Positions 1 to 64,000 of a stretch of 64,000 bases of DNA are shown in pieces. A program made the translations under genes and the position numbers. Each line of letters begins with the position of its first letter. Position 1 is the first letter of the stretch. This stretch comes from Octopus sinensis. Taxonomy: Eukaryota. The stretch covers positions 114,328,001-114,392,000 of the forward strand of contig NC_042997.1 of the NCBI RefSeq assembly GCF_006345805.1, written 5' to 3'. The notes beneath the pieces are model-generated. The model searched no databases, was not told the origin of the DNA, and worked only from the letters and a program-made list of their open reading frames with translations.

Positions 1-724
1 TTGGAAGTGCTATCATGTACATTGTTTTGTCTTGGTATAAAAGATGGGCTAGAGTAAATATTCTGCTCAATACAGATTTGCTTGTCAGTTGTTTGACCTT
101 AACCAGTTGACCATGTCCCTTAGTGGCTGACGATATGTGCATCTCTGATCACAAGCAGAAGTAGTGGGGGAGCATCATAGCCATGTGTTGAAAGGAATTC
201 TTTGGAAACATGGGTGGTTTGTTCAACATCCTTAAACAATCCTTATTCAGGGACCTTTTGAGTGGGATGGGTTACTCTACCAGAAGAAAATTCTAACTGG
301 GCCCCACCTGCAAGGTCATGCACTGTTTATCTTGATATGAGATCACCAAGTTGCGCACATATGGTTGTGCATGTGCATGATGCATGTGCCTGGTGTACCC
401 TTATCAGACGGGTATACTGGGCTTCGTATATTTTACCCCAGTGTCACTTTGATGGCATGCACTGCTCTCTCACTCAATAATAATAATAATAATCCTTTCT
501 GCAAAATGTACAAGGATAGATATTTTGAGGGAGGGGGCTAATCAATTATGCCGACCCTTATGCTCAACTGGTGCTTATTTCATTGACCTCAAAAGGATGA
601 AAAGCAAAGTCAAACAGAGTAGAATTTGAACTCAGAACATAAAGGCCAAAATAATTGCTACTAAACATTCTGCTCAGGATGTTAATGATTCTGCCAAATA
701 ATGATAATAATAAACCCAAGTTAC

Positions 725-833
725 CAAGAGATGCAAGAAATTCATGACAGCCAGGAATCTGCCACAACTTCACATTGATTGGAACTTCGATGATATTTTC
801 TTTGGCTGTAACTCGAATGAGGATATCGTGCAG
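725..833 (-). CDS. TTC28: TTC28 exon, last in window (109 nt, phase 0 to 1)
   Basis: Acceptor catttcag|CTGCAC and donor CTTG|gtaact. Translates LHDILIRVTAKENIIEVPINVKLWQIPGCHEFLASL, matching the TTC28 motif LWRLPGCHEFLAALG as I recall it. The gene continues below position 1. Confidence 0.9.
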
Positions 834-2049
834 CTGAAATGAAACAAATTGGAGTTAAACAATGACAAATAATATCATCCTCATCGGCATCATCATCATT
901 CAATGTCCATCTCCATACTGGCACAAGTTGGACAATTCAACGGAATCTAAAGAACCATAGAAGTGTATCATTCTCTAATGTCTGTTCTGGTGTGGTTTCT
1001 ATAGCTTAATGCTCTTCCATAATGTCAACCACTTTACAGAGTGTGTTGGGTGCTTTGTTTTCCCCATACCACTGGTACCAGTGAGGTCTCCAAGTAACTT
1101 GTAAGACAAAGTTCCTCAACTGAATGGGGGAGCAGTATAGGGGGAGGTGGTTTTATGCCAGGCTGGATAGAGGTACAGGAGCCTTGCTGTTGAGGAGACA
1201 CATGGCTACTCCATTCGGAAAGCAAGTTACAAATGGTGTTGTTGAGGCGTCAGGGTATGCCCTAGAGGTGATCATAAGAGAGGAATAGGGAGAGAGGATT
1301 GAGAAAGGTGGGGAAGTTCATGAGAGTGTGAAAGAAGAGTGACAGAGAGTTAAAATGCAGTGAGTGGTGAACAAGAGTAGCAGAATGGAGGATGGTGAAT
1401 ATCAGTTTGGTGGGGAAAAGGAAATAAGAGCAGATTAGGGTGGAGAAGGTGATATGTGATAATACAACAAGATGGGGGTGGAGAGCAGCAGTACATTAAA
1501 ACCTTAGATAGATGAAAAAAATGTGGAGATGAAGTGAAAAGGGGATGGAGAGAGAAAGATGCACAGTGACAGAGATGGAGGTCAGAGGTACATAGGGATG
1601 GATATAGAGAGTGACAACCAAAAGTGTGGGAGTAGGGTGTCAATGACAGATATGAGAGGATGTTTAGAATGACAACAGATATGTGAGGGTGTAAGGGATG
1701 TGGTAATGGCAGTCATAAGATATAACTCAAGGGAAAGGAGATTTCATGGAAAATAAAGTGGAAAGGAATGATACAGAGAATGTGGATAGGTGAGGAAAAG
1801 TAGTTCCAAGAACAGGAGATAATTGGAAGCACAAATGAAATAGCTGTTGTAATTATATGAGACTAGAACTGCACAGGAGTGATGGAGAGATGGGTGTTAG
1901 GAAAATGTGATGTGGGAAGGCTCGACAGGAACACATTGGGTGCAGTCATATAGACATAAGTAACATGCAAACAGGACCTTCGTTTTGCTAAGAGAGATGA
2001 GTTTTCTTGAGTATAGCAAATCACCAATCATCACAGTCCTTTATCATCT

Positions 2050-2530
2050 CTTTCAAGAAGCTCAACAACCTGAGGAAAAGCCTTCTCTACTTTGTTCCAT
2101 GCTTTCCTAAGTCTCACTCTTTCAAAAATTTCATCCACATTTAGCAATTGGCACTTTTTTTATGCAGCTGTCCTCGTCCATACACATCACATAACCATAC
2201 CAGCACAGTTTTGCACACTACGTCTGATTCCTCTTGTGCATAACTTTTCTCTCAACACATTTGCACTTTGTCAGGCATGCAAAACTGACATTGCACATCC
2301 AGCCAAGCATGCTAGCTTCATTTCTTTCTAATCTTTGCAATGTCCTCCACATCCACGGCACACTTTTCACTACCCTATAACATTGCTGTTTGTACACAAG
2401 TATCATACAATCTACCATTCACCCTGCAAGAGAGACTCTTTATTACCCACAAACGTAACAGCTCTCTTCACTTTCTCCAGCCAATTTATATTCCAGCAAA
2501 TTTACTTTTCAGAACTCTCCTACTGTTAAT
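2050..2530 (-). mobile_element. RTE-like LINE remnant (C-terminal part of reverse transcriptase ORF)
   Basis: ORF 2218..2418 contains RLERNEASMLGWMCNVS, typical of RTE-clade C-termini. The region is disrupted and the boundaries are approximate. Confidence 0.65.
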
Positions 2531-2567
2531 TAGATTTTGGACAATATACGAGACTAATTGTACGTAC

Positions 2568-2644
2568 TGTTGTTATTATAGCTTCTCCAGCTTCATAATT
2601 GACTAAAAATTCAGACAGTGCTGTGATGGAATTTGATGGTAGAC
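2568..2644 (-). CDS. TTC28: TTC28 exon (77 nt, phase 1 to 0)
   Basis: Acceptor tatttctag|GTCTAC and donor ACA|gtacgt. Translates GLPSNSITALSEFLVNYEAGEAIITT. It is needed to join the phases of its neighbours and is absent from the ORF track. Confidence 0.85.
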
Positions 2645-2983
2645 CTAGAAATAAAAATAACATATTTTCGTTGAGTTACTACAAATTATATAAAAATAGA
2701 AAATTATAGATCTTGTGAAATTATTTTACCAGTTAGTTAATTTGAACAGGCAATATACTAGGCATCCTCAAGATTATCATTTATCGGTTATTTCTAAATC
2801 AAAGTGGATAGTGTTTAGGTTCTTGATAATTCTAAGAAAAGCTACTTTGGTAATTATAGCGTCATGGAAAGCTAGAATTAGTAATTGTTGAACTTGGAGA
2901 ACTAATACAACACAAAGTGAGTAATTCTGAGAACTGAAAGGTATTTTTGGACTCAATGCCTATGACTAAGAGAATGTACAGTA

Positions 2984-3310
2984 CATCATCATCATCATCA
3001 TCATTATCGTTTAACGTCCGTTTTCCATGCTAGCATGGGTTGGACAGTTCGACCGGGGTCTGGAAAGCCAGGAGGCTGCACCAGGCTCCAGTCTGATCTG
3101 GCAGTGTTTCTACAGCTGGATACCCTTCCTAACGCCAATCACTATGTGAGTGTAGTGGGTGCATTTTACGTGCCACCCGCACAGGGGCCAGATGAGGCTG
3201 GCAAACAGCCACGATCAGTTGATGCTTTTACGTGTCACCAACACGGATGCCAGTCGGTGGCGCTGGCAACTGCCACATTTGGATGGTGCTTTTAACATGT
3301 CACTGGCGTG
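2984..3310. mobile_element. SINE-like family A ((CAT)n-gtttaacgtccg...cttcctaacgccaacc)
   Basis: Dispersed repeat. Same-orientation copies at about 3773-3962, 28110-28222, 29862-30160, 36422-36890, 42076-42580, 47938-48381 and 53190-53484. Confidence 0.85.
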
Positions 3311-4017
3311 GGTATCTTAACTACAATTTCCACTTACATAAACACAAAAGCACACCCCCATGTGGTTGCATCTTCTGTTGGAGTATCATTGATGTCTAGG
3401 AGGTTGAGTCTCGGCCTTGCTATGCAGTTGTATGTCTTTGTGATGAGGAAGGCCCATGGCAAGAAGGCACTACATCTTAAGAGGAGAGTGAAAGAAAGTG
3501 TAAAAAGGCGGTTGGACTAGGACTATGTTCACAGTATTTTTCCATTTTTTCTTTCTCAGATGAAGTGCCTCATTGTCATGAGCTCTCATGATGCTGAAGA
3601 CATACAACTGAATGGCAAGATCAAGACACCATCTCCTAGACATTGATGATACCTCAACAGAGGGTACAACTGCACGAGTAAAAGGAGAATTACCCCCCCC
3701 ACACACACACATGTATAGATTCTCTTTCATACTCTGGATATTTTTCAGTAGCAATATTTTCAAAAGAATGAACATCATCATCATCGTTTAACGTCCGCTT
3801 TCCATGCTAGCATGGGTTGGACGATTTGACTGAGGTCTGGCGAACCAGATGGCTGCACCAGGCTCCAATCTGATCTGGCAGTTTCTACAGCTGGATGCCC
3901 TTCCTAACGCCAACCACTACGAGAGTGTAGTGGGTGCTTTTTACATGCCACAGGCACGAGGGCCATACTTCCCTCCCATTTCTATATTCAAATATATGCG
4001 ACTGCACACATTTTTTG

Positions 4018-4050
<33 letters not shown>

Positions 4051-4352
4051 AATGGTGTCATATAAAATACATGAAGTAAAATTAAATAAAAGGCAAAGTA
4101 TAGCCTTCATAAATTTGCCCAAATACCTCATCAATAAATGTCAAATTATATAGATTATTGGTAAAGGCCATTGAATCACTGCCTATTTATTAATCCATGA
4201 CAAATGCAATACATATCAGTTAATAGGCAGTTATTTTACACCTTTTCCATTTCTTTCACAACACATTTCTTGTTTGTTGATTGTTATGTTTCGGTATTAT
4301 TATGTAGAAGCAATACACACTCCTGTACAGAACTATATTAAAGACAACTTAC

Positions 4353-4584
4353 CCAACAGGGCTTGAAGACTTGCACTAGCTCGCGTTAATCTATCACCGG
4401 GATCAGTCTGAGGGAAAAACACAGCTACTGGCAGTCCATTAGCGGCTGATTCAAAGCGAAATCCAACAGAATGTAATAAATCCTTCCAGCCATTGATTTG
4501 ACCAACTTTGTTTTCAATACTTTGATACATGGTGTACATTGGATTCTTAGCACCTTGATGAATTCTTTGGAGTGACTTTTCAAT
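4353..4584 (-). CDS. TTC28: TTC28 exon (232 nt, phase 0 to 1)
   Basis: Acceptor ttccaacag|ATTGAA and donor TTGG|gtaagt. Translates IEKSLQRIHQGAKNPMYTMYQSIENKVGQINGWKDLLHSVGFRFE...DPGDRL. Confidence 0.93.
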
Positions 4585-5099
4585 CTGTTGGAAAATTAAT
4601 TCATTTTAATTTTCTTTTTTTTTTTGCTCCACATTTACAAAAAATACATAAGTTACTTATTATTAACTTTTAAAATACATTATATATTTAAGTAGTGGAA
4701 AGGTAAATTATTAGCCTATATCCTGTCCTAAGCTGTATGCCAACACAGACTTTTCTATTGATCAAGAAATGAATACTAATTAGATTTTATGAGTGAGTAA
4801 TTGGTAGTAGAAATATTAATTAGAAGTAAAACACTTTCTCTAATAATTTAAGCAAACAACAGATATAACCAGGACAGCCTAATTCAGGCTGACACGGAAA
4901 AGTTAGAAGTCAAAGGTGAAAAGATTAAAAAATTTGTAAAAATATGTTCATAATGAAAAGCTTAAAAAAATTAGTTTTTACTTATTTATTAAGTCTGATT
5001 CAAATATAAAATGCTTTTCTCAATGCTAGAATTTTCAAATTTCCCAAGAAAATTAAAGTTATTACTAAAAACGTTGAAACTTCAGAATGGATTACTTAC

Positions 5100-6056
5100 T
5101 AGATGTAAAAGAACTCGCATTGAGTCACGGCACTGACTGGGAGACTGAAGAAGTTCACAGATTGCATGTCCCATGAGAGCCATTTTACTGCTGAGCGTGA
5201 CATCTTTACCAACTAGAACCCAGCCTCCCCAATTACTTGGGTGACTGAACTGTTTAACAGCTTGCACAGCTTTAATTGCCATATGTAGTGCCTGGGTCAC
5301 TGTACGGCCTTCTTGCAACATCAAGTACATTGTTTTCATTAATAGTTTGGAAGCTTGATCAGGGACTTGCCATAGTGAATACAACACACATTCAGCCCCA
5401 ACAGATAACAGTGCTCTTGTCAAACCGACAACACCATCAGAATTGATTCTCCCTGCACGGTCATGTGTATGTCCAGAGTTTAAAACAACTAATTTGGCAT
5501 GTAATTTCAAGTTCAAGATGTCTGCAGCAGTTAGGAGATATTCAGATAAAGATGGTGAATCTAAAGCGGCCACATTGTTGCCACTGTCATCGAGTTCATA
5601 AGCAGAGTTAAATTGTGATGTCGATGATGAAGATGATGAAAGTTCCCCTGGAGATAGAATAATAGCAGACAGCTTCCAAGAAATGTGTGCCGAAATGTGA
5701 ATCACCTCAACATGCTCTATTTGTTGTAAAGTGGCTGATTTTGTTGCTTCTAGTCCAATAAGAGGTTTTGCTGTCAGCAGTTCAGCCACTATCCTGGCTT
5801 CATACTCTGATCCAGGAATGTCTTTAAGTTGCCACTGTTGCTGGATAGCTGGTGTCAATTTCGGATTCCCAATAACAATGGCACCAGAGGAATCAATAGT
5901 AGGCCGTCCATTGGCAGACTGATGGCTGGATCGCTGTAGAGCTGTTATTGATGGCATGATAATTAAGTTGAATCTCTCAAATAGATGGTAATTGTTTTCA
6001 CTGCGTCTCAGCATTGCAAATGGAACTAAATATAGATCGCCTTGAAGAACCAATAC
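5100..6056 (-). CDS. TTC28: TTC28 exon (957 nt, phase 0 to 0), CHAT (caspase-like) domain
   Basis: Acceptor ttgtcaag|GTATTG and donor CTA|gtaagt. Contains the motifs LVLQGDLYLVPFAML, HISAHISWKLSA, DGVVGLTRALLSVGAECVLYSLWQVPD and FSHPSNWGGWVLVG. Confidence 0.95.
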
Positions 6057-6309
6057 CTTGACAATGAAAGTTAAGAGAAAACAAATATTAGTGATATTAA
6101 GAATGGAACATATGTACATAATCACTTAGTTAGCAATATAATATATAAAAACGAGCTTATTGTATACAGTGCTCAGGTGCACTAAAAGGGGATGGCGATA
6201 GGGTAGGGGTGAGAGAGAGAGGGAAAGAGATGAGTAGAGGGGAGTAAAATTCAAGTAAATGCACTTTGAAAAGAAGATGAAGGTGGCTCTGTCAATAAGT
6301 GTGATCATT

Positions 6310-6779
6310 GACAGAGCAGCTAACCGGCTTCCGTGCCAGTGGCACTTAAAAGGCACCATTCGAGCATGATCGTTACCAGCGTTGCCTTACTGGCACTCGA
6401 GCCCCGTGCTAGTAGGATATTAAGAGCATCATCCGAGCGTGATCATTGCCAGAGCGGCTATCTGGCCTCCGTGCCGGTGGCATGTAGGAGGCACCATTCA
6501 AGCGGGATTGTTACCAGCATGGCCTTACTGGCACCTGTGCCGGTGGCATGTGTAAAAGATTCGAGTGAGGTCATTGTCAGTACCACCTGACTGGCCCCAT
6601 GCTAGTGACATGTAAAAGCACCCACTACACTCTCAGAGTGGTTGGTGTTAGGAAGAGCATCCAGCTGTAGAAACTCTGCCAGATCAAGATTGAAGCCTGG
6701 TGCAGCCATCTGGTTCGCCAGCTCCCAGTCAATCATCCAATCATGGAAAGCGGACATTAAACGATGATGATGATGATGA
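6310..6779. mobile_element. SINE-like family A, opposite orientation
   Basis: Reverse complement of the family A core. Other copies in this orientation at about 9530-9660, 43660-44155, 45045-45478, 59120-59397 and 62148-62235. Confidence 0.85.
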
Positions 6780-6826
6780 TTCCAAATTATAATCAAAAAA
6801 GGAAAAATAGTTGTCGATGAACTAAC

Positions 6827-7217
6827 CAGATTTTTGTTGTCCACTCCATCCATGGCAGTTTTTAAAGAATCTTCAATTGGAGCAAATAGCAAATCATAAA
6901 GAGCAGTAATTGGTGACTTGTCTTTCTGTCTGTTCTTCATGCTATTTCTTATGTTCATGATGGTTGGATTGATGCCATTCAGACCTGCTGACAGACTAAA
7001 TAAACTAGACAGACTATAGTTGCTGCTGTTCAGAATATGATTCCGGTTCACCATTCGTAAAAACCCCGTCCTGTCATTTTCTGCATTCAATTTATCACCA
7101 ATCTCTTCTAACTGTTGCTGCCAGGATTCCTCAGAGTCCTGATTGTCAAGACTGCCGAAGCTGCTACTGCCCCCCATTCCACTATGAATAGTGGAGCGGG
7201 AACATGATCTTGAAAGT
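6827..7217 (-). CDS. TTC28: TTC28 exon (391 nt, phase 2 to 0)
   Basis: Acceptor tttgatag|ACTTTC and donor CTG|gttagt. In frame with ORF 6602..7177 (FLRMVNRNHILNSSNYSLSSLFS...PITALYDLLFAPIE). Confidence 0.88.
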
Positions 7218-8254
7218 CTATCAAAGTTAAAAAATGAACAGCGTTAAAAAGTAAACATGGTAGCAATTTTAATACAATATGGACATAAATTTGGGAAATT
7301 TACATTTAATGTAATTACTTCAATTCTTTTCAAGCCCTTCTCATTGTACTTACTCATAATATTCTTTCACATTAATATTTCCAAAGAGCATTAAAATAAA
7401 TTCTCACTATTCATCAAAATCTTGTATTATTCAAACTATTTATTTTCTTCTTAGATTAGGTGTTGTTGGTTTTTTTTTTGTAATGTATTTCTTGAAACAA
7501 CTAAAATATTGTTCCCCTTAAGATCTACCTCTCACATTCAGGTCTCATCTAACTGTTTTTCATGCATTTCACTCTGTTGATGAGCAAGCAGAAGTAAGGT
7601 CATGAGGTCCCTTTAGTTGTGTCATGGACATGGCTACCTCTGCATTACTGGTGCCACAAAATATTCACCCAGTAAACACTGTAAATTGTAAGGTTTGGAG
7701 GAAAACCTCTGAAGGATTCTTCAGTGTCATTAAGGATGTGACATTTCCCTAGAGATGATGCAAAAAAAAAGAAAAGAAAAAAAAGCACCAATGCATCATG
7801 TAAAATGATTGGCATTAGGAAGGGTGTCCACCTATAAAAATCAAGTCAAAAATTAAACTCATGAGTGCAATGTGATCATCTGATGCCTCAAGATGAACAT
7901 CACTCCTGAGTATGATGTGACTCCAATTGTGATGAGCTGTTCAAGCCATGCCAGCATGGAAAGATGTTTGAAATGATGATCATGATATATTGGTTGAAAC
8001 TTACTACAGTCTGAAATCACTGTTTAATTAAGTTATTAATAACCGTTTCTTCATAATTATATTTGGAGCATTTGATGCACACTTAGTCTATTTGAAGAGC
8101 TGATTCACCTGTTGTGCACACCCAATAATTATTGAAATAACGGTTCAGCTTCTTTAGTCATAAATTTATGAACATACCAAATAATTCAACACTCTATAAT
8201 TTATAATTGCAGAGATTCCATAATCAAACTAATGTTTATATATATATATATAAT

Positions 8255-9160
8255 GAAATTATTGTATACAGTGCCCAGGTGCACCACACTTGTCAAAAAT
8301 GCATATAAAGCATATGCAGTAATGTACAAATGTCTGGAAAGCGAACAGTGTACGAGTCAGATACATGCTTGCGTGTGTATGGAGAGGAGAAAATCAGGTG
8401 TAGTGTTAGCGAATCTTGGGAAGCATGGAAGTTTTGAAGGATGCACTGCTCCGACAACTAACAACTGATGCTGGCAGTTTGTTCCATGCTTCAGCAACTC
8501 TCAGCGTGAAAAAATGTTTCTGAAAGTCATGGGAGCTGTGCTGTTTTCTGACTTTGTAAACATGTCCATGGGTGTTAGAAAGGTGGAGTTTGAAAAGGTG
8601 CTCAGAGTTATTGTTAGTAAGATGGTTAATAATTTTATGGGTGTCTGCCAAATTAGCTGCCAGACATCAGAGTTTCAATGTATCCATGCCCAGAGAAGTA
8701 AGGCATTCAGAATATGGCAAATGCCTGATGGAGGGTATTCTCTTGGTTGCATGTCGCTGAACGGCTTCCAGATGATTAATATCCTGGGCAAGATAGGGGT
8801 TCCAGACTGGTGATGCAAATTCCAGGTGAGGTCTTACCATAGCTATATAAAGCTGCAGATAGATAGCCAGAGAGTGGCTCACAAAGGACTTGCTGAGTGA
8901 TGCTAAGACACCTTCAGCCTTCTTGGCAATTTTAGCGATGTGTTTTGTCCAACGCAAATCGCTGTTGACAATAACACCCAGGTCACGTTCACACGAAGAC
9001 TTTTTGAGAATAGTGTTGTGGAGGGAGTAAGCAGACACTGGGTTTTTCCTCCCAAAATGCATGGTGGTACATTTGTCCACAGCCAGCTTGAGTTGCCAGT
9101 CCATGATCCACTGCTGCATTGTGTCCAGGTCTAATTGCAATAGAGATCTATAGTGTACAG
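8255..9160 (-). mobile_element. CR1/L2-like LINE, 5'-truncated 3' fragment
   Basis: ORF 8667..9179 (KCTTMHFG, ERDLGVIV, VRPHLEFASPVWNP, LEAVQRHATK) and ORF 8406..8651 (FFTLRVAEAWNKLP) are separated by a stop. The tail gtgcacctgggcactgtatacaat recurs near 6160-6185 and 35641-35690. Confidence 0.88.
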
Positions 9161-9876
9161 GATCTGACCTCTTTATCATATGTTATCAATTTATTTTAGG
9201 GATTTTACACTTTTTCTCACTACATCGTATCAATGATTGATATAATTTCAACACAATATTAAATAGAATAAAGGATTCAAAAAGTTAATCACCAAAGATG
9301 TAATTTAATAGTGATTTTGAAACATATATTCAAAAGTAATTTATAAGACAGAAAATAAAGGCATTTAAAAGTAACTTGGATTTTATTGTAGAAACAGCCT
9401 TAGTGGCATTGTTCAGGGTTCTCCAATTTTTAAAAGGATGCAAAGCTAGTTCTAGCAAAATGTAAACTTTTTAAATTGATAATTAACATAATTATTTCTT
9501 TGAAATCCATTTTGCTGTTGTTCCGGTGGAATGTGAAAAGCATCCAGCTGTAGAAACCTTGCCAGATCAGATTGGAGCCTGGTGCAGCCTTCTGGCTTGC
9601 CGGTCTTCAGTCAAACCGTCCAACCCATGCCAGCATGGAAAGCAGACATGATGATGATGAAAGCAAAAATTTATTAGTAGTTTCTTTTATCTATTTGATA
9701 CCAATCCACCTGAGGGTTGTCTGATACAAACTTGCTTTAAAGTAATCTAAATTAAAACTTTCCATCAATATTTCATGTTAGTCTAAGTCCTAAGCATCAG
9801 CTTAATAATAACAAAATTTCATTCTTCATTATTTTCAAAATTAAGACAGAATGCTGTATTGAAAAGGTTAACATAC

Positions 9877-10048
9877 TTTGTCTGTCCTGCACTTGGGTCA
9901 TGACCTTCAACTCCTATAGATTCTCGTACGTCCCCAACATATTGATCAAGTAACGAAACTGTTGAACCAGCCAAGCTCTGAGTGTCGATGGTATCGGAAC
10001 TGCTTGATTCTATTTCAGCCATATTGCACTGATGAAATTTTATAATGC
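9877..10048 (-). CDS. TTC28: TTC28 exon (172 nt, phase 1 to 2)
   Basis: Acceptor tattttag|GCATTA and donor ACAAA|gtatgt. Translates GIIKFHQCNMAEIESSSSDT...VRESIGVE. Phases match both neighbouring exons. Confidence 0.87.
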
Positions 10049-10795
10049 CTAAAATAATAAAGAATAAACTTCATTATGAATATTATGATTTCCACACGAT
10101 CTCCAGAGAATATATTTGAAATATTTATCTCCACACAGTTTTGATCAGCTTGATCTCCACTTCTCATCAAATGTACCTGGTATCAGATTGGATTAAAAAA
10201 TAAAACCAATCAGTGACTGTACATACGCAGATTAAGAGATCTTATAATGAAATGACCAAAACATAATGTGGCCATATATAATTTCATAATATACTCTCTA
10301 GGTTTTATGTGTATAAACACACATGCTTGTGTATTTATACATTCACACACAAAATGTATTTTTAAAAAGAAGTGAATAGTCTATAAAATTACAATTTAGA
10401 TAATAACAAGGCAATGAAACATTTAAGAATAAATTTCAGTCTAACAGAAATTTTATAAAATGGATGTGATGCAAGGCTTAGAGAGGGAAAAAAAATGATA
10501 TGCCACATGTTAACATTCAGTAATTCTTTTACATCAGATTAAAAACAAAATAAGAATTAAATTCTCATAATTCATTCCAATAAAAAAATCTTCAACGACT
10601 TTTATTTGAAAACAACAAAATTCATGCGTTTTCCCATTAATTAAGGATAACTAATCATTCATGGGTTGCATGCAGAACAGAGAGAATCCAAACAATAATG
10701 TACTTATTCATTCCTAATACATTCTGGCCGATTTGAATGTGAATATCTGATTGCTCTTGTTTTCCATCAATGGAAAATACTTTTTCCCTTTAGAT

Positions 10796-11213
10796 CAGAG
10801 GTTCTCAACATGGGTGGTGCCACCCCCAAGGGGACACTTGGCATGTCAAAAGGGGCATTAGGCCTTAAAGGCAGTAAGATGGGGGGCAATGAGGCAATAT
10901 ATATTTTACCTATAGTAGTAATTATATTAAACATGATAAAACTTAGTCATGGTTATTAAAATAAAATGGGATCTCATCAGGCACAGACTTGCAATGTATG
11001 AAGTAAATTTACAACTTCTGTCTTCATTAATTTTTTATGATTTCATTGTTAAAAGCTTATACAACCCTTTTTTTTTTTAGAGTAAAATTTATAAATTATC
11101 ATCCATGTTAAGTTAGTTTAGTTGTGATACCTCACTCACCACTTAGGTAGGCGCTAGGTATAACAACTACTTGCGGGGAGGGGCTACAATAAGAAAAAGG
11201 TTAGGAACCATTT
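10796..11213. mobile_element. hAT-type MITE
   Basis: Starts CAGAGGTTCTCAAC and ends with degenerate GTTAGGAACCATTT. Identical 8-bp target site duplication CTTTAGAT at 10788-10795 and 11214-11221. Confidence 0.7.
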
Positions 11214-11445
11214 CTTTAGATGATGCATGTTCGCTACCCTTGTGGTTCACCAAGGTAAGGAGACTTTGAGACACCAGAGTATTTTGACCTTTATGCTCCA
11301 CATTCTTGCTGTTATTTAGAATGTTAATAAAATTTTGGTGATGCTATTTAAAGAGAATTATTTATTATAAAGGAGATAAGCAGTCACAGAGTTTAACATT
11401 TAGCAAATTTACAAAGGAAAATGTAAAAGCATTTTTCACACTTAC

Positions 11446-11704
11446 CATCCTTTGGTGTGATAACCCAAGTGTAAAGAAATCCTGCAGCAATTGAGTAAGA
11501 AAGGACAATGTTGTTTTGTTGGCTGACGATGCCCAAAATTTGATCCAAGGTGATGGGTTGTAAGTCATGGTTAAACTCGTTTCTCACAAATCCTGATAAT
11601 AAGTTAGATTGCCGCTCCAGGAGTAAATCTATGAAGGCTCGGGTGCAAGCTCTCTCAGCAACAACCAAGGCTTCTTCATTACAGTCCACTGCTACTAACA
11701 CTCG
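11446..11704 (-). CDS. TTC28: TTC28 exon (259 nt, phase 0 to 1)
   Basis: Acceptor ttaaccag|CGAGTG and donor GATG|gtaagt. Translates RVLVAVDCNEEALVVAERACTRAFIDLLLERQ...YSIAAGFLYTWVITPKD. Confidence 0.93.
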
Positions 11705-11731
11705 CTGGTTAACAAATAATAATAATATTAA

Positions 11732-11764
<33 letters not shown>

Positions 11765-11781
11765 TAGTAATTAGCTCTTAG

Positions 11782-12395
11782 GCTGTAACTGAAGGAGAAA
11801 ATGTAACTATTCTTTGGGACTTCCCAGTATATACAGGTAGGACCATCAAAGCAAACAAACCAGATAATGTTGTGAAAGACAAAAGCAATAAAGTCTGTTT
11901 ATTGATTGACATGAGCAAACCCTGTGACCGTAATATCTTGGCAAAAGAATTTGATAAGCTCAGAAAATATAAAGATCTGTTAATCGAAATTGAAAGGATG
12001 TGGCATCTCAAGACAGTTACAATACCAGTAATTGTAGGAGCACTTGGAATGATCAAAAACGGAATTGAAAATTATTTAAGAATGATCCCTGGCTTACCAT
12101 CCATACATGAATTGCAAAAGATTGTCTTAACTGATACGTCACACGTATTGAAAAGAGCATTGTCGCTGTGAATTTTCTTTCTTTTTTCCACCTTTATTTA
12201 TTTATTTACTTTATTTTTTATTTTTTCCTTTTTCTCTCTGTCTTCCCATTTTTCTCTATCACATGACCCTGTAAATGAACAATCTAGTGTGCTTGTTTTA
12301 ATGGCCTACCAATATATACAGTACATTTCTCTGCTCTGGTCGAGACTTGGAGCCAACTTGTACAAATACAAAGCAAAAGTCAAACATATAATAAT
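11782..12395 (+). mobile_element. R4/Dong-like non-LTR retrotransposon 3' fragment with restriction-like endonuclease domain
   Basis: Open frame 11782..12171 reads ILWDFPV...KANKPDNVVKDK...LIDMSKPCDRNILAKEFDKLRKYKDL...IPVIVGALG, a PD-(D/E)xK-type C-terminus. It is followed by a 3' UTR ending in a taataat tail. Confidence 0.8.
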
Positions 12396-12546
12396 CATCA
12401 TCATCATCGTTTAACGTCCGATGATGATAATGATGATGATTATTATATGTTTGACTTTTGCTTTGTATTTGTACAAGTTGGCTCCAAGTCTCGACCAGAG
12501 CAGAGAAATGTACTGTATATATTGGTAGGCCATTAAAATAAGCACA
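12288..12546. repeat. Near-perfect inverted repeat (121-bp arms, 17-nt spacer)
   Basis: 12288-12408 is the reverse complement of 12426-12546, with 2 mismatches by hand alignment. Confidence 0.95.
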
Positions 12547-12677
12547 GAAACATATGTATGCATATGTGTATGTATGTATGCACGTATGTATAGCTTTTTG
12601 TGGTGGTGGCCTTATGTTCTTCTTTATTGATAAAATATAAATCACTTCTTTGCCAAAATAGCAACTGACTAACTCAC

Positions 12678-12955
12678 CTGTAAAGCTTGATAGCATGCTG
12701 TCTGTAAATCAAATAACGAAAGTTTGTAGTCACTACTATTGTACGATTCCCTTCGAATCATTTCAAATAAATCCGCAGCTTGGAAAAGTTGCTGCTGACA
12801 CTCTTCCAGTTGGCCCTGGCCCCATAATGACAGTCCAAGGCGATATCGAATTTTGGCCTCGTCTTCCCGTCTTCCCAGCTGCTCTGCAATCTGCAGGCCC
12901 TGCTGCAAATATTGAACTGCCTGTATATAGTTTCCTAATGCATGATGAACTCGAC
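12678..12955 (-). CDS. TTC28: TTC28 exon (278 nt, phase 1 to 0)
   Basis: Acceptor ttttcaag|GTCGAG and donor CAG|gtgagt. Translates GRVHHALGNYIQAVQYLQQGLQIAEQLGRREDEAKIRYRLG...DYKLSLFDLQTACYQALQ. Confidence 0.94.
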
Positions 12956-13383
12956 CTTGAAAATTAAACAAGAAACAAAAGAGTCTAGAAAAGATGGTTA
13001 TGATATTTAAAAAGAATCTAACATTTTTAGCTTTGATTACTAGAAGTGATTTCTAAATTTTAATCATAAATTCAGAGGAATTATATAGTTTCTGTTATAA
13101 TACCATTCCTAAGTAGGATTTATTATAGAAATCTAAACTAAACCCAGTACTTAAGGGAAACCACAAGAGTGCAAAGGGAGAGAGGGGAGGGGAAAGGGAA
13201 AGCAGTGAATGATAAAGCACAGGTATATAGAGGAGCAACAAGATAACAAAGATACAGTTGGCAAGGGGGAGGACAGGCGAGAGATAATAAAGTGGCATTG
13301 GGCCTCAGGAATGTGTGTGGGGGGGGGAGACAAGCATAGTGCATGGCTTGTGTGCGTGTGTATGTGTATATATATATATATAT

Positions 13384-13813
13384 ATACTAGCAGTATCGCC
13401 CGGCGTTGCTCGGGTTTGTAAGGGAAATAACTATATAAGCATTTTTAGAGATGTAAAGTATAATAGCCATCTCAATATGGCTAACCACAAAGGAGGTGTG
13501 TTACTGTAGCTTTTTACATTCTGAGATTTAATAATAAATTTTTAGAGAGTTACTTCCCTTATATATGCCAAAAATGCATTAAAAATGGGAAAAATTGATG
13601 GTAAATTATTTTTAAAATCGTAGACTCATCGTAGACGCGCACTAATACCCAGAAGGGCTCGATATGAATCACGACTTGTGGGCAATAAAGAAACAGATAT
13701 GAATCACGACTATAAGATACCCGGTTTTGGTTAAACTGCACCGCAAAATGTGGGAGTAGTTAGGAATCTAAATCGTAGGAGACAGACAGCACACAACCTC
13801 ACTTTTATATATA

Positions 13814-13820
<7 letters not shown>
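13384..13820 (+). mobile_element. Helitron-like non-autonomous element
   Basis: Begins ACTAGCAGTATCGCCCGGCGTTGCTCGGG (short 5' hairpin) and ends CTTTTATATATA running into (TA)n. This architecture resembles Helitron/Helentron-derived elements; the family assignment is from recall. Confidence 0.55.
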
Positions 13821-13858
<38 letters not shown>

Positions 13859-14046
13859 GTTTTGGTATCCAGAAGATCTAAAAGGCAGGTAAGGCGATGT
13901 AAGGATCACTGTTATACTCCCGGTTTGGTAATAGCATGAATGAGGAGTCTAACATGAATCATGTGTGAGTGTGTATCTGTTAAATAAAATGAAACAAGAA
14001 AGCCAAGGCAGTGTGAAATTTCTAGGACATTTTATAAAGAAAAGGT

Positions 14047-14095
14047 AGTCTTACAGCTGTTTCAGGGATATAAAAAATATCCCTTCACCAGAGAT
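14047..14095 (-). ncRNA. Hammerhead ribozyme-like motif, minimal type I, with a core A6G change
   Basis: Minus strand reads atct CTGGTGA AGGGATAT-ttttt-ATATCCCT GAAA CAGCTG TA agac: perfect 8-bp stem II, palindromic stem III, a GUA triplet and a 3-bp stem I. Confidence 0.6.
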
Positions 14096-14224
14096 GATAT
14101 GAGAGAGTTAAATAGAGAGAAATAGCAGGGTTCAATATAAGAAGTTATTTTGGAAAAGGAATGGTAGAGTTCTAGCAATGTCCTAGAAAATACACACTGC
14201 CTCGGCCTTGTCTCATTTTATTTA

Positions 14225-14301
<77 letters not shown>

Positions 14302-14717
14302 ATATTAAATATACAAACATGAACATTAATCATATAAAAGGAACAGGCAAATCAACCCTTGTACTTGACTAATACTTATTTTAATCCCCTTGGCAAGATG
14401 AAAGCAAAGGCAACCTTGATGGAAGTTAAACTAAGAACATAAAGAGACATAACTAAATACTACAAGACATTTTGTCTATCATGTTACTGATTCTGCTCTT
14501 CATCACCCTTTATTATAACAACTCTATGTAAGTGTGGGATGTCATTAAGTGTATTGTCACTTATAAGTCATAAGGGTCTACGGACAAGAAGAAACTTGTG
14601 AAATATGGGTTTACTGCCAGTAAGCCAACGAGAGAGTAAAGTTGGTATTTTATGAATGACATCTTTTGTTATGAGGAAACAAATCTTACTAGACTGTTTG
14701 GTCAGTAAATAACTTAC

Positions 14718-14858
14718 CCAGACTGCTGAAAGCCATAGTCTTTGCTACTTTGTCTTGAAGTTGTGCCGCCATACTTAAGTGTTTCTCTTGATAACGTACA
14801 GCTTCTTCATGGTTTCCAAGAGATTCATGAGATAAACCAAAGTTTCCATATGCTCTGC
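14718..14858 (-). CDS. TTC28: TTC28 exon (141 nt, phase 1 to 1), TPR
   Basis: Acceptor ttattacag|GCAGAG and donor CTGG|gtaagt. Translates (C)RAYGNFGLSHESLGNHEEAVRYQEKHLSMAAQLQDKVAKTMAFSSL. Confidence 0.93.
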
Positions 14859-16099
14859 CTGTAATAACAATAATAATTTCTAATATAAATACAAAGACCA
14901 CAAATTTGTGGAGAGGTTGGATGATTAAACAGACCCCTAGTATTTGACTGGCACTTTATTTTATAGATCTCAGAAAAATGAAAGGTGAAGATGACATCAT
15001 CAGGATTTGAACTTAAAATATAAAGGGTCAGAACAATAATATGCAATGCTATAATGATTTTTGCCAATTAACAATACTAATAAAAATTTTCCTCTCAATT
15101 TTCTTAGATAAAAGACCCTTCCTATCTCGGAATTAGAAAATCTCATTTAACCTGACTAGGACAACTAGTTCTATGACACAAAGCATTATATTTTAAAGTG
15201 AATCATCATCATTTAATGTCCACTTTCCAGATGTTGACTGGATTGGATGGTTTGTTAGGATCTGGCAAATTCCAGGGCCACATCAAGCTCCCTTTGTCAT
15301 AATTTTATACTAAAACCTTTCATTAACCTATATTTTAGATGCCAGATTACTAATGAAAAAGAAAAATAATTTACTAAATCTATTCCAAATTCTTGATTAT
15401 TTTCAGAGTTAATTGAAAAACACTATCTTTGTTTAATGTCCATCTTCCATGTTGAAATGAGTTGTACAGTTCAACAGGATCTGAGGAGCCAGAAGACGGC
15501 ATTAAAGCTCTAATGTCTACTTTGGCATGACTTCCAATGCTAGATGTCCTCCCTAACACCAATTACTCTACAGAATGTACTGAGTGCCTTTTTTTCTTTT
15601 TCGTGGAATTAGGGTCACTATTTCATCTATCAGTCTACTGATTGATGAACACAACGTTCCCCACAATGATGCTAAATGATGCTTCACAAGGTTTTACTGA
15701 TCCCAATAAAGATGACTTAAGCAGTATCAGTGAAGTAAAGCCCCAACATATTCCCGACATAACTTTTGGCACCTCATAACAATAATACCTATTTCTTTAC
15801 TACCTACAAGGGGCCAAACACAGAGAGGACAAACAAGGACAGACAAACGGATTAAGTCAATTATATCGACCCCAGTGCATAACTGTACTTATTTAATCGA
15901 CCCCGAAAGGATGAAAGGCAAAGTCGACCTTGGAGGAATTTGAACTCAGAATGTAGCGGCAGTCGAAATACGGCTACGCATTTCACCTGGCGTGCTAACG
16001 TTTATGTCAGCTCGCTGCCTTAAACACAACTCACAAGGGAGCCCAGATAGGTTCTCTGCCTAGTGCCAACGTGCATTCTCTCTAATTAATCACCGCAAA

Positions 16100-16900
16100 C
16101 ATTGCTAGATACAAACAATGTATCTGAACATTTGTATCTCAGACTGTTCCAATACAGATGTCAATACTCTGACTTCAGCAAAGGAAACCAATATAGCTGG
16201 CTACAGCATTCTGTTGAAAAGCTTATCCAGTATTGGAGTGGATTGTTTACTGATAAACAGAATCCAACATGTGATCAACAGAGACTGCTGAAGCATGGGT
16301 ACTGTGTTGGGCCCACTTCTTTTCATAATTTTATATAAATGACATCACAAATGTTATCAAGCTAAGTACAATAAACACTTTTGCAGATGACTATAATCTT
16401 CACAAACAGAATGGGTGACTGGACAAAACTTCAATCTGAGCTATGAGTAAAGATTCAGTTGTTAATAAAAAAAACCATTATCCTGGTAAACAAGGAAAAT
16501 CTTGACCTTATCCACTTTGGAAAAGATGTACTCCAAAAGCCATATTCTCTTCCCTCAGGAGAACTTCTCATGGTGTCAAATGATATCAGAAACTTAGGAG
16601 TAACTACTGACAACAGCCTAAGACATAGTTGACATAGCTTGCAGGATTTGCTCTTGGATTCTCAGAACTTCTCAGTCCAGTGACCCATATTCCCTCATCC
16701 CTCTATTCTCTATCTTTGCACAGTTTTATGTTAATTACTGTTACCTGTTGCAGTGGTCTTCGATAATCAATAAAAATGTAAAAATCTAAGTTCAAGGTCA
16801 GTTACAAAAATAAATAGTATGATGAGCCTTAATTACTGGGATTGCCTCAAAAATCTCAGACCCCATTTTCTCCAATGCTATTGTGAGTGCTATGTCATTT
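16100..16900 (+). mobile_element. Decayed CR1/L2-like reverse transcriptase remnant
   Basis: Frameshifted GTVLGPLLFII and FADD motifs around 16297-16395. Confidence 0.65.
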
Positions 16901-17117
16901 GTACACAGTGGAAAATATTTCATTAGCATTACTCAAATGATGTTAGCATTAAGTTTAGAAATCACTCAAGGCTGGGCCCCTATGCCCTAAGCCCCAATAA
17001 AAATTCATTACATTATACCTTTTTTACCTCAACTGTCTTCCTCAATTCAACAGTACCCTGAAACAAACCCTTATGTCATATATATATATTTATATACAAA
17101 AGTAAGTTTTTACTTAC

Positions 17118-17924
17118 ATTGGGCTTCAGTATTATTGAGTTCATCAGCAATCTGTAAATCATTTTCATGATATTTGAGAGCAGTTTCATATTCTCCCATT
17201 TGTTGATAAACATTGCCTAAACCACATGCAGCCTCTCCTTCACAGAGTTTATCTCCGACATTTCTAGCAATGTTCAGCTGATGTTCTAAACAAGAGATTG
17301 CTTGCTCAAAGTTCCCCAGCAGACTGTGTAAACATCCCAGCTCACCATAAGCAGAAGCTTTTGCTTGGTTGTTGTTCATCTCGTGAGTAACGACTAATCT
17401 TTTCTCAAAACAGACCAGTGCCTGTTGCAAGTTACCTAAAGCCCGATGAGCATTCCCAAGTCCTCGATAAGCTTTATCTTGATCAACTAAAGAATTTGTT
17501 GCTTGAGAAACAACTAAATACTGATCATGGCATTTTACCGATTCTTCAAAATCTCCCAATGCCTCGTAGCATTCACTAAGATTACCAAATGCTTTGCCTT
17601 TCTCTACAAGCACTTTGTTTCCGTGAAGTTGCTCCAACATAGATAACTGTTGTTCAAAAAGACCAATGGCTTCATCAAAATGTGCTGTGTTCATCCTTAT
17701 AATTCCAAGATTTCCATATGCTTGTGCCTCTAGAGCACTGTCATGGAGTTCTTGACTATGCTTCAACTGTTCTTCGAAACAGCTGTAAGCATTTGTGTAG
17801 TTCTCTAGACACATATGTACAGTACCAATACTACCATGGGCACGGCATTCCCCTTTTAGATCTTTCATCTCTTGGCGAATAGCGAGTTCCTGATTATGGA
17901 ATCCAAATGCTTTCTCAAACTGAC
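17118..17924 (-). CDS. TTC28: TTC28 exon (807 nt, phase 1 to 1), TPR array
   Basis: Acceptor tctaacag|GTCAGT and donor CAAT|gtaagt. ORF 17110..17868 extends upstream as GQFEKAFGFHNQELAIRQE. Confidence 0.95.
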
Positions 17925-18001
17925 CTGTTAGAAATAGACATTTTAAAAACAGTTTGTTATTTTCTTCTAATTTTCAAGATATCACATAGTATTTTAGGGG
18001 T

Positions 18002-18004
<3 letters not shown>

Positions 18005-18055
<51 letters not shown>

Positions 18056-18262
18056 TGTGTGTGAGTGAGTGTGTGTGAGTGAGTGAGTGTGTGTGAGTGA
18101 GTGAGTGTGAGTGAGTGTGGGTGAGTGTGTGTGAGAGTATGTGTGTGTAAGAGAGTATTAGTGTGTGTGTGAGAGTGTGTGTGTGTGTGTGAGAGAGAAA
18201 ATGTGTGTGTGTGTGTATGTGTGAGTGTGTGAGATTGTGTGTGTGTGTGTGAGTGTGTGTGC
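18005..18262. repeat. Compound (GT)n/(GTGA)n microsatellite
   Basis: Read directly from the sequence. It explains the spurious His/Thr-rich ORF 17974..18339. Confidence 0.95.
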
Positions 18263-18379
18263 ATGCATGAATAAAGACAAAAATAAATCAGAAAAACTGC
18301 TACACCTCTACAGATATCAAGTTCAACAATGACAGGCATTTGCTGTGATGAGAGTCAATCATCAAACCAAGCAAAACTC

Positions 18380-20430
18380 GAAGATAAGCATGTAACTAAA
18401 TAGTCATTTCCATAAAAGACCCATTTGTAGCATTGAATCCAAGGAACTGGTTAGCCCCCTGATCACCTACCAACCAGGTGAACACACAGGCCAAATAGAC
18501 TTCATACTCATCACAAAACAGGATTCGCAACAGGTTATGAATACTAAATCCTTCTCCAGTGAAAAATACACCATTTAATATACACACTCGTATTCAGCAA
18601 GGTCAGCAGAAAAACTAGATGAACTGAGAGACATAAGATAATCTAGAGAAAGAAGATAGTGGAAGCTGAAAGATTCCTTGGTCAGACCATAAGTATTGAG
18701 TTGGTAGATACAAAGAGAAGGTGAAGTAACAGATTTATAACACAGAGGGCAACTGAAATTTACTGTGAGACAACCTACTGAGAGCCACAGATCATTCGTG
18801 GATTGAAAAAAGTGGTGGGAAGGTACAGCAAATACTGCAATAAAAGCTAAAAGTTAGGCTTAGAAAGAATGGAAGGAAGTGAGGAGCACAAAACAATATT
18901 AGATTGCAAAAAGAGGTGCTATAAGTAAGAGATTTGCCAATATTCTTTGGCAAAAGGAATCAGAGGTGTAAGGTGTTTTGAATTGCAAAGCAGTCAGCTG
19001 GATTAAAGGTGCCATTGAGAAAAAAAACAAAACAGAATGATAGTAGTGCACTTTGCATGAACGATGCTCAGGTGAAAAAAGTATAAAATTGCTATTATGT
19101 GAAGATGCCAAATATAGAGAATGTATGGGAAAGAGAAGATATACCCCAAGTGAACCCAACTGAGGTACCAGATTTGAAGTTGGCAGCCATACTGTCAAAA
19201 GTGTAATTAAGGATATTTAGGCAGGAAACACTGCTGGGCCATAAAAAATAGCTGCTGAGATTCTGAAAATATCTGAGAAGTAAAACATGTGCTAATCACC
19301 TGAATAATAAATCAAGTAGAACAGGGAAATGTCATACCCACACTATTATCTTCTATGAAGAGGCAGCGATAGAGGTATCAAATTGATAGATCAGGTTATG
19401 AAAGTAACAGAATGGGTTGTAGTATAACTGGTTAGGAAGACAGTTAGCTAAGACGAAATGTACTTTGGGCTTGTGCCAAGATGGGCACAACTGATGCCCT
19501 CTTCCTAATGAAGAGTAACCCACTAAACCTAGCATTTGTTGACCTGGAAAAGGTTTTTGACTGAACCCCATGCTCTGTAGTTCAGTGGTTGCAATGAAAT
19601 ATAGGTATGTAGGCTCTCATAAGACTAACTATACAAGCTGTGTACAGAGATGTTATCACCAAGTTGAGAATTAGCAATGAGTTAAGTAAGGCTTTTAACA
19701 TGCAGTTATTTGTCTCTCAGGGATCAGTTCTCAGCCTTACTGTTTATTATAATTCCCCAACCATAATAGGAGATTTTAAGGTAGGCTTTCCATGATGGAA
19801 ACATAACCAATGAAATAAATTCTTAAAATTGCTCAGAAGACTCCCTAGAAGTAATTGATAGCTTTTGTTACCTAGGTAACCTAAGTGACAGAAGAGGTGA
19901 ATGTTTTGAAAACATGATATCCAAATTAAGAAAGGAGTGAAAAAATTCAAAGGAGTTATTAATTCTGTTGGCAACTCTCTTTGAGAAAAGGGAAAAATGC
20001 TAGGATGCTTGTGTGTGTAATGTAGTGTTACATGGTGATGAAATTTGGACATTGGGCATGGGAGATGTACAAAGGCTAGAACGAAATGAAGGGGACATGC
20101 TCTGCTGGTTATGAAATGTTGAAGTGTATAGCCAGGAAAAAGACTAAGTAGAAGAAGAATTAGATGCAGTGTGCAAGAAAAAGAAAATACTAAGCTGATA
20201 TGAACATATGATGTATACAGAGACTGATGAATGGATAAAGAGGTGTTGATAATCCAGATGGAAAGACTCCGTGGAAGAGAAATACCAACTAAGGAAGACA
20301 TAAGAAATGGTGAAAATTGGTCTTCGAAAGTTGAAAGAGATGATGAAGGAGTACAACAAGTGGCAAAATGATTGTCTCAAAGTGACACAGGGATGTGACA
20401 TTGGCAAGCTATGAAAATGGCAAGATGCAC
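18380..20430 (+). mobile_element. Old RTE-like LINE remnant
   Basis: Fragmentary DLEKVFD (about 19540) and QGSVLS (about 19720) reverse transcriptase motifs plus a purine-rich C-terminal region, with many stops and frameshifts. Confidence 0.55.
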
Positions 20431-20956
20431 ATCTTGCTCTTGTAGTCAATTTTGGGGTGATTTTGCTTCACCTAGCTCTGAAGTATATTGTCTTATTTTA
20501 ACACGATATATCTATAAAGGATGGAAACTGGAACTTCTGGCCTTTCAATAATAAATATGCATTTAGTATGTCATGTAAGTAAATAAAAATAACATTTTGA
20601 GGGGTAACACTAACTGGTTATAAAAACAAATGATTTTAGTGTAACATGTTGCATTTACTTAAAAAGTAACCGATCTCAAGAGTAAACATTTGGAAATATA
20701 TGCTCCTTCCCATGATGTTTTGTTGGGCACAATACTTTTAGTTGAAAAAATCCTGCTTTTATGAAATAAAAAAATTAAAAGTTACAAAGTAATAACAATC
20801 TAAGCAAACATCTGCTTGAACCTCAGCTTTTTCACTGAATGTTTTATTTATTCTAAATTTAAACCACAAACTAGTAAAATATATACCAAGATGAGGATTA
20901 TGATAAACTGAACCTGACATGTAGAGAATAAAAGACAACATAAAATGATAGCTCAC

Positions 20957-22456
20957 CCAAAAAACGATGACAAGTACCAAGGGCTCCGTATGCTGTTGCA
21001 ATCAAGTGCTGGTTTTTAGTTTGTTTTGCTAAATTCAATTGTTGTTGATAGGTTTTCACAGCCTCTGTAATCTCACCAGTTTTCAGTAATATGTCTCCAA
21101 TTGTTCCAAGTACCTTAAATGTGCCCTTCATATATTTCAAAAAATGCATCAGTGCTAAAGCTTTCTTTTGATAGTCCAAAGCACTATCATAATTGAACAA
21201 AGCTTTGTGGGCGAGACCAAGATTGCAGTATGCACGAGCAATTTCCAGCTTGTCGTGCATTCTTTTAGCAACATCTAAATGCTGTTCATAGTAGTCCAAA
21301 GCTTTTTGATAGTTTCCCAATAAAGAGTAAGCATAACCAAGATTGAAACATGCCTTTGCTTCACTCTCTTTATCACACAGATCTTCTGCTAATGTTAGAA
21401 ATTGTTCATAGTATGGGATGGCTTCCGAATAGTTTTCCTTGACACTGTAGAAATTTCCGAGGTTACAAAGGGCCCGAGCTTCACTGACTGTGTCCTTTAA
21501 TTCACGTGCCATATTCAAGTGTGCCACAAAGTGATGTAATGCTTTGTCAGGCATTTTAAGAGATTGGTATGAAACAGCCAAATTGCCATGAGTTGACATT
21601 TCAGAATGTCGATCATTAACTTCCACAGCAATTGATAGTTCTTGCTTATGGAACCTCATTGCAACCTCATGCTCTCCTAAGGCACTATATGCATTTCCAA
21701 TGTTGCCATATGCACGTCCTTCACTTGCATAGTCCCCTAATTTTCTAGCTATCTTTAAATGCATCATATGCAGTTTCAGAGCAGCTTCATATTCATTTAA
21801 TTGATGGTATATAATACCAAGGTTAGCACAGGATCGACCCTCAGCCACGCGATCTTTTGTTTGTAGAGCATTATCCAGTTGCTTTTCATGATAGTGCTTT
21901 GCTAAGTTATAATCTGATTTGCAACGTGCAGCATGCCCCAGCCCAGCATATGCACGAGCTTCAAGCACACAGTCATTCCGTTGTTTTGCTATTGTTAATA
22001 CTTGATTATGAAAAGACTTAGCTTTTTCATAGTCACGTTTATAATGATAAGCACTACCAAGATTACTATATGCCCTGGCTTCTTCGTAGGAACTTTTAAA
22101 GGATTTAGCAATTTGTAAATGCTCGTTGTGACATTTAATGGCCAAGTCAAAACAACCCATAGCTAAATAAACAGCCCCAGCATTTCCAATCTCTCGAGCT
22201 TCTCCATGTCTGTCAGATCTTTGGCGGCAGAGTAAAACACATTGTTTGTGACTATTTAAAGCGTTTGGATAATCCCCGATGGCAGTATAGACATGGCCAA
22301 GATTACTTAATGCTGAAGCAGCAGTGGGCCGATCCTTTAACTTCATAGCCAGAACTAACTGATGTCTATGATTAGAAAGGGCTTCTTGGTAATGGCCTTT
22401 GGAGAAGAAGGCAGACCCTAAATTTCCATACACACGACATTCTCCACCTTGGTCAC
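20957..22456 (-). CDS. TTC28: TTC28 exon (1500 nt, phase 1 to 1), TPR array
   Basis: Acceptor ttattacag|GTGACC and donor TTGG|gtgagc. ORF 20898..22433 carries repeated ARAYGNLG-type TPR motifs. Confidence 0.95.
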
Positions 22457-24675
22457 CTGTAATAAGAAAAATATGGATATGAAATTTTACATTTCTTATA
22501 AAAGTTTTCTTTCCAAATTATTATATATAATTAATACTTTATATTTGATTGATCATGATAATGAAAGATATTTGAAAATATCATTAGGAAGTTATTGAAC
22601 TATGGAAGTCAGTGGTTTTTAACATCAATCAATCAGTTGTGGGGTCATAGTTTCATTAAAAAATTTTTTACCTGTTAAGGCAATTAGGTCAGTAATTAGT
22701 TTTGCAATAATCTTGAATCCTTTACTTCAATGCAACACATTAATAACAAAAATAATACAATCACACCTGTTAACACAGGTACAAGACACACACACACACA
22801 CCTATATATGTGTGTATGGAGTTTGATATCAGTACTCAATAGATAAAACACCAAACAATGTGAATGCGTAAAAAATCTTTTTCCTAAACCGAAGTGGTTC
22901 AACCATCAGATTAAATTAAATGTTGGAATCTTAACCAAAAATCAAGAATTCTCTGGTAGTAGCATACGTAATAAACTAAAGCCACAGTATAATAGTGTAA
23001 CAGTATAAGAATACATTAAATACAGAACATTAAGTATAGGAGTATAAATAATATACTGATTTCAAATTTTAGCACAATGCCAGCAATTTCATGGGAGGGA
23101 ATAAGTCGATTACATTGGCTCCAGTGTTTAACTGATGCTTATTTTATTGAGCCTGCAATAACAATAGGCAAAGCCGACCTCAGCAGAATTTGGACTCAGA
23201 ATGTAAAGATGAATGAAAAGCTGCCTTGCATTTTTCCCAGGTGTGCTAACGATTCTACCAGCTCATTGCCTCAGGTGTATAAGTAATATATCAAAGCCAC
23301 AATATAATAGCATAGGAGTGTGTGTAATTCATAAGAAAGATAAATACGTGGTATTCAATTCATCAAATATTTATCATATAAATTAAAATCATTAAAAGAT
23401 GTTGTTACATGAGCTGTGACAAATAAATAGGAAAAAATCAAATACAATAGTTGCAAAAGGAGAAGATGTATATGTTTAGATAATGAAGATGTATTGCACA
23501 GCAAACTCATTAAACCCAACTTGCTAACGAAGAAAAAAAAAACACAAACGTCATGATGAAGGTGATGTATGTGCATCTCTGCATCTTTCATGGAACTCAC
23601 TTAATACAGTCATGTTATTAAATGGTTTTTATGGCCAAAATTAGAGGACCCCAAATGTATTTAGAATATTATTATATTCATTGCTATGAATGTTATTAAC
23701 TGGTTATTGTTATCTAAAAGGGTCCATTCCAAAGTGATTACAATAACTAGAGTGAGTGAGTGAGTGAGTGAGTAGGTGTGTGTAATACATTACATATATT
23801 CTTCATTGGTTTCAATCATTGGACTGCAGCCGTAATGAGGCACAACCTTCAAGGGTTTATGCTGACCCCAGTACATTGTAAATATTGTCTGGTGTTTAAA
23901 CAAAACCTTAGGGGAAGAGGAAAGGCAAAATCAACTTATAGGGACATAACCAGGTATTTTGTCTGATGTCCGACCATCCATTCGCTGGTTATACACACAC
24001 ATTTGCATACAATTTTCATCTAACAAATTTAATTCACAAGCCCATGATCAACAGAAAACAGTGACAGACAATACATGCCCAATGCACTGTGCAGTGGAAT
24101 TTGAGCCCTGAACCAAGTAAAAGTGAAGTGAAATTTTTAATCACATGGTCAAGCATACAGCCATATTTGCATGTTCTTTAGTTTGCTTATGTCCCAGTTA
24201 CATATGAAACAAAATCTAATTAAAGATTCCCAGTAGCAACCTTTGATCTGTCAAGATATTGCATGTAGTGAAGGATGGGAACTAATTATAAAACCTTTAG
24301 CTTAATCCTATGATCTAAGATATTATAAACTTAGATTCTCTCCCAGAAGTATAACAGCAATGGTTTAAACCTTGTGTTATCACATTTCTGCTGAAATACA
24401 CTGTTTTTGTTTCATTTAAATTTAAAAATAACGAAGAATTTAGGGAAAATAACTAACATTATTAAGTTGATGTTTGGAACATAAACATGGAATTTTGATG
24501 GAAGATTTTAATTTTGATCACCTTAAAAACTGGAAGTTTGCATCACAGAACCAGAGGTGGTCTAGGGTGGGTTGGCATCAAAAGAGTTTAAACCATTAGC
24601 ACAAGTAAAGAATTCAAAACTATTAAGTTAGAAAAAAAATAAATAAATCAAAGTAATATTTCAAATAGTCTTTAC

Positions 24676-24948
24676 CCATAGATTTCATTATGTCAAGATC
24701 TTTTTTCATAAAGGCAATGGATTTGTCAATATCTCCAGTCCCCCAGTAGGCTCGGCTCAAGGCAGAAAATACTGATCCACGTAGCTTTATACTTATTGTT
24801 CCAATTGAAAGGGCAGATTCAAGCATTGTTACTGAAGCACCATAATGACCAGCTGCCAGCAGCTCTTGACCAATTACAGCTATCACAACAAATGCATTGC
24901 ATTCAAGATTCATTTTCTCTAGTTGCTGAAAAACAGGCTTCAGTTTTT
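24676..24948 (-). CDS. TTC28: TTC28 exon (273 nt, phase 1 to 1)
   Basis: Acceptor tttccag|AAAAAC and donor ATGG|gtaaag. Translates (E)KLKPVFQQLEKMNLECNAFVVIAVIGQELLAAGHYGASVTMLESALSIGTISIKLRGSVFSALSRAYWG. Overlaps ORF 24623..24913. Confidence 0.93.
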
Positions 24949-25659
24949 CTGGAAATAAAATGGAATTAAGAACATTTATTTCTTTTACTTTTGTAATTTA
25001 AGTAATCAGCTAATAATTCAGCAATCAATAGATCAACAATGATACAGGTTATTGACACAACACAATTAAAAATGAATTCTTTTTGCTTTCACTTTCTAAA
25101 AATAGAAAAAACTGTTTTATTTTCATAGATACTTTTTGTAATTATATTGCCATTTCATCATCAATAATTCAAATTACAATGAAAGTAAACTAAGTTTACT
25201 TTAGAAGCATTGAAATGTATTGAAAGATTCAGAAATAATTCTCAAACGCAGAATAATACTAACAGAATAACAGGAACAGGATAAAAATTTGCCAGCAGCC
25301 AGTCATGAGACTCAAACTCACATCCCTGTGATTACTGGTCATAGTGCTTTACCATTAACTTAAACTGCCCTCTGACAAATTAATCTGCAATTTTAAAGCT
25401 TATAAATCTAGCTTTATAAGACGCTGATGTTAAATTCAAATTACGATGATTAGAAGCATTGAGATGTATTGAAAGATACAGAAATAATTAATTCTCAAAT
25501 GCAGAATAATGCTAATTAGAATAGCAGGAACAAGATAATTTGCAATTCTTCAGCTTATAAATCTAGCTTCTAAAAAGCAGACTTCATTTACTTTCATTGT
25601 GATTTGAATTTAACAGCAGCATCTTATAAGCTCAAAAATTGCAGATTAATTTGTCAGAG

Positions 25660-25731
25660 GGCAGTTTGGCTTAACAGTAAAGCACTATGACTGGTAATCA
25701 CAGGGATGTGAGTTTGAGTCTCATGGCTGGC
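25660..25731 (+). pseudogene. tRNA-like sequence in a repeat, not a functional tRNA; inverted copy at 25298-25369
   Basis: Cloverleaf remnants: D stem GCTT/AAGC, anticodon arm TATGA-CTGGTAA-TCACA and T arm GTGAG-TTTGAGT-CTCAT. The acceptor and anticodon stems are mismatched. Confidence 0.6.
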
Positions 25732-27413
25732 GGCTGGCAAATTTTTCTGCAATAATATGGATATTTCTTTCTGTTCCTGCTATTCTGTTAGCATTATGAG
25801 AATCAATTATTTCTGTATAATTCAAATAATGTTAAATAAAATATAAGTAGATTCAAAAATATGATATACTAACTAAAGTTGTATTGACTAGCAGTTACTT
25901 CACTTTTCAGTCTCTGCATTTGGACAGATAATCATTTCTGTTCAACTTGCTCTCTTTTTGTATCATTGCTTTTGGTTTTAATTTAAAATTTCTATTGCTT
26001 CTCTAATTGTTACATTCAACTTATATTTTTTCTTCATTGAGTTTATCTTACTACTAACTTCAATTTACATAAGAATTGGAGATGCTTGTGCCTAGTCATT
26101 AAATCTGTAATTACTCTGTAGAATGGTTAAATCTTTTCCAAGAAAAACTTTACTTTTTCTTAAAAAAACAGTAAATGGGTATCACAGTTAAAGTTCTAAA
26201 TATTAGGAGAGCATATCCACCAGGGAAAATAGCCATGGTTGTAATAATAATGATATGCTGAAGTTTATTCAAAAGTAATTCACTAAGCAACTTGTATGTC
26301 CAAGGTGATGGACTAAGTCCATGATTTTAGGTCTTATCCAAGTAGAGTTAACCAGAGCTTCTCAACAGCAACACAGAACATCCAACAAAATACATAGAGC
26401 TATTTTAGAAATTGATTGCAACATTTATCTCACATCTAATTTATGACACTCCCAAGACGCATCAATGATATTTCATCGATACTCATTTTTTACTACATTG
26501 TAATGTTTAACATATGCCTGTATACATTGATACAGTATAGAAATAATTTTGAAATAATATATTAACATATTAATATATTATTTTAATATTATTTTTATAT
26601 AATGTTTTTAAATAACTAATAAAAAAGCTAAGTTGTGGGCAACTCTTATTGCGACTTCCTAATCAGTTTATCAAAGCTGTTCAAATAGGGATAGGAGCTG
26701 AAAAATGGATTTCGTTGGTTAAGAATTATTGTCATACCATGCAATGAATAATATATAATCATTCATCAAAATTAAGATATTTTTATTGAAGAAGATAGAT
26801 TGTTTCTTTATATTTATATTTATTTTTATTTTTCCTCCTCCAGAATCTTGATGAAAAGGCAATGCCCATGGCTTTTGCACACCCTCTGGTGAGATTGGCA
26901 CTGTTAAATGTGTTATTTAAACTGTTGAAAATCAATACCTGCAGGAAAGACATGAGCAAAGAGGAGATTCTAGATGACTGATGTTCCTAGGGAAAGACTG
27001 TAATATTTTCATGACATGAAAATATCACAAACTCATGTAAAGAAAATTCAAATTATTTTATCTGTTTTATAAACCTGTTGTGTACTATTCTTGAAAAATA
27101 ACCAATCTGTTCAGTAAGAGTAAGTAAAAAAAAAAAGATATTTTAAAATAAAATTCTGAGAAAATACTTAACTGTGCCAAGATTCAAAAAATTATTTACC
27201 TACATTGCAGAGAATATTTTCATTTTAATTTTAGCCATATTTCATAAATAACCAGTTACAGACTTATTAACAAAGTCTTTTACTTAGACACAAGGAATGG
27301 TTATATATTTTCAAATTGTGCAATGCCTTTTAACAATAGAAACCAATATTTGAAATATAAAATAAATAGAAATAAAAACAATATTTTTTTGAAATGACTT
27401 TAATGAATATTAC

Positions 27414-27561
27414 CTTTCAATGGAGACTTGATAGCAGTATCAATAAGTGCTGTAACTAAATCATTATTTGAGGATTCTTGAGCCAGCCCCGAAGCGAAAG
27501 TAGCCATTGCATCCCCATGATTACCAAGATGTAGTAAGGCATTACCTTCCTGTAAATATGC
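27414..27561 (-). CDS. TTC28: TTC28 exon, first in window (148 nt, phase 0 to 1), N-terminal TPR
   Basis: Acceptor ttttctag|GCATAT and donor AAG|gtaata. Translates AYLQEGNALLHLGNHGDAMATFASGLAQESSNNDLVTALIDTAIKSPLK, matching the vertebrate TTC28 segment AYFRQGVALQYLGRHADALAAFASGLAQ as I recall it. Absent from the ORF track. Confidence 0.9.
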
Positions 27562-28848
27562 CTAGAAAATTGATTAAAAAAATTTGGATTAATTACTTTA
27601 ATAATTCAATATATCAATTCCACCTTTATTTACATTATTTAAATTGGATGGATATTTGTCCTCATTTTGTTTGTTGTTAACAACAAACAACAAGCAAGAC
27701 GAGGATAAATATCTGTCAAATGTAAATAATGTACATAATTCCTCATCTCTTAAATATAGAACTGAATAATTCCACCATTCTTTAGCATTTCTAATAGTAT
27801 TGTAGTGTTAGTCAACTAGCATGAATCTCCACTATATTTTTGAAGTGGAAAAAGTATTTTAGGAATATAATTTAGTTCAGATTTTCACCTCTGCTGACAT
27901 ATGCCCCAAAACTCATGCCAATGTTTAAAATTACAAACTCAGTCAACTTATACAATATAAAAAACATGAAAATAAAGTCAACTTATACAGTATAAAAACA
28001 TGAAAATAAAAGGTAGAATATATACAGCAATACTTATTGGATAGTAAAAGGTAGAAACGAAAAATGTATATATTCCATATTTCAGTACAAACTAAATAAA
28101 TAATACAGATCATCATCGTCGTTTAATGTCCACTTTCCATACTGGCATGGGTTGGATGGTTAACTGAGGACTGGCGAGCCAGAAGGCTGCACTAGGCTCC
28201 AATCTGATCTAGCAAAGTTTCAGGAATCATGTATGAAAGGACAAATGACAAAGCAATGTTCATCCCATGCTTATTTAATATTTCCTTTTGATCAGATTTC
28301 AGTTGGGTTGAATAATAAACCCATCCCCCCACTCCACCTTTACTCTCCTCCCCCATACAGCCAGTTGTTCAAGCCTGAGTATGACAACTTTTACATTTTT
28401 GCTTAGTTATTTAATCTATAGGAAAATTATGAGAAAGAACAACAGACATTGGTTTTTATTTCACTGACTACATAGCTTCATTTAGATTAGAGCAGATTTA
28501 TTTCTTGTACTTGCTAAAAGGGAAAAAAAGATGACTTGTTGAAGTTTATTGATAATCTCTTAGCAAAATACAGCAGCAGAAAATCTGGACGTGTGTCATA
28601 CAATAAAAGTTTCATGTTACAGATCATCTTAAAAGACGAAATAGAATTAGATCTCAATGTAGATTGTTTGCCTCTAGAAATGAACTAAATAATGCTATAA
28701 AACTAAAGCTTCCTCATTGGCTCTTGTCTCTGACCACTTCTTTTGATAACTCTTCAAATAAATTATATATGTGGTCTGATCAATAAGTATCTGGACTGTT
28801 GCTATAGTAACGAAGCTAAAGCATGCAGAGTAAAGCTGTTTGGCACAC

Positions 28849-29593
28849 ATTGACCTTGAACTCTACTGTGCATGTGCTGCAAGTTTTAACATTCTAGCCC
28901 ACTTCCGCTGTTTACAGCAGTGCTTGGAAGATGTGTAACGTGTGATTGTAGCGTTGACTATGACAGAGAAAGTTGAGCAGAGAATCTGCATTAAATTTTG
29001 CTAAATTTTGCTTGGCAATACCTGCACAGAGGCCTATGCAAAGTTTTCAAAAAGTTTTCATCATTCTCAACACAATCAAGGAGATCTTGTGCAACTAAAA
29101 CCAAAGAGTGTCTTTCTGGTTAGCTGAAAGCAGTTTTGGCACAACCTTGGCAGACACATGTCTCATACCCAAAACTTCAGTGATAACAGACTGGACTGAA
29201 TTGAACTGTAGCTAATCTGCGCATCCTCTGATAACTCACGGATGGTGATTCAACGATTTCCTCTCACAGCTGCATGCACACCTGCAATGTTTTTCTGAGT
29301 TCTGCTGGTTGTAGATCTCCCAGAACATTCATCAATATCAACATTTGTTTCAGCTATGTTGGAAACATCTGAACCACTCGTCACACTTGTGTGCAGCTCA
29401 TATACTCCTTTCTATACACTTTCTGCAACTTTGTGTAGGCCTCTGAGCAGGTATTGTTATGACATCTTTCTCTGTCATGGTCAATGCGCCGATCACATGC
29501 TATACACCTTCCTTCCAAGCACTACTGTAAACAGCAGAGGTGAGCTAGAATGTTAAAACTTAGCATGCATGCACAGCAGAATTCAAGGTCAAT
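28849..29593. mobile_element. Two inverted mariner-type 5' fragments (transposase remnants)
   Basis: Plus strand gives MTEKVEQRICIKFC from about 28960. Minus strand gives disrupted EAYTKLQKVY, EWF and SGRSTTSRT helix-turn-helix remnants at about 29070-29460. The flanks are reverse complements of each other. Confidence 0.7.
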
Positions 29594-32255
29594 TTTTACC
29601 AAGCAGCTTCACTGTGTGCTTTAGCATTGTTACTATAGAAGCAGTCCAGATACTTATTATTGATCAGACTTCTTCTATGCATACAAATGCAGGGAAGCAG
29701 GGCTGCATGGTTAGGAAATTTGCTTCACAACCACATGGTTTTGGTTTCAGTTCCACAACATGGCACCTTAAGCAAGTGATTTCCACTATAGCAATGGGTC
29801 AATCAAAGCATTGTGGACAGATGTGGTAGAGTGAAACTGAAAGAAGCCTGTCATTACCATCATCAACATCATTTAACGTCCGTTGTCCATGCTAGCAAGC
29901 CGGAAAGCTGTACCAGACGCTAGTCTGATTTGGCATGGTTTCTATGTCTCGATGCTCTTCCTAACACCAACCACTCAGAGTGTAGTAGGTGGTTTTATGT
30001 GCCACTGGCATGGGTACCATTTGCATGACACCAGTATCTGCCATGACTATGATTTCACTTGACTTGATGGATCTTCTCAAGCACAGCATATTGCCAAAGC
30101 TCTCGGCCATTTGTCATTGCCTCTATGAGGCTCAACCCTTGAAAGGTGCTTTTCACAATGCACACACGCACATACACACATCATCATCATCATCATAATA
30201 AATGATGAGGATAATACATGTCTGTGCGTGTGAATAGATGTTTGCCTCCCTGTCTTAACATTGCATGATCATTGTAAATGAATGTCCTTCATTTCCAATA
30301 TTCTGCAAAAACATGTCTGGCCTTGGGAAAATATTACTTTGCTTGGAAACTGGTAGGGGTTAATGACAGTAGAAAATCTGTCTCAGTAAAACTGTCCAAC
30401 CCATGTAATCATAGAAAAATTAATGTTATGAGTGTGCATGTGTGTGCGTGTGCATGCATGCGTGAACACACACACACCAGCTGGTTATGTAGTCAAGAAG
30501 TTTGCTTCTCAGTTACACGGTTTCGGGTTCAGTCCCACCATACAGCACCTTGGGTGAGTGGCTTCTATTATAGCCAACTAAAGCCTGGGTGGATTTGTTA
30601 GATGTAAAGTGAAAGAAACCCATTGTGTGTGTGTGTGTCAATGTGTATATACACACATATATACACACAATGACTTACATATTTAGACTTTCTGAATTTG
30701 AATCCTACCATGGCCAACTTTGCCTTTCTTCCTTGGGTGTTGATAAAAGGAAATACCAATTAAGTTCTAGGTTTGATTGTTTGACTAATCCCCTCTCCTA
30801 AAAATTACTGAATCTATTCTAAAATTAGAAAGAATAATTAAGGGCATTTCCACCCCCAACAACTTATCTTGTGTTGCAAACTAAAATATAGCTGTTTTTC
30901 TTAAGCTTAACTCGTTACCATTTTTCTGACACATGGATGCAATTTTCTATGAATGTAATATATAAAAGCAATAAGAGAGGTCTTTGATCCCCACATATCA
31001 ATCACAAATCCATACCCTAGCACTAAAATCAGATTATGTATATCTCAACTTCTAGATTTCTACTCCAGAAGTTGTAGATATACAACTTCTATTTCTAGTT
31101 CCATTCCATATTTTGATAGTATTCATTAACATAGAAATGGTTGTAAACATACTGAAATGAAACAAGGCCATTTGTTATTATCAAGTCATCCATGTATTTC
31201 ATTTATATATTTGTTTAAGGATGTTTCCTTCTCTGACATTAATATTAAACAATCACTTGTCTTTACTTGCAAACTAAAACTTTTTTCTTCAGCTAAAATC
31301 TTTGACATGTCTGTAACAAGTGCTAACATTAAGTTGATAATACTGTGTGTGTGTGTGTGTGTAAATACATCATAAAGCAATTAAAGAGGTCAGACAAAAA
31401 TAGGACAGTGAGGTGCAACTGCAACAAGAAAACACACATGGACAGTATGTCTAATCAACTTTTATTGACCAGAATGGATGGAGGAGTAAATATGTCAATA
31501 TAGGTTAATTTGTACATCATGCTCTGTGTATCTTTTGGGCAGAGATGATTATAGAGTAAAAAAGAGAAAAATCACAAAACTGATGAATAAGCAGAATCCA
31601 GTATTTTTTAACCTCCACTACATTTCCATGTATTTAACTTTCTGTCAGTTGAATGCTTTTTGATAAATGTTATTTAGCAGGAAACAGGTGAGAAAGAAAG
31701 AGGGAAGCTGAAAAGAGGCACACACAGTACATTTGTGGCCTATAAAAGCTGGTTGCAACTGAAATTTTATGACAGGTTTATAAGAAATAAAACTGATAAT
31801 AGACTAAAGTAGACTTTTATGGTTTGATATTAAATATCAAGGATATTATTTCAGACTTAACCGGTTAGTCAAAGCAGTGCAAAGAAATTTATTTTTACAA
31901 ATAATATCACAGAAAAGAAAGCTGTCATCTTAAGATGTATTTATGATTAAGAATACATCTCTTGCTTTTGGAAGTGTTTTTACAGTTGACATAAACATTT
32001 GGAAATAATTTAGACCATATTATACCCAGGAAAACTACATCCAGTACACCTGGTTGTAATCATCAGGAAATGACCATTCTTCTAAAAGTGTAACGGTTCC
32101 AATTCAGTGGTTTGATTTTAGAGTTTCTAGTGCAATATTATAGTTATATATTAATAGTCATACATTAAATTGTTCTTAGTTTTTAAAACAGAAAAGTAAA
32201 AAAACAAAAGAATCATAAATATTAAAGTTATTTAAATATCACATAAAAATTTTAC

Positions 32256-32660
32256 AGGTGTGGCCATGTGGTAAGAAGTTTGCTTTCCAATCACATGGTT
32301 TTGGGTTCAGTCCCACAACATATCACTTTGGGTAAGCATCTTCTACTATAGCCTCAGGCCAACTAAAGCTTTGTGAGTGGATTTGGTAGAGAGAAACTAA
32401 AAGAAACCCATTGTGTGTGTGTGTGCATTCGTTTCTGTCTGTGTTTGTCACCCCCACCACTGCTTAACAACTGGTGTTGGTGTGTTTATGTTCCCGTAAC
32501 TTAATGGTTCAGTAAAAGGAGTCCAAGAGAATAAGTACCAGGTTTAAATAAAACAGAAAAGTACTGTGGCTGTTTCATTTCACTAAATTTCTTTAAGGCA
32601 GTGCTTCAGCATGGTCATAGTCTAATCACTGAAACAAGTAAAGAAAAAATAGGGGAAGCA
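32256..32660 (+). mobile_element. tRNA-headed SINE family C (gtggtaagaagtttgc...gggttcagtccc)
   Basis: Copies at about 29693-29850, 30478-30620 and 63143-63530 (+), and 32838-33175, 38270-38705 and 62335-62470 (-). Confidence 0.8.
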
Positions 32661-35600
32661 TAGACAGCAACAAGAATGTAACTGAAGCGTTATTGAATAT
32701 ATTTAATGCAGTGCTCCAGTTTAATGGTGGTGCTCCAGCTTGGCCCCAGTGAAATAACTGAAACAAGTAAAAGAATAAAAGAATATAATTTCAGTTCATC
32801 CTTTTTTTGAAAGGCTACTTAATGTTTACACTTTTACTTGTTTCAGTCATTTGACTGCAGCCATGCTGGAGCACTGCCTTAAAGGGTGTTAGTCAAAGAA
32901 ATCGATCCTAGGACTTATTCTTTGTAAGTCTAGTACATATTCCATTGGTCTCTTTTGCCGAACTGCTAAGTTACAGGGATGTAAACACAGACACACTAAC
33001 ACACATACACATGGCAGGCTTCTTTCAGTTTCTGCCTACCAAATCCACTCACAAGGCTTTGGTCAGCCTGAGGCTATAGTAAAAGATACTTGCTGAAGGT
33101 GCCATGCAGTGGGACTGAACCTGGAACCATGTGCTTGATAAGCAAGCTACTTACCACACAGCCACTCCTACGCCTATGAGACCTCAAATTTTAAATATAT
33201 TTTTCTATTATATCACACAGTATGAAAGGTTCTACAATTATTGAGGCAGGTGTTTTTTTTATATCCTTTGAGCTATGAAGTGTGAATGTTTGAAAAAAAT
33301 TTTTTTTTTCAGTGAAGCTTACCAAAGCTGGAAGAATAACATGCCTTGTCTAAAGGACAAAGGATCTGTATCTACAGTTTTTAAACTCACACAGTTTGGG
33401 TGAACAGTCATCAATTTAACCCTTCAGTCAATGCATTGAAAACAATTTCATTGTAAATGCTATACAGACATTAACATCTTTAGACGAGAAAAAAAGTACC
33501 TGTGATATATTGAGTCAAATCACTTAATTATATCTATTCATTAAAAAAAATTATCCAATAATTAATTCTCTTTTAAAATAGATACAAGCTCACTGATTTC
33601 AAACATTAGTCAATTAGATTCTTCACTGAGATTGTCCCTTGACTGCTACTTATTTTATTACTGCCCTCTCCCACCTCAAGGATGAAAGGCAAAATAAGGA
33701 ATCCAAAGAAATGCTGCAACATATTTTGTACAACATGCAAAACGTTCTGCCAGCTTAATTAGAAGACTAGATTCTAATAATCCTTTCTACTACAGGAACA
33801 AGGCCTGAAATTTGGGAGAGAGGGATAGTTGATTACATCGACCCCAGTACTCAACTGGTACTTATTTTATCAACCTCAAAAGGATGAAAGGTAAAGTCGA
33901 CCCCAGCAGTATTTGAACTTAGAACATAAAGACAGGTGAAATGGTGCTAACCATTTAGCCCAGTGTGCTAATGATTCTGCTAGCTCACCACCTTAGACTA
34001 GTTTCTAATAATAATGAATAATTGATCCTAATTTAGACACAAAGTCAACAGTTTTGTGGGAAGGACTTACTCAATATCATTAACCTTTCCTCTGCAGTAC
34101 TTGACTGGTACTTTATTTTACTGACCCTGGTAAATGAAAGGCAAAGTAGACTTTGGTAGGATTTGAACCCAGGAAGATAAGGTTTCAAACAATCCTTTCT
34201 ACTGGAGGCACAATGCCTCAAATTTGTAGGGAGGGGACTAGTCAATTACATCAACCTCAGTACTAACTGGTACTTAATTTATTAACCCCACCTCGAAAGG
34301 ATGAAAGACCAATTCAAACTCAGAATGTAAAGATAGAAAAAATACTGCTAAGCATTTTGCCCAGTGTGCTAACGATTCTGCCAGCTCACCACCTTAATAA
34401 TAATAATAATTGTTTCTAAATAATAAGAATTCTGATAGTAGTGACAGCAACATAAATAGGTAATTAAAGAAAGAGACATTTTTGTCATCACAAAAACAAA
34501 AATATTTTTTAGAGAGCTGCCCCTATTCTGTAGGCCAATGAATAATAAGGTTTTACAAGTAGTTTATTGCAAGCTGGCAACCTGTGGTATGGAAAAATCT
34601 GTGTGATATATCTGTCATTTGGAAAGAAAACAAACAGTAAACCTGAGCACAGTGACAACAGGTCAAAGAAACTAGCAACAGTATCATACCTACATGAAAT
34701 CACAAGAAAATCAAGTACCAGGTGTTTTATTTGGAATATGTTCAGGAATAGAGGGCTGTGAAAGTAGGTCAATGATACATAACACACCATCTGCTAGAAC
34801 CTGTATGTGTCTGAGCCAACAAGGAAGCCACTACATGGTCACTTCACCTGCTAGAAATAATAGCTAAATCTCATTGCCTTAAAAAATCAGGATGAGCACA
34901 TTGAATAATGTAATTCTTGATAGGCTGGAATGGCTTTGGTCATAGGTCTACTCAATCTGTGGCTAACAACAAACTATGTGAAGATATTTCTACATAGTTA
35001 CTTGACTTGCTTAAATTGTAGCCAAATATTCCTCAAATCACATGCCCACTGTCTTAAAAAAAGACATAATCCCATATCTCTAAAATATCTGACATAATCC
35101 CTTATCTCTAAAAAGGCAGGATTGTCAAGGCTGGAATGTCTGATTATGGATAGGTCTGCTCAGAGATGACCTCGGCATAGACAAGATATATATTTATGTA
35201 CACATGTATACGTACATGTGAGAGCAAAATTTAAATATTGTTAAACCACCTGCATTTCATAGTTTAATTTATTTTACAAATATAACAGATTTCTTAAAAT
35301 ACTAATAAAACTGAATAAAGAATTGATAGATGTCTCAGAAACTAAAGACAAGGAAAGATTTTTCACATTATACAATAATGTGAAATGAAAATGTGTTTAA
35401 ATACAGGAAATATTGAGTTCTATCCCGGTGAGAGAGATTCTAAGACCACATTCACAAGGAAGTCACTTATTTAGATTCAAGCAGCAGTCATTTGGAAATA
35501 ATATGGACAGGTTTAATTGAAATGGGAAATTGCAATTATATTGCACAGAATAACAGTAAAGACAAATATTGCCTTTTGTGAATGTTACATTGTAATGGAA

Positions 35601-36882
35601 GTAGATAAGTGAAGGTAATTAAAATATTGAGATGCACCTGAGTGTTGTAGTGCACTTGAGCGCTGTATACAATAAATTCATTATTATTACTATTTGAAAG
35701 TTAACAAATGGATAAGGAGTAAAAGTTTCAAAAATAATATGTAATAAACAAGATATGTAATAAAAATTCTGTAACATTTATACTTCATGTAAATTTGCAG
35801 ATATTTTTACTTTCAACCACCTACTTATTTTATTATTTTTTTTATTTTTAATATATACAACAGCTACATGTTATCAGTTACAAATAAGTTGTCATTAATT
35901 TGGTTAACTGAATAGAAAAATCTGATTTTTCAATGTGTCATTGACATGACTTAAACCTTTGTCTCAGATTAGCAATCCATAGGGAAAGAGTTTCTGATCT
36001 TTTGAAAAGATTAAATATACAGATTGGTGGAGATCCTTTATCGTATCTGTTTAATGCTTCCTGACTAGAATGAGTAAAGGAGCAACTTTATAAGTAGGAC
36101 TGCCTCTAGGGTTGCTAGGATGGTGAGCAAGCTGAATTTTGGTGTCCTTACAAATATGATTTTTATAAAAATGTCCACATGAAGAAAAATATGCAAATGT
36201 AAGAATAATAACTTTGTTTAAAGTAAACAAATGTATATCGTTGCTATTATGTTAAACTGTCATATGTCCAAATTTGGCCAAATGCATTTTATCAATATTT
36301 AATTTTGCTTGCAATAGCTGGTTCTTTTGGTCAAACTATCGTATCTCCAGCTGCTACAGATGAGAATTGTCAAAGTATAGTATAACAGTTTAGCATTTTT
36401 CAAAAGTGTAGTAAGTAACAAATCATCATCATCATCATCATCATTTGACATCCATTTTCCATGCTGGCATGGGTTGGACGATTCAATTGGGGTCTGGGAA
36501 GCCAGGAGGCTGCACCAGGCTCCAGTCTGATCTGGCAGAGTTTCTACAGCTCGATGCTCTTCCTAGCGTCAACCACTCCGAGAGTGTAGTGGATGCTTTT
36601 TACGTGCCACCCGCACAGGAGCTAGAGGAGTTTGGCAACAACCACTATCGGTTGGTGCTTTTTATGTGCCACCGGCACAGAAGCCAGTCAAGGTGGCACT
36701 GGCATCGGCCACATTCAGATGGTGCTTTTTACGTGCTACCAGCATGGGGATCACAAATACAATTTCTATTTGATTTTGATGTACTCGACTCAGTAGGTCT
36801 CCTCAAGCACAGCATGTCACCCTATGATCCAAGGTACTTTTGAGTGGACTGAGGCAGGTTATGTGACACTGGTGTAGGTTTC

Positions 36883-37272
36883 AGCTGTCAACTCACTTTA
36901 TTCACTTTATCTCAAGGAATATTCACATTTTGTTTTTATTTCATCTTATTTCTTACTTTCACATTTTCTCCCTTTATATTTGGAAGGTCTCAAACACATG
37001 ACATGTCACTCACAAGAGTATGGTGACCAAGGTGATTGCTTGAGTTACCAATATCTTCAAGTTGGCTCTGTTTAATAAGCTGTCAACTCACTTTATTCAC
37101 TTTATCTCAAGGAATATTCACATTTTGTTTTTATTTCATCTTATTTCTTACTTTCACATTTTCTCCCTTTATATTTGGAAGGTCTCAAACACATGACATG
37201 TCACTCACAAGAGTATGGTGACCAAGGTGATTGCTTGAGTTACCAATATCTTCAAGTTGGCTCTGTTTAATA
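36883..37272. repeat. Tandem duplication, 2 x 195 bp
   Basis: 36883-37077 and 37078-37272 are identical by eye, and AGCT follows at 37273-37276. Confidence 0.93.
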
Positions 37273-37473
37273 AGCTTCAATTTAATGTTTATAAAAGCCT
37301 TGGTGGAAAATATTCTGTCAGGAATCATTTTCTTGTAGGTATGATTCAATAAATACAACTATCAAAATATACAATGCATTTGGATGGGAGTTAGTATTAT
37401 GTCATTTTGAATTTGTAAATGAATATCAATCATTGTGTTATGTCTATTTTTCCATGCTATAAAAGGGTTAGAT

Positions 37474-37934
37474 CAGGGGTCACCAAACTTTTTGACTATT
37501 GACCCCCTTTAGCCACTTCTCCTTCTGCATCGACCACCCTCCTTATTTAAAATATCTTAATACACCACCCTACCATACCATATCTTAAATGTGTACTGGG
37601 TACTGATGCTGGCAATTAAAATGTTAGCTAAAATATACATGTATTGAAGATGACACACTTTTTACATTCAAAACTATGTGTATGACTATACAGTATTAAA
37701 CTGTCAATTTTTATGAAATTGTTTTCACAGTTAGAAAATGTGAAAAACATATCATATTGCTGGAATATCTTTTATTGGAATTGACAAAATCAATGTGAGG
37801 GGTGGGCATGGCACTGATTAAGTATTTCAAGTAGTTCACCTGGGTGAGTTGGTCTTTCACACACTGTCCCCCATTTGATCCCTTGGCTATCCTCGATCCC
37901 ATTTCATTCTTTGGACCCCCTTTGGCGACCCCTG
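37474..37934. mobile_element. hAT-type MITE
   Basis: Terminal inverted repeats CAGGGGTCACCAAA and TTTGGCGACCCCTG, with an 8-bp target site duplication GGTTAGAT/GGTGAGAT. Confidence 0.8.
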
Positions 37935-38472
37935 GGTGAGATGGAAAAACTGTGGATGCCCTTCCTGTTGCTAATTCTAACCTGTTTTTCAAGTAAGGGA
38001 TCTCTTATTCCATGTCTTGAAAAGTGCAGAACCAAGGGAAGATTTTTTTTTTGACAGGATAAATAACATCACTATTTATAGCACAGTTTTTCTGGGGGAG
38101 GGGGAAAGAAGCACAAATGTGGAGAAACACAGACATATATGCATGGACCATGCACACATGACTTTCAGTTTCCATCTACCAAATCTATTCTAAAGGTTCT
38201 GGTTGACCAAAGGTTATAGCAGAAGACACTTGTCCAGGGTGCCACATAGTAGATGTGATCCCCAAACCACATTCTTTTATTCGTTTGTTTCAGTCATTTG
38301 ACTGTGGTCATGCTGGAGCACAGCTTTTAGTTGAGCAAATCGACCCCAGGACTTATTCTTCATAAGCCTAATACTTATTCTATCAGTCTCTCTTGCCGAA
38401 CTGCTAAGTGATGGGAACGTACACACACAGACTCTTTCAAAAGATCAAAAAAGCGATGTTGGAAGGACAAAT

Positions 38473-38546
<74 letters not shown>

Positions 38547-40703
38547 ACAGGCTTCTTTCAGTTTCTATCTACCAAATCCAGTCACAAGGCTTTGGTCAGC
38601 TTGAGGCTATAGTAAAAGACACTTGCCCAAGGTTCCACACAGTGGGACTGAACCCAGAACCATGTGGTTGGTAAGAAAGCTACTTATCACACAGCCACTC
38701 CTGCACTTCCCTATAATGGTAACAGACATACTTAAGCTGATTTTTTAGTATATTAACCGTTTGTTTTTCATTAATGTTAATTATTACTTCTATAAATCAA
38801 CAGAAGATACAAAACTAGAATTATCATTTAATGTCTTGGGATTTGCATTTAGTTTATTAAACTAATAAAAGTCTTTTTTATTTTAGCAAAATCATTTTAT
38901 TGCTGCCTGTGTTTATTTTACTTAAACTATATAGTAAAAGAACTAAGATAATAATAAATGGCTTTTGAACACATTAACAAGACTCAAAAGTGGATGTCTA
39001 AAGATCTAAGACAACACTACTGTATGCAGTGGGCATATAAACTTAAGATTCATCATCATCATCATTTAATACCAATGTTCCATGCTGGATGGTCTGACAG
39101 GATCCACTGTATCCAAGGACTGCATCAAGCTCCATTGACATGGTTTTCATGACTGGATGCCCTTCCTAACACCAAACACTTTTTTTCAGTACAGGCTGGG
39201 TGCTTTTTTTCATGCCACCTGCATTATTGAAGTTTGCAGGACTATGAGCTCTGGGGGAGGTGAGGGAGCAGCTTCCTACTAGACAAGGAGATTCCTATGA
39301 AAGGTGGGCAGAGCAGGTTCCTGCAGAGGGATTTGCAGGGCTATTATTATTGATGAAAATTCGAATGTCTCCTAAACATTTCTATAGCAAATTTGAACCA
39401 ACTCACAAATTCATAATTTTCATTTCATTTACCTCAATTCAATGAGCAAAAACCATCAAATAATTAACTCAGAAAAGATTTCTTCTATATCTTATTTTAA
39501 TTAGATACTTTTCTCTCACAGTTAATGAAGAATTGTGAAAGACAAACAATTGGTTTAGCTTGTAACAGCATCGTGTATTTATTAATTCAACAATGAATTA
39601 GTCAACAGGTTGGGCTAAATTAGTAGAACAAGCTATCATACAGGTTTTTCGTTTTCTTCTTTTATGCAAGAGCTCATGGATAAACTAAGAGTTGCTACAG
39701 TAACAACTATTCAGAGGACTAACAGATTGGAAATGAACAGAAATAACAGATCAATGAGCAGGAAATACCTTTTGGACAATTATAAATAAACTGTTTCTCC
39801 CGCCATGCGACTACCAAAATATTTAAAAATATAATATGGATTATAGTATGAAGATGTTTTAATCTGAAGTAGAATGCATATAAAAATTATTACACATCAC
39901 TAAAAATGTGTTACTGATGATTTACATTATTTTAAAAATTATCTTATTTTATACTAAGATGTTTGTTATATAAAGTTAATGTCCTTTGCCCAGTTTTCTT
40001 TGAGGAATAGATCATATATATGGACATTCTGTGGAATGTTATGTTGTACATTAGATATATTACTAAAATCATCTAAAACATTCTCATTATTATTAAAAAT
40101 CATTAAACATTATGTATTTCTGAATGACAGTATGTGTTAGATTGTTGGATCTACAAGTAATAGTGACGAAGTTGCATAAACAAGTTGAAATAGTTCCTAT
40201 TTTTAGCTAAGTTAACTGAAGCAGAGAATAATGTCTTGTTTAAGAAGCAAGTACAATGGTATCATTAACGGCAGAGTTTGATACTGAAACAGTACCAACT
40301 GTACAATGGTCTAATGAAATTGTCAACTGGAAAACAAGTTTTGCTAAATGTTACAAATATTGTATTTTATAAAGGGCAAAGAACCTCAATCTTAAGATAT
40401 ATTCTTTTTTACTCTGGGAACAAGGCCTGAAATTTTGGGGGAGGAGACCAGTCAATTAGATCGACCCCAGTATGCAACTGGTATTTAATTTATTGGCCCC
40501 GAAAGGCTGAACAGAAAAGTCAACCTCGGCGGAATTTGAACTCAGAACATAAAGACAGACGAAATATCACTAAGCATTTCACCCGGTGTGCTAACGTTTC
40601 TGCCAGCTTGCCACCTATCTTATGATATATTGCAACCATATATATTCATTTCTCTGCTAAGTTCCAAAGTAGGTCAATTAGTTGAAAACTACCTCCTAAT
40701 TGT

Positions 40704-41020
40704 GAAGGCGCATAGCTTAGTGGTTAGGGCATTCGGCTCACAATTGTAAGATTGTGAGTTCGATTCCTGGCGATGCAGTGTGTCCTTGAGCAAGACACTT
40801 TATTTCACATTGCTCCAGTCCACTCAGCTGGCAAAACTGAGTTATTTCAAAGGGCTGGCCTTGTCACACTTTTTGTCACACTGAATCTCCCTGAGACCTA
40901 CGTTAGGGGTACATGTGTATGTGGATTGTTCAGTCACTTGCACGTTAATTTCATAAGCAGGCTGTTCCGTTGATCGTATCAGCTGGGACCCTCATCATCG
41001 TAACCGACAGAGTACTCCTA
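40704..41020 (+). mobile_element. tRNA-headed SINE (family D)
   Basis: Head gcgcatagcttagtggttagggc...gagttcgattcc followed by gtgtccttgagcaagacactt. A related copy lies at about 49025-49270. Confidence 0.65.
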
Positions 41021-41394
41021 TTTACCTCCTAATTACAATATAACCATTCACTACTATGCTTGGCAACAAAATCTGTTCCTTATCCATCCATCCCATTTAT
41101 GGAAGCAACTTCTCCCCCATCTATATTCCTTTTTTTCTTGAGAAATAAACAAATGTGAAATAGAGAAACAGGCATGTCTATTGTTGAATAATATTTCATA
41201 TCAAACTGCACTATCATAACCCAAGCATACCTGCTCATGTCCTCCACTAGAGCACAACAACAAGCAGAAACTAACAAAATGGCATGGTGTCTTAAAAAAG
41301 CAGACCAAATTATTGTAAGTTTATTGATTTATGTTTGTTTTCAAAGACTTACAGTTGCCTTTAAGTAAATGATAATTCAATTAAAAAGAATCAA

Positions 41395-41402
41395 CACACA
41401 CA

Positions 41403-41457
<55 letters not shown>

Positions 41458-41478
41458 ACACACACACACACACACACA
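41395..41478. repeat. (CA)n microsatellite
   Basis: Read directly from the sequence. Other simple repeats occur at 13806-13852, 14227-14300, 38474-38545 and 59545-59655. Confidence 0.95.
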
Positions 41479-43663
41479 GAGAGAGTCAACCAAAGGCCAC
41501 AAAAGAGTCTAACTTTAAGAAATTTGTTTTAATTACATTTTGAAATTTTATTTGTAATTTACAAGATGTGATTTTTGTCATACCTAATGTACATATATTT
41601 CCTATAGATAGGTATATCTACAGTATATGGGGTATATTCTGAGTCTTTCTTTAGTAGAGGACTTTTCTACAATAGTGAATGCGAAGTTTCTCACGGAGAT
41701 GATGAAGTTTGATCTACTTTTAATATACAAAGGTTCAATGTTCATTTACTTGAATCCTTGACATATGCAAATCATCTTTCAAATGTCTTCTACTATATCT
41801 TAATCATCAGAATATTTTGGTCCTGGTCACATTGTCCTAACACTGCAGTTTGTTAAGAACAAGACTAGAAGCCTGTTTTTATGCTTCCTTAGCATATTTA
41901 TTCTGATCTTCTTGTTGAAAAATCTTAAAAAGCTCTACACACTTGACAAAGTAAGTAAACTGAGAAGGATCAGTGTTTTCACTGTAACTTAAGAGTGGAG
42001 GTACTCAATAGAAATTATGACTTTGCATTTCACCGGTCATGGTGGCTTTTCCTTTCTAACTGCGAGCTACTGTTCATCATCATCATCATTTAGCGTCCGC
42101 TTTCCATGCTAGCATGGGTTGGCTGGTTCAACTGGGGTCTGTGAAGCCAGAAGGCTGCATCAGGCCCAGTCTGATCTGGCAGTGTTTCTACAGCTGGATG
42201 CCCTTCCTAACGCCAACCACTCCATGAGTGTAGTGGGTGCTTTTTACGTGCCACCCGCACAGGTGCCAGATGGAGCTGGCAACGGCCACGATCGGATGGT
42301 GCTTTTACGTGCCACCGGCATGGGGGCCAGGCGAGGCTGGCAACGGACACAAACGGGTGGTGCTTTTACGTGCCACCGGTACGGAGGCCAGTTGGGGTGG
42401 CACTGGCAACAGCCATGATCAAATGGTTTGCTTACTTGTCACCGGCACTGGTACCACAGCTGCAATTTCCATTGATGTTGATCGACTTCGATTTTGGTTC
42501 TGCTTTCTGATATCTGATTTGATTTGGTTTGATTTTGATTCTGATTTTGTTCTATTTCATTATTGTAGTCCTTGACAGAATTGGAATGTCCTGTAAGGAA
42601 CACAGGCCTGGGCAAAAATCTATTCATATTGAAATCACCGATTATTCTATCTCATATTTTAGCTTTACTGGGGTCCAAAAGAAAGGTTTCAGGAACAAGT
42701 TTCACCTTAGTACTAATGTGTCTGTAGAAATTGCTGGAAGAATATCATAATTGAATAAGTTTTTATAAGGGTTTCAGTCTTAAATTCTGCTAGGCTTTCA
42801 CAGCTAGTAAGGCTATTTATACATGACTGTATTCACTCTCTATTTGTATAACATTATACAGTAATTTATACATCATATGTATATATAATGATTGATGTAT
42901 ACAACATTATACTTCAAACATTATATATACAAATGATGTATACAGACATCTCCATATGCACACATACATACATAGATAATACATAAACACAAACACATAT
43001 ATATATACAATAAATATACATACTTTATATTTGTCTAAGTAAAGGTTACTTAAGAGATGTACAAACTACCACCCATGAGAGAATTTCAAAGTATTAGAGA
43101 GTAAATACTCAACTCATGTTGTTGATATACAAACATGCAATCGAATAATCCAAACACCCAGGAAATTTGTATTTAGATTCAGCACATAGAAAAACTATTT
43201 AAAGCTGTATTTACTCTTCACTACCTACCAACTAGTCATTGACACCAGATAGAATTACCAGTTTTGGGAAATTATAAATAGGGGGGAAAAGGAACTGGTT
43301 ATCAACTAAAAACAAACAAACAAAACTTATGATGTAAAAACTTTATGAAGGAGATCTTTTATAATCTTCAAAAAAAAAAAAAACCAAGTTATCAAAATAT
43401 TTTTATTTACATTTGAAAATGTTCAGATAATTGAATTTATTTTGGTGGATGGAGTTATAATTGCTTTCATGAATATAAAACAAATTGAAACAAAATGTGC
43501 ATTAATTTCTAGTTTGTGCAATAAAAGTGCAAGATAGCCGAGTGATTAAAATCCTGAATCCAAACTTTATTGACAATAGGTGACGTATGCCACTGTGAGT
43601 CAAATGAATTTAAAAATACTAAAAAATAACTAATTTTTTGTTTATTATATTTTTCTGTATGAA

Positions 43664-44000
43664 GGCACATAAAAAGCACCATTTGAGTGTGATCATTGCC
43701 AGTGCCATCTGACTAGCTCCCATACCGGTGGCACATAAAAAGCACCATTTGAGCGTGGTCATTGCCAGTACCAGCTGACTGGCCCCATATTGGTGGCATA
43801 TAAAAAGCACCATTTGAGCGTGGTCGTTGCCAGTACCAGCTGACTGGCCCCATATTGGTGGCATATAAAAAGCAGCATTTGAGCGTGGTCGTTGCCGATA
43901 TCACCTGACTGGCTGCCGTGCTGGTGGCACATAAAAAGCACCATTCAAGCATGGTTGATGCCAGTACTGCCTGACTGGCCCTCATACCAGTGGCACCTAA
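43664..44000. repeat. Minisatellite of five 65-66 bp units inside a SINE-like element
   Basis: aaaaagcacc-type anchors at 43671, 43737, 43802, 43867, 43933 and 43999. Confidence 0.88.
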
Positions 44001-45496
44001 AAAGCATCCACTGTACTCTCAGAGTGGTTGGTATTAGGAAGGGCATCCAGCTGTAGAAACTTTGTCAGATCAGATTGGAGGTTGGTGCAGCCTTCTGGCT
44101 TGCCAGCCCTCAGTCAAACCATCCAACCCATGTCATGACGGTGATGATGATGATAAATGAAACAATAAAATGGATGGTCATACAGGGATGAATTTGTGTC
44201 CTTACAGAATGAAAACATAAACACTAGTTAGTTTATAGCAGTGTTAGTCACTAATAACCCTATAGCGTCTTTCAAAGATATCAATCACTTAAGGAACAGT
44301 TATTATTCTGCTTGGAGATAAAGATTTATAGAAGACACAATGTCCAGTTGTGGAAGCATTGCTTCAATGTACACCAACTGGAAAACAGCTTAAAATTGAA
44401 TGTCTGTATTTATAGGGGTCAAAGCAAACCCATATGAATCAAAACTCTCATAAGTTATAATAAGTGTACTCTTTCCCTTTTTTACAATGTTTTCAGTTGA
44501 AGTGATGACCAGACATTTGTAGGGTTCAAGAATTTGTTATAGTCACTGAATAACCTGAAAAAATTGGTCTTTCTTTAAACATCACAGATATAATTTAGAA
44601 CAACATAGGGAGTGCTTATCTGTGTGCAGAAGACTACATGCATACCAAATACAGCCCAGACAGTATGTAGATAATCTGGAATGTTCTTGAAGGAATGCAC
44701 TTTCTTGAAAATGGCTCATTCAAATTTGGCAGGGTAGAAAGAATATTTTGTGACTGAAGAAATCCATGACACTGATCCTAACAAAGTTAAAGCAACTAAA
44801 ATAAAGAGTTTCATGAAGACACCTACTTTGAACAACTGGATCAGACTTGCAGGCAGTCTAAAAGGGATCACCTGAGATTCAGTTCAGAGCTCACCACTGT
44901 GATGACTGTTTTGGAATGTGCAATGATACAGTTCTGGAACCACATGTCATTTCATGACAGTTTCTATGATTTGATCAGAAGAGAAATGTGCAAAGCTTAA
45001 GACTGACCACTACATACAGATGTGATAACCAAGTGAAGTATTTTTGTGGCATTGTTACCAGCGTCGCCTTACTGGTACTTCTGCCCCATGCTAGTAGGGT
45101 GATAAGAGCACCATCCAAGCATGATCATTGCCAGAGCGGCTAACTGGCTTCCGTGCCGGTGGCACATAAAAGGCACCATTCGAACATGCATGATCGTTAC
45201 CAGCGTCGCCTTACTGGCACTTATGCCAGTGGCACGTGTAAAAACATTCGAGTGAGGTTGTTGCCAGTACCGCCTGACTGGCCCCTGTGCCAGTGGCACG
45301 TAAAAGCAACCACTACACTCTTGGAGTGGTTGGCATTAGGAAAGGCATCCAGCTGTAGAAACTCTGCCAGATCAAGATTGGAGCTTGGTGCAGCCATCTG
45401 GTTCGCCAGCCCTCAATCAAATCGTCCAACTCATGCTAGCATGGAAAGCGGATGTTAAACGATGATGATGATGATGATTGGACGAATTGGTTTTAC

Positions 45497-45775
45497 TAGC
45501 TATAGATGAAGTAGATAATGGAATGGAGTACAAGTCCTAGTAAATTATCTAAGTAGTACCTGTGAATTTGGTACCTGTTGTTGCATCCAATCACTAGTTC
45601 TGCCCATAACTATAGTGGAAGCAGAGGAGGAATCCTTCTCAAGCATACTGGATGCACTGTTTTAATAGACAGAACTAGTGACCAGATGCAACAACAGGTA
45701 CCAAATTCACAGGTCCTACTTAAATAATCTACTAGGATTTTTACTCCATTCCATTATCTACTTCATCTATAGCTA
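45497..45775. repeat. Fold-back element (106-bp arms, 67-nt spacer)
   Basis: 45497-45602 against 45670-45775 shows 8 mismatches in 106 by hand alignment. Confidence 0.9.
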
Positions 45776-48112
45776 AAAAAAGCCAAGTCATTGATAAGGA
45801 AGCTCGAAACAAGCAATCTATGTGAAAGCTAGTTACTTTCTGTGAGTCTGTGGGAAATGACTACCCAACCACCAGGAAGGCCATTGCAAGTAACAGAAAA
45901 AATCAGGCTCGTGTATCAGAAGCCTTGATAAGGAATTTTATAATGACCCTTCAAAAAAATTCAGTCAGACTTGCCACAAAGAAACATCAACAATATTTGA
46001 AGAATCAATACCTGGACTATGGTGATTGATAATACAGTTTGATGTTCTTAATACTGTGCTCATTTTTATGATTGTACAAGTAATTCTGTTCCTCTGTAAT
46101 ACAAGTTTTTATGTATATGACAGAAACTACATGGTTGAGTAAATGCATGAATCTTTGAAAGTGAATGTAGTATTATTAGTGAAGATATCATCATCATTTA
46201 ACATCCATCTTCCATGCTGGCATAGGCTGGACAGTTTTGATAGCTGGTAAGCCAGAAGGCTACACCAAGCTCCACTGTCTGCTTTAGAATTTTTTTTATG
46301 GCTGGACACCCTTCCTAAAGCCAACCACTTTACAGAGTGGACTGGTTGCTTTTTATGTTACACCAACATAAGTGGTGGCCAAGATAACATGGCATCAACA
46401 CCAGTAAAGTCTATCTAGTTAGTTCCTATTATAAATCCCACATGAAGAGTATAATAAGGACTTTTATTTGTTACTATTTCACACAGTCTTTAATATCAAA
46501 TGCATTTAAACTGTTCTGCATTATTTTCTAAAACTGAAAACTAATTGGGAATTACTAATTAGATACCTCTCCTTGATTTCAAATTTATGATAGGATGCAT
46601 TGAACAGCTAATTTATAATAGTAAGGATTGAGCAGGTATTATTTAACAACCTTTTCCAATAATTCCAAAATAATTAAAACCACTTGTACTTCTAGCAAAT
46701 TGCAAAGACATCATAATACATGCTCAATATGATTTAAGACTTACAATGCTTACTAAATCATTTAAAAAAATTTAATTTGATTTAACTGCTGTTGAAATTA
46801 ACTTTCAACTGTTACAAACTCCAAATTAACTACTAGACATAAGTGATACAAGCACAAATCTGAAACAGACAAGAAAAACCAGCCCTCTAAAGGGATTTGA
46901 ACTACAGTTCTGTTACTTGTTGGACAGCTGGGTTACTGTTTACACTACAGAGCACAAACCAATCCCTCTCTTACTAATCAAGTCCTTATATCTATTTTTC
47001 TACTTGTTTTCTTTCTTTACTTTTTCTCTTTCCTTAACCATGCTATTTTTGTCTCTATTACTTCTTCAAAACTTGTACAAAGTTGTTGTTTTTTTTGTTA
47101 TATAACATTAATAGCAACACAATAAATCAAGTTAACTTGTTTTCAATAGTTCTTCAGTTGCTGAATTAATTCAAACATTACAATTTAGGTTTTTTGATAG
47201 TATACTGAGCCACTTGAAATATGAGGAGAACTTCTTTCCCCCTACCCTTTTTTATAGTAATTTGTAACTATTTTCCGCAGTAACTCTTTGAATGCCATTA
47301 CCAAAAGAACAAATAACTTTGCTGTAATTATTACAATAATAAACTGTACGGTTTCAAAACAAATTTATCTGAGAATAATTATGTAAAAGTAATTAAAAAC
47401 AACTTGATATTATTTTTATAAAATATTAAAAAAAGTAAAGGGTTTTAGAAAACTTATAATTTTTTAATTTTTATGAATTTCACAATTGTGTTTTTTAGTT
47501 TAACACTTTAGCATTTAATTTGACCATATCAGACCCAAAATATTCTACCTGTATTAGGTTCAAACTGGCCAGATCCAGCCTCTTACACCTACACTACAAT
47601 GTTATTCTAGAAATATACAATCACAGCATCGAAATCTTGAAGTTATGAGATAGTGTGGCATTAATTCGAAACAAAATGATTAAACAAGAATTACATTTGA
47701 CAGAATAATCTGAATGCTAAAGGGTCAAAATACATTTGAAATCTTGTTACAGTTTCAGAAATAGTATTTGAAGAGAGGCATGCAAATATAAATGCAGCTG
47801 AGTTGGCAGAGCTGTTTTAAAATGTGTTTTAATTTTAAAAAATCAATAAAAATTGATTATCAATTAAATCAGAAAGGCAACCAAATTAAAACTTAATTGA
47901 AACAATGTTGTAATTTTAACCAAATTAATAAGGAGATACATCATCATCATCATCATCATCATTTAACGTCCGCTTTCCATGCTAGCATGGGTTGGACGGT
48001 TCAACTGGGGTCTGGGGAGCCCGAAAGCTGCACCAGTCCAGTCAGATCTGGCAGTGTTTCTACAGCTGGATGCCCTTCCTAACGCCAACCACTCCGAGAG
48101 TGTAGTGGGTGA

Positions 48113-48381
48113 TTTTATGTGCCACCGACACAGGTGCCAGACGAGGCTGGCAAACGGCCACGCTCGGATGGTGTTTTTTATGTGCCACCGACACAGGTGC
48201 CAGACGAGGCTGGCAGACGGCCACGCTCGGATGGTGTTTTTTATGTGCCACCGACACAGGTGCCAGACGAGGCTGGCAGACGGCCACGCTCGGATGGTGT
48301 TTTTATGTGCCACCGACACAGGTGCCAGACGAGGCTGGCAGACGGCCACGCTCGGATGGTGTTTTTATGTGCCACCGACAC
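48113..48381. repeat. Minisatellite of 4 full 62-63 bp units plus a partial unit, inside a SINE-like element
   Basis: Unit ttttatgtgccaccgacacaggtgccagacgaggctggca(a/g)acggccacgctcggatggtgtt. The copies are nearly identical. Confidence 0.93.
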
Positions 48382-51300
48382 GTTTGGAAAAAGTGCATTT
48401 AGATATGGAGTACTGTAGAGTCTCATACTGGCAATACAGAGTTGATAAGCTCGAATCAACTGAGCAATTAGTAGACAAAAACTTCCTTTAGGAGTGTTTA
48501 AAATCTTAAAAAGCAAACAAGGGAAATTAACTCCCATAAGATCAGTTGACTTAAGTTTTTGGACAATATAGGCAATGCAATTTGGAGCAGATCTGATTTT
48601 TAAAGTCAACTTGTGAAAGTAATGGACATGTTTCAGTCCTGTTAGACCTCCTTAGAAAATTCTACTCAGTCAGCATGACTAAGATTGATCAATATGTGTA
48701 TAGAAAAGGGAGAATGTAGTAAAGCTGATTATGAATATTAACAATATAGCTGAGGGAAAATACTTGTTTACTAAATACAAATACAGTAAGGTCCAAATAA
48801 AGTGAGATGAAAAACTCAATTATCAAGTGAGATTATCCAAGCAATTTGGCTACAAGGAATAATTTGAATAAAAGTATTCTGTTTAGGTTTAAAAGTGAGA
48901 AAATTTGTTCTAAGAAATTTGCTCAAAATTTGTTCAATTCAACAAAATGAAGTGGTATTTATATTTTATGTAATCAATAAGGAATCTAAGATATATGTAA
49001 ACTTTTATTTGGAATTGAACGGATTACTCTCAGCAGTTAGGTAGTTTGATTCATGATCAAAAGAGTGTGGGTTCAATTCCTGGACGAGGCAGTGTGTTGT
49101 GTCCTTGAGCAAGACACTTCATTTCATCCTGATTGAACTTACTCAGCTGTGAATGAGTACCAACCAAACGCTTATACAACTCTCTTCCATTCCAGCTATC
49201 ATATACTGGATGTGCTGTTGGGTCAAAGGTGACGGTGCTTGAGAGGGCATCTATGACTGCTTGCAACTTCAAAGGCAGCTAAAATAATTAACGAAAACAT
49301 AGCACATGCTACTAAGCTATACTTGCACACAGGTAATAGTTGGCTGTACTTATCTTTGCAGTATTAAATGTTGGTTCCTTATAGAAACTTTTCTAAAGCA
49401 TGATGAATTAATCACCTTCATTTTACAAAATTAATACAAGGATATCTAAAAAAGTTCAAAATTTGAAAGAAAGGGTAGCCAAAAGATATTTGACGGTAAT
49501 ATGGCTTTGATTGTGGAATAAATTAACAGAACTGCTAAACCAAAGGCCCACAGCCAATTAACACCTTTAATATTTAACTGAATCTCAAATGAAACCAATA
49601 GTGAATCAACAGTTTAACTCTGTTGAGTATACTTGTGTGAATAGTTTGTTACTCTAATTCATGATTTACTGTGATACAAAATTGGGATAACCAGAGATAT
49701 AATATTCTGCAAATCCATCCATCTGATGGAAAACATATGATGATAGATAAAAGCATACAAGTTAAAATAAATTTTCTTCCAGGTTTGATAATAATATCAA
49801 CAAAATTTTAGTATAAGGAGTAGGAATACAATTTTATTTTACCCTTCATAAGCTCATGTTAAATGGAACTATAAAAATAAAATTATGAAAAAATTTAAAA
49901 CAGAAATTTATGGGCTATAAACTTCACAAGAAATTTTATAAATTAATATTAGTATTTGAAAATTTTGATAATTTTGAAATAAATTCAACATCCAGTTTAA
50001 GATGTATTAATATGTACAGTAATTGGTTGGAGAATTTAAATATGGAAAAACAATTTTACTGCAAGAACTGGAGAACTTATTTTTGAAGATGAATATCTAT
50101 TTCTGATTTTAATTTTGATCAAAATATAAAATATTCAAAATAAATGAATAAATAAATAAAAATGAAATCAGAAAAAAATTTAGTTCTTTGCTTAATCATA
50201 AATTAATTGAAAAATCAAATATATTTTTACAATGATAAAAATAGTCCAAAAAATTGAAAATACAAACTGGGTTCATTTAGAAATCAACATGTTGTTTGTT
50301 TATATTAAGCATATTTGGCTCTGAAGATAAAATACAAAAAAATACATGCAAAAAGGAAGTGGTTACTTTTAAGTTTACCTTATTTACAACTTTTATAAAA
50401 TCTTCCCATTTTTTTGATGAAATAAAAACCTCCTTTACAGGACTAGTTGATTTTTTCTTGTATTTGTAAGACCACTTCATCATGGTAATTTATCAACTGT
50501 GATTACTAATAATCAGTTTTATAAAATAAGGAACTGGTTCTGTCTGAAGCCACAAAAAAGTTGATATTTTTTGTGTTAGAATCTGAAGTATCATCAACAG
50601 AAAATGAAGCAAAGGCAAAATATACAGTAAATGTAGGATAGGTTTGTCTAGACTGTCAACCATCTCAACAGAATTGTTAACTGTTGAACAGTCAGTCACT
50701 CCTCCAGCCAGCAGTCTGTGTATCATTGATAGGCTTTAGATAATGCAGGTAACCCAGGAGAAAGACACTGCTGCTGATTTAATAGTTGTTACAAGTAGTA
50801 CTCAACATATATAATGAGGTGACATAGGAGTTGGCCTCTGAAAATGCAAGTGATATTGACTACTTAAATATATTTCATTTAAAAATATGATTTTTAAATT
50901 ATAATTTACAAAAGTACACTGAATTATATTTCTTACTAAAATCATTGTTAAAAATCACCTAAAATAATACCAACAAAAAGTGATACAAAGCAAAATAATT
51001 CTAAAGAATATAACAAAAACATGTAATATTTATGAGAGCATAAAAGCAAAAAGATTCCCCACAATCTTAGAAATAATGCATTTCTGAAATACATTTCATT
51101 ATTAAATAGGCTGCTACGGAGGTGAGCTGGCAGAAGCATTAAGCATGCTGGGCAAAATGCTTAGTTGTGGTTTTTCTTCTGGTTCTAAGTCCTGAGTTCA
51201 AATTCCACCAAGGCCAACCTTGCCTTTCATCTTTCAAGATTGATAAAATAAGATAAAATAAAATACCAGCTGAGTACTGGGGTTGATGTAATCAACTAGC

Positions 51301-51819
51301 ATGCTCCTACCAAAATTTAGGGCTTTGTGCCTATAGTTGAGAGGATTATTAAATAAGGTACTAAAACATCCATTGCTAAATAGAGTCTATATATAAAGTG
51401 AAAAAAAAAAAGTATTAAAAATGTATTTGTTTGCAGTCAAGGAACAACTATGATCATGTTCCGGTCTATTAGCCATCATCTGCAGAATGCAGTCAACTCA
51501 AAGTTGCTTGATAAGTTAGTTGACAAAGGATTTTACACATAGAAAAGCTTCACAAATAATTTATATCTATTTCTTTTGTGTGTGTGTTGCTCTGCTGACA
51601 ATGATGGGTTTGTTAGTTTAGTACAGCAGGGAAATGTGTAACCTTGTGATTTTATTTTCAGTTGCAGCTGACACCAACTTGATTCAAATAAAAAGTACTG
51701 TATTCACCCTCAGTACAAACTGATTTTGTATATAATGTGACCCTCCACATGAATGAATAAAGAGACATTACTGATTTTTAGCTACAAAATACAACCCCTG
51801 TGTACTACCACAGCAAAGG

Positions 51820-52161
51820 TGGAGGTATTGTTTCCAGTTGTGTTTGTTTGTCCGTGGACAAAATATCTCAAGCACTGCAGGATGGATTCGGATGAAACTT
51901 TCAAGGGTGTTTCACCTTGTGACTGGCACAAAATGATTAGATTTTGGGATCGATCCAGTACCGGACAAGGATTTTGGATTTTTTTTCCGTTTTCTTTTTA
52001 CTTAATTTTTGAGAGCGGTCAGATTCATTGTCAGTATTCTCATTTGTGAGAGCAGTCAAATTTATTTCAGATATTCTCATTTTAAAAATCATCTCCGGCT
52101 AATCAGTGAGAGGATATTGGAGTTGTCTTGGCAGAGGTCTGCACTCTCTGAATGCTCTTGT
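51820..52161 (+). mobile_element. Helentron/HINE-like non-autonomous element (degenerate)
   Basis: 5' ...caaaggtggaggtattgtttc and 3' cttggcagaggtctgcactctctgaatgctcttgtt ends resemble this class as I recall it. Confidence 0.45.
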
Positions 52162-55100
52162 TTACATTTTTAAAGAAGCTAATCTAATACTGCAGTAAAG
52201 TTTAATACGCTAAAATCAAGCTTGGCACAATTCTTGTTTTTGCTCAGTTATCTTTTGCTTGAAAGCTGATGAGCAAAGGCTAAGGTAAAAGTTAAAAAAG
52301 GTCATTGTTCATCATCGTCATTTAATATCCCTTTGCCATACTGGCATGGGTTGGATGGTTTGACAGGATCTAGCAAGCCAGAGAGCTGCACCAGGCTCCA
52401 ATTGTCTGCTTTGGTATGGTTTCTATGGTTGGGTGCCCTTTCTAACACTAACAACTTTTACAGAGTGTACTGGGTTCTTTTTATGTAACACCAACATGAG
52501 AGCTTTTTATGTAAAACAATTTTATCAATTAGAAACCATCAAATCAGATTCATCATCTGATTTTTCGAATAACTCCAGCATTTCTTTTTCATGTAATTTT
52601 TCATGAATGTTTCATCCTACCAGGTCATCATTATCATCATCCTAACCTGATCATTCCACAGCAGGTTGTCTTCATCCATAGTACTGATGCCAGTCTTTAA
52701 AATGCCCTTTTTTGCTACTCTCAAATTATATATTGGAGTAAAGTATTCCACATTGCTTCAATGCAGGCAGTAGCAATAGCAAGGCCAGGCCTTTTAAGAT
52801 TACCTCCAGATGTTTTCTTTTCTATTTCATCCAATGTTTTCCCCTTAGACATATTTTAGTGTTTGACATTTTCTGAGGCTACACTTTGTTCTTTCTCCTT
52901 AGTCTAATGTTGCAGTTAATAACAAATTATATACACTCTATATGGGGGTTCTTTTCAGAAAATTCTATGAAATTTAAATATAAGTTTAAATATTGTAATG
53001 TAAGCAATACATCTCCTTTTTCTACTCAGACTTTTATTATAAGAATGTATACGAAAGATTGTTTTTACTGTCAGTTGTCAGTAATGTAACTTTCACATAT
53101 GTATATGCATTCCTGAATATAGATATGTACATGCATATACTTATATACGTATACATGCATATATGTGTAGGTATGTATACATATACACACATCATCATCA
53201 TCATTGTTTAACATCCGCTTTCCATCCTAGCATGGGATGGACAATTGGACTGAGGACTGGTAAACCAGATGGCTGCACCAGGCTCCAATCTGATCTGGCA
53301 GAGTTTCTACAGCTGGATGCCCTTCCTAACGCCAACCACTCTGAGAGTGTAGTGGGTGCTTTTACATGCCACTGGCATGAAGGTCAGTCAGGCGGTACTG
53401 GCAACAGCCACGCTCAAATGGTGTTTTTTACGTGCCACCTGCACAAGAGCCAGTCCAGTGGCACTGGCAATGAGCTCGCTCGAATACATATTTACACACA
53501 CATACACATATTTATATACAATCTATTATTAATCTGTATATCAACCCAATAATAGATTTTTACTCAATGATATCATCAAAATGATTGAAACTGGCATCAA
53601 ATCAAAGTGATTTGCTGAAAAGCATATAATTTGATAGCTACCACTGTCTGATAAAAAGTTTCTATATAAAAAAAATATTATACAAATTTGAAGTTCGGAA
53701 ATTGTAATATTGTTATCTGTTATTTTAAAAAAAAATAAACAATTTGAATTATAATCTTTTAAATGAAATAATCAGTTTTAAATAATAGAATTTATCAACA
53801 GACACAGTGTGTGTGTGTCTTGACATCACGTGATGGTTGTAAGTGTCACTGTCAAACAAGTGATGCTGTCCAGTTCCAGTCTTCAGTGGAAACATGTCAG
53901 GCCAAGGGGAAATATTACACTAGTTGGATAACTGGAAGGGCATTCAGCTTCAGATAATCTGCCTCAGTGGATTCCTTCTGACCCATAGAAATGTGGACAG
54001 TAAAATGATGGTGATGACACCAGATGCATATTAACAACTGTCATTGGGTGTATTCACTAAACATACAGTGTTTCATAGTTGCATACATTAGTCATTAGAG
54101 GTCTTGGATTACTACCCTTAGTATCTTTGTTTCTGTAGCTTTGTTAAATTTGTTTATTTTATTATTATCCTTTTTTTCTTTTTTCTTATACATAATACTA
54201 TCCTCAATTTTAATTTTTTGCGAGGAGGATTCCATTTCTTGTTCTTTAATGTTTGAATATACAATAGTGTATTCTAATGTTAGAAAACTCCCCACCCATG
54301 AAGCTTCCACACAGCCTAAACATGGCATGGTAATTGTAATCCAGGGACTATAGATAAAATATAAGAGTTCTTAGAAGAAATCTCAAGGGTTGGAATGTGC
54401 AAGTTGAATTCTTGCTCTCATTTTGTTTGCTGTAATCTTCTCAGCCTACTGACATAGTACTTTCCCAAACCAGCAGACGTACAGCATCACCTTAAAGGAA
54501 TGGGTAAATCATTTAACATCTCTTCTCGCAAGGAACTTCTCTATGATTAAGGTTGCAGTACTCAGTTATTATTGGAAAAATCTGAAGTAGAAACCCAATT
54601 ACTGAATTGTATTTTGTTTTTTACTCTGCAAGCTCAGAACTTTAAGCACGTATTTAAGAAAACCTGCTGTTTTCATGCGTGAATTCACAAATATCACTGT
54701 GCAAAATATTAAATCATTTGATGCCTTGTTGACTTGAAGCCTCTACCATTAAGTCAAGTTCTGGATGTGGATTGATGTGGGAATACACACAGCAACTATT
54801 ATTACTTTTGTAAAGCTATGAACATGCGGAGGGTGGGGGAATGATAAAAAAAAAAAATGAAGAGAAATATTAAAAATCCAAGAAGCATGGTTTTACTGTT
54901 TTCAACATTGTAAAAACAAAATGAGTCAGAAGTTGTTAAGAGACTTGTAAAATAACAATCTGGCATAGGAGACAGATTTACAAGTTATATATGTATCACC
55001 AACTTCTCCACTAGGCTAGAAATAATGTGACAAGCTAAAAATGTTTGTACCCCGTCCTGAAAGATGGACAGAGGTGGAGTTGTCACAACTCATGTCTTCT

Positions 55101-56822
55101 TTAATCCACAATCAAGTGACCCTGTTTAGTCAACATAGGCCAATCTATAATCCAATATCTAATATATTTAATGCATAACTGTCAGCCTGTCTAAATACAG
55201 TTAATCAGTATCACATGTATACACAGTAGATTCTTTCCAATTTTAATCTCTGAACCTTGTTTTCACCACCGATGAAGTACTCTGCTTCAGTATTACAACT
55301 CTGCATGCTTGAATTAACATGTCATCAACTGGATTCTATATCTTAGTTTTCTTTTTTTAATTTGATACCAAAATTATATATTTATCAGTTATGGTGAAGA
55401 AACTTGACAGAAAGATGTTGCCATAAGCTTATTAAAAAACTAACAATATTGATTTCTAACATAGGTACATAGTCAAAATGTTAGGTAAGGGGTGTAGTCT
55501 ATCAATCAATTGTAGTACTTGACTGGTACTTATTTTATTAGCCCCTGAAGGATAAAAGTAAAAATGATCTCAGCAGGAATTGATTTCAGCACAGAAAAGG
55601 ATGCAGTCCAGAAGGTAAAAGCTATGTATCTCTTCTTGTGAAGACACATTCTTGACAAGAATGCATCACAAAGACAGGCCTTCTTCAGGGCCACAAAATA
55701 TTTTGTTCCACAACAATTACTAATCATTAACAAAGCTCAGGTTGAAACCCCAAAATGGTGTAAAGTTCACATGTCTGGGATGGTGCTGCTACTACACATC
55801 CAGATATCCTAGATTACATCATAAAACAGGTAGTCTGATTGGTATGAAATCACTCACCAACACACTTCATCTTTTGCCCACAGGCATGATGTCTCCTCTT
55901 TTGTCCTTTCTACCACTACTACAGAGGACTCTGCTCTCCAAAGTTAGCTGGTCTTGGGCCTCCTTCACTCAAGCACTCATCTCCTCTCATAACCTATATT
56001 GTATCCACCCCAACCTTCCCATGGATTAGTGCATAAACTTTTATGCCCAGAACATTGAACCTATGAAGTTTCCTCCCCAATCTTGTTTTCATTGCAGCCA
56101 TCAATTTGCAATTATTGAAGAGGGATATAAAAAAACCACATCCATCTCTCCAGTGTTGGATGGCTTATAATAGACATAAACATAACCTCCTTCTAACCGA
56201 TGATGAATTAAATATAAATACCACAAGGCATTTTGTTCGTCATTGTACTGATTTTTCCACATTTTCTTAAATTGGGTACAACACCAGACATTATGTGGGA
56301 TGGAGATTTGATGGCATTGACACCAATATATGACTAAAGCATATGTTATTGATTGTGAAAGGAGAGAAGGCACAGATGACTTTGATAAAATCAACAACAG
56401 TCATAAGATAAAACAGAATATAAAAGAAACAATATGGCAATTACTGTTAATATGGAACGAAAGAGTTTGTCTTCCTTTGGGAAAACATTGAAAGATTTAA
56501 AGAAATCATAGCTTATAAGTACTTCAATGTATCAATCACTATATAGGATGAATGTAAAACAAAGAAATTAAAATGAGCTACAAAAAGTAATTCATTTGGG
56601 TTAATGGTATGAATTCAGATAAATACTTTAGGGAAGGAAATATTGAGTGACATTCAAAATTTTAAATTAAATGGAATTTTCCTTTCAGTCAGAGAAAGAA
56701 AACACAAACTCAGCAGTATTTATTTATTAAGTTTCAAAGAAAAGGGGAGATATTTTCAAGAAAGTAAGAATCAACTTTATACAATCAATTTACATGATTT
56801 TTGTTTGTAGAAAAAGTAACAG

Positions 56823-56864
56823 CTATGGTCAGGTTTCAATCTTATTGGACCTCATCAGAATAGT
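56823..56864 (-). ncRNA. Degenerate hammerhead ribozyme-like motif
   Basis: Minus strand reads ctatt CTGATGA GGTC-caataa-GATT GAAA cctg AC catag. Core boxes are intact, but stem II is weak, U16.1 is replaced and stem I has a mismatch. Confidence 0.4.
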
Positions 56865-57744
56865 ATGATCTATTAAAGCCCGTTTTGATCAACTGACAAT
56901 AAGCTTTTGCTGATTATAATTTTTATACTTAAAAAATCAAATGAGATAAGAGAAATTAACTCAAATGGTGCAATTTTGATAAATTAAGGGGTGAAATACT
57001 GAATACCTTCACAAAAGTAGAAATTTCTCTTTTAACTGGAGTAAGTAAGCAAAAAACTAACCATGTAAAGGGAAAAACTAACCATATAAAGAAAAAATTT
57101 GTGGGAATTAACAGAATTTTTTTTGCAAATGTTATTCAGTGCAATGAGCCTGAACTTATTTAATTAATATATGAAGTTGCAAGCTTAAGTATTACAGTTA
57201 AGTATTACACCAAAGAACAGAATGTAATGGTTCCTTCAATAAATGAACTTATAACCCATAGCTTAAGAAAAACATTGGAAACTTTTTTTCAAATTGCCTT
57301 TTATTCTTTATTACACCTACACATAATTTTAGATGTTGTTTTAAATGGTTATGGCATTTTCATTGTCTTTTAACCCTAAATTCTATTTAAACACGTATAC
57401 AAATAAAAATAAACACCACATTCATGCAAAATCTATTGAATTATCTAGAGTAAACTGTAACCACAATGTCATTCAATAGTGAACAAGTTTTTTTACCAGT
57501 AAGATTTTATGAATGAGTTGAAACAACTGCATATGTGAATAGTTGAACAAAGAGGAAGTTAAAAAATCATACTAAATAGCAGGCCAGAAAAATAAACCAA
57601 TAAAAATATTTTGTATGTTCAAGTAATTTTTTACATTCAAAAGATATAGCTTATAACAGTGAAAGATCAGAGACAGCAAATATATTCTGTTAAAGAAAAG
57701 ACTTAAGTAATTCAATGAATTGGGTAAGAAACAGTAGTAAAGTT

Positions 57745-58154
57745 TTTGAAGGCGACGAACTGGCAGAAATGTTAGCACGCTAGGCGAAATGCTTAGTGGT
57801 ATTTCGTCTGCCATTATGTTCTGAGTTCAAATTCCGCCGAGGTCGACTTTGCCTTTCATCCTTTCGGGGTTGATAAATTAAGTACCAGTTACGCACTGGG
57901 GTCGACTTAATCCGTCTGTCTGTCCTTGTTTGTCTCCTCTGTGTTTAGCCCCCTGTGGGTAGTAAAGAAATAGGTATTTCGTCTGCCGTTACGTTCTGAG
58001 TTCAAATTCCGCCAAGGTTGACTTTGCCTTTCATCCTTTCAGGATCAATAAATTAAGTACCAGTTATGCACTGGGGTCGATGTAATCGACTTAATCCCTT
58101 TGTCTGTCCTTGTTTGTCCCCTTTATGTCTAGCCCCTTGTGGGCAATAAAGAAA
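57745..58154 (+). mobile_element. tRNA-headed SINE family B, partial dimer with a 20-bp target site duplication
   Basis: A-box/B-box-like head (tggcagaaatgttagc, gagttcaaattcc). Duplication TAAGAAACAGTAGTAAAGTT at 57725-57744 and 58155-58174. Related copies at about 51113-51345 (+) and 15789-16022, 23068-23275, 33780-33992, 34190-34393 and 40404-40616 (-). Confidence 0.88.
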
Positions 58155-58799
58155 TAAGAAACAGTAGTAAAGTTGTTCAGAGTGGTTTGAAGAAATTCAG
58201 TATATTTCAGTTCACTGTGTCTACAATGAGTTGTTCTATGTATAAAATGTACAGTAATAATTCATGACAATAGAATGGTCAAAGGTAGGAACCTTCAGCA
58301 TATAAGGAGAAAGGTTTTGTTGCTTGTACAATATAAATTTAATTTATAGAGCTCAAACAGAAACTGAGAATTAATGATGCCCAAAAAATACAATGGTGTA
58401 ATATTACATCAAAAGATGAAAGAGACTAGAAAAACAAAGAGTTGTGATTGATGAGAGGAGTAGCAGCTGTTACAGAAATAGCCTAAAGAATACTTAGAGC
58501 AAACTCATTGATGCTAATATAACACTTTGATTTCTTCTTTAAGTACTAACATAATGGATTTAACTCTGGGAGGTAAGAATAAATATTTCAGAAAAAGTTA
58601 ACTGAAATGGCATATCTTTTATTGTGCCCCACCCCCACCCCAGTTTTACAAAAGTTGTTACTTTTCTTGTCTATTGATCACATCAATCTAAGTCCATGCT
58701 AAAACGAGTGTCTTAAAATATGGGAAAGCTTTAACAAACAGCTTCAATATTACCTTGCCTTGTGATACTAGATTAGTCATATATGTTCTGTAGTTTTAG

Positions 58800-59110
58800 T
58801 TCAAAAAACAATTTAACGAGGAAATAAAACATTTGAAGTTGAAACACAGAACACAAGACAAACAGCCTTGTCAGGCAGTAAGTCATATGCTGTGACAGGC
58901 AGGAATCATTCCTTACCACAGTAAAACAATGAAAGCTAACCTGGTATGAACATGTATACTGACATGGCTCCCTGTCCAAAGCCATTCCCCAGGGCACAGT
59001 TACAGAAAGACAAAGAATATTTTGCTCTAACAAGGACTGGAGAAGTTTCAATACTTCAGCCATTCTGCATATGATGGAGGGCAGGGGCTTCCAGAGTGTT
59101 TAGAATAGCA
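58800..59110 (+). mobile_element. RTE-like LINE C-terminal remnant
   Basis: Reads KLTWYEHV then, past a stop, HGSLSKAIPQGTV, resembling the RTE motif RLRWFGHV...SLSKTILQGTV. Confidence 0.55.
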
Positions 59111-59442
59111 CTCCAATAATTGGCTGTGCCAGTACTCCCTAACTGGCTCCCATGCTGGTGGTATGTAAAAAGCACTATCTGAACATGATTGATGCCAGGA
59201 GTACCTGACTGGCTCCGGTGCTAGTGGCAAGTTAAAAGCACCCACTATACTCTCAGTGGTTGGCATTAAGAAGGGTATCCAGCAGTAGAAACTGCCAGAG
59301 CAGATTGGAGCCTGCTGCAGCCACTGGTTCTCCAGACCTCAGTCAAACCGTCCAACCTGTGCCAGCATAGAAAACGGACATTAAACTATGATGATGATAC
59401 ATTATTTACATTTGATGTATGTTTGTCCTCATCTTTGTTGTT

Positions 59443-59485
59443 AACACATTTCAGCTGATATACCCTCCAGCCTTCATCAGGTGTC
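59443..59485 (-). ncRNA. Hammerhead ribozyme-like motif lacking stem III and the cleavage triplet
   Basis: Minus strand reads GACAC CTGATGA a GGCTG-gagggtatat-CAGCT GAAA t GTGTT: 5-bp stem I and 5-bp stem II. Confidence 0.6.
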
Positions 59486-62400
59486 TTGGGGAAATTTCAA
59501 ACCTGGCTTCTCATTCCTTAGGTATTTTTCAATATTGTTATTGTTGTTATTATTATTATTGAGTGAGAGAGCAGTGCATGCCATTATTATTATTATTATT
59601 AGTAGTAGTAGTAGTAGTAGCAGTAGCAGTAGTAGTAGTAGTAGTAGTAGTAGTATTCAGGTCACTGCTTGGAATTGAATTTGGAATCTTGGGGTTAGTA
59701 GCCCACGCTCTTAACCACTATACCATATGACCATATGATGATGATAATGAGGAAGGTAATATGTGGATGAAAGATTAAAAATAAAATATAACTATTTAAA
59801 AAGCAAACTAAAAATTTCCTTCACCATTGGAGGGCCATGAATTTTAGCAATTTTCATCCAATGTATCTCAATTAGATTCAATCATGGCATTTCAGATATG
59901 CAATGCATCTCTCATATTAAACAATACAACACACACCTCTGTTAATCAATGTTTAGAGGGCAGTAAACTTTATCTAATTTACTACTAAGGCTACTTTAAT
60001 AAATGATGAAGATTTGATGATAAATACAGCTGATGTAGAAAAAACCAAATTTAGTTAGTATAAGTCATCTGTGATTCTTTAAGATATATTTTAGTTGATG
60101 ATAACAGAACAGGCTTTGGGTTTAAAGAAGTAATTATGCTGTTGGTATTTCAATTTATGATGTTTTTTGTTCACTTGGATCAGAGGTCAGTAAACTACAG
60201 CCTGCATGTCAAACCAGCATGTGGCCTAATTTCATCTGCTCTGCCAGCTTTACTGACAATGAGACATTGCAATCAAAATTCTTTGTTTCCCTTATCTATT
60301 CTACAGTGAACAAACAATTATATTCAGAATTGAAAAATAAAGTAAAAGACTCTGTTTTGTAGTGACCTCAAATGAATATGGCACAAAAAAAACAAAATGA
60401 TTCTTTTATTTGTAAAGTGGTGGTGGTGGTGGTAAAAAGATGAAAGTTTCTCCAGGTGCAATATACCAAGCAGTAAATGCCTTCACCTTATGAAAAGAAT
60501 AAAGCAAGAGTAAATATTTTCACCTTTCCAAATGAATGGAGCAACAGAGGTAAACTATGTCTCCTATGCTGTCACATTATAACATACAAGAATAATCAAT
60601 TGTAATAAAGAGAGGAATAACAAAAAAGTTTACTTGTCTCTTAAGGAAAGCATATAAACTGCCTGGTACCACATTTAGCCTGAAGTTACACTTGTTCCCT
60701 TTCAGTCTAACTGAAAATGTTGTAACTTTGCTACATGCTGTCTCATAGCTGACACTTACTGACTATACTAAACATGAGGCATTTCCTTCATTACAGTGAC
60801 ATTTAAAACATTAAAAAAAAAAAAAAAGGTGCTGCTTTTAATCTCGTGTGATCAGGGTTGCATTTTTTGTTTTTATTTGCTTTGGCCTGCAGACATAAAA
60901 ACATATCCAATCCAGTCCACCTCCAAAACAGTTTGCCAACCTGGAGCTTGGATGTGAAAGGTAAGGATTTAGGAAATGGTGTAAATGTGTTGCTGTTTGT
61001 GAAATTATATAAAGTGCACAGATTAAAGCCAACAAGCCTTTCACACATCTCTGACTTGTGTTACTTAAGTTTCGAAATATTTGTGATCACCAAGTGCAGT
61101 ATGTGTTTAGTCTACCACAATACAGGAAGCATTTCTTTAAATACATTTGTAGTTAGTGTTATTGTTATATGTGGAAGATAAGCTGAGAACCTAGGCAGAA
61201 CAAGCACAATTCATAATGGACTTGATATAATCTTTATAAATCAATACAGTTTCCTTTCAATGACTGAATACTGTGCTAATGAATGTTCTTGAAATATTTA
61301 TTCTGGTTATTTTGTTTCAGTTGTTATGATATCTGTATTTTAAATGGCTACACTGGTGCATTTTATGACCAAACATTTTAGTCTTTTGGGACATGAATGA
61401 ATGTAATATTGGCAAGAGTGTTACAGTGCAAGATTATATTTTAATTAACTAAATTTATAACCAAAGTGAAAATGGAAAACACATCATAATTTTAATTCTG
61501 GTCAAGAAATGTAAGGGAAAAATCTTCGAATTTAAATTAAAATCAAGGATAGAATACAGTAGGGAGTGAGTCTGATGTTTGGCAGTTTGGTGACAGCTCC
61601 AGATAGGTTTTGGTCTCCTTTGACTTCAGTGTTGTCAGCTATACTATTCTGATTTTGATCCCCCATTACATTGTAGATAATAGCTGTAAAATGAAATTAT
61701 GAATATTGGCATATCATATCATGATCAACATTTTAAAGCTGGCTTTCCCATGTCTGCACAGCTTGAATGAAGTATGAAACAGATTTTCTATGGCCAGATG
61801 CCCTTCTTGTTTCCAAGCAAAGTAATATTACACCATAGCCAGATATATTTTCATGGAATATCGGTAATGAAAGTGACTGCTAGTATGATGGTGACACTCA
61901 TTGAGAACTATCATGCCCTGTCAAGACAAGGTCATACACACACATTGTGTGTGTATGAGAAAATAGAATACACAGGAAACTATATTGCTCACAATGATTG
62001 TTTCGACACATCCTGCATCCATCCCTCACAAGTGGGAAACTGTACAACTAGTTGTATTCCATTTTCTATCTATCATTTGTTGCATACTCAACATACACTG
62101 AGGAATTCCTGAGGTAGATCCACCAACAATTGTTTAATTACCATAGATGGTGCAGCCTTCTGGCTCGCCAGTCCTCAATCAAACCATCAAACCCATGCCA
62201 GCATGGAAAGCGAACATTAAACGACGATGATGATGACATCAGGTAGCCATAAGCAGTGTACCTGCTTTATCAGTATACTACTAGGAACATACCCAACACG
62301 TGTGTGTGTGTGTGCATATACTTACATATATGATGGATTTCTTTCAGTTTCTGTTCACCAAATCCGTTCACAAAGTTTTGCTCAGCCCAAGACTATGATA

Positions 62401-64000
62401 GAAGAAACTTGCACAAGTGCCATTGGCCTCAAAACCATGTAGTTGGGAAGCTTCTTAACCACATAGCCACACCTGCATCAACATGTGTGTATGTGAAATA
62501 CCAACACATCTATCGTGTGTGTGTGTGTTTTGAAGAGAGTAGTCAATAACACAGACCCTCGTAATATCCTGAGAGCTAGCTGGTTAGCTATCAATTGTAT
62601 AAAGTGTGTTTCCTTAGTTAAACAAATAACAAGAAATAGAGTGGAATGCTCTACTGCAGTTAAAGATATGGTTTGACGAATGTTTCCTTGTTTTATAGGT
62701 TGAGTAACATTAGAGAATAGTATAATAGGGGATTGAAAAGGTCAGAAGCTATGTTAGATGTGAAGGTTGAATATATAGGTTTTTTTCAATTTTTTTCTTT
62801 GAATAAATTTTTGGTTTTTCTATTATTTAGCACCTTACAAGATATGTGGACATATTACACACACCCTAATTTCAGCAATGAATATCCAGGTAAACGTTTT
62901 TAGTGCAGTAAAGCATGTATTATAGGCTGCACTTTGCATATAGGACTCAAGGTGATTTTTTTGACAAAAAAAGTGCATTTTATATGCTGCCAAATATGGC
63001 ACTATATTTTATCCATTTAGAGCAGTGGTTCTCAACCAGGATTCAGATGGCCTTAGGGAACCCATATAAGATTTTATTGTTAAAATGTATCTGCAATAAA
63101 TTACTTATACATCTACAATACACAAAATATTAAAATTTTTTTTATAGGCACAGGTATGACTGTGTGGTAGGAAGCTTGCTTTCCAATCACATGGTTCTGG
63201 GTTCAGTTCCAGTGTGGAACCTTGGGCAAGTGTTTTCTGCCAAAGCTTCAGGCCAAGTAAAGCCTTGTGAGTTAATTTGGTAGATGGAAACTGAAAGAAA
63301 CCCATCATATATATGTATATATGTGTGTGTGTGTTTTGTTCCCCCTACTCCCACTTGACAACCAGTGTTGGTGTGTTTATATCCCCATAACCTAGTGGTT
63401 CAGCAAAAGAGACCAATAGAATAAGTACCAGACTTAAAAATGTCCTGGGGTTGATCTGTTCAACTAAAACCCTTCAAGGTGGTGCTCCAGCATGGCTACA
63501 GTCAAATGACAGAAACAAGTAAAAGATAGAAGATATACTGAATGGCTATGGAGGTCCAGTGGAGTAAGATAGGAATCAAAGGGGTTGATAGGCAAAAGAC
63601 AGTAGAGTTTTGTCTAGCTTAAGCACCAATGTAATCTAATCTGTAGTTTCCAATGGTAATTCGCTGTATTAGTAAGAATAGCTAATTATGTTTGTTAGAG
63701 TTTCCCATTTGCCATTTTAAATGTTTTAAACGTGATATTGCAGGGATCTAAAGCACATGAAGTGCTTAGATGTTGTTTCTTTTATTTATCTTAGCTGGGG
63801 ATGGCTTCTGTTTAGTCCTAGCCCAGCCTTGACAAACTACTTGGCCCTTTTAATTGTGTTTATAATGTCAATGTTTTCTTGATGTGGTTTGAGATAATAT
63901 ATAGTAGTTGCTTGTATGTATATGGTATGGTACTATAATCACGCAGTATGGTATCGTGAATGAGAGAGAGTGTGTGTGTGTGTGTGTGCATGCGTGAGAG

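Follow-up and report, generated by a model that had tools for sequence, protein, structure and literature searches.

As an intron of a TPR-coding gene of Octopus sinensis carries an almost perfect palindrome close to its splice donor, we were interested whether this structure is a real part of the genome and, if so, by which process it was made. A sequence-only reading had proposed a very recent fold-back or template-switch duplication, triggered at a (CAT)n junction next to a splice donor of TTC28. The analysis covered the geometry of the palindrome, the elements that make up its arms and the processes that might have joined them, within a 64-kb stretch of DNA (hereafter the window).

Geometry of the palindrome and its host intron

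A repeat search and a base-by-base comparison placed the two arms at 12288-12408 and 12426-12546, each 121 nt long and complementary at 119/121 positions (98%), which confirmed the near-perfect 121-bp palindrome with two differing positions described before. In the gapless comparison both mismatches (12295/12539 and 12405/12429) lie within the arms, and 17 nt separate the arms (GTTTAACGTCCGATGAT). Gapped alignment led to pairing of 12288-12409 with 12419-12546 (arms of 122 and 128 nt), matching at 121/122 positions with one 6-nt indel. By this alignment and the fold of the single-stranded DNA, the arms differ by one substitution and by 6 nt that are inserted in the (CAT)n tract on the right, and the hairpin loop comprises 9 nt (TTTAACGTC, 12410-12418) closed by CG/CG. 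At the outer ends of both arms complementarity breaks off abruptly, and base-by-base comparison found none beyond. The ssDNA fold reached -141.5 kcal/mol against -22.9 ± 3.7 kcal/mol for shuffles (z = -32), and the pattern (CAT)3, followed after ≤30 nt by (ATG)3, occurs a single time in the window, at the palindrome, with 0 occurrences expected; an origin by chance is ruled out. The palindrome (12288-12546; 34% G+C, with AT-rich arms) is by far the most perfect short-spacer inverted repeat of the window. Self-BLAST detected no further copy of the unit elsewhere in the 64 kb, and comparison of the flanks detected no target-site duplication around it.

The surrounding gene lies on the minus strand, with the following features:

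12678-12955, minus strand: upstream TPR-coding exon of a TTC28-like host gene (Pfam TPR_12, E = 2.4e-8; the homologs are TPR proteins)
12677-12676, minus strand: GT of the splice donor CAG/GTGAGT, a consensus match
12547-12677, minus strand: unique intron sequence from the palindrome to the splice donor, which in self-BLAST matches itself only and is without SINE or LINE similarity
about 12553-12592, within the preceding stretch: (TATG)n microsatellite
11446-11704, minus strand: next host exon, with the acceptor AG at 11706-11705

The intron between these exons measures 973 nt (12677-11705) and houses both a LINE piece and the palindrome, whose arm begins at intron base 132; the distance of 132 nt to the donor given previously is correct. 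The reading frame carries across the intron (...YQALQ followed by RVLVAVDCNEEALVVAER...), and when the spliced two-exon sequence was used as a query against the protein collection, homologs matched across both exons with a coverage of up to 100%. At the best homologous loci the exon is 72-80% identical and the intron unalignable. A CHAT domain was found downstream in a distant ortholog locus (L001), and Pfam finds nothing in the window's next exon alone. TPR repeats combined with CHAT are the TTC28-type architecture. From the TPR exon here and the CHAT domain there, TTC28 is a plausible identity for the host gene, but none of the best homologs is named TTC28.

Elements that make up the arms

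The left part of the intron and the palindrome are composed of the following parts:

11717-11772: (TAA)n/(TAG)n microsatellite, which immediately borders the truncated LINE piece on its left
about 11777-12171, plus strand (antisense relative to the host gene): remnant of the C-terminal part of the ORF of a Dong/R4-like non-LTR retrotransposon with truncated 5' end, recognised by translation
12172-12395, plus strand: LINE 3'UTR, ending in a short native tail TAATAAT (12389-12395)
12288-12408, plus strand: left arm, taken as the template copy, which runs on leftward into the rest of the LINE
12396-12408, plus strand: (CAT)4C microsatellite, outside the canonical LINE tail
12409-12420, minus strand: 12 nt of a SINE constant end (plus strand GTTTAACGTCCG; SINE-sense CGGACGTTAAAC)
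12421-12546, minus strand: right arm with a longer microsatellite, taken as the new inverted copy, consisting of an (ATG)-type tract with 6 extra nt (12421-12438), ATTATTA (12439-12445) and inverted LINE 3'UTR (12446-12546)

Translation of the LINE piece gave an ORF remnant with the stop codon TGA at 12169-12171, 80% identical in amino acids to P0121 and P0155 (two ENA contigs) and 70% identical to LOC115230721 of Octopus sinensis. On the nucleotide level the piece shares 83-84% identity with two relatives (L005 and L006) from 11777 on, and because the alignments with relatives start there, the window copy is regarded as 5'-truncated at 11777. The domain homologous to the window ORF sits downstream of RVT_1 and zf-RVT in L005, and the window copy is without RT. 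Pfam returned no significant family for the C-terminal domain itself, in which a K-P-D...D..K pattern can be recognised by eye only. The microsatellite at 11717-11772 is probably what remains of a (TAA)n target, as is typical for Dong-type elements, which is suggested by its sequence and the (TAA)n ends of the relatives, and on the gene strand it doubles as the pyrimidine-rich tract ahead of the acceptor.

MAFFT alignment matched the 3'UTR of the window copy with L005 and L006 up to the start of their (TAA)n tails. Such a tail was detected in 4/5 sampled LINE relatives (L005, L006, L008 and L009), among them one Octopus sinensis copy that can be aligned to the very end of the 3'UTR; in the fifth (L007) the tail is obscured by other microsatellites, and a (CAT)n tail is absent from all 5. 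Since the lineage ends in (TAA)n in 4/5 relatives, the LINE here ends at TAATAAT, and the last 108 nt of its 3'UTR (12288-12395) form the LINE part of the left arm. The (TAA)n-tailed relatives, the (TAA)n/(TAG)n flank on the left of the window copy and its TAATAAT end agree with Dong/R4 elements, so translation, relatives and MAFFT alignment together bear out the assignment of the left arm to the 3' end of an R4/Dong-like element. At 80% amino acid and 83-84% nucleotide identity the relatives define the (TAA)n tail of the lineage and not a subfamily consensus, and a subfamily master copy ending in TAATAAT(CAT)n may be a counter-possibility to the fold-back reading developed below. The subfamily-specific core of the 3'UTR gave 0 matches in a metagenome scan, and self-BLAST revealed no second copy of the LINE family in the 64-kb window.

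The centre of the palindrome belongs to a SINE family with about 12 recognisable copies in the window. In all of these an (ATC)-rich tract of 2 to about 8 units stands directly before G/A-TTTAACGTCCG, and the (CAT)4C at 12396-12408 corresponds to this (ATC)n, that is, to the (GAT)n tail of the SINE on the other strand. Every other copy runs on as CTTTCCATGCTAGCATGGG, and this continuation is missing after the 12-mer at the palindrome; comparison of the roughly 12 copies thus upheld the description of the centre as a SINE end truncated at the turn. A Smith-Waterman search of the right flank against the SINE copies scored no better than shuffles, indicating no SINE remnant there. The other end of the SINE lies at many different positions and contains tandem repeats of about 60 nt; scattered far ends are the pattern of 5'-truncation, and therefore the constant end is probably the 3' end. 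The SINE would then probably read ...CGGACGTTAAAC(GAT)n towards its 3' end, an orientation taken from the pattern of constant and variable ends only. Neither ARAGORN nor Rfam found a tRNA-like head, and around 12 SINE copies a target-site search gave no convincing target-site duplications and no definable endonuclease target motif.

These assignments correct the role given to the microsatellite. A (CAT)n junction is indeed present in both arms, but it belongs to the SINE end and not to the LINE tail, and the turn lies 12 nt into the SINE at a CG/CG microhomology instead of within (CAT)n. The claim of a (CAT)n-triggered event was not borne out.

Proposed fold-back copying and competing explanations

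Both arms share one composite, consisting of LINE 3'UTR, an identical TAATAAT and (CAT)n. Because this composite includes the foreign (CAT)n in both arms, the right arm is best explained as a DNA-level copy of the LINE/SINE junction: a new LINE retrotransposition would bring a (TAA)n tail of its own length without (CAT)n, whereas copying of neighbouring DNA reproduces the composite. The left arm is taken as the original and template, because it continues unbroken into the rest of the LINE 3'UTR and the ORF. In line with this polarity, the left arm keeps at 12295 the ancestral G common to L006 (L005 is not clearly aligned at this base), and the derived base is found at 12539 in the right arm. 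At the turn, CG at 12419-12420 pairs with CG at 12408-12409, a 2-bp microhomology placed exactly there, which is expected by chance in 1/16 of cases and hence is weak evidence. The sole indel between the arms is a slip of two microsatellite units, one of them imperfect, and the SINE body that the ancestral allele, as we infer it, would have carried past the 12-mer is missing.

Therefore, from the composite present in both arms, the continuity of the left arm, the polarity of the substitution and the microhomology at the turn, the palindrome is most readily read as a genuine inverted duplication of local DNA, young in evolutionary terms and made on the level of DNA, to which we assign a probability of roughly 0.6, and which is most likely neutral. 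The proposal of a recent fold-back or template-switch duplication is in this respect supported by the TAATAAT and SINE-type (CAT)n common to both arms. The starting point would be a 973-nt intron with a 5'-truncated Dong/R4-like LINE that ended in a short (TAA)n tail, directly followed by the (GAT)n tail of a SINE in the opposite strand. A free plus-strand 3' end 12 nt into the SINE (...ATCATCG TTTAACGTCCG-3') might have been released by a double-strand break in a pre-existing SINE or left by SINE reverse transcription that was aborted after 12 nt. The right flank without SINE remnant fits the break-in-SINE and the aborted-insertion variants alike, and the many positions of SINE far ends make a 12-nt stub compatible with an aborted insertion. 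The single-stranded end would then snap back, with its terminal CG pairing with CG at 12408-12409, and a polymerase (Pol theta-like, Pol delta or a retroelement RT) would copy about 125 nt of its own strand backwards, in the order (ATC)n with the two-unit slip, TAATAAT and 101 nt of LINE 3'UTR. Finally, the nascent end would be joined to the other DNA end at 12547 with loss of the intervening DNA.

Each of these steps has a documented counterpart. Pol theta extends stem-loops in a unimolecular reaction that starts from no more than two terminal base pairs and includes slippage, and the result can become part of end-joining products (PMC11292364). In yeast, double-strand breaks give rise to foldback inverted duplications, most of them 5-34 bp in length (PMC11724301), and ends induced by LINEs can turn into foldbacks when the extended 3' end anneals to itself (PMC11702581). 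The copy of about 125 nt seen here is long against documented snap-back inserts of mostly 5-34 bp (PMC11724301), which counts against the fold-back reading.

Concerning the age of the event, 1 substitution was counted among 108 non-microsatellite positions between the arms. With the octopus TE clock (JC 0.09 = 25 My; PMC13282606) a rough calculation would date the separation of the arms to about 1 My before present (Poisson upper bound about 7 My), and the age could be about zero if the arm difference is a copying error. The near-identity of the arms therefore suggests that the palindrome is young, and youth would also be expected because fragility is reported for inverted repeats of high similarity and close spacing (PMC7999016, PMC10164571).

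As an alternative to fold-back copying, two separate retrotranspositions may have placed the arms tail to tail, the second being a 5'-truncated copy of about 121 nt in opposite orientation, primed from the plus-strand end ...GTTTAACGTCCG-3'. This would explain the arm length without coincidence as the length of the shorter copy, since the left copy extends far past the arm, and also the different lengths of the right and left microsatellites, as expected of independent tails. Further, both 3' ends of the central 12-bp duplex point outward like primers, and a published study describes Dong-R4 LINEs as recently active and abundant in Octopus vulgaris (PMC13282606). What it fails to explain is the identical TAATAAT plus (CAT)n in both arms, as (TAA)n tails of differing length close all informative relatives and (ATC)n is part of the signature of the SINE end. 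An insertion at SINE position 12 should moreover leave the remaining SINE beyond the insert, which is absent, and the window holds no second copy of the family. In a variant, a read-through transcript of the neighbouring copy would have served as RNA template, but this would require an extra, hypothetical antisense transcript. We therefore regard tail-to-tail insertion as rather unlikely.

Somewhat less probable still is an artefact of sequencing or assembly, in which a long-read fold-back or strand-switch chimera, or a polishing error at a hairpin-prone microsatellite, would have created the second arm. Near-perfect palindromes with tiny loops are indeed a known signature of strand-switch chimeras, and instability in vivo is to be expected of such a structure (PMC7999016, PMC10164571). 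A fold-back read, however, is palindromic throughout, whereas the complementarity here stops after 121 nt on both sides and the contig is collinear beyond it, passing a consensus donor and entering the correct next-upstream exon, with the frame kept across the intron. As the gene is collinear and the palindrome bounded, an artefact would need two precise switches, both of them carried into the consensus. A copy made within a read would moreover lack the substitution and the 6-nt indel that set the arms apart, unless these differences came from polishing. A simple fold-back-read artefact thus appears unlikely.

The lowest rank falls to the idea that the 259-bp unit represents one copy of a hairpin which is mobile or under selection, either a foldback/MITE-like element derived from LINE tails or an hpRNA/miRNA-like locus. 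The window does contain another short-spacer foldback of similar size (45487-45786), which shows that this genome has elements of the kind, and the RNA hairpin described below is extremely stable, but the left arm shows no element boundary and continues into the LINE 3'UTR and ORF, target-site duplications in the flanks and extra copies in the window were not found, and Rfam gave no family match, which together make this explanation scarcely credible. As a MITE or foldback transposon the palindrome was rejected, with its left arm unbroken into the LINE and flanks that share no duplication. L1-type twin priming and double TPRT at a single staggered cut were both rejected on geometry, since either would bring 5' ends, not tails, to the centre, whereas here both arms consist of the same 3'-terminal segment and turn their tails towards the middle.

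Comparison with known systems and the predicted RNA hairpin

The inverted duplication closely resembles snap-back templated insertions (Pol theta TMEJ or SD-MMEJ) and Pol delta foldbacks, in which the insert is likewise the reverse complement of DNA adjoining the junction (PMC11292364, PMC11724301, PMC5728401). Common to these systems and the locus are the turn on a 2-bp terminal microhomology, slippage in repeats and disregard of element borders; under the fold-back reading, capture of the other end with loss of the intervening DNA would be shared as well. In contrast to them, the copy of about 125 nt is several-fold longer than the usual 5-34 bp, and here the event occurred in a cephalopod germline, fixed or segregating, instead of at an experimental break. 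Foldbacks induced by LINEs, through L1 ORF2p breaks or self-annealing cDNA flaps, are alike in that they turn at the 3' end and tail of a retroposon, the site where TPRT starts (PMC11702581); under this model, the palindrome observed here would result if a SINE insertion was aborted and the 3' end then annealed to itself. L1 foldbacks differ in being large chromosomal events in cultured or cancer cells, whereas the copy seen here is short and collinearity of the chromosome is regained after it. With the inversions produced by L1 twin priming the locus shares inverted LINE sequence within one locus; twin priming, however, inverts the 5' part against the 3' part of one RNA and leaves a single outer tail, whereas here the 3' segment is present twice, the tails face at the centre and a non-LINE microsatellite is included.

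Long palindromes and fragile inverted repeats have comparable dimensions, with arms of >100 bp, about 98% identity and a spacer of <20 nt (PMC7999016, PMC10164571, PMC3855049), and for palindromes in this range of size and spacer the extrusion of hairpins or cruciforms and the induction of breaks have been reported (PMC7999016, PMC10164571, PMC3855049). By analogy, the palindromic DNA should be unstable. Fragile palindromic AT-rich repeats are resembled only loosely by arms of 34% G+C, and fragility is here a prediction.

On the RNA level, the fold computed for the gene-sense RNA of 12270-12690 (-232.8 kcal/mol, z = -25) has a stem of about 123 bp, in which the two arm differences would give one C-A mismatch and one G-U pair. 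Folding thus confirmed the long duplex of about 120 bp expected in the pre-mRNA, with the qualification that "perfect" includes the C-A mismatch and the G-U pair. The computed fold exceeds the stable duplex of about 30 bp in a transcribed region that makes a dsRNA substrate, and the arms contain 79 adenosines. From its intron position between two coding exons, the palindrome would be transcribed. Long near-perfect dsRNA is a promiscuous substrate for ADAR and can be diced, and by analogy the hairpin in the host pre-mRNA should be hyper-edited by ADAR and possibly diced. A close parallel is provided by inverted Alu pairs and editing inducer elements, which are likewise intronic long dsRNAs made from retroelements near an exon (PMC526178, PMC4053975, PMC5654063); compared to Alu pairs, however, one element has been duplicated here, the spacer of 9-17 nt is much shorter and the identity of 98% much higher. 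Intronic hairpins can serve as editing inducer elements for nearby exons (PMC5654063). That the hairpin has been co-opted, or is becoming so, either as an ADAR-recruiting editing inducer that raises recoding of the TPR exon or as an hpRNA-like source of small RNAs that match the 3'UTR of an active Dong/R4 LINE family and silence it in trans, seems very improbable; if it were true, a repair scar would have created a regulatory dsRNA in one step. The presence of the hairpin implies no function.

If real, the locus is a natural case, unusually clean, of a long snap-back inverted duplication (about 125 nt) in the germline of an animal, in which template, turn point, microhomology and slippage are still legible because the LINE/SINE junction where the event took place can be recognised. 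It would then illustrate that one event, be it repair or aborted retrotransposition, can create a near-perfect intronic dsRNA hairpin without two transposon insertions. In a coleoid, a hairpin of this kind would lend itself as a natural probe of ADAR hyper-editing, and it may also be a fragile site that is polymorphic. Intronic hairpins derived from TEs are already well known, as are templated inverted insertions, and a templated fold-back duplication that makes such a hairpin belongs to a known class and opens no new question.

Elsewhere in the window, two further inverted structures were considered as signs of a recurrent process at SINE tails and rejected, since the inverted repeat at 45487-45786 is an unrelated, self-contained foldback and the quasi-palindrome at 30148-30232 has decayed too far to be counted. 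Inverted pairs of TE origin with greater divergence are frequent in the window, as in other TE-rich genomes.

The LINE 3' end and its left flank

The Dong/R4-like LINE piece shares a conserved block of its 3'UTR, GCTTGTTTTAATGGCCTACCAATRTATAC, with its relatives of ~84% nucleotide identity, and this block was detected at three places:

window 12289-12320, LINE piece in the TTC28-like intron
L005 1748-1794, related LINE
L006 3563-3608, related LINE

In the window, the start of the block coincides with the outer end of the palindrome. The block may be the region of the LINE that is recognized by its reverse transcriptase, or the match may be coincidental. To the left of the LINE piece lies a (TAA)n/(TAG)n microsatellite (11717-11772), which on the gene strand forms a pyrimidine-rich tract directly upstream of the intron acceptor (AG 11706-11705). 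The next intron contains a piece of another non-LTR retrotransposon, distinct from this LINE (8406-9179, minus strand), with two reverse-transcriptase-like ORFs of 81 and 170 amino acids.

The SINE family

The SINE that contributes 12 nt to the palindrome turn is abundant, with ~12 copies in the window, of which the following are examples:

3010, 3787, 42089, 47962, plus strand, SINE copy
6761, 45459, 59385, 62221, minus strand, SINE copy

Across the ~12 window copies the constant end was invariant, reading ...CGGACGTTAAAC(GAT)n, whereas the far ends lie at many differing positions, and tandem repeats of ~60 nt were present internally. A tRNA-like head was not found in the SINE by Rfam at permissive thresholds. 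As the SINE ends in (GAT)n and the neighbouring Dong-like LINE in (TAA)n, this LINE is probably not the mobilizing partner of the SINE.

Further inverted repeats in the window

Other inverted or palindromic repeats in the window include the following:

30148-30232, decayed quasi-palindrome, GCACACACGCACATACACA(CAT)6-AATAA-ATGATGAGG...TGTGCGTGTG
45487-45786, self-contained foldback of ~300 bp, arms of ~117-134 nt, 86-90% complementary, spacer of 23 nt
25283-25405 and 25624-25746, inverted repeat with 123-nt arms at 91% complementarity, spacer of 218 nt

The first of these sits at the far end of a SINE copy starting at 29862 and may be an older, smaller fold-back with a (CAT)n tract at its centre, the signal being low-complexity and weak. 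The second resembles a MITE or an element of the foldback type; it showed no relation to the LINE or the SINE and had no second copy within the window, and it is directly preceded by the (GAT)6 tail of a SINE copy ending at 45479. For the third, ARAGORN/Rfam analysis led to the only tRNA call in the window, a tRNA-Thr(GGT) at 25660-25732 inside the right arm, and the pair probably consists either of two repeats derived from tRNAs or of a tRNA gene and its inverted duplicate.
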